This document shows, piece after piece, positions 1-64,000 of a stretch of DNA of 64,000 bases. How positions within the stretch are numbered: the stretch's first letter is position 1; each line of letters opens with the position of its first letter. This DNA is from Adineta vaga (taxonomy: Eukaryota > Animalia > Rotifera), in the NCBI GenBank assembly GCA_021613535.1, contig CP075492.1:15190001-15254000 (forward strand). Reading direction: 5' to 3'. A program made the translations under genes and the position numbers. The notes beneath the pieces are model-generated. The model searched no databases and was not told the DNA's origin. It was given only the letters and a program-made list of their open reading frames with translations.

Positions 1-118
1 CCTTAGTGACCTTGGGAATTGATAAAATATTTTGCTGAGGATACTATTACTGACTTTTTCATTGAACAGAAGCAAAACATTAGTCCAATTGAGAAAACAA
101 ACAGAGAGATTGTGCGTT

Positions 119-1963
119 TCAAGCGATTCGTGAGGATTGATAAAGATTAAGTTTTGAACATTTTCCAGAATCAGCCGAGAACGTAATTTTCTTTCTGCTT
201 TAAAATAATTTGTATTAAATTGTATAGAAACAATTTGTTCAGGCAGAAGTTTCTCATTAATCATGTTCATAAATGCATGAGATGGATCTGATAAATGTAC
301 TTTGACCTGAAATTCAATCAATAAAGGTATAATTTTCGTAGAAAACGAGTTGATTATATCATTTAACGTCAAATATTGACAGATTTCAAGAATAATATCC
401 CAACAAAAACCCGTATTCTTCAGAAAATCACAAGCCTAAAGAAAAATAAAAGAAAAAAATGTTTATTTCAGTTTAAAGGGAAAACCTACTAAAGCCTTTT
501 CATTTGCATGAGATTCTTCTTTGAAAATTTTCAGTTCTCTCATAAGTTTTGAATAAGTTAGTACATCGTTATCCAATAGTAATTTGCATTGATATTTAGA
601 TATTATCGAATCATTCGTTACCTCATCAAATAATCTCGTTATTCCAAAAAGTAATGGACACTTTGTAATGTCAATACTTGTAGAAAAACGTTCATAGAAC
701 ACTTTATTCCACATATCCATTAATCTATAATATAAATCGAACAATGATCTTTTACCGAAGCGAATAACATTAATTTACATTTCTTGATTTGATTCCGACG
801 TGATATCGAACGGATAGACAATGAAATCTTCTAATAAATAATCAATAATACTTAATGGATTGATCGTTCTGTTATTTATACTATTATCATCATGTATGTA
901 TATGAGAACTGGACGACACTAGAATGAAAGAAAGTCAGAATTTATCTTGTCGAGTAATAGAATGTATTGAACGAACTTCTTTGTTTAATGTTCGGTTATG
1001 AATTAGTTTACATGCATTTTGAAGTGAATCGGTAAAGAATGTCGGACAATATTGATAACGTTGTTGTAAATATTGAAAAAAAGATTCAGTTTGAAGATCA
1101 TTGTTTGTTTCGTCTTCATAGCGAATCTTTATACAGAATACATGATTTTTGCAGATAGACTAAGGAAAATACTTACTAAAGCTTCGATTCGATCACAATC
1201 TTCTTTGAATGTAATCAATTCAGATATTAATGTATCTCGCGTTGTTATCTCTTGTGTACGTATCACTCTATCACCTTTGACTAACGATGTGAATTGATAT
1301 TTAGCTGTGGGTAACCAACGATGTTTGCCAGGAAATCGACGAGTGATCCCAAATAGCATAGGGCATTTATCTACAGGAAAGTCATTCAACAATGGACAAA
1401 CAAAGATTTCTTTCCAGATGGCTGATAACCTCTGTCGGTTCGATTCAAGAGTTATATCCCATGGCCAGACGATGTAATTTTCCAGTAAATATTCAATAAA
1501 AATTTCTGAACAAAACATCGTTTTACAAAATATGTTATTTAATGTGCTGTTATCATTGTGTATGTATACAAGTACTAGACGATGCTAATGAAATAAGAGA
1601 CAATGATGTATTTATATAAATCGAGTGTGAATAAACCTCTGTGATGTCTGCTGAATCGAAAGCTGCTTGACAAGCTTTCGAAAGAGAACCGTAGAAAAAT
1701 GTTGGACAAGAATTGTAACGATTAATGAAACATTGGTAGAAAGATTCAATACCTTCTGTTTCATTTATACATTCCGCAGGAACTTGAAATAATACGATAA
1801 TAGTACATATTCTCTTTCAATAAGACAACTTACAAGGACTTCGATTATTATAACTGTAGTCATAATCAAACATTTCATCGTCACTGATATCATCAGAAAC
1901 TGTATCCTATTCCAAAAAAATATGTTAAAACATTTTTTATTATTGTTGAGAAATTTTTACCAT
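119..1963 (-). CDS. Multi-exon protein with two tandem UAS (FAF1/UBXD8-like thioredoxin-fold) domains and a C-terminal F-box-like motif
   Basis: Spliced translation gives RYNSCPTFFYGSLSKACQAAF...LVYIHND...IFC...YLLENYIVWPWDIT, then a second copy RYQYCPTFFTDSLQNAC...VLIYIHDD...YLLEDFIVYPFDIT. The last exon reads ACDFLKNTGFCWDIILEICQYLTLNDIINSFS. Introns are GT-AG; the first exon is ATG only. Confidence 0.7.
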
Positions 1964-2439
1964 ATGTACTGTTATTCTGTTTTTGTTTGTTGAAAATATG
2001 CTGAAAAAAGAAATAATGACGATAGACAAGTCGAATTTGGTTACACTGATAACATGCAATAAGATGTTGGAAAAAAACCCTGTTTTTTTACCCAGACACA
2101 TTTATTACTCTAATAGTTTATTCTCTTAATGCAATAGAAAAAAAGAAGTAACATAACGACAGACTTCAACTATTGTGGTTGCTTTTCACTCTTCTGTTTC
2201 TTTCCTTTAGACATGATATTAAATGAAGAAAAAAAACAAGTTATGTTTCATTTTACTATATTCTCCGTTACACAGAACAGAATAACACGTTTTTTGTATT
2301 TTGTTCATTTAAATGGAATATTAATGGAACTTTGGCTGTTTTATCATCGATAGATTTAGACAATAGAAGATTTTATTAAAACTATCGACGAATATGAAGG
2401 ATTTCATACTTTTACACACAACGATGATCAGAAAAAAAG

Positions 2440-3270
2440 TACACGTAGATGTCATTTTGTAACTCTATCTGTATTTCTCGTTTGAATATAAGTTGATAAT
2501 GTAAATAGATAACAACTTGTATATGCACCTGTAATTGACAATAAACCGGTGACATTTAAAAACAAAATGTTTTTAGCCATCTGTAGAGAATTTGGTAAGA
2601 TAGATATAGTGTTAGTGTACTTTAGAGATAAAAGATTGAAACAGAAGTTATTAACAAACTACTGTAAAATAAAGACAATTGATTTTGAATTTGAATTGTT
2701 TGAATGGTGATATTTCTCGATGATTTTTGAACATTTCGAATATGTTTAGTGATCGAAAAACAAGCATATAGTCACTGGTGGACCTAAACTGAATATTAAT
2801 AAATTCCAAATGTCACTAAACAGTGAATATGTAGTTATTTGAATGATTTCAAAATGAATGAATACATAAAGATAAGATAGACCAATAATTCACAAAAATC
2901 AAATGAATTCATTAAAGCTCTTTCTCTTAAGTTAAAATTAATGTTCGTCATACATGCCGATCGACATAGAAGCAAGAATAATTAAACAAGATGTCGCACA
3001 TCTAAAATGAAACTACAAAATATTCTTCTGAGTATATTGATACAAAAATGATCATATAATCTGATTTCTTCTATTAAAACTGCTTAAGAATATAACCGCT
3101 ATTATTTTGATCAAGTACAGACCCTTAATATTCACTTGTTGAGTTTATGTTTTAGTCTGGATATTATAATTAAATTTTAATTAGGTTCAGATTCATACGT
3201 ATATTCATCTTACTATTCTAATTTCTCGCATAATAGATATTATACTTTAATTTAAAATTCATCATAGAAA
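2440..3270 (-). pseudogene. Degraded class-A GPCR, paralog of the GPCR at 18113-19247
   Basis: Nucleotide blocks match the 18-kb gene, e.g. aaattccaaatg.cactaaa, ccgatcga...tagaagcaagaa and agataaaagattgaaacag. Translation gives YSLFSDIWNLLIFSLGPP, broken by indels and stops. Boundaries are approximate. Confidence 0.7.
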
Positions 3271-3408
3271 AGTAATTATTGTGATTACACAAAATCCACT
3301 CTTATTTCGTCGATTGATTTCTTTTTTCAACTACATTTTAATTATGGTATAGTAAGTATAGAATATATTTAAGTAAATAATGGTACACAACACTCAACAA
3401 TGTTAAAG

Positions 3409-4371
3409 TTAATGACAAAAGAGAAAGGTTTTTACTTCATTGCGAAAGGTTTTTGAAACAACTAAATTAGTATAAGATGCCACACAAAATGGAATAAAAT
3501 CGATAAATCTTGCGACATTTACTAGAAAAGTATCTATTTGTGTTTGCAGTTGACTTTTCTCATTATTTTTAGTTATTTGTTGTTGAATAAGAACTAATGA
3601 AATCATTAAACTAAATATAAGATAAACACTAATATTGATAAACATAATACGAATGAGTTGCATTTCTTTCGAATTAACTGAATTGAAATCACCTCTTGGT
3701 AATCCACTTTTCGAAAAAACCATAGTATCAGGTCGTATTCGACGTATTCGACGAATATTTCTTATAGGCCACAAGCCGAACACCATCATAAGTACAGGTA
3801 CTAGAATTCCTTTTACAATAAGTGAATAATAGGCTGTACCTTCCACTAAATTTGGTTCAAGATAACATACGAAATAATTCGGCACAACTTCTGCAAGCTT
3901 TGGTATTATAAAGCCATAACTATGTGCTAATATCCAAAATAATGTTACAGTAATAATACATATATAAGCAAGACGACGAGTACTTTTTCGTCTAGTACTG
4001 GCATTTGGTGAAGTAATCAGTATTCGATCAATTGATGCAAGAATTAAATAAGAAGGTGGTAAAATATCGCTGAGAATCACAATATAAAAGTAAAAACGAC
4101 AGAATTGTAAATTGGTGAAAAGATTGTAGAAATCATAACCATATATTAATGTTGTGAACAATAATGATGTATATATTAAGAGAAGATTACCACTATTGAA
4201 TGCTATCAAATAGATTGAACATGGATTTTTTCGTAGATTTTTTCTAGTAAAAACGACCAGACCAATGATACAACTTATACTACCGAAAACAATCAAAATC
4301 GGACCTCCAATTTGAAATAAATACGTTTGTATTGATACTAGAAAGTTGATATAATATAATTCCGAAGACAT
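3409..4371 (-). CDS. Orphan rhodopsin-like (class A) GPCR, intronless, about 320 aa
   Basis: Seven hydrophobic segments; LRKNPCSIYL, FCRF and LASIDR (DRY-like) motifs; SKTFR in helix 8. First ATG at 4371. Confidence 0.85.
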   Translation of the reverse strand: MSSELYYINFLVSIQTYLFQIGGPILIVFGSISCIIGLVVFTRKNLRKNPCSIYLIAFNSGNLLLIYTSLLFTTLIYGYDFYNLFTNLQFCRFYFYIVILSDILPPSYLILASIDRILITSPNASTRRKSTRRLAYICIITVTLFWILAHSYGFIIPKLAEVVPNYFVCYLEPNLVEGTAYYSLIVKGILVPVLMMVFGLWPIRNIRRIRRIRPDTMVFSKSGLPRGDFNSVNSKEMQLIRIMFINISVYLIFSLMISLVLIQQQITKNNEKSQLQTQIDTFLVNVARFIDFIPFCVASYTNLVVSKTFRNEVKTFLFCH

Positions 4372-5932
4372 CGTCAATGTTTTCTTAACTGATAACTGCG
4401 AAGTTTGATGTTGAAATGCTGTGTAAGATAGAAGAAATTGTTCAGACAAAATTATTAACAGCTTCTCTGCTATTTAATCCCATGGTACTTAAAACAGCAT
4501 AAGCGGATTTTCATAAAGTTATGATAAAAAGAAAGAATCTGCTTTTTTTTAGCATAATTAATGTACTTTTAATTAGATAAAATATAAGTGCGACGTTGTT
4601 TTTACTGAAAAACTCATGTTAAAATGGAATGCATTTGGAATATGAATATTTATGCGTTAGCTTGAACTATTTTTAATAAAATTGTTTTTAGTCATTCCTT
4701 TCTTATAGCATGTTGAATTAACTGAAGTTGCGAACAACTAGTAGAAGTGAAGTCTTCTTATTGTAATCCAAAATTTATTCATTGTATTTTGGTTCGAACT
4801 TTTCGTCATATTACAAAAAAAGAAACGTTCAAAACATTAGTGAGTTAAAGTTCTCCCATTCTTGTAAAGTATTGAGTATCACTCTACGACAACTGACCCA
4901 AACATAGTATGAAATTTTTGTTTATCAACCTTTTCTAAAATTTTGAAGAAAGAAATCATAAAAGGAGTCTTTTTGATCATAAAGATATCCCATTTTCAAA
5001 TGATCAATACTCGAGATGACAATTCTGTATGAAAACAAATGAAATATACAAATTCGATGTATATGAAATGAGAATGAATAATTAACGTGTTAACTCGCAA
5101 CGAATCAACCAAGAGTTGTGCTGTTTTGTCTCCAATTCGAAAATAATCGAGCTGTATTGTCGTGAGTGTGTATAGAAAAGCGTACTACAAATGAATAAGA
5201 AAGTTAAACAGTGAATAGAGATTAAGATGTTCACTCTCAAGGTATCATCCGAGTACTGTGTTTCTTAATCTGCGACTTCGGTACCCTCAATGTTTAATAT
5301 TCTAAAAATCTATATGTATATACGAACTATGGCACTAGTTTTAAGTCTAATATTTGATACATCCGGGAGTTCATAGCATGTTTATTAGAATTTGAATGAT
5401 AAATGATTGATTCGCAATTAGACACGGGAGCTCTTAAGTTTCAGTCGCTGAACATTTTTCGAGAAATACGTAAATAGATTCTCTCTTTTTTTAGGAAACT
5501 AGTTGTTTATGTATTCCTGCATTATTAGACGTACACTCAGCCTATATATTAAGGCTCTATTCATTAGTGTAATTTCTAAGTAAGAAAGATCTTTTTGTTG
5601 TTGATAAACGTCGAAAGTCATCCTCTCCATAGTTGCTAGGAATGAAACAAAATTAAGCCTTTCCAAACTAATAGTGTGATGCGCTAATTTTTTTAATATT
5701 CGAGTCTTTCATTTTTGTTTCGATTGATATGATGATTATCAAAAACACATGAAATAATCTTCACTATCATTTCTTCTCGTTATTACACTTGTGTAAGAAC
5801 ATTCAATACCGTGTATCACTGATTCTGTTAAAACAGGTGACCGTCTAATCACATAATTCATCTTTCCATTTAATTTATTGGAAGATAGCATAGTTTTTGA
5901 GGAAATGTATATTTGGTAGGTAAAGTACAAAA

Positions 5933-6084
5933 TTATCGATCTTGCGTATATCGATGGTTAGTATTTAGAATTTGATTTAATCGATAACATACATTTTGCA
6001 TGTAACAAACAAGAGTGTAGTCATCAAGATGATCGAGAATTCGGTATAAACGAATTCAACGGGTAATGTGATAAGTGCCGACAT
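5933..6084 (-). pseudogene. F-box remnant with frameshift
   Basis: MSALITLPVEFVY, then a 2-nt offset, then RILDHLDDYTLVCYMQNVCYRLNQILNTNHRY. Joined, these give a complete F-box motif. Confidence 0.65.
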
Positions 6085-7410
6085 AATGTTTTGTAGAGAT
6101 ATATTATGAGTTGTTGCTTCGATGTTTTTGATCGAGTATGTTGTTATTTGCTGTGTCAGGAACTTTTCACGGTGGTGCAATCACTTGATTGATTGAAGAA
6201 ACGAGAAAAGGCAAGACACCAATGACGAGAATATCAAATTGGTGGAAAAGATGCCGTAATCATAGTTGTCAGGACTCATTGATTTAAGAGTAACCACCTT
6301 CGTTTAGTCGATTTTTCAGACATCTTTATCCTCACATGACAAACCCATATCAGATTTCGTCCGATTGACTTAGAAATTTTTCTCGAGATAGTCATACGAA
6401 TATTGGATTTCAACGAAGAATTGCTTGTTTAAATACATAAATATTGAATGAATGCTCAGTATAGCACCAAGAGAAAACAATAAAGATCGTTTTAGTTGTT
6501 TCTAGAACATTATTGTTTAATATTCAGATGACATAAGCGTATGTATGAATGAGTAATAAAAGAGAAAAAATCTAGACTTCCAAAATATTCTTTTTCTGTT
6601 TTGCTCTCTTTCTCTATTGTCTTGACCGAAAGCATTTGTAAGATGAAATTATTGATTTGAATTCCTAGAGATGAGATTAGATTATATGTATGTACATGTG
6701 TTTACCCAAGGCTTTCTTTGTCGATCGTTTTATATGCAGAATTCAATTATAATTCTCAAAATTGTAGCAAAAATAGAAAGAAATTATTAAAATCCATCTT
6801 GAGAATATTTCCTACGGAAATGGTGTAGCACGACAAAATGTATAACTTGTAATTTTATGTAATATTTTATTTTTTAATAATTATATTTCCGCATGAAGAG
6901 ATCAAATTGACCAAAATTCGAACATATATTAATGATCAGATTTAACTATTTATTTTTCTATTCAAGTTAGATGGTCAATTTTTATCAGGTATCAGTAAAT
7001 GTCAGCTTATCGGAACAATTCAATCAAAGATCTTACGTCCTAAATAGAAATAATCGGCTTAGTTGGGATGTATTTCATGTATTACACAATGGAAATTTGC
7101 CATATTGTACATTCAGACGCAGTTGAAAGATAGGTAGAGTTGTACGAAGAATAGCATTTCTTTATCACACACGCGAACTTAACAATAAATCGATTGTCGT
7201 TGTTCAAAATTATGATTTTTATCCTTCACGTAATATAAACGTAACAATACTTCAAAACTCATCAGATCGACATAGATCGCTTTCCAATTTTCACTATCGA
7301 GCAGGTCAAAAAGAATCTTGTCGTAAAGCAGTTTTTACAAACAAATTTCTAAACATAACTTTTTATTTCTAATAAAAATAATGCATTTAATCGAATATAT
7401 TTTAAAGTTA

Positions 7411-8938
7411 TTATATTCTTTCAGTTTCTGTATGAGTATATCCATTGTTATGTTGTTTCAAAATTTGATGATCTCTAGTTTTCACCATTTCAAGTACTAA
7501 TGTTCGATAATGTTTATCTTTCTTTTCCATTTGTTTACGATGATGAAATGGAACAGAAAAAAACCAGATAATAACAACAATATGAAAGGCAACGAAAATG
7601 CCGAGCGTAACATAAAAAGCACCATGATCTAAAGATGTAATCCAACTGTCACTAGTAGCACGATAATCTGTTGTACGCGTCCATGTTATAACACTAATAA
7701 CAGAATGCCAAAAAGAATGAATAACAAGATTAGTCATACATAACAATCCATATTTATCCAATGATGTTAAATAAGAAACAGTTGGCTAAAGAAAAAATAT
7801 TCGATCGTACAAATAATATAAAGACTATTGTATTCTAATAAAACTTACAAGTGATCTATTAACAGTCCATCGGAATGTGACTGATGTTAAAAGAAGTGTA
7901 CATGAAACTTGAAGTCGATTTATTGCAACTCTATAACGAAATTTGTATTTCGGAAATTGAATGATATAAATTAATAACTTACTGCATCGGCATTCCAAAA
8001 GTACAAAATGATACTGATGTTATCAATAAAATAAGAAAATAACCATTCCAGAAGAAATATGCTGATTGACGTGCTTTTAAAATAAATCAAATTTAGAAGA
8101 AAAATTAACATTTGATTTAATGAAACAAAAATTATACAAACCAGCATGACATGTCACTGTTAAAACAGATCGTTTTGGTTCTTCTTTATTATTTCGATGT
8201 TTCATTTCGTGTTCATCATTATCATCAGTAGAAAAAAGAAAATCTTTAATAAATCTTTGTTCAGAATCGACATGTTCATATAAAGACCATTCTTGTTGAT
8301 CAATAAATGCTTCTCGATTAATTCCACTTAATTGATATGGATCCGGACATAGAAGAACTTTCTCATGAAAGAACATTGAAGTAACTGATATTGATAAATC
8401 TTGAACATCAGATGGGAAATGATGTAATTCTAATTTTTCCCAAAATAAACCTTTGATAATTCGATGTTCACATATATAGATTAGATTATCATATTTATTT
8501 ATTTTTGCTGTATATTTAATTTGTTCTTTTAAATCACCTAAACTATTTTCAATATAAAGTTGAGGATGCCAATATGATTCAGTATATTTTTCGAGTATTA
8601 TTGTTTTTCCATTGGATAGAAGATTTTGATTCTCAATCGAAAGAGTTGATAGAAATTCATTGAATGAAACTGACCAACGTGATTCAATCGATGCATGTGC
8701 TTGGTATTTTTCATTCAATGTATCAATTTCACCTGAATAGATAGAGTTTTGAAAGATTTCTTTTTCGCTTTTAATCGAAAAAAATTACCTATACGAAGAA
8801 ATACAAGACGAACATAAACACGAACAGCTTGATTTGTTTGTGTTGATGGATTCAAATCGATACTTGTTTCTTGAATAACTAGAAGAAGTTTTAAATTATT
8901 TTCTTTGATTTATTCAGTTTATTACCTGTTGCGGACAT
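7411..8938 (-). CDS. Pentameric ligand-gated ion channel subunit, Cys-less (Pro-loop) type, multi-exon
   Basis: VYVRLVFLRIGEIDTLNEKY, WHPQLYIEN and LELHHFPSDVQDL (no Cys-loop cysteines). M1 YFFWNGYFLILLIT, M2 NRLQVSCTLLLTSVTFRW, PTVSYLTSLDKY, then M3 and M4. Confidence 0.85.
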
Positions 8939-9724
8939 GGTAATGTACGATAGAATGAAAGTAATGTCAAATTTGAAAATGGACGAATATTAAATAGACG
9001 GTAATTTCAAAAACAATATGAAATAAAACGCCTTGTTTAATGACTTTTCTATCATCAATGTATATGCGTCGAAATTATGTATGTGGGAATAACATGTCAT
9101 ACCGTATAAACAGATAATTAACAGCAAGTAATGAAAAAAACATTAATGAAGAAAAATACGGTATTTTATTTATGTATTTCGTTAGATATGCATGAAAAAG
9201 TTACATTATTAGATATAGTTGAAGACACATGAATAATTTCTCATTTATCTTGCTGAATGACCAAAATATTGATGAAATGTATCGAGTAATTTGATATAGG
9301 TCTATGAATAAGCGTATACTTCTGAGATCACATCGGTCTTCTTTCAAAGCAATCGAAATTATGATCAGAAAAGAAACAAAATGACGTAATTATGTTGTTT
9401 TTTTTCAAATGTTTGATGAAGTATTCTTTTCTTTCAATTTACTAATTCTCCAAGAAAAGTTACAGTACCGAATAGATATTTGGGACGAAGTTTGACACTA
9501 AGAACTCAATGAAGACGTCGAGTATATTTAGATTTATTCGTGCAACTTAAAAATACATGATGGTGACAAATTAGCGGAAGATAGAAGGTGGCATCAAGTA
9601 GAGGAATGGTAATGTGAGACAAAGGACAAGAATAATACACAATATAAAGACAAGAGCTGAGGTTGGGTTGAGTATGTATTCCGACAAACGCATTATAATG
9701 GTATTGTTCAATTTAATTTGATCA

Positions 9725-10848
9725 TTATGAAAATGTAGCAGATCTGGATGATGCTAAATTGAAAATGAAATTTATGTTTTTTTTTTGATAGAAAATGTGT
9801 AAACGAACTTCTGTATCTCTTGTTGTACTATGAAGAGAACTATTAGAGGCTATTGAGGAATTTTCAAAACGTCGTCGTGAACATTGATAAACTGTTCCAG
9901 TCGTATTTACTTTGAAAAACAAAATTTCGTTTCATCCTATAGAATGACAAAATATCACTTACATTGATTGTCATCAATTTGTTGAAGGACATTCTCTCTT
10001 GATTTGACATTCTGTATATAGAAATTCATGAGTGTATTTTGAAATCAATCAATCAATAGATTTACCAGATCGTGTTGAAATAGATCAGGTTCTTCTTTAA
10101 ATGCGATCAGTTCAGATAGTAATGTATCCAAGGTTGCTTTTACTTGAGTGCGAGTTAATCTATCACCTCGAAGTAATGATGTGAATTCAAATGATTTTAT
10201 TAGGCCTGAAGAAGAACATCTTATTCCAATCAACATTGGATATTTATCGACAAAATAATCGATTCGTAAGGGTAAAAAAAAGGTTTTCTGCCAGATAATT
10301 AATAGTCTTTCTTCATTGGATTTAAGAGTTATATCCCATGGCCAGACAATGTAATTTTCTAGTAAATAATCAATTAAAACTTCTGAACAGAATGTCGTTT
10401 CACAAAATGTATTGCTGAATGTACTCCTGCCATTATGTATGTAAACAAGCAATGGACAACGCTAAGAAAAAAAAGAAACAACAGTATAGTTCTAATCATA
10501 AGTTAACTGTAAGTAAACCTCTTTGATATTTGCGGAAGCGAAAGCTGCTTGACACGCTTCGTAAAGAGAGCCGTAGAAAAATGTTGGACAAGCATAGTAA
10601 CGACTTATGAAACATTTGTAAAAAAGTTCGATACCATATATTTCATCTTTACATTCCGAAGGAACTTGGAATAATATACAAAAATAGTCGACAAAACTTT
10701 TCTTTTTCTATAAAGAAAACATACAAGGACTTTCATCATTGGAACCATACTCATCATTTAGCAATTCATCATTTATCGCAAAGTCTGTATGCTATATACA
10801 ACAAAATTTATTGATACATCTTTGCTACTTCATAAATTCACCTACCAT
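9725..10848 (-). CDS. Single-UAS-domain protein, paralog of the gene at 119-1963 (3' end uncertain)
   Basis: Same exon structure (ATG|GT first exon). RYYACPTFFYGSLYEACQAAF...LLVYIHNG...FCSEVLIDYLLENYIVWPWDIT. Confidence 0.65.
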
Positions 10849-11082
10849 TCTTGCCTATAATCGCCGTTATATCGAAAAAAAAGTAAAAAGAGTAATCGAC
10901 GACTTCCTTTATTCATTCCACGTGATCGAATGTTGAAAAGAAAGACTGTTTCTTTTATTCACATTCATAGGTGAAGCACATACATTTTTACATTAAAACA
11001 GAAACGAATTAACACGTGTGCACAAACAACATACTTGTTTTTAAATTGAAGAAAATATTTTAAATGAAACAGTATAGATGTT

Positions 11083-12464
11083 CTATAGACTTGTTTCACT
11101 TGAACTACGAACATAAACTCGAAGTTCATCTTCAAGTCTTAAATATGGTCCTCTGTAAAACAATAATACAATAGTACTAATTACACAACAACAGAGAATA
11201 AATAACGACGTTGGCGTAAAGATAAGTGGCGATTTAGAAATAGGATTACATTTAATTAGAGCATCAAGAATATAAATAAAGATTCCACCAAGAAGATTGC
11301 CCATACACATCAATAGACCAGTTGACCATTCAGCAGAAATTGGATATGTACATTCGAGAGCACATTCAAATGCTACAGGCAATAATGGAAGTAAGAAGAA
11401 ACCCATTAAGCCAATTGAAACAGCTAATGGATAGTATTGATTTGGTTGAAGAACTAAAATAAAATAAATACTTGATGCACATGCACCAATCGATAAAATT
11501 TTCAATATTGAACGATATGCATGTGTACGATCCATAAGAATACCAACGAGAAAAGTACTAAATAAACCAGAAATCATAATTATTGCACCATAGATTCCAG
11601 CATCATTGCTTGAATATCCAGTTGGTTGAATAATTTGATAAAGTAATGCTATCATGGCGTTAAAAAAAGCTAAACCAAGAGAAAAACTAAAGAGAAGAAT
11701 TAGATAATGACGATTTTTTAATAGATTAATAAGATCTGTTTTGAAATTGATTGGTAAATGATATTCTTCAGATGGTGATGGTGGTGAAGGTGGTTGTGAT
11801 CGAAATAGAATTGCTACTAATACTGTTACTAACGCACTGAAACAAGCCTCAGTAAGTAACAAAATAAAAAAGTCTTTTGATCCTGAACCATCTGTTACAA
11901 TTAATGATGGAAAAAGCGAACCAACTGCTAAACCTATAAATATCGGACAGATTTAATAAACAAATTTTGCCTGTTAGTCTTTAGAACTTTTTTACCTAAT
12001 GGATTAGCCATTGAAGCAACAGCTGTAGCAATATCACGTTGTTTCGATGAAAACCAACGTGCAGCAAATAATGTTGTCATATTCACAAATAAGGGTGTTG
12101 CAATGGCTGGAAATAATTGACCAATAATCAACGCTGGATATCCATTTGATGGTGAAATTAAAGAAAAAAGTCGAATAAAAGCGCCAAGATTCAAAATACT
12201 CCCGATAAAAATAACTGCACGAATTGATAACATTCGAGATAACCAAATTGATAGAATTGAACCAATAACATAAAGAAATACAAAGATAATAGCTAGAATA
12301 TTAACTTGTGTAGAGGTAATATTGAAAAATATTGATGTTTGTGATTGTATTGGAGCGAATGTCATGTTATGTATAGCATTGGAAAATGTTGCCAATACAA
12401 AAATAAACAATTGAAGCCATCGTGAACGATAAACACGATAGTTTATTATTTCCACTTCAGTCAT
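11083..12464 (-). CDS. MFS transporter, SLC49/FLVCR-like, 2 exons
   Basis: YRVYRSRWLQL, AARWFSSKQRDIATA, ANPLG, PPSPPSPS and LECTYPI. The intron at 11995-11934 joins the exons in frame. Confidence 0.9.
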
Positions 12465-14131
12465 TTCGTATAACAACGTGCATAAATGAAAGCAAAAAAG
12501 ACTACACGGTGTTTTTCCTTTTTTCCATTCTGTGAAGTGTGCAATTATCGGCAACCTTATTTTGTATTTTTGCTTTAAAAACGAACATTGTATAGAGTCA
12601 CAAGGCGTGCTAACAGAAAGAAAGAAAGAAATAAATAAAGTATCCAATTGTAATATATTCCAATATTTACCATGTTAAATTTAATTATTTCTTGTCTGTT
12701 TTTGATAACATACAAAGTAATGCCTCACTCATTCTTGTTTTTACATTATAAAACTCAAGATCGACTCGAAAGAGAGACGAAAAATAGTTATATGTGTGTC
12801 GAGCTATATATTCAAAAGTGAAATATTATGAATAAATTGAATGAATTCGTATGCATAGTCATCAAATGGATATTTTGAATGTTTATCATTAATGCATGCT
12901 GTGACTTTCTTGTTAATCGATTTGAAAACAAGGCTCTATAGTTACCATATATAATAATTTGAGCTCTTTCACTACATAGTTCGCTGATAAAGAATATTCG
13001 TTTTGCCAATATTTTCGTAATTATTCATGTGATATTATTATTTTGATACATTCTCCGCTTGAGCAGAGCAATATTATGTAAATCAATAAATAAAATATGA
13101 GACATCGTCTTCTCAGGAAGTAATGAACTTTTCAATATGTTCGACGAGCACACATAAAGATAAACTTCATCTAAAAATTCAATTTATTGCAAGCTGCTTT
13201 CTCTTCAAAACATAGAATAACGAGTTGGCGAAAGTACATTCTCTTTCTTCATAAAGCGCTCAGAGAAAGTTTAATACTTATTCATTGACCGAGCATATAG
13301 ATTAGCTGATTGTTCATTTTTTTTCTTGATATTATCTTGGTGTATAGCAGAACTCACAGTAGACAGATTGGAAAAGTTCATAGCTAAACACTATCAATAG
13401 TGTAATCTAGATTTAAATTGTCATATTTTACAAGATAGGATATAGAACTCATTCGACTGAATGGATCGATTATACAAGCAATGCTTAATGTAATGCTTAC
13501 CAGTCGTCAATCAATTAATATCATTCAACAATCTCTTTTCATACCTAAATTTCTCATTGCAATGGGTTTTATGACTGATGACCTATAAGGAACATTCAAG
13601 CAAGAAGCTCAACGATTATTGATTATTCCCGTCGTGTTCTAAACTTATTTGATGTTCCTGTTTGAATTGTTCAGTAAAAATGTACGATTTTGTTGTAATT
13701 TTACGTTAAAAAATTACATTATCAAAAACAAGATTGAATCGAATGAGAGATGAAAGTAGTCTTGCCTATCAGCGACCTGGATACTGAATCATTCTATGAT
13801 GAAATATTGTTAGAGTACATTGTACTCTTATGTTTGTAAACAAGACAGAAGATTCGAAAACTAATTCTTTTTTTCCCTTCTTGACAATAGATACGATGCA
13901 AACAAACACGAAGACTGTACGTGATAGGTTTCGTTCAAATAAATAAAAGAAAATTAATAAAAATTGAAATACATGCGAACTGCATCATCGTATGGTATAC
14001 ATGAAATGCGATTGGATGTTTCTTTATTTAAAACAATACTATTCTTTCTCGATCTTTCATGAATTACATATACAGAACATTTCTTATTTTGAAATTCTTT
14101 TATTCCGTATATACTTTTTTATTCAGAAATT

Positions 14132-16193
14132 ATGATAGGACACAGTGAATGGTCATCAGAAGAAATGTCCAATTTAGAGGAGACTGTCCACACTCGAACG
14201 AATCAGAATACTATAAGAAATGTCTCTTCGAGTAAGAGATTCTTTATCGTTCTTATTTAACTGTACTATGTTGAATGATTTTCAGTTCATACTTCGAAAA
14301 AAACACGATTCATTTTAGTTGGCGTAATTATTGGAAGTCTAATTGCTGGAATTGGTTTGGCAACAGTGCTGACAATGTACATTGATGATCAGTCAAAGAA
14401 AAGTATTTAAAGACGAATCATTAGTTGATTGAAAAACCTATAATCTAAGTTTCAATTCTTAGTGACAATCACAACGCAAACAACAAGCACTTCCGCAACC
14501 AGCACAAGTTCATCATCAAGTACTTCAACAACAAGTACCAGTTCTTCAACAAGTACTTCCACAACTAGTACAAGTTCATCTACAAGCACTTCGACAACAA
14601 GTCATTTCATTCAGTATAAACATAATGTTAATGCATCGTTTTCTCTTTAGGTACAAGTACATCGACGAGCACTTCATCCACCAGTACTACAAGTAATCAT
14701 ATCGATCTATTCTTCCACTAAACTTTAATTAATTTTATTTGTATAGCGTCAACATCACCTGCACCTCTTTCTTATATTTTCTGGTCGTTTGACTCAAATT
14801 TTAATGATATGTACAATGTCTACAATGGTATTGGAATGAATAGCGTAAGTTTTATCTCACCTGGATATAATGGATATGGATCAGCATTGTCACTCGTGGA
14901 GCAAATTCTCAATATGTTCTCGTATTGAATTATAAAGATATGACTTATACAAGTTTTACATGGGAAATGTGGTCATATCCAATCAATTTAGGTAAGTTAA
15001 TACATTTCTATATTAGTGACATAATCAAACTTATTTCATTAGATAATTATGATAATTTGATGCTTGGTATGTGCGAGACAACAACTCAGAATAAATGCAT
15101 GTATTTGATGATACGAACGAATTGCACTTACTTTGCCTTTTTCAATAATGATTGTCATGGCTCAACAGTTGTCTTAACGAATCGTTGGTATCACATTGCA
15201 TTTGTTTATGATTATGTTACTCTAACTCAATATATCTATTTGAATGGTGTTCTGGAATGTACACACAGTTCATCAGCCCCATTCCAGGCGACAAATGGAG
15301 CAATGACGATTGGAGCGATTAATAATACAGGAACATCACCAGCAGCATTCTGGACAGGTTATATTGATCAAATGTCATATGTATCACGAGCAAAAAATGC
15401 GACAGAAATCCTCACAGATGCAACTCTTGTTGCTTATTATTCGTTTGATAATGGTTCATTCTATGATTTAGGACCGAACCAAATCATTGGAGTATGTCAA
15501 AGATAAAATATTATCATATTTTAATTTTTCTGTCTTTTTTTTTCTCCAGGCAGGTGTCAATGTAGTTGCAACTACGGGTCGTGTCGGTCAATCTCTTCTT
15601 TTGAATGATTCTAGTGCTTATTTTCAAGCAGGTGGATTTACTCTTTTGGGTGTGTGGGGTCAACCATATTCAATATCACTTTGGGTCAACAAACCACCAT
15701 CTACCAGTCCTGGTGGAACTCTAGTACATGTTTCAGGAAGGTGTGAAATACAACTTCACATTTACACATATCTATTGCATTTATTTTCTGATGATACTAT
15801 TTATTTAGTTCGAATGGAACATTGTGGTGTATACCTATGTTAGGTTTGTCTTCATTAGACGAAATTATTGGTCAAAGTTGGAATTCTTCAATGATAGATG
15901 TAATAGGTCCTGTTCTTCAAGCAGGTGTTTGGAATCATATTGTTACATCGTACAGTATGACGAATGGTGTTCGTTTGTGGATTAATGGGACTTTGATGGG
16001 CTCTTCACCAACATTTACGTATGCAGCATCAAGTTCACCTAATTGGATTACAGTTGGGACAACATTTCCAGCGGCAATGTCATGTGCACATGGCAGTGTT
16101 TCAGTTGGACAATTCTATGGTATGATCGATGAATTGAGAGTGTATTCACGAGAACTCACTGCTAGTGATGTCAGTGCGTTAGCCAATGCTTGA
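14132..16193 (+). CDS. Type II membrane protein with Thr/Ser-rich stalk and two LamG/concanavalin-A domains; one apparent frameshift at about 14898
   Basis: TM segment FILVGVIIGSLIAGIGLATVL and T/S repeats. FWSFD...SPGYNGYGSAL, WYHIAFVY...IYLNG...GYIDQM and WNHIVTSY...LWING...GMIDELRVYSREL. Confidence 0.8.
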
Positions 16194-16440
16194 AAGCTGC
16201 CATACGAGAAAGATAAAATATTTCTTTTTTTGTATTCTACTTGATAATCTTGTCAACTAAATGTTGAATAAAAAGAACGTATACTAAAAAAATGAAAGTA
16301 AATGTTATTTATTTGAATCTGTACCTAATTGTCGACATTCATTCTCAAGAAGATATAAAAGAAATTTCTATCTCTTTGCATTCTACGATCTAATATAAGA
16401 AATAATTTTAATAATTTTAATAAATTAAATTATAATTTAT

Positions 16441-17151
16441 TTAGCATGATTGTGGACAATAAGTCGGAATAACATAATCACTATCGCTCGCACGAGGAGT
16501 GAAATTAAAAACTTCAATAGTACGAGTAGACAATGAAACTAATTGACCAGTACTTGTTATGGTTTCTCGATTGACAATATCTTCATGAACTAATGCACAC
16601 AATGGAACATTGCTATGTTTGTTAGAAAAATTTTGAGCGATAAAATTATGAGTATTTTGAATGGTATTGTCACCAACAATGCTGGTACTATTAGATCTAT
16701 ATAACTGAGCTTTGAATCCTACACCGATGCTAATATTATCGACAAATTGTAGTGCATCTGTAACACAAGTAATATGATAGATACCAGATGGTTTGGTGGT
16801 TTTTTTGCAAGTACATTGTTTAGAATCATATGTCAATTCAAAACCAAGAAGAGATGTTTTGTTAGTAATAAAACCAAGAGTGGTTCCTTCAAAGAATGGT
16901 CCTGTACCGTAAGGTTCTGCATGAAAATCGATACGATATCGATAGTTGTCTAAATCAGGATAGTGTATGTATGACATGATGATATTGCTCGTAGTACAAC
17001 CAGCTGTTGTACAATTGTTCAAACTGACAGAAGAGTCGCGTACATGCACACGATGACCTCTTGGCATGCAACAAATATCAGATTCTCCTGCTGCGACATA
17101 AATAGATATTAAGGTAATTAATAAGATTATAGCACTGGTGTAGCTGAACAT
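16441..17151 (-). CDS. Secreted ependymin-related protein
   Basis: Signal peptide, CCxP, DxxNxRxR, CxK, and a C-terminal FNFTP...IPxxC pattern typical of EPDR proteins. Confidence 0.65.
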   Translation of the reverse strand: MFSYTSAIILLITLISIYVAAGESDICCMPRGHRVHVRDSSVSLNNCTTAGCTTSNIIMSYIHYPDLDNYRYRIDFHAEPYGTGPFFEGTTLGFITNKTSLLGFELTYDSKQCTCKKTTKPSGIYHITCVTDALQFVDNISIGVGFKAQLYRSNSTSIVGDNTIQNTHNFIAQNFSNKHSNVPLCALVHEDIVNRETITSTGQLVSLSTRTIEVFNFTPRASDSDYVIPTYCPQSC

Positions 17152-18112
17152 CCTATATATTGAGAAAATAATCTAAAAATACAATACAGTTGTTTTACGA
17201 GAGATATCTCTTACGCATCCTCGACTTATATAATGCAAACTATCTTTCTACTAAATGAATTGAAAACGCAGTAGTCATTTAAGAGCAATCTCTTGTAAAA
17301 CAAAACCATATGTTTTCATTCTCAAATACATGATTCAGCTAGGAGAATCCTTTTCTTTTCTTTATATACTTGCTGTGTAATTCTGACGAGAGAAAAATTA
17401 GCATGAGTAAAAAAGCAGATGATAAAATCAATAGTTTCCATTGTCATCATCATGAGTAATAATAACATAGCAAAAATCAGTTTTCAATAAAAATCAATAT
17501 CTATAGTATCGTCAGATTGTAATTGTATAATTTCTTCCATACAATTTTGAGACGTATAGAGAGAGAACAAAGCAGAACGATATAACACGCGCGTATAAGG
17601 CAAAATTCCAATTCACATCTTTTGAAATAATCTTTCAGAATCGAATGTGCATCGTTGTATATATGAGTAAAATGTCGGAAAGAGTAATATATGGTATCAA
17701 CTCGCTATTATATATACGTATCTCTTTCTTAGTATTAGACACATACAGATTTACTACGCCTCATCGATTTCTAATGATATAACTATTCTATTGATTAGAA
17801 AAAACAAGAAAATAATTTCCTGCCATATATTATGTATAATTGTCTTTCTCTTTCTGTTCTCTTTTGGATGCTCTACATCATTACAATAATTATACCACGT
17901 TGCAATGATATACACATGTGGCAATATTTCAATATGAAATCGATGATTTGAAAGTAATGTTTATACATCGTTGTCAATTTTCCGCATATTCCATTTTTAC
18001 ACGTCATTCGACGAGGATTTGTTTATTAGGATTTACGAATTATATTAAGTAATCTACACCTTCACAAACAACAATAACTATAAACTATTCACAACGAAGC
18101 GCATATAAAATA

Positions 18113-19247
18113 TCATTTTCTAGTTGTTAATTGCATTACATTTGTATTTATGAATGAATTCGTTAATCGACAACATTTGAATAAATGCATAAGTTCTGAT
18201 CGAAATAATCGACTTGATAGTGTAAAAACATAGAAACTTGTACAAGCACATGTAAGTGTTGATAAACCAGCGATATTTGAAAAAACATTATCTTTAGCAT
18301 TTTGAAGGGCATCTGAAACTATAGAATTTCTTAATGCACTATAAAGATAAAAGATTGAAACAGGAGTTGTTAACAAACTAAAATAAAGACATTGAACAAA
18401 CATCATTTTGATTAATTGTCGATCAGTTGTCTTTCCAAGTTTCAATCGGTTTTCAACTTGTGTAATTTGGGGTGACGATGCAATTTTTGTTCTTGATTGT
18501 CGAACATGTCGAATGGTCAGTGACCCAAAAATGAGCATAATCAATGATGGACATAGACTATAGATTAACAAATTCCAAATGCCACTAAAAAGTGGATATG
18601 TCGTTTGACTTGCAGGACATTTTGTTCGTGTTTGAATGTTTTCAAAATGAATTGGTACATAAATATAGAACAGACCAACAACTATAGGCATTAATACAGT
18701 AGTACGAGAGGCGACTCGAACATTACTCCATCTTCGTATTGTAGCAGATGATGAACTGCACAGAAAACTATAAAAAAAATCAATCAAATTTAAGGAGTAC
18801 AAGACGAAATTATCAATTGACTTATCTTACTTACCGATCGATAGAAGCAAGAACGATAAACCAAGATGCATTACATCTAAAACAATGAAATAAAGAATAC
18901 TACTGATGGTAGTACCAGAAAAGTGTTTACCTTGCACAAAACACAATGAATGAAAGAATTTTACATGATGTAGTTGAATATCCAAATGGACTATATGCTG
19001 GGTAAATAACTTGAATTAAACGAAACAAAACATTGAAATAAATAACAATTATTCCACTTATTGTTGCTGCTAAAAGATAACGTGTACATGGATTTGAACG
19101 AAGAATTGGACGTGTAAATACATAAATATTCAATGAATGACCAATAGTACCAAGAGAAATTAATAAATAAGACCAGATTTGATAACAAATATGATTAATA
19201 TAGATTATAGAATTTATTTCAGCAAGAGTCGCATTGGATGTAGACAT
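18113..19247 (-). CDS. Orphan class-A GPCR, 3 exons
   Basis: LRSNPCTRYL, CKILSF, LASIDR|FLCSS and FYVFTLSSRLFR; GT-AG introns. Confidence 0.85.
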
Positions 19248-20268
19248 ATTCTTATTCGAATAATATTAAAATATCTAAAATTATTCGCTGTACTCATTAA
19301 CTTCAATGTTCACTTTCGATGAAACTATTTTCATATCTATATCAAATGGTTATACAACACGGATTAATTAAGTTTCTTCTCTTTATATCTCGGAAGCTAT
19401 TATATGCGGAAGAGATTGCAGAGCACAGAAAATCTATAAAAAGAAAAATAAGCGACATGCTTTTATTGCTCATTTATTTTCTAATAAAAATAAATGAGCA
19501 ATTTTGTCAATATTACTTTCAAAAGATACACATTGTGACAATGTTCTATTAAACATTGTTAATACGACAAGTTTCGATTGAATCTCTGCGAATGTATCTT
19601 TCCAAAAAGAAACATTGTATTCTCATTTATTTAAGTTTCTGCATATGACAGAGTAAGAGTAATCCCATAGTTTTTCTAATGTGTTTTGTTTTACAGTTTA
19701 AACTACTGCTGATGCTCCTTATGAATATGTCAAAAGAGATAATTCTATTGAAGCTTCTTTGTGATAAATACTAAATGACATGCCAGAAATGCATTGTGAG
19801 TGAATTAAAAATAAATCAAATTAACAGTAGAATAAAATGTTGGTAAAAATGAAATCTATTTTGTATTTTGAATGGTGCTGACATTGTTTTTCAGTATTGA
19901 CATGTCTGACGTCAGAAATATTTCATGCTCAGTGTATTAATTGATAATTTCATCGCAGTTTTTTTTTCAATATTATTATCGCTTGCGACTTCATTATCGA
20001 ATGGATGTTCTCTTTTTATTCTTTTCCATACACTTCTTTCCGAAAGACAAATGTTAGTAACGGAATATGTGATCATCGAGTATAATATCCCATGTATTTG
20101 GCGTGATATAGACACATGCAATGAAAACGTTTTCTTTGCGACTATATATACAGAAAAATATCAATGGAATGAAATATGAATTCATAGTTGCTTTCATCTG
20201 AATATTTGGAAAAGGAAAATTTAATCAAAAAGAAATACCACCTTAGAAAAGTGCGAATAATTTTTCCG

Positions 20269-21225
20269 TAATATAATAAATAGCTCTAAGGTAAAAATCC
20301 CAAGATCGAATGATGTGGAGGCTGATATTTATTTAATCTTCATTTTCGGTTTGGTAATATACTTGTTATTCATAAAGTGTAAGATTGTATGATAGCTGCG
20401 CCTATCAATCAATCATACTTAAATTCGAGTCAAAACCGATATATTTGTCAAATGGTTAAATCTAAAGAAGCAATATCAGCATTGAATTATTTTCCATGGA
20501 ATCAAACTTGTCAATTATTTTATTTGAATGTATCTGAATCCATGAAACTCACTATACTATGCTTCATGCTTGCGTCACTAATAATGATAAGTCGAGAAAA
20601 ATGTAACTTTAAGCAAATGCTTCTTTGATGTTTTTGTCTTGTTCTATTATTCTTCGTTAAAGCTGCATCTGTATCAACGTCAACCACCGTAATGGATACA
20701 TCGGTCTCATATACAACAACAATTGCACCGATACCATCATCAATACCAGTAACAACAACAGTTGGTTAGTAATATCTGATATGAGTTGTTATATTTTTCA
20801 TCATGAACTAATCAATGATTTATATAATTCTTCTAAGAAGAGTTTTGCTTAAATGGTATTGATATTGATCTAAAAGGCAGAGTAACTTACAAGGAAGTCT
20901 AATGAACTGTACAGCTTTTGTAAATAAGCAAATATAAAACTAATATTCGTCTATTGTTTACTTATAATTGAGATAAAATCTTCTAGATTCAGTAAAATTG
21001 AATACTTTAATGCTGACTAAGTACCACAAAAGGTATAGAAAAAGAGGTTTTTTTTATTTGATAGCTTGTGACAACAGCAATATGTTTGATTATCAAAATA
21101 CTCACTTAACTGGATCATTATCATATGGAGTTGTTATAGAAAATGTCAATAATGACAACGAACCTGCTATTATTGTCGTAAATTATTATATTCAAACACC
21201 ATCAGCATTCTATTTAATATCATAA
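20269..21225 (+). pseudogene. Degraded apple/PAN-like, Thr-rich and FG-GAP repeat gene
   Basis: Fragments ICQMVKS..ISALNYFPWNQTCQLF, a Thr-rich exon, and TGSLSYGVVIENVNNDNEPAIIVVNY (FG-GAP-like). Not continuous. Confidence 0.45.
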
Positions 21226-21643
21226 AATTTTGCTTTAAATATTCTCAAGTGATCAGTCTTAACTAGGATCAGTAGTGAGAAATGACGTGATTATTCTTAG
21301 TTCTGTACATCTGAATGACATACTCACATCACTTTGATATGTGCGTGAGTGTCAAACCAAACATTAACTAATTGTTTGCGTTTCTTGTTCTAGTGTGAAC
21401 TATATTCCTATTGACTTCATTTTGCCATGCTCTTGCATGTTTCTTCACGTATTTTTAATTTCTTTTTTCTTTTCTTTGCCATGTAATCGTTCTTTTGCAT
21501 AGAAAAATTCACATATAACTCTATAAAATAATGAGAAAGAAAAAAACCACGTGTTGATCCAGTAAACAGGTTTCTTTTCTGTTCTACTCACACTAACGAC
21601 CTTTCTTTCTTTTTTTTACATTAAGATATTTTGAAAGAGTAAA

Positions 21644-22039
21644 ATGTCTCAAGAATCTTATTGGACAATTACACATGGTCATGCAAATCGAACTGGTTGG
21701 AGTTGCCGAGAATGTCGTGTGGTCATCCAACAAGGTGAACCCATTGTTATACGTGATGGACGGAAACTTCGTTTAATGTATCATGAAAATTGTTATAGTG
21801 GTGGTTCAGACCCACGCACACAAGATGGTAGTTCTTATCATGATCAGAAATGGACCAATACTCAATCGATTCAAACAAAAGCACCACCCGTCAAAGGATA
21901 TGGAAAATGGAGTTGTAGTGAATATGGTTATAAAGGTGATTTATATGTAACATCTTCTCATATAAACAATAAAAAATCATCAGCGTCACGATCACCTCTT
22001 CGAAAACTGGCAGATAAAACCTCATCGAAACACAAATAG
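21644..22039 (+). CDS. Small intronless protein with a PARP-type zinc-finger-like domain
   Basis: CRECRVVIQQGE...YHENC (CxxC-x~25-HxxC) followed by a basic tail. Confidence 0.65.
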   Translation: MSQESYWTITHGHANRTGWSCRECRVVIQQGEPIVIRDGRKLRLMYHENCYSGGSDPRTQDGSSYHDQKWTNTQSIQTKAPPVKGYGKWSCSEYGYKGDLYVTSSHINNKKSSASRSPLRKLADKTSSKHK

Positions 22040-22097
22040 TTGTTAAATAAATATGATATTTTTACTGACACTCTCAAATAGTTTATATACTTCATCT

Positions 22098-22640
22098 TTA
22101 GGTCCAGGATACATAACGAAAGTTAGAATCCAAATCAGTAGTGGAATCAGTTTCTGAATCAATATTGTTCAACTTTTCTGTTTGCTTTTGTATATCCCAA
22201 CGAGCATTTTCACAACGTAGATTTAAGTAGAATGTAGTAGCAATAATGACAGCGAAACCATTAAATGCTAAATTTAGTCCGAATCCTTTACGCCAAAGTG
22301 GTCGATCGATGGAAGGCAAAATAAAAGTTGCAAGAATTGAAAAATATTAGCCCATCGTATTGAGCATGCCCAAAGAAACAGCTCGTTGAGATCCATCGGG
22401 TTCATTGTTTGACACCCAACTAAGCAATAGTGGAACAGCAACACAAACATATGGAGGTACTGAATAAAGTTGTGCTTGTGCATTGGTATATTCAAGAGAT
22501 GTGATGATTGTTGGTAAGAAGCCAGAAATAGAACTAAGCGTCAAATTGGCACCGAGACAAATAACCTCACACATATACATTTTGTAATTTGTAAAAGCTC
22601 GTTGGAAGCCCACCCAATTGAACTCCTGATGAATACACAT
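22098..22640 (-). pseudogene. Fungal-type MFS (Dal5/Tna1 anion:cation symporter) C-terminal fragment
   Basis: FLPTIITSL.YTNAQAQLYSVPPY, WVSNN...QRAVSLGMLNTMG, ENAR and DLDSNFRY. Internal deletions, frameshifts, and no N-terminal half. Confidence 0.7.
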
Positions 22641-23197
22641 AATTATATAACCTTCGTAATATTTTACTCAGTGATTCATATATTACGCTGTTGTCTAACA
22701 TATGCTCGACAGATGAAGAATAAGTTTATTCATTATTACCTGCACCAGCAGGGCGTCATCGGAATATATTAGATATCACATAATCAATCCTTTTCTCTAT
22801 CATAAGTGTTGATATCATAAGATGTAGGCGGTGTGAAAAGTGCTAATATTTACAACGAATGAAATTAATAAACGGTATCGAAAAGAAAGCATCATCTAAT
22901 CTGTTATAATACTGTACATGATTCTTATAAGTTTTTGAAGTGTTTGTTAATCAAAGTGCATCACATAGCTGATAAAATATATTTAAAGACCTGTTATTCT
23001 TTGCAATTGATAAAAGACTTATTTTGATAAGCTTAACATTATATTCTGCTACAATCTATAATCTAATATTGTATTATTCTACAGTTAAGAGAGAGAGAGA
23101 TGAATGACCTACATTATCTTGGCATACATTACTATATAGACAGTGACTACAGCAGAATTTGTTCTTTTTTACGTTTAGATTTCTTTTGGAACAAAAC

Positions 23198-24729
23198 ATG
23201 TCTAGAAACCAAGTTTTCAATGAGCAAATTATTGAAAATAATCGATCGCGGAAATGGTCACGTCGACGTCGCATTACAGTCATCATCTTAATCATCATTT
23301 TAATCATTTGTGGACTCATACTTGGCCTTCTATTATATTTCGTTATTCTTCCACAGAAAGAAACGGAAACTATTCCTATAACTATCAATATAACAGAATT
23401 TTCATCATTACCAACATTCACAACAACAACAACAACAACAACAACTACAATATCGACGACAAGTTTTACGATCACAGCAGTATCTACAACTGATTTTGAG
23501 ACAACATCAGAATCATCTACGATACCATTTAGTATTGTATCGATGATCACAACAGCAATGCCCATAACTGAATATGAGACAACATCAAAAACATCTGCGA
23601 TTATTGTTCAGCATCCAGGTAAGCATTGAAATAAGATTTAGAGTACGTATGACGTTTTTCTTCTAGAAGATTTAAGTTTTTATGAGATGAACAATACTTC
23701 TACTATTCAAAATAAATTTATTCAAATATTTACATCTAGGATGGTGAATACTGGAGATTAATTCATGCACGAGTGTCGCATAGTGCATCGCTATTAACAA
23801 ATGGACATGTATTGGTTACTGGTGGTCATAACAATGGTTTTCTCAATGTTGCTGAATTATATGATCCATCACTGGGTATGTGGACATTAATTGCTCCTAT
23901 GAATGAAGGACGACAAGGCCATACATCAACTTTATTAACAAATGGAACAGTACTTGTCATAGGTGGTTCTAATCAAAAGAGTGCTGAATTATATGATCCC
24001 ATCGCAAACATTTGGACAACTACTGCTCCAATGAATTCTGCACGGCAATGGCATACAGCATCTATATTAACGGATGGAAATGTGCTAGTTACTGGCGGAC
24101 GTTTTTATACTGATTATCATAATACGGTTGAATTCTTTGATTCATCAACAGGTCTATGGACATTAACTTCACCTATGAATCATGCACGACAAGGTCATAA
24201 AGCAGTAACTATAAATAGAAAAGTATTAATCGTCGGTGGCTATGATAGTAATGGTTATTTGAATAGTGCTGAAGTTTATGATCCATCAACAAAAGTATGG
24301 ATATTAACTACAACTATGCATTATGCACGACATGGCCATACAATATCGGTACTTAATGACGGAAGAGTATTAGTTACTGGTGGAGTAGATGGTGGTTATT
24401 CAAATGGTGCTGAGATTTATGATCCATCGGCAGATACATGGACATTAACTACTAGTATGCATCATGCACGATTCGATCATGTTGCTTCATTACTACGAAA
24501 TGGAAAAGTGTTAGTAACTGGTGGATATAATAACATTCAGGCACTGGATAGTGCTGAAATATATGATCCAAGAACAGAAATATGGACTTTAACCTATAGT
24601 ATGAACTACAAACGACAGGGTCCTACAGCAACAGTTTTATCCGATGGCAAAGTACTCATATCAAGTGGATGGAGTGGTAGTGCTAATCTATATAGTGCTG
24701 AATTGTATGAACCAGAATCAGATACTTGA
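23198..24729 (+). CDS. Type II membrane protein with Thr-rich stalk and Kelch/galactose-oxidase-type beta-propeller; apparent frameshift at about 23758
   Basis: TM segment ITVIILIIILIICGLILGLLLYFVIL and poly-Thr. About 7 repeats of HTASLLxNGxVLVTGG...AELYDP..G.W. Confidence 0.8.
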
Positions 24730-24869
24730 CATAAATCATTTTTATTTTGATAAAATTTCATGTTAACTAAATATATATATGAATAAAACTTGAGGATAGA
24801 TATGATCAAAGCTGTGCTATTCTTCACTCACACTCACACATCATTTTTATTCATTAGTAATCATAGGTA

Positions 24870-25744
24870 TTATGACATGCCATCGACTATGTAACCATTG
24901 TCGTATTTTCCAATACAAACACAAACTATACCAAATATTGTCGCAATGATATATGCTTGATTGAAACGTTGTTCATATGTATAGGTACATTCACTGGGAG
25001 AACATTGATAATAATATGAACTGAAATTAATTGTATTTATCCAATCCTCGGTAAATAATTGTGAAACAATATTCTCCACTTTCGTATCAGACGAAAAACG
25101 GCTGATAATCAATGGATCAGGTGGAATAACACTACCAACACGTGGGTCTATTGTTATATTGACTAATTCAAACGAACGCCATTGCAAAAGCATTTGAATA
25201 CATGATGCATTGTAAAAACATTGAAGTGTCGATAACAGAAGAGAATCAACTGGTAAACAACTCACAACTAAATCTGGAATTGTTTGATTTAGTTTCGCTG
25301 AATATAACAGACATCTCTGTGTATCAGTACAATAAAAACTTTGAGAACGTGTACAAGAGCTGCATTCGCCATATGAACATCCATTATCTATTATTTTTCT
25401 AGCTAAATTAGTATTTCCTTCATCAGAAGTTGTAAACTGGTAGAGTTCAATAGAAGTCCGAACCAATTGAAATATACCAAGCAAAGATACTATAAAATAT
25501 TCTTTATTTTATTCTATACCTGCTGTTGAATCTGTCTAATCAGTGTTGTTATTTGGATGTCAAATGAATTTCGTGACATAATATGTGCACTAACAAACTG
25601 CTGTTCAAGAAACACTCTTGATTCATTCATCACTGTTTCTTTCGACATTTGACATAATGTTTGAAGTAAAGTGAATACTCTAAAACCTGTTCCACGAAAA
25701 TCAAAACTGAATGATGAACCGCTGATATTGTAAAAATACAGCAA
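24870..25744 (-). pseudogene. Fragment of a Cys-rich multi-TM protein family (expanded in bdelloids)
   Basis: DFRGTG...LQTLCQMSKETV, SLLLSTLQCFYNASCI and YYYQCSPSECTYTY. Appears internally deleted and 5'-truncated. Confidence 0.5.
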
Positions 25745-27129
25745 CCAAGCAAATATCCTCTTTTCTTTTATTCAATGAAAGAAAATGATAGCTTAACGAA
25801 GAAGATCAACTCAAAATGTTATATTTCTTCTATAGACATAATCTATATACTTGACATTTATATCTTATCGAACTTAAATCGACTCAACCACACACAATAA
25901 AACATACTGTATATCTTGACTTTTTCTTGCTGAATTTTCTTGTGTCCAGTAACCATGATTTAAAAAGAAAATCTTTTACAACTGAGCTATAGGTAGAAAA
26001 TGACGAAGTATATGACTTTATCTTTGTAAACAAAACAAAAGGCAATAAAAACACGCTGTAGTTTTATTTCATTTCTTGTGGTGTAAAGATTCCCTCGTCG
26101 TCAATTATTTCCAAATGTCGTCAATGTGTCGATCATTTGGTATATGAATTGTGTGAGAAAAAGAATCATAATCAAGCAAGTGCTACATTTCATACACTCG
26201 ATAAAATATCTCTACCACAGGTTCAGCCAACAAAATAGTGTAAGCAGTATATCATCAAAATCCGTCAACGTTGCCCAAGAAAGTCAAATCAAAGTAGGCT
26301 TTATTAAAATAACGAACAGAATTATTTTTATTATTATTTGCAGACATCTTCAAAGTCATCGTCAATAGTCAACAGTGAAGAATAACTCTGAACAGTCTAC
26401 TAGGTTCTTGTAGTCATGTAGTCGCTGCTGACAAAGAACTAAGTTTTCAATGCCACCAATGTTCAGTCGATTTCAGTGTTTGTATACAATATATGCCTTT
26501 CATGGCCGAACATCATCCATCGATGATTTGAAGCATTGCTTTGCGAATCTTCCGATTTTCTAGAAAATTTCAGCTGATAAAGTGCTAAATCCTAACTCTC
26601 ACTCGGTTGATCTTTGTTTACATGTGCTTATGGTGATTAACAGTTATTCAATTATGACTAACTCTGACCTTTGAGACGTATTTCATTTTTAAAGGCTAAG
26701 CCATTTTGTGTTATTCACATTCATTACTCCATCATTATATATACATGGGAGTGAAGAGTAAAGGTAAATGCCACTCAATAAAAGGGTGGAGTACCTAAAA
26801 AGAGTAAGTATTGTCTATTGATAAATCTCTATTATACTTGCAATGAAAATAGAGGAAGTGTTCTTTATCCTTTATTTGATATCGATATAGATGAGTATTT
26901 GTGAAAAGTGACCTATGATGTGTGAAGCGATGCACATCGTCATTATTACTAACAAAGGTGACCGTAAAATGAAGAGAGAGAGAGAGAGAGAGATGTACGA
27001 AGAGGACAAAAAGAAAAGAAAAATATATAAATCTATCTGACAACTGAATGATTCTGACCTCATCATGAATATGATTAAAAAAGGGAGTGTTCATTTCTAG
27101 ATAGTTGTTAAATTTTGATTTTCTTTCTA

Positions 27130-28338
27130 ATGTTATTCTTTAATTATCAACTAATTTTCATTTTAATCACTTTACTAACAAAATATACTTTTCCTATGGA
27201 TTATTCAAATAACGTCGTGTTTATGAATGTGTTTTCGAAACGAAATTTTCTATTGAGAAAAACTAGCATCAATCAAAATCAAGTATTCGTATTTGGTCAT
27301 ATCAATCCTGACACAGATGCGATTACAAGTGCATTAGTATTGGCAGATTATCTACTTCGTAAGAAAATTAATGCTAAAGCTTATCGTCTTGGTGCTCTCA
27401 ATACTGAAACAAAGTTGGTAATTAAAAAAGCGGGTATTCAAGCACCTGAAATGCTACCTAGTAATTTACCTGAAGGTACTCAAGTTGCTTTAGTTGATCA
27501 TAATGAAAGTAAGTGAACTGATTTATTATTGTTAATCATCAATTATTCTTTAGGTCAACAATCGATGATAAATTTGAAAAATATGAGTATAAAATATGTT
27601 ATTGATCATCATAGATTAGGCGACTTAACAACTTTAGTACCCATCTATCTTCGTTTTGAACCAGTAGGATCTACCGGAACAATATTAACAAAATTATATC
27701 GTGAAAATAAAATGCGTATTCACAAAAACATAGCAATACTTCTTGTTAGTGCTATTCTTAGTGATACACTTTCTTTTCGGTAAGAAACTATCGAAGGTCT
27801 TTTTTTTGCATCTCGATAAAAGACCGAAAAAACCAAATAATCATCTTTGTTTCTTAGATCAGCAACGACAACAAATGAGGATCGTTCGATGGTCAAATAT
27901 CTTTTACCTATAGCAAAAATCGTCAATATTACATCGTATGCAAATGAAATGTTTGCTGCTAAAAGTGATTTGACTAATTATTCAATCGAAGAAATTCTTC
28001 TTTTGGATTTTAAAACTTTTATATTCAATGATCAAATATGGGGCATAGGTGTAGCAGAAACATTCTATCCGGATTATATACTTAAGCGTAAAGATGAATT
28101 ACTTCAAGCAATGATGAATGAAAAGAGAAAAAGTCAATTAACTGGGATTCTTTTTGCCATTATTGATATTACTAAAGTACGAAATCTCATGATCATTCTG
28201 GATGAGTTAGAAAGTATGGTCGTTCAAAAAGCATTTAATGTCAATGTTGAAGATGGAATTGCTGATTTAGGTTCAAGAATCAGTCGAAAGAAAGATATTG
28301 TTCCTGCACTAGAACATTATTTCCAACTCTACAATTAG
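27130..28338 (+). CDS. ppaC: Family II Mn-dependent inorganic pyrophosphatase (DHH/DHHA2), bacterial type, 3 exons, possible signal peptide
   Basis: FGHINPDTDAI, LVDHNE.QQS, IDHH, RFEPVGSTGTI, SAILSDTL.FRS.TTT, DFKTF and SRKK. Introns at 27509-27553 and 27780-27857 join in frame. Confidence 0.9.
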
Positions 28339-28715
28339 TTTCTTTAATTCGAATTTGAAAATGTACTCGAATGGAATCGTTGATTTTCTTTTCCATTTAA
28401 TTCTCCACCAAGATGCTTTGAAAATAAAACCGATTCTAATAAATAAACGCTATGATTGAGAGATAGGAGAAATGAAATATTCGTATGTACATGACGTCCA
28501 CCGTTGCAGAATAGCATTAAAATGAAAATCGAAATAAAATGATAAACACATGATGTTATCTAGAAGAAAACAAATTCATTGCGTCAGACAGAAAAAAAGT
28601 GATGTAATTACATGTTATTTACGAAAAACTGCTGCGTTTTTTTTTACAACGTGAGTAAATATCAAATTGTCAGACGCTGTTGTTTCGAACGTTTTAGACT
28701 TTTCTATGTTAACAA

Positions 28716-29570
28716 ATGTCTGAAACTTTCATATACACCATCGAATTACCACCTGAAATTTGGTCAAAAATCATCCTTCTCGCAAAACCATCATACAAGC
28801 AGCTGATACAATTATCCGTTGTCTCACAGACTTTTCGTCGTTTGATTTTAAATGAATGGTTCCTTAAGAAGTGTTTCTCTCGATATCCAAAACTTGAACA
28901 GGATCTCATTTTGCACATAGACTTTACTAATGTCACCAAAACTCTTATAAATCCCTTAATCAATTCAGTTCATGGTACTATTGGTCTTCATGACGCTCTT
29001 TCTGAAAATAATGAAGATATTAGCATTGAAAACAATGAATTATTTGATCGAGTATTAATACTGAATGCTGTCGAACCAACATGGCTTTTTAATGTCTTTA
29101 CGTTGAATAAAGTTGTCTCGAACTCATTTTCAATATTATTATGGTTTTTGTGTTCATCCGAAGGAAAGCTCGTTCTTCACTTCTCGCATAGATACTCTTG
29201 GTGGTGCATTCAAATAGAAATCGATGTTGAAAAGCAAATGAAAATCAAAATATTCTATGGGACGAAAACATGGACAGTTGATGCTGGTAAACGAGACAAA
29301 GACATCTGGCAACATCTGGCAATCACTCGGTTTAAAGCTTCACTTAACTTCTATGTGAACGGTCAGAAGATCAAAAAAATAGAACTGGATAAATCGACCA
29401 ACACACAATTTGATACATTTAGAATAGCTAGCTACTTTTCAAATGGCAGTGCACTAGCAGATATTGCTGTATGGAGTAGAAGACTGTTGCCAGAGATTAA
29501 ATCGATTTATCAACAAAAGACATCGATTAGACAAGCAGATTTTATTGGGGGACTACTGTCCGGTTTGTAA
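28716..29570 (+). CDS. F-box plus LamG/concanavalin-A-like domain protein, intronless
   Basis: ELPPEIWSKII...LSVVSQTFRRLI (F-box) and WQHLAIT...FYVNG...LADIAVWSRRL (LamG). Confidence 0.75.
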   Translation: MSETFIYTIELPPEIWSKIILLAKPSYKQLIQLSVVSQTFRRLILNEWFLKKCFSRYPKLEQDLILHIDFTNVTKTLINPLINSVHGTIGLHDALSENNEDISIENNELFDRVLILNAVEPTWLFNVFTLNKVVSNSFSILLWFLCSSEGKLVLHFSHRYSWWCIQIEIDVEKQMKIKIFYGTKTWTVDAGKRDKDIWQHLAITRFKASLNFYVNGQKIKKIELDKSTNTQFDTFRIASYFSNGSALADIAVWSRRLLPEIKSIYQQKTSIRQADFIGGLLSGL

Positions 29571-29719
29571 AATGATTCTATACCTTGGTTGTCTTAGATC
29601 TATTTTTCACTCTGTCTCTAAATATAACTTGCATCTTTAAAATTTATTGCATTGATCCTTTCATTATTGTGATATACTGCATGTAATATCCATTTTATTG
29701 CTTAACTTAACGGAATGTC

Positions 29720-30070
29720 TTCATTTCTTAATCTATATCAGCGTTTTCGAGTGAAACTACTTGGAAATGGCCATCAAATGATATTTTAGGCCAAAGAATA
29801 TTTGCTACCGGCATGGTTCTAACGTCTATTGTTACGCGTGATTTCAATCATGGTAATAACTCTAGATTTTCCCATTGCTAATTTTAATGAAGATGCCTTA
29901 AATGTAATTTATGGAAATGAAATAGATCATTTGATTGTACTCAGAAAACTTTCAACAGAACGTGTTCAAATTACAATAACAACTGGTAATTTTAATATAG
30001 ATGTTGGTCTCGATCTTGATATTGCTATAGTTATTGGAATAGTACTATAAATATTTTTGTTGGTACTTGC
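29720..30070 (+). pseudogene. FG-GAP/VCBS repeat remnant
   Basis: Fragments LLGNG, DFNHGNNSRF / LDFPIANF, and ITTGNFNID..LDIAIV, with frameshifts. Confidence 0.45.
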
Positions 30071-30565
30071 CAGTGATTATTACTGTAGGACAAACTCTTC
30101 TTCATACATACTCTCTGATTTTATATATCCAAAATAAAAATGTCTTCTTTTTCGATGATTTAATTTTTTAGCGATATTTATGACTTGTTATATAAGTTGT
30201 GGGTGTAAATATTGACTATATTTCTAGTTATACAGTATATGGTTGTTGATACAGTAATTGAAGTAAAGAGTTAACTTTCCTGTAATAATAAATAATTAAA
30301 CTTTCTGTTTTAATTATTGTTGTTATTTAATAGATGTTTCATTGTATGCAACAGAAAGTTGAGAAAAAAATTATAAGTGCGACATCTATCGTTTCATCAT
30401 TCATGAATTATATCCCTTTATATTACTTCCGATATGGCATGAGTCACTACCGTTATGACTCAAACGACAGATAGTTGGTAATTTCGGTGGTATAACTTTT
30501 CTTGAAGCTAATTCTTTTAGAAGTTTTCAAGTGGTATGAGCAACTAAAATTATAGGTAAAAACAC

Positions 30566-33422
30566 ATGCTACGGTTAATTTGGATTGCTAGTTGTAATTC
30601 AGCTACAGATCGTTCATCGACAGTCGACATAATAGAGATACAAAAGCGGTTGCAAGATGAAATTCAGCTTCCTCTTAGTTTCGACGATACACTTGATTGT
30701 TCGGTTACACTTCGGAGTTCCTTAACAAACACAGAGAAAAACATACTGATTATGCATATTGATCTCGTTCACGATATACTTCCTGAAGTTCATCACTTAT
30801 GCCATGTGATCTGTATTTTTGTCTACTTTAACGATTTAGAAAACGATCATAGTGAACAACGAATCACATACTGCGCAAATGAATATAAAAAAGTAAGTAT
30901 ATGAGTGACCATGGTTAAGTGTTATCAATCAGATAGACAATGTATAATACGCTTACAATAGAAAGTGCAAACGTTATTTCAACAATGAAATTATTATTGT
31001 TTAGCAGTAAAGTTGAGTCTGATACTATAGTATAAATATGTTTAGTTTGCCAGAAAACCGAATAGTCTTATTTCTTTTCTTGTTCTTATTTTGTTAACTT
31101 ATTTAAATTGTTCATCACCTTGGAAGACTAGCTTTTGGAAGACGAAAATAAGAATTATCATAGTTACTCGAGAGAATCTCACTATAAAGATATGAGTTTA
31201 TTTTACACTCACAAACTAATCCTACATCTATATTCTCACAGTTTGTTTTTTTCTGACAACTTTGGTTTACTTGATCCGATAAGTTTACTTATAACACTTA
31301 TTTATAGGTTATCATTGTCAACCAAAATAATTTAGTGGAACGTCTTAAAACATTTAATCGACGTTGGCATCAAAATTCTCAAGATTCATTTTCCTTATGT
31401 ATATCACATAGTGAAGAAGTAGATCACTCGGCTACAACAATCAATGGTGGTTTTGTTTTTTCTCAATTACTATTACATAGTCTCCTTCGAATGAAACCTT
31501 TGCCACATGACCGAGAGGAGTTTTGTACTCAATGCATGAAAATTTTTCAGAAAAACTATGAGCTCGAAAAGAATGAACTCAGATTTAAAACAATGCTGGA
31601 AGAGTTACGCAAATTTCAAGAGGATATTTACACGGATGATACTGTTTTAAGATGGTATACCATGGATTCTTTTCTTTATCGAATTATTAATGAAAGTTTA
31701 CGGGCTGATGATGTAGGAATATTATTTCACAGTCGTTTTGTTATCAGAGAATTGAATGAACAACTTATTAAGCGACAGTATAAATCACCGATTCGTGTCT
31801 ATAGAGGACAACGCATCTCAAATGATGAGGCTGAATTATTAGCAAAATCGATCGGACAACTCGTTAGTATGAAATCATTTTTGTCGACTAGTCTCGATCG
31901 AGGAATAGCAGAAATGTATGCTAATGTCGAAAACCAGACTACTAGCGAAGACGTAGCTTTTGTTATATTTATTATCGATGCGACTCCAAGTGAAAATAAT
32001 AGCGAATTTCGGCCCTTCGCGAATATTACTGATATTAGCCATTTTGGGACAAAAGAAAACGAAATACTTTTTATGTTAGGCTCAGTCTTCCGTATAACAA
32101 ATGTTGAACGCGATCTTAATCATCGATGGATTGTATCAATGACTGCTTGCGATCAAGAAGATATCGAATTAAATAGACTTTTTTCTGTTTTTGGAGATGG
32201 AGCAAAGATTAATGGATTAGATGATGATACATTTCACAATTTCGGAGTATTACTCATAGGCATGGGTATGCCTTATGAAGCAGAAAAGCTTTATCGTCAC
32301 ATGTTGGACGAATATAAATTGTTTCCACCAAACGATATTGTACTTGCGAGATGTTATTATATGTTAGGTAAAGCCGCGTTTGTTGCTGAACTAGCAGAAA
32401 GTACGAATTCTTGGTGGGAAAAACCAGCAAACTCTGAACAGTCATCTGATGATTATCATCTAAGAAGCGAACAAAGTAAGAAGATTCTTAGTGGACTTCA
32501 ATGGGCCAAATCAAAATTTTTCCCCCGTTCGAGAGAAACATCTGCAGAATCTTTTTCGAATCAATTCCGTCAAGACTCCCGTTTTCACAATGCTACAAAG
32601 CGTTTTGAACAAGCATTATTCTATATCAATAAAGCTTTACCATTTGATTATTTTTTAGCTGCTAATATATATCATTCCTTTGCAAATGTCTGTCGAGCTC
32701 TACGTGATTACAAAAATGCCTTACGAAATTATGAACAAGCACTTTCACACTGTAAAACATATTTTGGAGAAGAACATCGTTTGATAGCGGAAATATACAC
32801 TGATCTCGGTCGAATGTATTATGAAAAAAAACAATTGAATCAAGCTCTTGATTATTATACACGTGGTCTCACTGTAGCACAAAAAGTTTTACCTTCTACG
32901 CATCCAGAGATGGGAGTATTTCATACTGATATCGCTGTAATTTATTCTGAATTAGGAAAAATTGAAGAAGCGCAATTTCATTTTGAATCCATTGCCAGTA
33001 TAGACTTAATCTCATGTCAAAATACAAATTCACCACTCTCATCATATTACGAAGCCTTATATATATTCTACTCACACAAAAATACCATTCATCGCACGCC
33101 GATGACTCAAGTACCAAGTACGAAGCAGAATTCTTCTCAAAGAACTGGAATTATCTTTTATCGTTGTCCATGGTGTTATAGTTATGTTTGGATTTATAAA
33201 GCATTCTTCTTTTGCAAAGGATCTCCGTGTTTTCGATGTCTAAAACAATTGTTTACATTGCGACCACCTCTGATGAATCCAAGAGTCATGCAATACATAA
33301 AGTATCTTCATCATTATAATCGGTTTATGGAAGAGAAAGATCTTGATTATTTGCTCTCACGTGAATTACGACAGCAGTATCTACAATTGTCATCTGATAA
33401 GAATTCGTCTCTATCAAAATAA
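30566..33422 (+). CDS. NAD+:arginine ADP-ribosyltransferase (R-S-E class) plus TPR repeat protein, 2 exons, about 813 aa
   Basis: WYTMDSFLYRIINESLR, VYRGQ, FLSTS and ENEIL motifs; TPRs (ALRNYEQAL...HRLIAEIYTDLG). Phase-0 intron at 30893-31307. Confidence 0.9.
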
Positions 33423-34001
33423 CCTAGAGTTTTTATTTTCTACTTCTTCTGTACTTATTTCTTGGTAGTAGATTCTGAGTAGAAAGACGTGAAAGCTACT
33501 CAAATTCACATAAAAAATATTGACAAATTTTTTTTTCTAAAAGTAAAAGATCTTATATTCTATTATAGTCTCTACGATACCAGTTTCGCATCTCCTATAT
33601 TCAATTATCAAATGCAGCAAATTATATGAAAATGGAAAATGTTGTGATATACATCGATTTATTCTATTCAGTTAAAACAAAATATAAGTCACTATGAGTA
33701 CAATCCAATGCACTTTTTCATTTAAAAAGAATGGAATGAAGAAAAAAAATGTTTTTCTATATCGTCGACAACCGTTATTTTTCTCTTTCGGAAAACATTG
33801 CTGTATATGACGACCTATTGTTTCTTTCCGAGTGACGTTACTCACTATTTCCAGTGATTTACCAGAGAAGTATATGATGTGTGTGTTCATTATGCGACTC
33901 GTTCTCCTCTAGGTTGATAAGGACAGAAAGAAAAATAACTGTCACTATCAGAAGAAACAATTAATAGTCGTCGTAGATACATTTTTTTATTCTGAAATAT
34001 T

Positions 34002-34645
34002 ATGGGTTGTTCAAATTCAAAAACAGTTGATAGTCTAAATTCACCTGATTTAGGTATTGGAAGTCTTAAGGAAAGTTTATTTGAAAGACTTTTTAATACT
34101 GAAACAATCAAAGAATTAAGTAAAAATGCATTTGTAAGGTGAGTTACATTATAATTTTGTTTTTGTAAATTATAATTTCAATTGTATTTCATGTTCGTTT
34201 TAGCGTTCTCAATAAATATCCAGAAGCGAAGAAAATTTTCAATGTTCCGGAAACTACAAAAACTAACAGCGAATTACTTGGTACAAAAGAAGTACAAGTG
34301 GCTAGTGATAAGCTTTTAAATCACTATATTGATATTATAAAAACTACGGATAGTAATGTTGATTCAACAGTACAGAAAAAAGCTGAAGAGCTCAACAAAC
34401 TCGGCGTCAAAGCAGAATATATAAAAGTATTCTTCTTCGCCGGAAATTTTTAGGTGATAATTAAGATTGAAAATGAATTTTTTTTTCTCGTGTAGTGTTA
34501 TGGTGAGAATCTTGCTCAAAATGCTGTTAAAGATCTCGGCGACCAATTGAGTTTAACTGAAGAAAAAACTTTGAAAACAGTTACCAATGAGATTACAAAT
34601 CAACTGACAACTGAAATGGCCAAATTACCTGAATCATCATCGTAG
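34002..34645 (+). CDS. Globin-fold protein A, MGC N-terminus, lacking His E7 and F8; exons 34002-34138, 34204-34426, 34496-34645
   Basis: Spliced ORF MGCSNSK...AFV|SVLNKYPEAKKIF...EVQVASDKLLNHY...KKAEELNKLGVKAEYIK|CYGENL...EEKTLKTV. Intron phases are 2 and 0; the middle exon is 223 nt. Confidence 0.8.
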
Positions 34646-35132
34646 TTCGGAACATAAAATGTCTATAAAGAGATATGTTCAATATCTTGTTTATAATAAA
34701 AATCACCTTTAAACAAAATAAAAGTATATTCATTTCTCTGTTGTTACAATGTTAGGATTCCAATTATATTATATTGATTATTCTTCTCTGTTTTGCGTCT
34801 TAAATAAAAAGGGTACATTTGCATGATTCTAAAAACAATTGAAATTGTAAATGAAGAAAAATGTGTACAAACAATTCTTTCCCCGTTGTCAACCATTGCA
34901 TATTGAATCATCTTGTTTCTTTTCAAACAACGACGCTCACATTCTAAAGTGATTTATGAAAGATGTATGCCGTCTATTTACTATTACTCGGTCATTTTTT
35001 CTCGAATTTCTCTTTATGCTCTTGAAAGCAGAGAAGAGAAAAACAATCAAGAATAAGTTTTATTATTGTGAAAAAGTAGCAGTTGCATACACTGTTTGAT
35101 TGTCGTAGAGAAAAAAAGTCATATTCGTGATC

Positions 35133-35750
35133 ATGGGTTGTTCAGATTCAAAATCGATTAATACTATAAAAGAATCTCAGTCGAATGCTACAACGTTCAA
35201 GGAGAAATTGACAGAAAGACTTCTTAATGCTGATTTAGTTAAAGGAATGAGCAAAAAAGCGTTTGTTAGGTAACTCACCTATTCCTTTCACTCAGCGTGT
35301 AAAATCTAATCTATATACTTCTACTCTTTAGTGTTCTCAATAAGTATCCAGAAGCAAAGAAAGTTTTCAAAGTTCCTGAAACTACGAAGACAGATGCCGA
35401 GTTGGTTGATACAAAAGAAGTACAAGCAGCTAGTGACAAACTTTTAAATCATTATATGGACATTGTCAAAACTTCGGATGATAATCTTGATGCAGCGATG
35501 CGAAAAAAAGCCGATGAATTGAACAAACTTGGTGTCAAAGCAGAATATGTTAAGGTAAGTGCATCAACAACAATCGAAGATATAAATGTTGTGATTTTTT
35601 CTCTCGTAGTGTTATGGTGAAAATCTTGCACAAAATGCGGCAAAAGATACCGACAACAAACTGAGCACAACTGAAGAAAAAGCCTGGAAAGCAGTTATTA
35701 ATGAAATAACAGCTAAACTTACTGCTGCAATGGCTAAAGTAACAAACTGA
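35133..35750 (+). CDS. Globin-fold protein B, tandem paralog, lacking His E7 and F8; exons 35133-35269, 35332-35554, 35610-35750
   Basis: MGCSDSK...AFV|SVLNKYPEAKKVF...EVQAASDKLLNHY...KKADELNKLGVKAEYVK|CYGENL...EEKAWKAVINEI (H8 Trp retained). Confidence 0.85.
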
Positions 35751-37696
35751 TCTTCATCAATCTTAGAATATATAAATTACATTCGATTTTTTTGACGAGA
35801 ATGATTTGAATAGTTCAAATTACATCGATATTTGTATTTTCAATTTCTAATTTTCTAGTGGCCAACATGCACACCTATATCCTTAGATAGAAAAATAATA
35901 AATTATTTGATAAAATAATTGCAAGACAGAAAAACTTTTTTAATCACATAAACTAAAATTAAAAACAACTAAAATAGTCTACTTAATTAAAACTATTTTG
36001 ATAATATAGGTCATAGAGCGTGTATGTCATCAGCTCTACTATTAATATAAAGAAAAATCAATAAGATATTCAACTGTTCAATCGAAAATAATGTCACCAC
36101 TTGGCAATAGTAAATAATATCAATAAACTTGCATTGGGCATCTATTTCATCTTGTTTTTGTCGTTGAATAGCACTTAGCGAAGAAATATTTGTGGACAAC
36201 ATTCTCTGAAATCCTATAGTTTGGTCTTCGTTGATTTTTCGTTGTTAGATACAATCTAAAATCCGATAAAGGAAATTATTAAGGAAAGGTGCTGTAGAAG
36301 ATTTAGTTGTCAAATGATAACTTGAAATAGGCTAATTGACAAGAGAGCCTCTGATGAGGGTGTGGGTGAGGGTGTACATGGTAACATATGACTCAATATT
36401 AGATAAAAGCTGTGTAATGATAGTAAATATCGACATGCCTATTTTCGGCTCTGTTCTGCTCTTGAAAAGTGACTTTTAGTCATACAAACCCTCATGTAGT
36501 ATATGCATCAACGATTTTAATCTAATATGTAGATAAACTTACCATTTTTGAAAAACGTTGATCACAAAATGCATAGATATATGATAAAAGGAAATTTGCT
36601 GATTGATTGATACAAATATAACAGTTATTGATATTCGTAGCAGTATTTGATCTGAATAAAGTTCTCTCGTTGGTTTCGAATCACATTTATCTAATGTAGC
36701 AAATTGTTGCGTCAATGACTTGCGTATAGAAAAAAATTGAAATAAACTGAACATTCTACCATTGATCATCATTTGATCTGCCTTTGAAATCTATTGAAAA
36801 GAAAATGATGGTATAATAAAGTAGCATATTCGATGACATTGAATGTGTGTCATATATTTCCAAAAATAACCAACATCAGATATAGGTATGTACAGTAAAT
36901 TGTAATGAATACTGTTCATTTTTGGTAAATGTATTCAACAGAGTTGTACATTCGAGGTGAGTCAAATGAAAGACTTCGAACATCTTTAGAAAGTCTGAAA
37001 GTGTTGTCAAGTCATCATCATCATCATCTCTATCATTGCTACGATGATGACGTAACGAAAAAAAGTTGTCTTTTTTATTTAGGAAACACAATAATTATCG
37101 GTAGCAGCGTATATATAACAATCAATTCGTTATCTTTGAATGTAGGTCTCTCCGAGAGACTCGTTCATTGGAGAATGCATAGTTGAATCACTAAACTACA
37201 TCCACTAAATTAACTATAGATAAGGTTGATAATATCGTCCTGCATTGAGATGCTTAAACAGATAGTTAATTGTACTTGTCGATACGGGTGTATCATAGGA
37301 ATAAATCTTCAAGATTATTATATCTAACAATATCAGATCAAACGTGTCTAGTTTAATCACAGAGTTCGGTTTCTTTCTTGTTATTATTTAATTGTGGTAA
37401 CAGATGTGCATTAAATCTATGAATCACTCTCTTCTCACCTTTATAGGGAGAAAAAAAAAATTTTCTCCCACATTTTAACTATGTAAGCAGTGTTTTTTTT
37501 CTCGTTGACGGGAGATATTGTCATACATGTGCATGATTCTTTTTCAAATGACTCAAAGAGACGCGCATGTCTTTGCTTTTACGTAAATACTATTGTCAAT
37601 GTTGTTCTTGAATACAGTTATTCACTCAATAACTCATATATATATATATAGGACAAATACATTTTCACACTGCAGAAAAGTTTCTTTTCTTCGATA

Positions 37697-39168
37697 ATGT
37701 CTAGTGAAAAATGTCGTCTTGTATGGGAAGATAATTTCTCCCAAAACGGCCCTGTCGATCGAAACAAATGGGATTTTGACATTGGTACTGGAAACGATGG
37801 ATGGGGTGAGAACTATATTCATCCATCATCTTATATATTCATTTATGAGCTGATATAAAATTTCTTAGGCAATCAAGAAGCACAATTTTACACTGATCGA
37901 ATTCAAAATGTTCGATGTGAAAATCAACGACTGATTATAGAAGCACATCGCGAATATTTCCAAGGTCAACAATTCACATCAGCTCGACTAAAATCAAAAT
38001 GTTCTTGGACTTATGGACGTCTACAAGTACATTTTCTAACCTCGTTTTCTTTTCATTTTCTTTCTTTTTTCTCTAGACAAAAGCAAAACTACCATCTGGT
38101 CGAGGTCTTTGGTCAGCCATTTGGATGGTGAGTATGTCTTCATTCGACCATGTGTTGCTTTATCATACCATAAGTATTTAGCTTCCTCAAATCAAATCCT
38201 ATGGAAATTCATATTGGCCTGATAATGGAGAAATTGATATTATGGAACAAGTGGGTTATGATCCAACTAAAATTGTTTCCAGTGTACATACAGCTGCATT
38301 CAATCACATGAAACATACACAACCTACAAATGGTGTCCATGTTTCTGATGCTTGCACTGATTTCAAAATCTACACTTTGAATTGGACTGCGAATCGACTA
38401 GAAATGTTTGTTGGTCATGATTCTAATCCATTCGAACAAAGAATTCTTGTTTGGGACAAAGGTAATCACGGGTGGGAAGGATGGTAAGATTTGAGAGATT
38501 TTACCAATCTGTTATGTTCATTGATTGATATCTCTGACAGGCCATTTGATAAGAACTTTTTCATCGTTCTGAATATTGCAGTCGGTGGTTCTTGGTAGGT
38601 ATAATCATATGATTCTTTGATAAATGTGAAAACTATGATTATATTGTCTTCTTGTAGGGGAGGACAACATGGTATTGATGAAGACATCTTTCCGAAAAGA
38701 ATGGAAGTTGAATGGATTCGATTTTATGAAATGTCCACTGGAAATAGTGAGATAAGTAGAACGCCTACACCTACTGCCAAAGTTGTTGCACTTCGATCGA
38801 ATGCTAATGGTAACTTCGTTTGTGCTGATAACTTCGGGAACAGTTCTCTGATTGCGAATCGGAAAACTGTTTCCGATTGGGAAAAGTTCGATCTTATTGC
38901 TCTTGGTGGAAAGAATATTGCGCTAAGATCACATGCAAATGGACGATATGTTTGTGCTGAAAATAGTGGAAACGATCCCTTGATTGGTAATCGAACTTTC
39001 GTAGGATCATGGGAAACGTTTCAAATGGTTAATTGTGGTGATGGAAAAGTCGGTTTTATTGCAGTGAATGGAAAGTATGTCTGTGCTGATAATTTTGGAA
39101 ACGGTCCACTTATTGCAAATCGCAACACTTTAGATGGTTGGGAGACATTTGATTTAATACATTACTAA
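37697..39168 (+). CDS. GH16 beta-1,3-glucanase (laminarinase-type) plus fascin-like beta-trefoil domain, 6 exons
   Basis: LVWEDNF, GWGNQEAQFYT, FTSARL, GLWSAIWM, catalytic GEIDIME, and PFDKNFFIVLNIAVGG. C-terminal ALRS.ANG.YVCA repeats with WETF. Confidence 0.9.
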
Positions 39169-39328
39169 TTTACTTATGTGCCTTCATTGATGAAAAATAA
39201 GAATGTAGATGGAAATTAAAAATCTATCTACTTATGCGTTTTCATTTTCCTCTTTCTTCAGATTGCATATTTTAGACTTGTAAAACGTTAGTTCACAATC
39301 GGTGGCATAACTGTTATTATCAATAAAA

Positions 39329-40092
39329 ATGTCCGTTTATACTGTTGAATCGGGTGATACTTTATGGGGAATTTCGAAAAAAATTGGATGCACTCTCGAA
39401 GCCATCGTAAGCGCTAATCCAGGCGTTGTTCCAGAACAACTTCAAATTGGGCAAGTCATACGATTACCTGGAGGACCATCGAACTCATCTCAAAACACAT
39501 CTCCAAATGGACGACTTGATACAACATTGAATTCGAAAGTGCCTCTTTGGCTTGAAAAACTTCGCAACGCAATCAATGCAGCATCCAAGCAACCAATGTT
39601 CCGGCTGATTTAATTGCTGCCGTCATTTATCAAGAATCTGGTGGCGATCCAAACGTACAAACATGGAATCCAAATGGTGGTGCTGATTCAAGTCTAATGC
39701 AAGTCAATCAATATACAGCAGATGAACTGGAAAGAAAATACCCTGACCGATTCAGAAATGTGTATGGTCTTAGTAAAAATGTGATGTTAGGTGCTAGTTA
39801 TCTCCGAGATATGTACGATACAGTCGGCGATCGTAGTTGGGGTATAACTCTTCGTGCATACAATTCAGGTCCGAATGGTATTGATAAGAATAACTTACGT
39901 GCAACACCAGCTGGTACGGGCGATAGAACATATGTCGATAAAGTACTTCGATTCTGGAGTGACATATCAGAAGGTAGAGATCTTCCAGTCGATCATTATG
40001 AATCCACTTTGGGCGAGGATTTTGATTATTCCATGATACATCTACTCGAACAGTTTAAATACTCAAACACTCCTTTTATTTATTTTATTTAA
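39329..40092 (+). CDS. LysM plus soluble lytic transglycosylase (SLT/GH23) fusion; apparent frameshift at about 39587
   Basis: YTVESGDTLWGIS...ANPG...LQIGQVIRLP (LysM). LIAAVIYQESGG, SLMQV, GASYL and AYNSG...YVDKV (SLT motifs) lie in the next frame. Confidence 0.85.
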
Positions 40093-40411
40093 TCGCATTT
40101 TATTTTATAATTCATTCGATCTATTTGAGGGTAGTTACGATTGATATACGTCGATGAGAAAAAAATCATTTAACGTTGTACAACGAACAAAAATTGAAAT
40201 AAAGAGAGAAACTTATTTTCCTTTGTCTCACCTTCAACAAACTCAACAGTTGGAAGATTCCAAAATAGGTGTATCGTCATCCATTTTATGTTGGTTTTTT
40301 CTCGTCTCCGTTCTCTCGTTAAGCAAAATATGACTTGAGTGAATCACTAAAGCAATAGAAGTAAATATAAAAGAACGACGCAATTGATTTCTACTTTCAG
40401 TTCTTGATAAA

Positions 40412-40657
40412 ATGCGCGTCTTTGTGAAGAACCTCGATGGAAATATCTGCAGCATTGAAATCGAACAATCAGAGCGTTTTGATAGTATTATGACGAAGAT
40501 TGAAGAAAAGACTGGGATAGGTTTTTATAATCAGCGATTAATTTACGAGGGCAAAAGGATTGGTGATTGGAACTATGTGAGTGACTTTAGCATTCGGGAG
40601 GGAAGCACAATCAATATCTCACACCGTGGTTCTATGGAACGTCCTTCTCAATCATAA
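40412..40657 (+). CDS. Ubiquitin-like protein without C-terminal diglycine
   Basis: MRVFVKNLDG...IEEKTGI...QRLIYEGK...DFSIREGSTI; ends HRGSMERPSQS. Confidence 0.8.
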   Translation: MRVFVKNLDGNICSIEIEQSERFDSIMTKIEEKTGIGFYNQRLIYEGKRIGDWNYVSDFSIREGSTINISHRGSMERPSQS

Positions 40658-40804
40658 AAATAATTAAATCAATTTCTTTATATTATTCTTTTTTTTTGTA
40701 ATGAGTAAATATTCGATGATTGTCTGTGATATTGGTGTAACTGTCAATGTAGTTCTTCTTCTATTTCTGTCACGATCACCCACAGCCTCATATTCACAAT
40801 TTTA

Positions 40805-42533
40805 TTATATTTTTCGTTGAAAAGTTATTATTTTGCGTGTATGTTCAGTTGTATACTTATGTCGACCGGTATTCACTATTTTCCATAATTTTTCAATCGT
40901 TTCGCCTCGTATTGACGGAATTGATAAACATAATAGATTAAGATATTTAATGAATTTTGCATTGGTTTTGAACATAAACTGAATAAGTAATTCGAGGTTG
41001 ATATTATCCACACAATTGATTATTAAATATTGTACAAATGGACATAGATAATGAGCAAGTTGAATTTGTTCAACTTCAGATATGGAATCAAGATAAACTT
41101 TTGTAATACTTTGATTTTTTTGTGACAAACGTATTATTTGTCGTTTATCTGTAAGCCAATTTTCTTTTTCCGGCACTGGTAAACATGACATTCTCAGGAA
41201 TTTTAGATAAGATAATTTATGTATTAGTTTGGTTAATATTGATGTAGATAGTTTGCTACAATCAACATCAAGATGCGTAATTTTAAATGCCATTAAAAAT
41301 ATATCTATTCTCTTCATAAATAACTTATTTAATGATTCAGATAAATGAATTGTTAATATAAGTTGAATTTGTGGATCACATTTGACAACATCTTCATTGA
41401 CGTAGCAAGAATAATAAGTCTTACATTCTTCTAATTCCGAGCATTGTTTTCTAGAAGCAAAAAGGAAAAGAAACAGATTTGTTTTCAAAGTAATTCATTC
41501 GTTCATACCTGTATGGATTGACTGAATAGATTATTTCCAAATTAGCAAACCTAATATCAAATATCCATTGTCGTTGAAGCCAAAATTGACAAGTAAATTG
41601 ATTGGTCAGTCGATGATTAGAAGTCAACATATAATTCTCATCATAATATTCATGATATTCAAAATAAAACTTTCTTAATAGTAACATATTCGTTGAAATT
41701 AATTGTTCCCATCGATTTGCATTCAAATATGATGAATCATTGAATGTAACAATCTTCAATATTTGTAATTTTGAAGAAATTCTTTGAATAAATATTTCGA
41801 AATCATCGAATGTCATCAGACATTGTTGCACGGACAAATATATCAAATCAGACATCGTTATTGACTGAGACGTGTAAAAGAGACCCCATGACTTGTTTAC
41901 AGATTTCCTACAAGTTAAATGACTAAGATAAGGTGTGGAAGAAAGAATAGTTAATATATCATGATCTGTACAAGGATGATCGATAATTAAATATTTGATT
42001 GAACTCGTTTGTAAAATTGGTTCAAACAATGATAAAAACAAGCAATTTGCTTGTTGCAATGACGAAACTTTGAGAGAGCGCAATGATGGTAAACCAAAAC
42101 TTACGGCATAGATCTTCATAAGATCATTTTCATCATCTTCAGAATGAACAATCAATTGTCGAAGACTAGATACAAGTGATAAATCTCGAAGAAGTTGAAG
42201 AAGTTGATCTGTTCGAATGAATTGAACGTTGAGCGATTCGAGTTGGTCAAATAATGAATCGATTGGATAAATGGTAAAAAATTGATGAATGATGCAATCA
42301 CCAGATAAATAGAGTGAACGTATTTGTTTTTTACACGGTAAAATAATTTGTTCGGATTTGAATTTGGTTTGAGTAGAGAGTTTTACTTTCATTGTTAAAG
42401 ATGGTTCTATGAGAAATCGTTGAAAACGAATGTTCAAATTGAAAAATGATTTTAATATATCACAACCATCAAGATAATGAAAAATTTCCAAGAAAATTTC
42501 ATTTGACAAATCTTCAATAAGAGTTATAGTCAT
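40805..42533 (-). CDS. F-box plus leucine-rich repeat protein, 2 exons
   Basis: IEDLSNEIFLEIFHYLD...SFFNLNIRF and YLNANRWEQLI. The intron at 41508-41451 joins in frame. Confidence 0.85.
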
Positions 42534-43233
42534 AGTGTGTCGAAATAAGCAGTGTTTTTCTTCCTACATACTCAGCGAAAGTGGATGATTACAATTCTGT
42601 CGCTACTTATATTCGAGAATAATTTTTAGAACTGAAATCATAATCTTTTTCTTCCAGTACTTTCGTCATAACTATGAAACATTGCTAATAAAATGTCATC
42701 ATACGTTTTTCTTCCGTTCTTTTTCATAACTGGCGTTTTCCTCGCAATTATATAAATGATGCAATCTTAAACAATTTAAATGAATAATGAACAGTTCCAT
42801 ATTAGGACGCAATAAATTGGTTATCTATATAAGATTCACTAGTCGATTTCATGTGAATATCATCTTTGGAAAAGTTTTTGTCTTTCTTGTCTTCTGTATA
42901 TTTGTAGATGATGTAATCAAATAGTTTTTTTTCTCATTCTTTATTTATGCTTAACGCAATACATGTCATTTTTTTTAAATAATTTATATTTTGCTTTTAT
43001 CTCATATCGGAGAAGAAAGAAAAAAACCTAGAACAGAATCTTTTCAACATTCATCTTTCTAATTGGAAAATGAATCTGTCTTGTATACATTATTTAGTGT
43101 AGTATTTTGTGTGCCGGTAAAGATAATTCCACACCATCATACATCCCTATTCTAAAGATTGAACTATGAAGTTCAAACATATAGATCGATAGATCAGTCG
43201 TTTTGTGAAAATTGGTAATAATTTAGGAATTTT

Positions 43234-44199
43234 TTACGATTTAGGAGGAATAGTTCTCATTCGAACAGTATTGATGGATTGAACTTGGATAGTTTTGCAC
43301 AAGAACAGCTTGGACCAAATGTCAGAAAGTGAATAGAGACACATAAATGGCATGAGAATTGTCGAAAATCGAATTAGTAGAGTGAAGTAAGCGATTTGTA
43401 TAGAAGCAGCAAAAGTTGGTAGACAAGAATTTTGCACAATCCCGACAATGAACGATGGTGAAGTCAGACTCAAAAACAGACTTGCAAGAGTTAACAACTG
43501 AATGAACATCCGACGATGTCGACGCCAGTTGAGTAGATTGTTTTGTACTCGTCGCTTTTGCTTCAATACTCGTACTATTAACATCAAGGTAAAACTCGTC
43601 AGGATAGACACAGGAATGAAATTATGTGCGATTCGAAAAAAGAGTGCTACAGATGGAATTCTCAATGCACAAACATATCCACAAAACAACGACTGCATGT
43701 TGAATTGATGTGTACATGGATAAAGAAGGACAATCACGACATTTGACGAAATTGGATAAATACCTGCCATTAGGAAAACAGGCATATAGTGGAACAATAG
43801 TCGACCACGACTAGTAGTGAATAATGACGAGCGAAAGATGAGTAAATGTCTTTCCATTGAACTCCAAGCCATTGTCCAATAAATCGAAGTAGTACATAGA
43901 GCATTGAAAAAGTTCCAAGAAATACACATTGCATTGGTTGCTGGTGTCGCACGACCGGTACGTAGGTAATTCAACGTAAATGGATGACTTAGAAACGAAT
44001 CAAATATTGAGATAATCAGTAGTGCCAATAGTGTATGATTATAAAGAGTTAAACGAAGTCTTCGATTCAATACGAGATGAGTGAGTGTAAAGATAGAGCA
44101 AATGATCGATGGAATGTGAAAGATTTGCATAATGATATATTTGATTTGATTGGATGGATCAACATTCATCACGTTGTTGGATAATGTTGTATTGGACAT
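43234..44199 (-). CDS. Orphan class-A GPCR (twin 1), intronless
   Basis: 7TM; LYNHTLL, CISWNF and AWSSMERHLLIF. Confidence 0.9.
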   Translation of the reverse strand: MSNTTLSNNVMNVDPSNQIKYIIMQIFHIPSIICSIFTLTHLVLNRRLRLTLYNHTLLALLIISIFDSFLSHPFTLNYLRTGRATPATNAMCISWNFFNALCTTSIYWTMAWSSMERHLLIFRSSLFTTSRGRLLFHYMPVFLMAGIYPISSNVVIVLLYPCTHQFNMQSLFCGYVCALRIPSVALFFRIAHNFIPVSILTSFTLMLIVRVLKQKRRVQNNLLNWRRHRRMFIQLLTLASLFLSLTSPSFIVGIVQNSCLPTFAASIQIAYFTLLIRFSTILMPFMCLYSLSDIWSKLFLCKTIQVQSINTVRMRTIPPKS

Positions 44200-45203
44200 T
44201 GATGAACACAGAGAATGTGAAACTTTATATGAAGTGAAAAGAAAAATAGAATTTAAATTTAAGAGTAGTATGAGTCGTCAATCTTTATCTATGAAATGAG
44301 ATCATAGAACAATTCGAATAGTATCACTAACAAGAAAATGAATTCACTGAAATAAAACCCACACCCATGAAAGGGAAAACATTAATTTTCTGCAACTTAT
44401 TAAGCTTGTCAAAAAATGGAAGTTTATCTAGGTAATATAGAAAGAGAGAGAAAAAGGAAAGCTGGAGTTAATCGTAACTGAAAGTGAATGTGAATATGTT
44501 TGAGATCTCATTTTATAAACAATGCAGACGACTTAGTGTCAAATTCACTTTAATATTAAACGACATACAAAGCCAAAAGGTAATTAAGACGATGCCAAAG
44601 ACAGTTATTTTATAAACCAATATAGTTCCTTATTTTTTTAATGAATAGACGATGAATATCCTTCTTGTCGCACTTTTAGTTTGGAAAAACAAAGGGTTGG
44701 TGTGAGTACGCATTACACTTCATTTTTTATTTCCAGATAGTTATTACATTATATAAGTTCTTACGAAATTCAATTAACAATATGTATTAAAGACTTTAAT
44801 GGCAATGACAAACGTTCGAAATAGAATCAATATTCAAAAATGCAGATGTTTAGGAAAGAAATTGATTTCTAAAGAGAAAGTCATGAAGACTTATTCTCTT
44901 TTTATTAATTATTTCTATAAAAGAAGAAAAAAGAACTTCTTGTTTTTCTATTAACTTAATCTCAAAATTTTTATTTTACACATCAATCATGCAATTGAAC
45001 GATGAAGATGAATATGTGCGGATTTGTCACTAAAACAAGAACACAAATTGAGATCCAATTCATCCAGAAGATTCTTTTATAATACACGTCGCAATTATGC
45101 AGAGCAGTGTACGTTTTAAATGAAATACGACAATATATATTCAGACATTATTTTTTTATTTTTTAATGAAAAAATATATAATGCTAAATATTTCGTGAAT
45201 AGA

Positions 45204-46677
45204 TCACTGTGGAACTAGATCGAAAGTTTCCCATATACTTGGAGAGTTTCGATTTGCAATAATTGCACTGTTTCCGAAATTATCAGCACAGACATACTTT
45301 CCATTCACTGCAATAAAACCTACTTTTCCGTCACCACGATTAGCCATTTGAAAAGTTTCCCATGAATGAATGCAAGTGCGATTAGCGATCAAAGCTTCGT
45401 TTCCTCCTTTTTCAGCACAGACGTATCGTCCATTTGCATGTGATCTTAGTGCAATATTCTTTCCACCAAGAGCAATAAGATCGAACTTTTCCCAATCGGA
45501 AACAGTTTTTCCATTGGCTATCAAAGGAATTTTTCCAGTCTTATCAGCAGAAACGAAGTTACCATTAGCATTCGATCGAAGTGCAACAACTTTGGCAGTA
45601 GTTGTAGGCGTTCTACTTATCTCACTATTTCCAGTAGACATTTCATAAAATCGAATCCATTCAACTTCCATTCTTTTCGGAAAGATGTCTTCATCAATAC
45701 CATGTTGTCCTCCCCTACGAGAAGAAAATACAATCATAGTTTTCACATTTATCAAAGAATCATATGATTATACCTACCAAGAACCACCGACTGCAATGTT
45801 CAGAACGATGAAAAAGTTCTTATCAAATGGCCTGTCAGAGATATCAATCAATGAACATAACAGATTGGTAAAATCTCTCAAATCTTACCATCCTTCCCAC
45901 CCGTGATTCCCTTTGTCCCAAACAAGAATTCTTTGTTCGAATGGATTAGAATCGTGACCAACAAACATTTCCAGTCGATTCGGAGTCCAATTCAAAGTAT
46001 AGATTTTGAAATCAGTGCAAGCATCTGAAACATGGACACCATTTGTAGGTTGTGTATGTTTCATGTGATTGAATACAGCTGTATGTACACTGGAAGCAAT
46101 TTTAGTTGGATCATAACCCACTTGTTCCATAACATTGATTTCTCCATTATCAGGCCAATATGCATTCCCATAGGATTTGATTTGAGGAAGCTAAATACTT
46201 ATGGTATGATAAACTATAGCACATAGTCGAATGAAGACATACTCACCATCCCAATGGCTGACCAAAGACCTCGACCAGATGGTAGTTTTGCTTTTGTCTA
46301 GAGAAAAAAGAAAGAAAATGAAAAGAAAATGAGGTTAGAAAATGTACTTGTAGACGTCCATAAGTCCAAGACCATTTTGATTTTAGTCGAGCTGATGTGA
46401 ATTGTTGACCTCGGAAATATTCGCGATGTGCTTCTATAATCAGTCGTTGATTTTCACATCGAACATTTTGAGTTCGACCAGTGTAAAATTGTGCTTGTTG
46501 ACTGCCTAGGAAATTTTATATGAGTTCATAAATGAATATATAAGATGATGGATGAATATAGTTCTCACCCCATCCATTGTTTCCAGTACCAATGTCAAAA
46601 TCCCATTTGTTTCGATCAACAGGGCCGTTTTGGGAGAAATTGTCTTCCCAAACGAGACGGTATCCTTCCTTAGACAT
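45204..46677 (-). CDS. GH16 plus fascin-like protein, inverted paralog with altered catalytic motif (EINVME), 6 exons
   Basis: Reverse-complement copy of 37697-39168, introns included. Reads GEINVMEQ and SAIGM in place of GEIDIMEQ and SAIWM. Confidence 0.9.
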
Positions 46678-46951
46678 TATCTTTCTATAGGAATTTTACA
46701 AAAATCTAAAATTGAAGTTAAAACAAGAGTCCTTTACACTTATAAACTAGAATGGAGTCGTCCTCTTTTTGGCGTTTTCGTTCTTATCAAATTTTGGTTA
46801 TAAGATTACAAAATTCTCATTTTTTGCTTCGATTTCACGCATACGTTTGCGATAACAAAGTGATGAAAAATTATCAGCTCTTGCAAACACTCTATTCTCT
46901 GTTTATTTGAATCAAAAACATCTGTGACAAAGGTAAGTTTCAAATCAGAAA

Positions 46952-49948
46952 TTAATCAGTCCAATGAACTGATTGACCAGCTTTTAAATCAACACTTCCT
47001 GGATATGTTGAATTATCAACCGAGAGAACATTCAATGATAAATTTCCAATCGATAATGTGAATGTAAAAGATCGTTGTCCATTTGACATTGAAATCACAC
47101 TTAATGATCCTAATGTTTTTGGAATTAAAACTGGAATTCTATATGGTATCGATAATTTCGGTGAAAAAGTCAATATTCCATTCGATAAATCAACATATTG
47201 CCCTGATAATGCAAATGGTAAATGCCAAAATACCATATGAAAACCATAATGTGATGTAACCCAAGGTTTTCCTCCTACACCATAACCATCACCAGCATAT
47301 ATTCCATGTGTATTCCATTGATCATTTAATATTTGTCGAACATGATTTAAACCTTTTTCCGATTGAACTAATGCACTCTGTGGATTCATATTAAACCAAA
47401 GATTTAATACTGACCAATCTTGTGATGCACCCATCCATATAGAATTATCTTGTGCATTCGTCAATGGTTCACGTCCAGTTAACATTCTCAAACCATATGA
47501 TGTATCTGCTAATCTGACTTCACTTTCTAAATGTTTTTGCATTGTTGATATATTATAAAGACTACCTAATCCATATGTATATGCTAATACTTGACCATAC
47601 AATGCATCGGTAAATATTGCTTTCTCACCTTGTCCACCTGTATATGCTAAGAAATATCCCGTATCTAAAGTTTCATTATACCATAATAATTTATCAATTT
47701 GTTTTCCTGCAATAATATACGCTTCATAACATTGATTGTAGGTTGTTGTATCGCGCATAATTTTCGTTAATTCCATACATGCACGCAGAACTGCTAGATG
47801 CATAAATGAATTAAATGTTGTCGTTGGATATTGACTTAAATTTGGTATATCATAAGTACATTCAAGATTTTCCGGTAATCCCAAACTTGATGAAACACTC
47901 AATTGCCATTGTATACCGGCAATAACATGTGAATACATATCATTTAAAAACTTCGAATCATTTGTCCATCGATATAATTCAAGTGTTTCTAAAATAAATA
48001 TTGATGTGACATCAGCCATTCTTCTTCCACCGTGTGTATCATAAGGAACAGTATCTCCTAAACAACCAACAGTGAATGTTTCTTGTATCATTCCATCTGT
48101 TTGTTGATATTTTGCCCATTGATACATTTTAATCTTTTCCGTTTCAGGAAAATAAAGTATATAAGGTAAATGACGTTGATGATCATTATGTACACTATCA
48201 ACATCATTACAATCATAAGCTTCCCATTGTCGCCAATCACCATTTGCAAAATACATTGCACTACGCATATGTGACACACTATTAATCAATGAATCAATTA
48301 AATAATCAGATAAACTTGAATTTGTATAGATATTATGTAAAGTTAAAATATCATTTAAAACATTCTCTAATGGATGATCATCCGTTTGATCAATTCCGAC
48401 TGCTTTTGCTACATCAGTAATATTATTAAATAGCAGAGAATAATAATTATCTAAAGGTAAATCTAACCAATAATGATGTGGAAAATACCAAGCAAATAAG
48501 ATTGATAATGTTTGTTTTTCTCCTGGCTGTAAAATTGTTGAGAGAGAAACAGCACCATGAACAGCATTAGCTTGTTTAATTTCTGTTCGATCAAACCAAC
48601 CACCATTTTTAACAAATTGATTTAATAAATTTTCAATATCATTATCTACTGTTGCTGACATTGACCGGTTCGACGATAAATAAGGACATAGTAAGAATTG
48701 ACCGTTTGCAGTAGCATTTCCAGGACGATCTAAGATTAATGGGCCTGTTCGATTAAATGACCATCGACCACGTACACCACTGATATGCCCATTTAAATAT
48801 TCATTGTAAGGAACATCATCATATAATAAACAGGTTGGATTATCATTGATCATTTGCCAATTCCAAGATGCACATGATGGATTATCATTACAAGCAACAA
48901 TACAATCTGTATAATTCGCAAGAGATATCTGTTGAATTGTACGATTCGATTGTCTTGTTTGATCAATTTGAGCGGATAATGGTAGAGTAGACATAAAATC
49001 AATAGAAATTGGATATGTATTTGGATTATATACATTCAATGAGAAAATAATGGCTGGGATCATTGAACGATTTAAATCACCTACTCTAAATACTGAATAA
49101 GCATAGAGATCAATCTTTGCTTTTAATGACTCATCAACTAATTCTAATTTACTGACTGGATATGAACCATGATAGTTTATAGTTGAAATACCTTTAATAT
49201 TGTAATTGGGATGTGTACGTATCAATCGAGCATCACTTTCTTTTGTATTTAAATTCGTTATTCGTAAAGCTAATAAAGCATCATTGAGAAAACCTAATTT
49301 TGCTCCCGTTGCTGGTGATTGATTTTCAATAGTCCATTCATGAAATGTTCCATCGCCACGTAATTCAATTGAACCTGTAGTAATACCACCTAATGGTACA
49401 GCTGATCTCAATCCAGACGGAGGATGTAGAAATGGAAATGTACGATTCATCACAGCAGATATGATTGATGGATTATGAACAGATTGTGGAGTATAGGCTT
49501 TAAGATAGCAACATGCTTTTCCTTGGTGACAACCGTTATAATCTGATGGTGCAGATGATGCATAAGACCATGCAACACATGACATATAATGACAACATAA
49601 TATGTTACATTGAGATGGATCTGCTACCGATGGGATTATTGATAGAAAATCGGCACCTGGTAAATCTGTTTCAGTTAATATTGGATTTGAATCACATTGC
49701 AATGGTTGTTTTGGATCTCGTTGATATAAATAGGGTCGACTATATAATTCCATCCAAGAAAATCGTTGTCTTGTAACATTTTCAGGTTCTGTATACAATG
49801 CATATTCATATTGATATTCGTAAATATCAGAATTTGATATTGAACCTTCATTGAAGAATTTCAATGAATTTAATAAGTCATAGATATTTTGACAATCAAT
49901 TAGTTGAATAATGAAAGTCGTAAAAAGTAAACTGAATAAATATTTCAT
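46952..49948 (-). CDS. Secreted GH116 (GBA2-like beta-glycosidase) with two PAN/apple-like domains, intronless, 998 aa
   Basis: Signal peptide; [18 protein letters not shown] (GH116 N-terminus); QWEAYDC, ECTYD and DALYGQ. PAN-like TDLPGAD..C...CC....CVAW...CYLK and C...[14 protein letters not shown]. Confidence 0.85.
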
Positions 49949-50577
49949 TATTCAATTTTCTAAAAAATACAAAAAAAAGAAAGAATAATAACAAAGTCTA
50001 CGACAACTAAAATTTTGCTATTTATCATCATCGTCACTTATCTCGACGATGGGTGTGTGTTTCACTTTCAGTATGAGAGCCTTGAATATCTTTCATCATC
50101 TTATCGGACATGTTGTCTCTCTTTATAGAGAATTTATCACGAAAGAAAAGAATTCGGCTCAAATGTTTCAATTGATCTGTCATAGTATAGTCATTTTCTT
50201 TTTTCATTCTGTTATATACTGTAGAATAAATGAGCTAGAATCAAAATCTAATTTATACTTTTTGATGATGATGCCGGGGTTAACATTAATCGGAGACTAA
50301 ACGAATGACCTCGATCAACGTTATGTATACTCAAGATTGGATGTAATCTAAATCAGATGACATATTAATTGGTTTTGCTTGATATTTTCATTTAAAATAA
50401 ATTTGATTTCGTATACATTCATAATCAACCAAATATTTACATGTAGAACCACTCGTACTTTTTTACGTTTATATATATATATATATATATGAATAAAAAA
50501 CGAAAACAAAAGAAATTGCCTTTTGACTGTCATTATTGTTGTTGGGATTTTGTCACTCTGATAATCCACATTTTTTT

Positions 50578-50990
50578 CTACAAGTCTTGTCCACATCCAA
50601 AGGATAAGCGGGAATTGTCTTTTTCAAATTCTCGATAGAATCTTCGGATTGACCGGAACATGTTTAAACTAAGTGTCAATAGACCAGGATCTTCGTCGTT
50701 ATAAGCCACAATCTGCATGAAAGGAGAACAATCCAAATTCTGTACGAAATGAATAACACCTCGAGGAATTGCAACAGCATATCCAATTGTTATTTGATTG
50801 AGAACTACTTCTGCACGATTTTCTTGAATGAAACCGACTAAAAGTGATATTCCCGTGATACTGTAAAACACTTTTTGAACCACGTGGATGTATATGAGGC
50901 AAGATGATACCATAGAGTTCTAACATCACTAATGTGAAAGCAGTACCTAAACATGTTCTTCAAAATTGTTCTTTTTTTGACTTTTGTGTC
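50578..50990 (-). pseudogene. Germin/spherulin-like cupin relic
   Basis: Box 1 GIILPHIHPRGSK (Glu ligand lost) and box 2 IPRGVIHFVQNL.C lie in different frames; EDPG follows. Confidence 0.7.
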
Positions 50991-51044
50991 ATTAACCAAA
51001 TGGTCACATGATATAATCAATATGTACAAACAAATGATTTAGAA

Positions 51045-51250
51045 TTGAAAAGTTCAGTCAAAGATATTGTAACATCATATGCAAAGTTCGGTAGTGTTTA
51101 TTTTCCAGCTGGAAGTTATATAATTGATGTTGAAGTACAAACATTTGGTGGAATTAATATTTATTTCCGTGAATTATTTATTAAAATGACTGAATATGAT
51201 TCATTATCAACAACTAATTTACATACTATGGACTATGGAAACATTAAAAC
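51045..51250 (+). pseudogene. Possible GH55/pectate-lyase-3-like beta-helix relic
   Basis: Only the motif VYFPAGSYII, in a short ORF. Confidence 0.3.
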
Positions 51251-51728
51251 GTTTTTATTTATTAAATTATATTTTCATTCGAGCTATTGTAATTTGAAAA
51301 TAAATAAAGCGTACGAATAGCGTACAAGTAAAAGTAAAGATCAGCAACAAAGTAGCAATCAGATGATACAAAATAGAATAATCAATTATATTTGACACTC
51401 ATTTAACCATGTTATGTCGTTTATAAGAAATTTTGATTAATCCCAAGGTTTTGTTAAGCTTCTAATCATCTACATGAAACTTTCATAAGACTTTGTTCAC
51501 AGATGTATTTTGTAACGAGTTTTTTTTGCAGTTAAGAAAAAGGAACAAATTTTTAATTAAAGAGTTTATGTCATCAGAAGCTCCTACATGGATATTATTT
51601 CAGAACATCAAGTTTCTTGCTCAAGATACTATTTCAGCTATTCTATAAATTTTACGCCATTCTCAGATAAAAATTCTATTCTTTTTCTTTTCAGTTTACA
51701 TAAACTTTCACATTCTTCGTATTCATCA

Positions 51729-52694
51729 ATGTCCAATACAACATTATCCAACAACGTGATGAACGTTGATCCATCCAATCAAATCAAATATATCATTATG
51801 CAAATCTTTCACATTCCATCGATCATTTGCTCTATCTTTACACTCACTCATCTCGTATTGAATCGAAGACTTCGTTTAACTCTTTATAATCATACACTAT
51901 TGGCACTACTGATTATCTCAATATTTGATTCGTTTCTAAGTCATCCATTTACGTTGAATTACCTACGTACCGGTCGTGCGACACCAGCAACCAATGCAAT
52001 GTGTATTTCTTGGAACTTTTTCAATGCTCTATGTACTACTTCGATTTATTGGACAATGGCTTGGAGTTCAATGGAAAGACATTTACTCATCTTTCGCTCG
52101 TCATTATTCACCACTAGTCGTGGTCGACTATTGTTCCACTATATGCCTCTTTTCCTAATGGCAGGTATTTATCCAATTTCGTCAAATGTCGTGATTGTCC
52201 TTCTTTATCCATGTACACATCAATTCAATATGCAGTCGTTGTTTTGTGGATATGTTTGTGCATTGAGAATTCCATCTGTAGCACTCTTTTTTCGAATCGT
52301 ACATAATTTCATTCCTGTATCTATCGTGACTAGTTTTACCTTGATGTTAATAGTACGAGTAACCAAACAAAAGCGACAGGCACAAAATACTCGCCTTAGC
52401 TGGCGAAGATACCGTCCGATGTTCATTCAGTTGTTAACTCTTGCAAGTCTGTTTCTGAGTCTGACTTTACCATCGTTCATTGTCGGGATTGTGCAAAATT
52501 GTTGTCTACCAACTTTTGCTGCTTCTATACAAATCGCTTACTTCACTCTACTAATTCGATTTTCGACAATTCTCATGCCATTCATATGTCTTCGTTCAGT
52601 TCCAGAGATTTGGTTCAAATTACCTGTGTGTAGGAATACTCAAGTTCATTCTTTGGTTACTCCTCGAGCTGGAATTATTCCTCCAACGTCCTGA
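51729..52694 (+). CDS. Orphan class-A GPCR (twin 2), inverted paralog of 43234-44199
   Basis: Near-identical to twin 1 from the ATG through TM5. Confidence 0.9.
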   Translation: MSNTTLSNNVMNVDPSNQIKYIIMQIFHIPSIICSIFTLTHLVLNRRLRLTLYNHTLLALLIISIFDSFLSHPFTLNYLRTGRATPATNAMCISWNFFNALCTTSIYWTMAWSSMERHLLIFRSSLFTTSRGRLLFHYMPLFLMAGIYPISSNVVIVLLYPCTHQFNMQSLFCGYVCALRIPSVALFFRIVHNFIPVSIVTSFTLMLIVRVTKQKRQAQNTRLSWRRYRPMFIQLLTLASLFLSLTLPSFIVGIVQNCCLPTFAASIQIAYFTLLIRFSTILMPFICLRSVPEIWFKLPVCRNTQVHSLVTPRAGIIPPTS

Positions 52695-53856
52695 CAAATC
52701 TTTGATGTCTATAACTGCATTGGAAAAACAGACCTATCCATCTACCTATACCTGACAGAGGTTGGTGCGGGTGTGGGTGTACAAGAGATTCGATGTTTAT
52801 TTAGATTTGAAAAGAGTAATAGAAGAATATATTAAAGAAGAAAGTAGATGCTCAAATGCGTTCAGAATATTTTCATCCAGTTGAACAATTTTAAGAGAAG
52901 GTCGATCAATTATGAAATACATAGAATCAAGTATATTGATTTATGAAGTTCAAATGAGATATATTTGTGGTTTTTGATTGTCTATAGATTTATGTAAACC
53001 GGATGAGGCAAAAATCAGTTCTATACGAACTCAAGTCAAATTAATCGTCGACAAATGAACATTTATTTTATTCAAGTATTGTTACATTCAATAAAAACTG
53101 ATTTTGTGCTGAAGTATCGCTTCGAGATATTAATTAACTCATAACAAACTTGAAGTGTATAAAAGATCATTGCTTAATTAGTGATTTTGGAAGAAGATTG
53201 AATGATGATTAAATCTTACACCGAAAGGTGACTTGGAGAAACGACAGATTCTAAAATATTTGTATTTTAATATATGGAATTTAACTTTGAAGAGTTTGGT
53301 TTTATTGTGTTGCTTAACAATGAAATATCTGACAAAAGAAAAACAATAGAACATTTTGATTATTTTTCTCATCTCGGACACGAATAGCTTCAGTTGTGAA
53401 TCAACTTAAAATGCTAGCAAAACGTTTTCGCGTAATGATATAAGATATTGAGAGTTCTATTGAAGAAAAAACAGTCTGAAAATGACGTGTGTAATGTATA
53501 TAAGAGAAATATAGTTGATACATATTACTAAGTTTATCAGTGATACTTTATCTGATTGTGATAACTGAAACAATCTGAATTCACATTCGTCTTGATTCTC
53601 GACAAGAATCAAAGTTCAATATGTTTTTATTCATTTCGAGTTGATTTGACCAAAACTTAATACAAAGTTAATATATGCGAGAAGAATACTTCAGTGTTTA
53701 ACGAATACATGCAAATCGACGAAAGAATCGATGCTGACGCGACTTTTGCGGACGGTGCGAAGCGATAGGTGTGTGATTAATAACAGTTTGGCTACGATGC
53801 AGATCTAAATTCGATGTATTATTTGTTTCCGTTATTTCCAGATGATTCTGTTCTTC

Positions 53857-54314
53857 TTATTCTGTCGGAGTATTGCTGATTGTTTGAGTAGAAATTTCTT
53901 CTGAAGATGCTAATGCTGAGAGCTTCGCGGACATATGTTTTAGTTCATCAAGTTTTCTCATTAATTCTTTAATTTCAATTTTCGAAAAATCATCACTTTC
54001 ACGACAACGATATAATTGATTCACTATTCCAATCTATCAGTTAGTTGAATTCTTTCTGCATTTGTTGTATTCGATAAACATTTTTGACTTGTCCTCGCTA
54101 AAGACTGAATCATATCGCTCGATTCTTGTTCCCATTCATCAATTTGTTTCATACAATATTGATGATATAACATTGCTGCTTGTTCAGGTAAATTTTGTCG
54201 AAGTTGTTCGTATTCAGATATTAAACTATTCATCAATGTACGAATCTCTTCTCGATGTGGATCAACATGTTCAGTAGAAAATTCTTTTGAACCATCTATT
54301 GTATAATCATACAT
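53857..54314 (-). pseudogene. Degenerate B-box/coiled-coil family gene with frameshift at about 54027
   Basis: HREEI...MKQIDEWEQESSDMIQSLA continues in another frame as NQLYRCRESDDFSKIEIKELMRKLDELK. The B-box cysteines are absent. Confidence 0.5.
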
Positions 54315-56733
54315 TGCATAGGATGAATTTTGTTGATTTGGACTTTGGATTCTTTTTTTATAAAGATAATTTGTCTAAAATATCAATGTTTTTATCGTTG
54401 AATACCAGACGAGATGATCATATGATTGTTTAATAATTAGAAATATTTACACACATCCGTTGTTGAGACAAACTATCATCTGACATAAATGTATCTATTT
54501 GCTTGTTTTCATTTTACAAATGATAACCTTGTGTTTTTCTCATATCTTACATATATAATTTTGATAAGATCTTTTGTATTCTTTGTAGAAGTCTTACTGA
54601 TGACTAAATCTCTCTTTTATTTGTTGTTGCTTTTCTTACTTTATATAAATTTTTGAAGATTTTAATTGTGATACTTTGTATTTTTTATCTTTGAAATTGT
54701 TCATACAAAGAAAAAAAATCAATGCTGGGTTTTCTATTATTTCTCTCAGTAATATATTTGGAGAATAGAAAAAGCGAGACGACCCAAAAATCGATCAATG
54801 TACTCTGGAAGCCGTTTACATGGCAAGTCTAGAAAGTATTCTGTTGACTGTTTATCGATCTCTCTGTTACGGAATGAGAAGTGAAGAAAATATTTCTAGA
54901 CGACACTATTTGTGAAAGTCTAACTATAAGGTTTTATTATACTTTGATATGGCGATACTATTGAAATTAATGATGAGTATATTGTGAGGACAACTTCGTA
55001 TACTAAGTTTTGACGGATAATTTTGTTTTTGAGCGCAATTATGTGCTCTATCTCCTTGAACTTAAATGTTTCATTTCTAGTTTTCGTAGTATAGACACAA
55101 TCGTCAGAATCATTTCGAACGTTTTTGGGATAAATTTAACATCTTCTAGCGAATGGAAATGGGTTGAATATTAAACAAAATAGAAACTTCAACTTCTGTC
55201 TTTTAAAGATCAAATAATCTTCGTTGAATGTAAAACAGTTTTGAATCATCACTGCGTAGAAAAACATACGTTCGGAACAAATGTTATCGATCTTTCGGTT
55301 TCTTCTACATTATAACGCAGTGTTTTGCTAACATATCTTTTCTCACGAACTAGAGAATCACTCGAGAGGATACTTTCTGTTTTTGTTCAGTCATACATGT
55401 TGTCTTTCAAAACATATAACTATTTTTCTATTGCATTTCCTTCCTGAGAACACGTGAAAAATATCAGAATTCGGAAATATCCTGTTTTCGAATTGCAACT
55501 TGAGAACTTTGCACATCTAGAGTTCTCCAAAAGAACTGGGGCGTATAAAACCACAAATCAACCGTAGATGATCGAGGTAATCATCCATTTTGTCTATTAT
55601 AGCTAAGTAGGACTACTTAGTTTGTCTGAAGCATAGATTCGATTTTCGGAAATCATCTTGTTGTTCCAAACATGTACAATTTCCTGAAAATCGCTATAAC
55701 GTATCAAATTATAATATACGTAAAACAATGGGTTATACACCCAATACAGTATCTTTACCAAACGATGATGAATTTAAGATTGTTAGACCAGAATATACTT
55801 AAATAAACTACAAAGACTCTTTGTGATTGAATTTGTTACGAAAAACGGAAGCATTGCTTATCTATTCGAAGATATTAATAATCGACAGTGAGAGAAAACT
55901 ATGAATGTGATATTAAAGGACTCCTTCCTTTTTTCCACATCTCAACAACTAGTGTTCTAAGTACACAATTTTTAGTTACATGGAAATAAATACATCCTTC
56001 GATGCTTTCTAACTGATAGTAATCTATTTTACAGCAAGTTTATTCAGCCAACGATTTCCATTTGCGCTATCGTAACTATTCCGACCGATAGTTTACGATG
56101 AAAAAAATGTATCACATATTTAGTGAAACAATTAATTGTGAAAAGAAAGAAACATGAATACGATTAAATCTATTGATGATCAACACTGTCGCCATATGCG
56201 CATTTACATTCATGTCTTTTGAGTATAACAATTATTACTATTATTAATTAATAAAGTTTTTAATGGAAAGATTATTTTTGTTCTTTCCTAAACGTCATTC
56301 TACTTTCACAGAATAATATTCTTTAGTCAAGATATTGATGACGATCTTTTCATGTCTATCAAATCCCATTTACAAAAACTGTCGCTTCTTGATTACTCAC
56401 CGATTTATTTATTTATTCATATTTTATAAGTGTTTCATTATGATCTTTTCTCTAAAAATACTATTTTTGCTTTACTCAAATTGCTCATGTAATCTAACCT
56501 TTTTATGTGTAACTCATGTGTTCCATCTCATTTAATCATACATCTGCTAATTTGAACGCATTAGAAATAAACTCTACGTATGTCAAACTATAATATTTTT
56601 TTTTTCTCGTTTTTTTTTCATGCAATCCTTAAAAGTCTAGAATAATTGGGAGAAAAAAGGAAAGCAATGATCTACTTCAATATTTATATTACAAGAAAGC
56701 ATATAATTCATTTTTTAATATTAATTTGACTCA

Positions 56734-57833
56734 ATGGCATCAAATAGCACAGCAAATAATATGACCGTCTTTACGACATCAACCTTAGTTACGATTCTCG
56801 ATATTTTATTGAATCGATTTGTGAAACATCTTCCCTTGATATTTATTATTTTTGGTTTAATTGGATTTCTTGGAAATGTTCTTACTTATTTACAACCTGA
56901 ACTTCGTTCAAATACATGTTGTATTTATTTACTTTGTGGCTCAATCGTCGATATGATGCATCTTTTTATCAATTTATTAACAATTTATCTAGGTGGAATG
57001 TATGGAATCTATATTCCATGGACAAGATTACCAAGTCTGTGCAAATTCCAAATATTTATTTTTGGATTTTTACCTCATTTATCAATTAATTTCTTATTGA
57101 TGTCAATTATTGATCGATATGCTTCGACATGTAGTTTCACATCATCAATTCGTCGTATCAATCACCTTAAAATGGTTCCATGGGTCATTGGTTTTTCTAT
57201 TTTTACTAGTTTTTTAGCTTTAACACGTCCTCTTATTTTCTATGAGTATACAAATATGTTCGGATGTATCGCATCACAATCATTAACGAATAATATTTTA
57301 TATATTGTATTGAATGGTCTTATGCAACCAATAACAATGTTTATATTCGTTGTGTTGACCTTTCGAAATGTTCAGCAAAGTCGTAAACGAGTCGTAAGTT
57401 GATTTCATGCCTATAAAAACTGGACGAAATTTATTTTTTTTAGGCAGGAATAGGAACAGGTACTGATGTACGTCGTACTCGAAATCAATTCATTAAAATG
57501 ATCTTTACACAAATTCTTGCAACAGCTCTTATTTCATTACAATGGATGATTATGTTTGCATTGTTTTCTTTTCTTATCAATAACGTTCACAATTTTGAAC
57601 AATCGTTTATTATATATTTTACTCTTGCTTTAACAAATTATTGTTATTATTTAAATAATGTTAAATCATTTTATATTTCAATATTTACATCACATCATTT
57701 TCGAAAAGTATTTATTCGAGCAATGATAAAACTTTTACCTCGTTATATTCTTCAACGATGGCAAACAGTAGAAGTGAATAATTTTACATTAACTGCTCCG
57801 AAGATTAATCAACCAAACATGACCATAAAATGA
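56734..57833 (+). CDS. Orphan class-A GPCR, 2 exons
   Basis: GFLGN, LRSNTCCIYL, CKF, SIIDRY and SFYISIFTSHHFRK. Phase-0 intron at 57394-57443. Confidence 0.9.
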
Positions 57834-59140
57834 GCAATGGAAAAGTAGAGTGAAGGATAAGTTTAAAATAAACATCCGATTTTTGTTGTAATGTGTACCG
57901 ATGTTGTTTGTAAAATTATATTATTCTATTAAATAATTTGTTTTTTCTAATTTACTTTTATTTTATATATGGCACAGAGCAAATTGAAATGCATCACAAC
58001 TACAACGATGACGAAAGTCGATTCGAAACGTTATCGTTACATACTGCACCTTGATTTTAAAATTAGTCAAGTTTGTTAGCCAAACTAGTGCCAGCTGTTT
58101 TACAACTGAGACTTTAAAAAAAGAAAATCGAACTGACATGGCAATACACCCGAGTATAACGCAGGTTTGCCTTAACTCAACAAGTCGATCGATTTGAAAA
58201 GGTAATCGGGCTAGATTAAAAATTAAGAGACGATCCTTTAGAAAATTCGCACTGATTTATTAGGTGATCATAAAAGCATTAAGAAGATTCTATTCAGAAC
58301 TATATGAATACTCCAGAGAAAATTGTGCTGGACGGTAGTATCGTTAAAAATGCAACGAGTATTCATCATTACCAAAATATGGAGTACTGTGCAAGAATAC
58401 TCATGTCTTTTTTAACAGGCTTCCCAAAAACGTTCGCATCTGATAAACAATGAATGATTTCGTATAACATTTGTCCGGAAAGTCTCAAATTTGAATATTG
58501 AGTTAATAGGAGTAGCAATAACAGTGTCAATATCCTGAGGATGTCGATTAATTTGATTTTGATTTCTCTAATAAAATGGTTTCATCATCCAGATGAAGTG
58601 TGTAATAATATCTTTATTATTGTTTAGGGGAAGTTTATTATGCTTCAGGATGAATATCAATTTAGAATAATTACTCAAAGTCCTAACATTAAAAGCAGTT
58701 CATCTCCATCAGTCAAAAAAATACTATCGATAAAGATGTTCTCATTTTTTTCTATCTGTGAATAGGAAAATATTTATAAATTATGTTAATTTGAATGAAC
58801 ACAAAAATTTCCTAGTCATATACAAAGTTTTGAGAAAAAAGAAGGAGATTTGTTAATAGAAATTAACAAACAAAATAATAAGATAAATTAGTAGCTAATC
58901 TTTTTCCTTTGTGTTGTCTTATTGCCTCAAGATATTTGTGCTTAGACTTTTCGTAATGCTATGGAGCGATCATCTTAAGATTCAAAGGTGTCGGTGAGGA
59001 TATCGCCTCTTCATTCTACGCCCATATTCATTGTATTCAAGCAGGATAATTTATTTTTGTTATGATTTCAAAAATGAAGCATGTAAGACAACATAGATGT
59101 AAAAGAAAATACAGACAATAACGAAGATTTAGATTGAATA

Positions 59141-59757
59141 TCAACTAGTAATAAATAATCGATGAATACGTTGTGGTATAATACTTTTCGTAAAGTCACA
59201 CATTGCTTTTCGAAACACTTCTGATGGTAGAATAAATACGAAGACAATAGCCGTACATGGTAGAAAAGGGATACAATAGCTAATTAGACTAATGTATGGT
59301 TGTCGATCAAGTTTTTTACATACAAATATAAAACTTAGAACAAGTCGAGGTACAGCAAGACAGCTAAGTACAATCGGTGCAATTAGTATATGTTTATGTT
59401 GACTGATTGATCTTTTTATCATGTTCATTTGTAGTTTCAGTTGTGCGCTTTTGTTTCGATTTAATGCAGTGGTTTTGTTCTTCTTCATCTGATTTTTTGA
59501 AGCCGTTGTTTTCTGAATAATAATGATACTACTAGCAAGATTAATTATCAATGGTAATACGAACAAGAGAATATTCGAAATTGAATATAGGACAAGAATA
59601 ATTTGTCGATCAGCATTTAATGTAAGAACACACCAAGCTCGTTCATCATGTGTATCAATAACAATGCTACGAAAGATCAGTTCCGGAGATGAGATAAGAG
59701 CAAGAAACGTGAGTACACATCCGACAATCCATTTAGCACAACGTTTACATGCGATGG
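59141..59757 (-). pseudogene. 3' part (TM4-TM7) of a GPCR, 5'-truncated next to the transposon end
   Basis: KRCAKWIVG...DERAWCV...FVLPLIINLASS...HKHILIAPIVL...PRL...FVFILPSEVFRK. No upstream TM1-3 lies before the repeat tract. Confidence 0.75.
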
Positions 59758-59825
59758 TAAATTCCGATTCCTTGGAAATTCAAGCAAAATAGAAAAAAAT
59801 AAATTCCTTGGAAAGTCATTTCAGA

Positions 59826-60075
59826 GGTTGGGTTAGCTTATATTCGGTTAGTGTGGGTTGGGCTGGGTTGAGTCGGGTTGGGTTGGGTTGGGTTGGGTTG
59901 GGTTGGGTTGGGTTGGGTTGGGTTGGGTTGGGTTGGGTTGGGTTTGGTTGGGTTGGGTTGGATTGGGTTGGGTTGGGTTGGGTTGGGTTGGGTTGGGTTG
60001 GGTTGAGTCGGGTTTGGTTGGGTTGGATTGGATTGGGTTGGGTTGGGTTGGGTTGGGTTGGGTTGGGTTGGGTTA
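59826..60075. repeat. (GGGTT)n/(AACCC)n pentanucleotide array, about 45 units, with variant units
   Basis: Directly visible; variant units include GAGTC, GGATT, GGTTT and GGGCT. Confidence 0.98.
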
Positions 60076-60433
60076 GACTTCGATTCATTTGAATGGAACG
60101 AAAGAGATTTAGGAAATATATTTTTACGTAATTTGGAATATGAAAAACCAGCATATATCTTGTTTGTTTCATTAAATCGAGATACATCCAGTTAAACTTC
60201 CAAACGAAATATATTATAATACAGAATACATGTAAAATCGTAAATAGCTCTTATGTGAGAATTAATTGAGTTAGGATTTATTCTATATACAAACAAGGGA
60301 GAAGTACTATTAGTACAAATATGAATTTATTTGTCGAAACGGGAATTTCGACATTTCTGGTAACATTAGAGTCATGTGCTTTCTGGAGTAAAATATAGAA
60401 GAGTCTGGCATATCTTAAAGTTTTCAAATTTAT

Positions 60434-62308
60434 TTAAAACTGAGATTTAGCTACATCACAATTATATATATGAAAAAATAAAATGAAATTTACGTAGCTT
60501 TTTGGATAAGAGTAATTCGACCAGTGTGTTTTGTATTGACTAATGATAGAAAACGTTTGTTCCGCAATCTGACTGTTTATATTGTCAAACATGTTATTAT
60601 GTAACGGATGATCCGCACGCATTTCATTCTTACACATATGTCGAGTGTGGTTTCGCTGATGAAAGGAATCCAACACAAAATGAACTTTGTCATAAAAATG
60701 ATCACTAATTGGAGTAGATTTGAAATAGTCTGTTCCGTATCGTGCTGTCATATAAATTTTTATAGAACATGCTGTATCATATATGATTCCCAACGGAAGT
60801 TTACTGATTCGTGCTAAAAAAAGCAAAAAGATTTATGAGACAAAAGATTACGTGATTTACCAATTCGAATTAAATGTCTTAAAACACGTCGTGGTGATTC
60901 AGATCGGATTGATTCATCAAAACCAGCAACGATGCCACATGGAAAAAAAGACACTAAGAAACCATAAGTTGTTAATCGATCTTGGTTGTCAGATGACTCA
61001 TTCCGTTTAACATTACAAGTTTCTTCTGTTACATCATCTGATGCATCAAATTTCATAATATGCATACCATGATCACTAACCATTTTGATATGCTTTTCAC
61101 AGAGAACATTCGAGTTAAGTTCTGGAAATATTTGAAAAATATGTCGTGTTTAAAAAGGAAAGAGCATTTGTATACTCACGTGAATAATTAGAAACCGATT
61201 TGGGACATCCAACAAGCACTGGTCCTAATTCTTCAATGGTATTATCATAGCAATTGTTGAATTTGCATGTTGTTCGAGCTGTTTTTTGATGTCCATCAAC
61301 GATTAACACATCAGTGCAGCTAATGGTACAACTAGAAGTTTTGTGCATTGTTTGATTTGACCAATATTTAACAAATGATGAGTAAAGTTGATTTTTATGT
61401 CTGTCAAAAAATGCATTCACTTCGTTTTTCTCATATAAAGAATATGGAATTTCAATAACATCTTCATCAGTCCATTGAAATAACAATTTTAAAAGACAAT
61501 ACACCATCCAATTGATTTGAAAATTTTTTTCATCGAGTCTTTTTGCTGGAAACGGTGTTTTATTTATAAATAAACTGTTAAAATATTTAACAAATCCATG
61601 AAAAGAAGCTCTCATTGTCAATAAAGCTGTTGAAAATAAGAAAAAGATTCTATGAGAATAAATACATTCACCTCCAAAATAAAATACATCTACATTTAAA
61701 AATTGTTTCTTTTGCACGTACTGCTTCCTGACAATATCATTACTGTAAGTATTAGGATAGTATGACCATTTGCATATTTTGCAATAAGTATATAAAGTTA
61801 TACATTGTTCTAAAAGGTTTTCATGGAATATGAAAGTTTTCGATAACTGATATGCAGGTAGCACATTATCGTTATTCGAGCAGATGATACATTTATTTGA
61901 CATCGGTTCAACCTTCCGAAATATAATTGAATAATTAGTAAATTTCTGATAATCAGTTATAAGTTGATGTATATCCGTAGAAAACATCAAATATGCACGA
62001 AATAATTCTGATGAGTTGAAGAATTCAATTTGTTGTTGTATAAAAACGGGCGAAAAGTTGGTATTAAACTGCTTATTGATGATTTGACATATAACATAAT
62101 ATTTATCATCCAATATAGACGAATTTTTGATTCGTTCATACAGCATCATTATCGTGTAGATTGGGGCTTGTTTTAATAGCTTCGTAAAAAAGAGATCATT
62201 TTTCATTTCTAGAGATGTGTTATTCATCTCGTTTATATCTAAAAACAGTTTATGTGCTTTTAAATTTATAAAGCTCGGCTTGTAATAAAAAAAAGAAGGA
62301 CTACACAT
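60434..62308 (-). CDS. KDZ transposase with CxC5/CxC6-like Cys clusters, 2 introns
   Basis: CIIC...YCKICKWSYYP; LIVDGHQK...GCP...CEKH; FPCGIV...SES; IIYDTAC; LDSFHQRNH...C; NSQIAEQTFS. Confidence 0.85.
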
Positions 62309-62543
62309 GCTTAATATGCTTCAAATTTAATAGTTGTTTTTGTTTTATTGTCAAGACTTTTTTTAGGAATAAAATCAATAGATCGGAGAACATGATCACA
62401 GAAAAATAGACTTGTATACGTAAAAAAAAACTTAATAAGGAAAAAAATAATGAAAGAAATAGATGAATAACAAACATCTTCTTCTTTTTTATAATCTTTT
62501 CAAAAAACTATTCAGTTAAAGCAAATGTAATGTATCTAATTCA

Positions 62544-64000
62544 TCAGTTTCTTTTTCTTTTTGATCGAGATAAAACTTGATTGTTTTTTCGTTTTCCGCT
62601 TCCTTTTGTTATACTTTCAAATGGTTCAATACCTACTAAATATAACGTAGTTGAACTACACATTTTTCAAGATTATATTACCTGTGACATTATCACCATA
62701 TTCAAGTTCTTCCTGTTCTATTACTGTGCTTTGTATAGGACGAAATATCGAGCATTTGTCATATATAACATAAGGAAGATAATCTTCCGAATCCAGCAAA
62801 ATTTCAGCTGTTTCATTCAATAATAATTGAGTTGTAGTATGAAATCCTATTGAAAAAGAATTAAATCTAAATTAACATTTAATTTATTGTCATTTCATAT
62901 TCGTACCATTTTTTGTGAGATCAAAAAATGACTTAAATGTATCCCATGTGATTCCAAATCGACTTAAAGCAACAATAAAGCGAAAACGTGATTGTTCATC
63001 GTTCGCGCGTGGTACTTTTTTAAGAAAACCTTTCGTCATCTTCACTGATTTTGACAGTTTTCGAACGAAAAGTGTATTTTCATACAAGAGATGTTCATGA
63101 ATCATTAGTTCAACAGTACGTTGACGAACTGCGGCACTTTGGTGACGAGTAGCAAGACAAACATCTGTAGGAGATAAAATTATAGATGGATGCTGCAAAA
63201 TCGATTTTGCACAAGCTTGTACATCTTCAGAGTAAGTATCAGATGATGTTGTTATGTCTAATTTCAAACAATACTTATATATTTCTGTTGTTTTCTAATT
63301 GCTAGAATACCTGTTACTGATTCAATGTGATAAAGTGGTTGTATTAGTTGGCAATTCATATATTCATGATTTTGATCTAAACCTGCAGAACAAAATACAT
63401 TTATTCTTTGATTTAACAAGGCATAAAATTAATGCTCTATGTTTTTACTTTTCGGTTGTACATCAGGTGTTTTTTTGTTGCTTTCAAAAAATTGTGTTGT
63501 TTGGACTTGTTGCACGGGAGCCATATAGATGTTATCCGGAATCTCTAGAAATCAACGAAAGAAGAACATTGGTAAGCATCATGAACTAAATAAATTTATT
63601 TATGTAAGCTACCTCGATGATTATCAGAAGGAATATTTGAATTTTTATTACTATTTACTGCAATATTTATTTCAGAGGTACCTAAAATCAGTAAAACAAC
63701 TTTTAATGTTTTGGAAAATTATTAAAATGTAATATATTTACGTGTCAATACACCATCATTCCTGTTCAACAAATTATCCTCATCAACACCATTCTTATTC
63801 AACAAAGCATCAGTACCATCATCCATGTTAACTAAATCATCTCTTCTTTCAGAAGCATTGTTTGTTGCTACAACAGGAGGTATTTCGATCAATAAATTTT
63901 CATCAGTTGCATTAAAAACATTTCCACGATTTAATTCAAATACATCATGAGATGTTTCTTCAATATTAACATTTACTAAGATAAAAGATTTTGTTGAAAA
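62544..64000 (-). CDS. Multi-exon uncharacterised gene inside the KDZ element (3' part only), basic C-terminus
   Basis: Open exons bounded by GT-AG (e.g. LSPTDVCLATRH...KGFLKKVP, GFHTTTQLLLNE). Ends GKRKNNQVLSRSKRKRN*. Confidence 0.55.

Follow-up and report, generated by a model that had tools for sequence, protein, structure and literature searches.

Tandem bdelloid globin genes with an N-terminal acylation motif and without either heme histidine

Two tandem genes and their transcripts

Within the 64,000-nt stretch of Adineta vaga DNA that we analyzed (the window), two three-exon genes, here called A and B, lie in tandem (Table 1). Gene A encodes a protein of 169 aa from exons of 137, 223, and 150 nt, and gene B a protein of 166 aa from exons of 137, 223, and 141 nt. 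All four introns are bounded by GT..AG, with the first in phase 2 and the second in phase 0. A first-pass annotation of the window had described this arrangement, two intact genes with a central exon of 223 nt, and had named RNA-seq as a check. In four public runs belonging to three studies, we observed RNA contigs that precisely lacked the four modelled introns, and transcripts with the predicted junctions were present for both genes; the 34138/34204 junction of gene A was found in contigs of 4 runs. An in-frame stop lies immediately upstream of the ATG in each gene and thus fixes the start codon. The spliced gene B product is identical to the A. vaga database protein I4U23_015801 (P0001). 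The NCBI model for gene A (I4U23_015800, protein P0030) retains intron 2, and the end of its protein consists of read-through residues.

Table 1. Positions of the gene and transcript features in the window
Feature	Position	Strand	Description
Gene A upstream block	33818..33873	+	TTGTTTCTTT, then AGTGATTTA beginning 35 nt later; probable promoter element
Gene A transcript extent	33896..34797	+	Spliced contigs; 5′ UTR at least 106 nt, 3′ UTR ~150 nt
Gene A	34002..34645	+	Three exons
Gene A exon 1	34002..34138	+	MGCSNSK motif, variable linker, helix A, start of helix B; phase-2 end at B12.2
Gene A intron 1	34139..34203	+	65 nt, GT..AG; absent from contigs of X1, X2, X4, X15
Gene A exon 2	34204..34426	+	223 nt; helices B to G6; E7 = Ala79, F8 = Glu108
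Gene A intron 2	34427..34495	+	69 nt, GT..AG, phase 0, G7.0; absent from contigs of 4/4 runs
Gene A exon 3	34496..34645	+	Helices G7 to H, stop codon; RNA contigs
Gene B upstream block	34913..34967	+	TTGTTTCTTT and AGTGATTTA again, also at 35-nt spacing
Gene B transcript extent	35110..35895	+	Spliced contigs, distinct from those of gene A
Gene B	35133..35750	+	Three exons
Gene B exon 1	35133..35269	+	MGCSDSK, linker, helix A, start of helix B
Gene B intron 1	35270..35331	+	62 nt, GT..AG, phase 2; absent from contigs of X2, X4, X15
Gene B exon 2	35332..35554	+	223 nt; Pfam Globin E = 0.0012 for the exon alone
Gene B intron 2	35555..35609	+	55 nt, GT..AG, phase 0; absent from contigs of 4/4 runs
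Gene B exon 3 and stop codon	35610..35750	+	RNA contigs

The two sequences of the upstream blocks were also found upstream of the A. steineri orthologue. The gene A block, which is probably a promoter element, stops ~25 nt 5′ of the first transcript contig. One gene B contig carried a loose 5′ end of 24 nt that is not in the window and has one copy on another chromosome; we rejected a spliced leader and read it as a chimeric contig.

A family of metazoan-type globins

Database searches recovered relatives of the two genes from bdelloid rotifers only (Adineta and Rotaria). A. vaga has three family members, the third on a different chromosome (chromosome 4), and exon lengths and intron phases are identical in A. 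ricciae and A. steineri. The A/B clade was supported at 99/100 in the family tree, which did not separate the order of duplication and speciation for A and B. Around the A. ricciae and A. steineri orthologues, no tandem partner was found over a distance of 4 kb.

We decided the globin assignment on the full-length database record of gene B and not on single exons. This protein matched the Pfam Globin profile (PF00042; curated cut-off, 22 bits) with 35.1 bits and E = 2.1e-8 over profile positions 2-116 of 117, and the third A. vaga paralogue (P0033) also passed the cut-off, with 27.1 bits. Single exons fell below it, and the exon-by-exon Pfam and PDB searches gave weak matches (E = 0.001-0.03 for exon 2 alone). 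Pfam searches of full-length proteins covered gene B and the third paralogue, and fold searches covered gene B and a C-type protein; the spliced gene A protein was compared by joining its exons in local scripts. A family profile matched beta-globins in the PDB at E = 4.3e-8, gapless across 134 residues with an offset of 16, and the profile of the C-type subfamily by itself fell into the same register. Among ESM Atlas feature neighbors, 30/30 were globin clusters. The observation is not due to chance: exon 2 alone as a query recovers the family with E values down to 1e-37 and the full-length protein passes the Pfam cut-off.

The introns occupy corresponding places. Residue 46, whose codon is split by the first (B12.2) intron, aligned to beta-globin codon 30, and the 120/121 boundary at the second (G7.0) intron aligned to codons 104/105, again at offset 16; we take these codons to be the intron positions of beta-globin. 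Together with the RNA junctions, the gapless alignment bears out the earlier reading of an ancestral B12.2/G7.0 globin structure. Intron nomenclature and the three-exon criterion for GbXL follow Prothmann et al. (PMC7457136).

The predicted fold agreed with the profiles. AlphaFold2 models (pLDDT 82 and 87) both contained the globin helix series A-H, and the best Foldseek matches were animal globins without exception (TM 0.64-0.72). The gene B model was an eight-helix globin with Z ∼15 to cytoglobin, hemoglobin beta, and myoglobin (for cytoglobin, Z 15.4 by VIA-align). In an exhaustive structure search, the C-type model matched cytoglobin with Z 18.5 and an rmsd of 2.2 Å over 147 residues (147-148 residues for the two models); the RsbR N-domain reached Z 10.9 and ranked 45th, after animal, plant, and bacterial heme globins. 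An ESM Atlas shape search placed RsbRD_N clusters at the top (TM 0.54-0.60), with eukaryotic globin clusters absent from its output. As judged from the predicted models, RsbR-type domains are not the closest relatives of the rotifer family. A globin fold, the first point on which the initial reading could have failed, was thus returned by profile (Pfam, PDB) and structure (Foldseek, VIA-align) searches alike.

Genes A and B are tandem duplicates and belong to a small group of metazoan-type 3-on-3 globins in bdelloids. This family derives from an ordinary animal globin gene, of which it has kept the introns, the 223-nt exon, Pro C2, Phe or Tyr at CD1, and Trp H8. It resembles vertebrate beta-globin, cytoglobin, and myoglobin in a gapless profile from helix A to H, in intron positions, in the 223-nt exon 2, and in being best matched by them structurally, but differs from vertebrate globins in its low identity (12-20%), the missing heme-ligating His, and an N-terminal lipidation motif. 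An exhaustive exon-2 profile search (25 matches, of which three long repetitive proteins were dismissed as spurious) found no intermediate relatives beyond the rotifer family, and two profile searches of the word-indexed type, in one case with E values up to 10 allowed, likewise brought in no canonical globins. A His-bearing globin encoded in the same genome (L011 exon 2) gave an insignificant profile comparison with the family (probability 7%), so the family did not arise recently from that gene.

Pocket residues, N-terminal motif, and selection

Two independent profile alignments to beta-globin placed Glu108 at F8 (beta-globin His92), and Ala79 aligned with the distal beta-globin His63 at E7. 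The first-pass annotation had called both heme histidines lost; its Ala at E7 held, but the Leu that it put at F8 is Leu109 at F9, next to Glu108. Across 15 family sequences, F8 was occupied by Glu, Asp, or Gln, except for Val in a Rotaria subfamily, and at E7 most C-type members had Pro and the D type had Leu. His was not placed at F8 by any alignment and is absent from the whole F helix. Both proteins have, as the annotation had listed, a single His in an NHY motif (residue 86); Cys occurs solely at residues 3 and 121. In the family's key-position table, we found no position with a conserved His, Met, or Cys. The alignments also agreed with the earlier note in retaining Pro52 (C2), Phe58 (CD1; beta-globin Phe42), and Tyr118 (G4) in both proteins and Trp146 (H8) in copy B; H8 is Leu in copy A, and CD1 is Tyr in the C type.

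The surroundings of the pocket have probably changed as well. The heme-facing turn of helix F is charged (F4 Lys/Glu/Ser, F7 Asp/Glu, F8 Glu), and the distal pocket holds bulkier side chains (B10 Phe, E11 Leu/Phe, E14 His/Trp, E15 Tyr, G8 Tyr). Counting against heme loss, other pocket positions are still hydrophobic (FG5 Val, G5 Val/Ile, G12 Leu, H19 Leu), and candidate iron ligands are kept (Lys105 at F5, Tyr87 at E15, Tyr122 at G8, and Glu108 at F8).

At the N terminus, both proteins open with MGCSxSK, as first described, and the pattern MGCxxS (M1, G2, C3, S6) was present in 13/13 complete N termini of the family, consistent with an acylation motif. The ∼15 residues that follow are hypervariable, and the linker evolves quickly. 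In globin X, this motif drives myristoylation (Gly2) and palmitoylation (Cys3). In globin X-like genes, dual acylation motifs typically occur together with the B12.2/G7.0 structure (PMC7457136). From this pattern, we infer that the MGC N terminus is probably lipidated.

The coding sequences are under constraint. Comparing gene A with gene B gave dN/dS = 0.29 (bootstrap CI 0.17-0.49), comparisons with A. steineri gave 0.26-0.39, and the globin domain alone gave 0.20; dS was at least 0.8, and dN/dS reached 1 in 0/500 bootstraps. Among transcript variants, 7 codon changes were synonymous and 3 nonsynonymous. Besides the acylation motif, about 25 positions are at least 90% conserved across subfamilies with ∼30% identity. 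Values of 0.2-0.4 indicate constraint of moderate degree, and at ∼0.3 they lie well under 1, in keeping with the selection that the annotation had suspected on both copies. Genes A and B are functional genes, transcribed, properly spliced, and under purifying selection.

Possible roles at the membrane and known counterparts

We consider it fairly probable that A and B are heme-free, lipid-anchored membrane globins with a binding or scaffolding use. Canonical heme holding would have been lost in both proteins, a dual lipid anchor would probably hold them on the cytoplasmic face of membranes, and the globin fold there might be used as a heme-free binding or scaffolding module. Their role is probably something other than carrying or sensing oxygen; the annotation had proposed a putative role as lipid or ligand sensors or scaffolds. 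By analogy with bacterial non-heme globin sensors, the likeliest ligand would be a hydrophobic molecule, such as a lipid, occupying the old heme pocket; any particular ligand or partner is a guess. More tentatively, and with some doubt on our part, bdelloids could have the first globin family that is both heme-free and of animal origin. It would descend from a membrane-anchored globin X-like ancestor that lost heme and was retained over tens of millions of years as a dual-lipidated membrane protein, and its emptied pocket would bind a lipid or, in the manner of a myristoyl switch, reversibly take up the myristoyl group of the same protein.

Heme or another tetrapyrrole might instead still be bound through Lys105, Glu108, Tyr87, Tyr122, or the A/B-type His86 (E14), for a redox or heme-buffering role at the membrane. 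Lys105, Tyr87, and Tyr122 are indeed invariant or nearly so across subfamilies, CD1 remains Phe or Tyr beside several hydrophobic pocket positions, and the predicted models superpose on heme globins with an rmsd of 2.2-3.0 Å. The shape of the AlphaFold2 model, holo-like and open with no sign of a collapsed pocket, likewise counts against a heme-free protein, and redox N-acylated globins are known (globin X and C. elegans GLB-12 and GLB-26). However, none of the positions compared has a conserved His, Cys, or Met, the heme face of the A/B-type F helix (F4, F7, F8) is charged, and E14, which in myoglobin is a small residue in contact with the heme, is Trp in Adineta C-type proteins. To our knowledge, no natural globin has Lys, Glu, or Tyr as its only proximal ligand, and we regard retained heme binding as unlikely.

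If the MGC N terminus were not lipidated in vivo, A and B would be soluble cytoplasmic proteins with a globin fold. The acylation motif has been judged from its pattern alone, which leaves room for this reading, but we think it quite improbable: Gly2, Cys3, and Ser6 are invariant next to a hypervariable stretch, the start codons are fixed by the upstream stops, and membrane localization of zebrafish globin X experimentally needs the same Gly2/Cys3 pair (PMC3176823). It is more improbable still, to the point of being hardly credible, that the genes are decaying relics, transcribed without a selected function. The loss of both function-defining globin residues, the moderate constraint (dN/dS up to 0.39), and the quickly evolving linker could be read in that way; yet three Adineta species and the Rotaria orthologues have kept their reading frames, splice sites, and exon lengths, dN/dS stays significantly below 1 despite the high dS, the acylation motif and the ∼25 further positions are conserved across subfamilies, and spliced transcripts appear in several studies.

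Heme-free membrane globins of the kind we favor would have partial counterparts in several known systems. The rotifer proteins resemble globin X and GbXL in their N-terminal Met-Gly-Cys dual acylation motif and in a single globin domain (∼165-175 aa) after a short N-terminal extension (Blank et al., 2011, PMC3176823; Prothmann et al., 2020, PMC7457136). With GbXL they further share three exons, the B12.2 and G7.0 introns, and the lack of an E10.2 intron. The heme of globin X is hexacoordinate, held by His E7 and His F8, whereas the rotifer proteins have Ala or Pro at E7 and Glu at F8. GbXL has the same heme state as globin X.

Animal globins lacking the proximal and at times the distal His are also known from arthropods: Puriana HbL2 has Met at CD1 and Val at E7 and F8, Daphnia HbL has either Tyr or Val at the F8 position, and hexapod androglobin is His-less too; the authors suspect a non-respiratory function (PMC7457136). 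Each of these is a single gene, or a domain within a larger protein, and is mentioned in passing. In contrast, the rotifer genes form a multi-gene family conserved in two bdelloid genera that combines the acylation motif with an aromatic CD1 residue and for which purifying selection and expression were measured. Bacterial non-heme globins include the RsbR N-terminal domain and B. anthracis sporulation sensor domains (cited in PMC8717448 and PMC7475203), and those of RsbR type bind a fatty acid (PMC8717448). Their globin fold without distal or proximal His offers a working analogy for heme-free sensing, but no specific relationship: the rotifer models fit animal heme globins far better (Z 18.5 versus 10.9), and the genes have metazoan introns.

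Globins are a textbook fold defined by its cofactor. The rotifer family would unite collinearity with beta-globin down to the introns, loss of both heme His, and a kept membrane-anchor motif and, if the heme-free reading is right, would illustrate how an animal globin is repurposed once heme is lost. The accepted non-heme globin families (RsbR type, phycobiliproteins, and photoglobin) are bacterial or algal (PMC8717448). The family would also bear on the proposal of membrane attachment as an ancient trait of globins (PMC7457136), and the two paralogues together with a canonical globin from the same genome make a ready system for heme-binding assays.

We found no published description of the rotifer family; a phrase search on globins without the proximal His returned mostly clinical noise. 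The suggestion of an undescribed animal globin class is too strong, given the arthropod precedents and the automatic UniProt names of the orthologues ("Globin domain-containing protein" and, in one case, "Hemoglobin"). A survey has claimed that Adineta is without any globin (10.1101/789214). We correct that statement, because the A. vaga genome contains the family described here, His-bearing globins, and flavohemoglobin-like genes.

Gene models, transcripts and selection

The first-pass annotation had described two intact three-exon genes with MGCSxSK starts, introns in phases 2 and 0 and a middle exon of 223 nt, and splicing followed by translation reproduced all of these features in gene A and gene B. 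The four introns are GT..AG introns of 55-69 nt, phase 2 first and phase 0 second, and an in-frame stop lies directly upstream of each ATG. Both proteins have one histidine, at residue 86, and cysteines at residues 3 and 121 only, matching the claimed single histidine and shared cysteine at the start of exon 3. The gene B splice product is identical to the NCBI A. vaga protein I4U23_015801 (P0001), a record returned by the exon-2 profile search.

Coordinates of genes, loci and neighbouring features (positions in the window unless a chromosome piece of genome G000 or a locus is named)
Feature	Position	Remark
Gene A exons (+)	34002-34138, 34204-34426, 34496-34645	product 169 aa
Gene B exons (+)	35133-35269, 35332-35554, 35610-35750	product 166 aa
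Upstream block, gene A	33818-33873	TTGTTTCTTT, then AGTGATTTA starting exactly 35 nt further on
Upstream block, gene B	34913-34967	same two words, same 35-nt spacing
C-type gene (L003)	C4:6337694-6338358; L003 1271-1935	P0033, I4U23_019022
Globin gene, L011	L011 1383-1857; C1 near 9485143	
Globin gene, L009	C4 near 3061310	
Intron-free globin loci L004, L006, L007	C4 1539152-1545801	tandem
Intron-free globin locus L005	C3 near 18778484	
Intron-free globin locus L008	C1 near 10335546	
ADP-ribosyltransferase/TPR ORF	31335-33422	695 aa
DUF7910 ORF	38617-39168	183 aa
LysM ORF	39329-39613	
SLT ORF	39697-40092	

In contigs assembled from four public RNA runs (three studies), all four introns were removed at exactly the modelled boundaries, and the genes gave two separate transcripts (33896-34797 for gene A, 35110-35895 for gene B); being assembled contigs, these data show that the transcripts exist and are spliced but give no measure of expression level. 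In the deposited gene A model (I4U23_015800, P0030; 128 aa) intron 2 is left unspliced and the last residues are read-through, and the spliced contigs of all four runs back the 169-aa product instead. The gene B contig of one run, X2, carries at window position 35110 24 unrelated bases joined directly after an acceptor-like GTCGTAG. This 24-base end is absent from the window and has its single genomic copy at C4:6974241, on chromosome 4; the join probably arose as a chimera during assembly, a 5' exon or trans-splicing being less likely.

The proposal that both copies are under selection was borne out. Between genes A and B, dN was 0.23, dS 0.78-1.25 and dN/dS 0.29 (bootstrap 95% interval 0.17-0.49, which excludes 1; no replicate reached 1), and comparison with the A. 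steineri orthologue gave a dN/dS of 0.26-0.39. The globin domain alone gave 0.20; the linker behind the acylation motif evolves fast, and the motif itself is the sole fixed part. Codon changes among transcript contigs were synonymous in seven cases and non-synonymous in three, and identity is 74% in coding sequence and only about 60% in introns. Both genes also share a block 150-200 nt before the ATG, with CTCAC between its two conserved words; the words recur upstream of the A. steineri orthologue, and the block is probably a retained promoter element.

Globin fold and residue register

Profile and structure searches, proposed earlier as a check, found the globin fold by Pfam, PDB profile, Foldseek and VIA-align. 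The spliced models were searched exon by exon, with gene B searched at full length via its deposited record; the joined gene A protein was used for local translation, alignment, dN/dS and tree. Taken alone, exon 2 matched Pfam Globin weakly (gene B, E = 0.0012; gene A, E = 0.03). The full-length gene B record scored 35.1 bits against a cut-off of 22 (E = 2.1e-8), its match spanning profile positions 2-116 of 117, and the third paralogue, P0033, scored 27.1 bits. Globins made up 25 of the 26 matches in a single-sequence PDB search, with weak E-values. A profile of ten family members found vertebrate beta-globins at E = 4.3e-8, in an alignment gapless over 134 residues (family 24-157 to beta-globin 8-141), and a profile of C-type proteins only found them independently (E = 4.4e-5) with the register unchanged.

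AlphaFold2 models of the gene B product (pLDDT 82, pTM 0.76) and of the C-type paralogue (pLDDT 87, pTM 0.79) share the predicted globin helix series, with seven to eight helices called. Foldseek returned animal globins throughout as best matches of the predicted model, and VIA-align gave the gene B model a Z of 15.4 against cytoglobin. When the C-type model was compared exhaustively with 48,161 chains, human cytoglobin ranked first (Z 18.5, rmsd 2.2 Å, 147 residues) and the top 50 matches were all members of the globin superfamily; RsbR, a non-heme globin of bacteria, ranked far lower (Z 10.9).

A constant offset of 16 relates gene B numbering to beta-globin and places Pro52 at C2, Phe58 at CD1, Ala79 at E7, His86 at E14, Tyr87 at E15, Glu108 at F8, Leu109 at F9, Val114 at FG5, Tyr118 at G4, Tyr122 at G8 and Trp146 at H8 (Leu in copy A). 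The annotation's hand alignment to myoglobin agrees at every position but F8, which is Glu, adjoining the Leu that had been named. Both introns are the classical B12.2 and G7.0, as claimed: split codon 46 falls on beta-globin codon 30 and exon boundary 120/121 on codons 104/105, in human codon numbering.

A bdelloid family and other A. vaga globins

The A. vaga genome (100.8 Mb, six pieces), of which the window covers C3:15190001-15254000, holds three members: A, B and the chromosome-4 C-type gene (176 aa, MGCGSS start). Exon lengths are 155/223/153 in this paralogue, 137/223/138 in A. ricciae and 149/223/150 in A. steineri, with intron phases as in genes A and B. Database searches found relatives in bdelloids only (Adineta vaga, A. 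ricciae, A. steineri, Rotaria sordida, R. socialis and two further Rotaria species), together with a few environmental fragments; UniProt automatically names several of them 'Globin domain-containing protein' and one 'Hemoglobin'.

Residues that the A/B and C types share at 90% identity or more include Met1, Gly2, Cys3, Ser6 and about 25 in the domain, among them Phe B10, Leu B14, Lys-Tyr-Pro at the B/C junction, Pro-Glu at the CD corner, Tyr E15, Lys-Ala F5-F6, Leu F9, Tyr G8 and Trp H8. No alignment column holds a conserved histidine across 15 family sequences: the residue at E7 is Ala, Pro or Leu, while Glu, Asp, Gln or Val occupies F8. Within the C type, histidines at CD2 and at G14 are conserved, both lying away from the iron positions, and the C-type proteins of Adineta carry Trp at E14. 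In a more divergent D type (P0022, P0014-P0024; Rotaria and environmental fragments), F8 is Val and E7 is Leu; a P0022 search of A. vaga returned just the three known genes, none of D type.

One survey found no globin-related gene identifiable in Adineta (10.1101/789214), a statement that no longer holds given this family, His-bearing globins and flavohemoglobin-like ORFs. The globin genes L009 and L011, which are paralogues, have histidines at E7 (in LRNHGSK) and F8 (in IGIHHKG) and are interrupted by introns at B12.2 and G7.0; exon 1 was not found for either. Four uninterrupted flavohemoglobin-like ORFs of ~400 aa match Pfam Globin, one of which, L004, was confirmed by a full scan as Globin plus NAD-binding reductase domain, and at a further locus a 136-aa Globin ORF adjoins a separate reductase-like ORF (reductase judged by eye). 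Their intron-free form may point to a microbial origin.

Heme, proposed membrane anchor and neighbouring ORFs

The A/B proteins have a globin fold of metazoan type, are expressed and under selection, lack both heme histidines and keep an invariant Gly2/Cys3/Ser6 N-terminus. Within their reach, sequence, structure prediction, transcripts and selection support the earlier interpretation, membrane-anchored, heme-less or alternatively ligated 'pseudoglobins'; heme loss, lipidation and function we infer. Canonical heme ligation would have been lost, since His, Cys and Tyr are all absent from the F helix, the residues that this helix turns towards the heme in the A/B type are Lys/Glu/Ser (F4), Asp/Glu (F7) and Glu (F8), and several distal side chains are bulkier than in beta-globin. 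The main rival is non-canonical heme binding by conserved Lys F5, Tyr E15, Tyr G8 or Glu F8, which we consider unlikely.

By analogy with zebrafish globin X, whose membrane localisation is abolished by G2A and C3S (PMC3176823), the proteins would carry myristate and palmitate and be attached to membranes. One bacterial non-heme globin sensor binds fatty acid (PMC8717448), and we speculate that the pocket might similarly bind a lipid or other hydrophobic ligand or, alternatively, hide the protein's own myristate.

By published description, globin X-like genes resemble the rotifer family in combining a dual acylation motif with a three-exon structure that has introns at B12.2 and G7.0 but none at E10.2 (PMC7457136, where the intron nomenclature and conservation are also described). 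The suggestion of an undescribed animal globin class goes too far: a His-less animal globin is not a categorically new idea, since Puriana HbL2, some Daphnia HbL genes and hexapod androglobin have already been noted among arthropods (PMC7457136). We found no paper on this rotifer family. The accepted families of non-heme globins come from bacteria or algae (PMC8717448).

The ORF directly upstream of gene A has a weak ADP-ribosyltransferase exoenzyme-type domain and TPR repeats, and a LysM ORF (E = 4e-14) adjoins one whose domain is of the lytic transglycosylase SLT type (E = 9e-9). All three neighbours fit a bdelloid origin; the latter two are peptidoglycan tools of bacterial type in an animal genome and candidates for horizontal transfer. 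A further ORF contains DUF7910 and fascin-like repeats.
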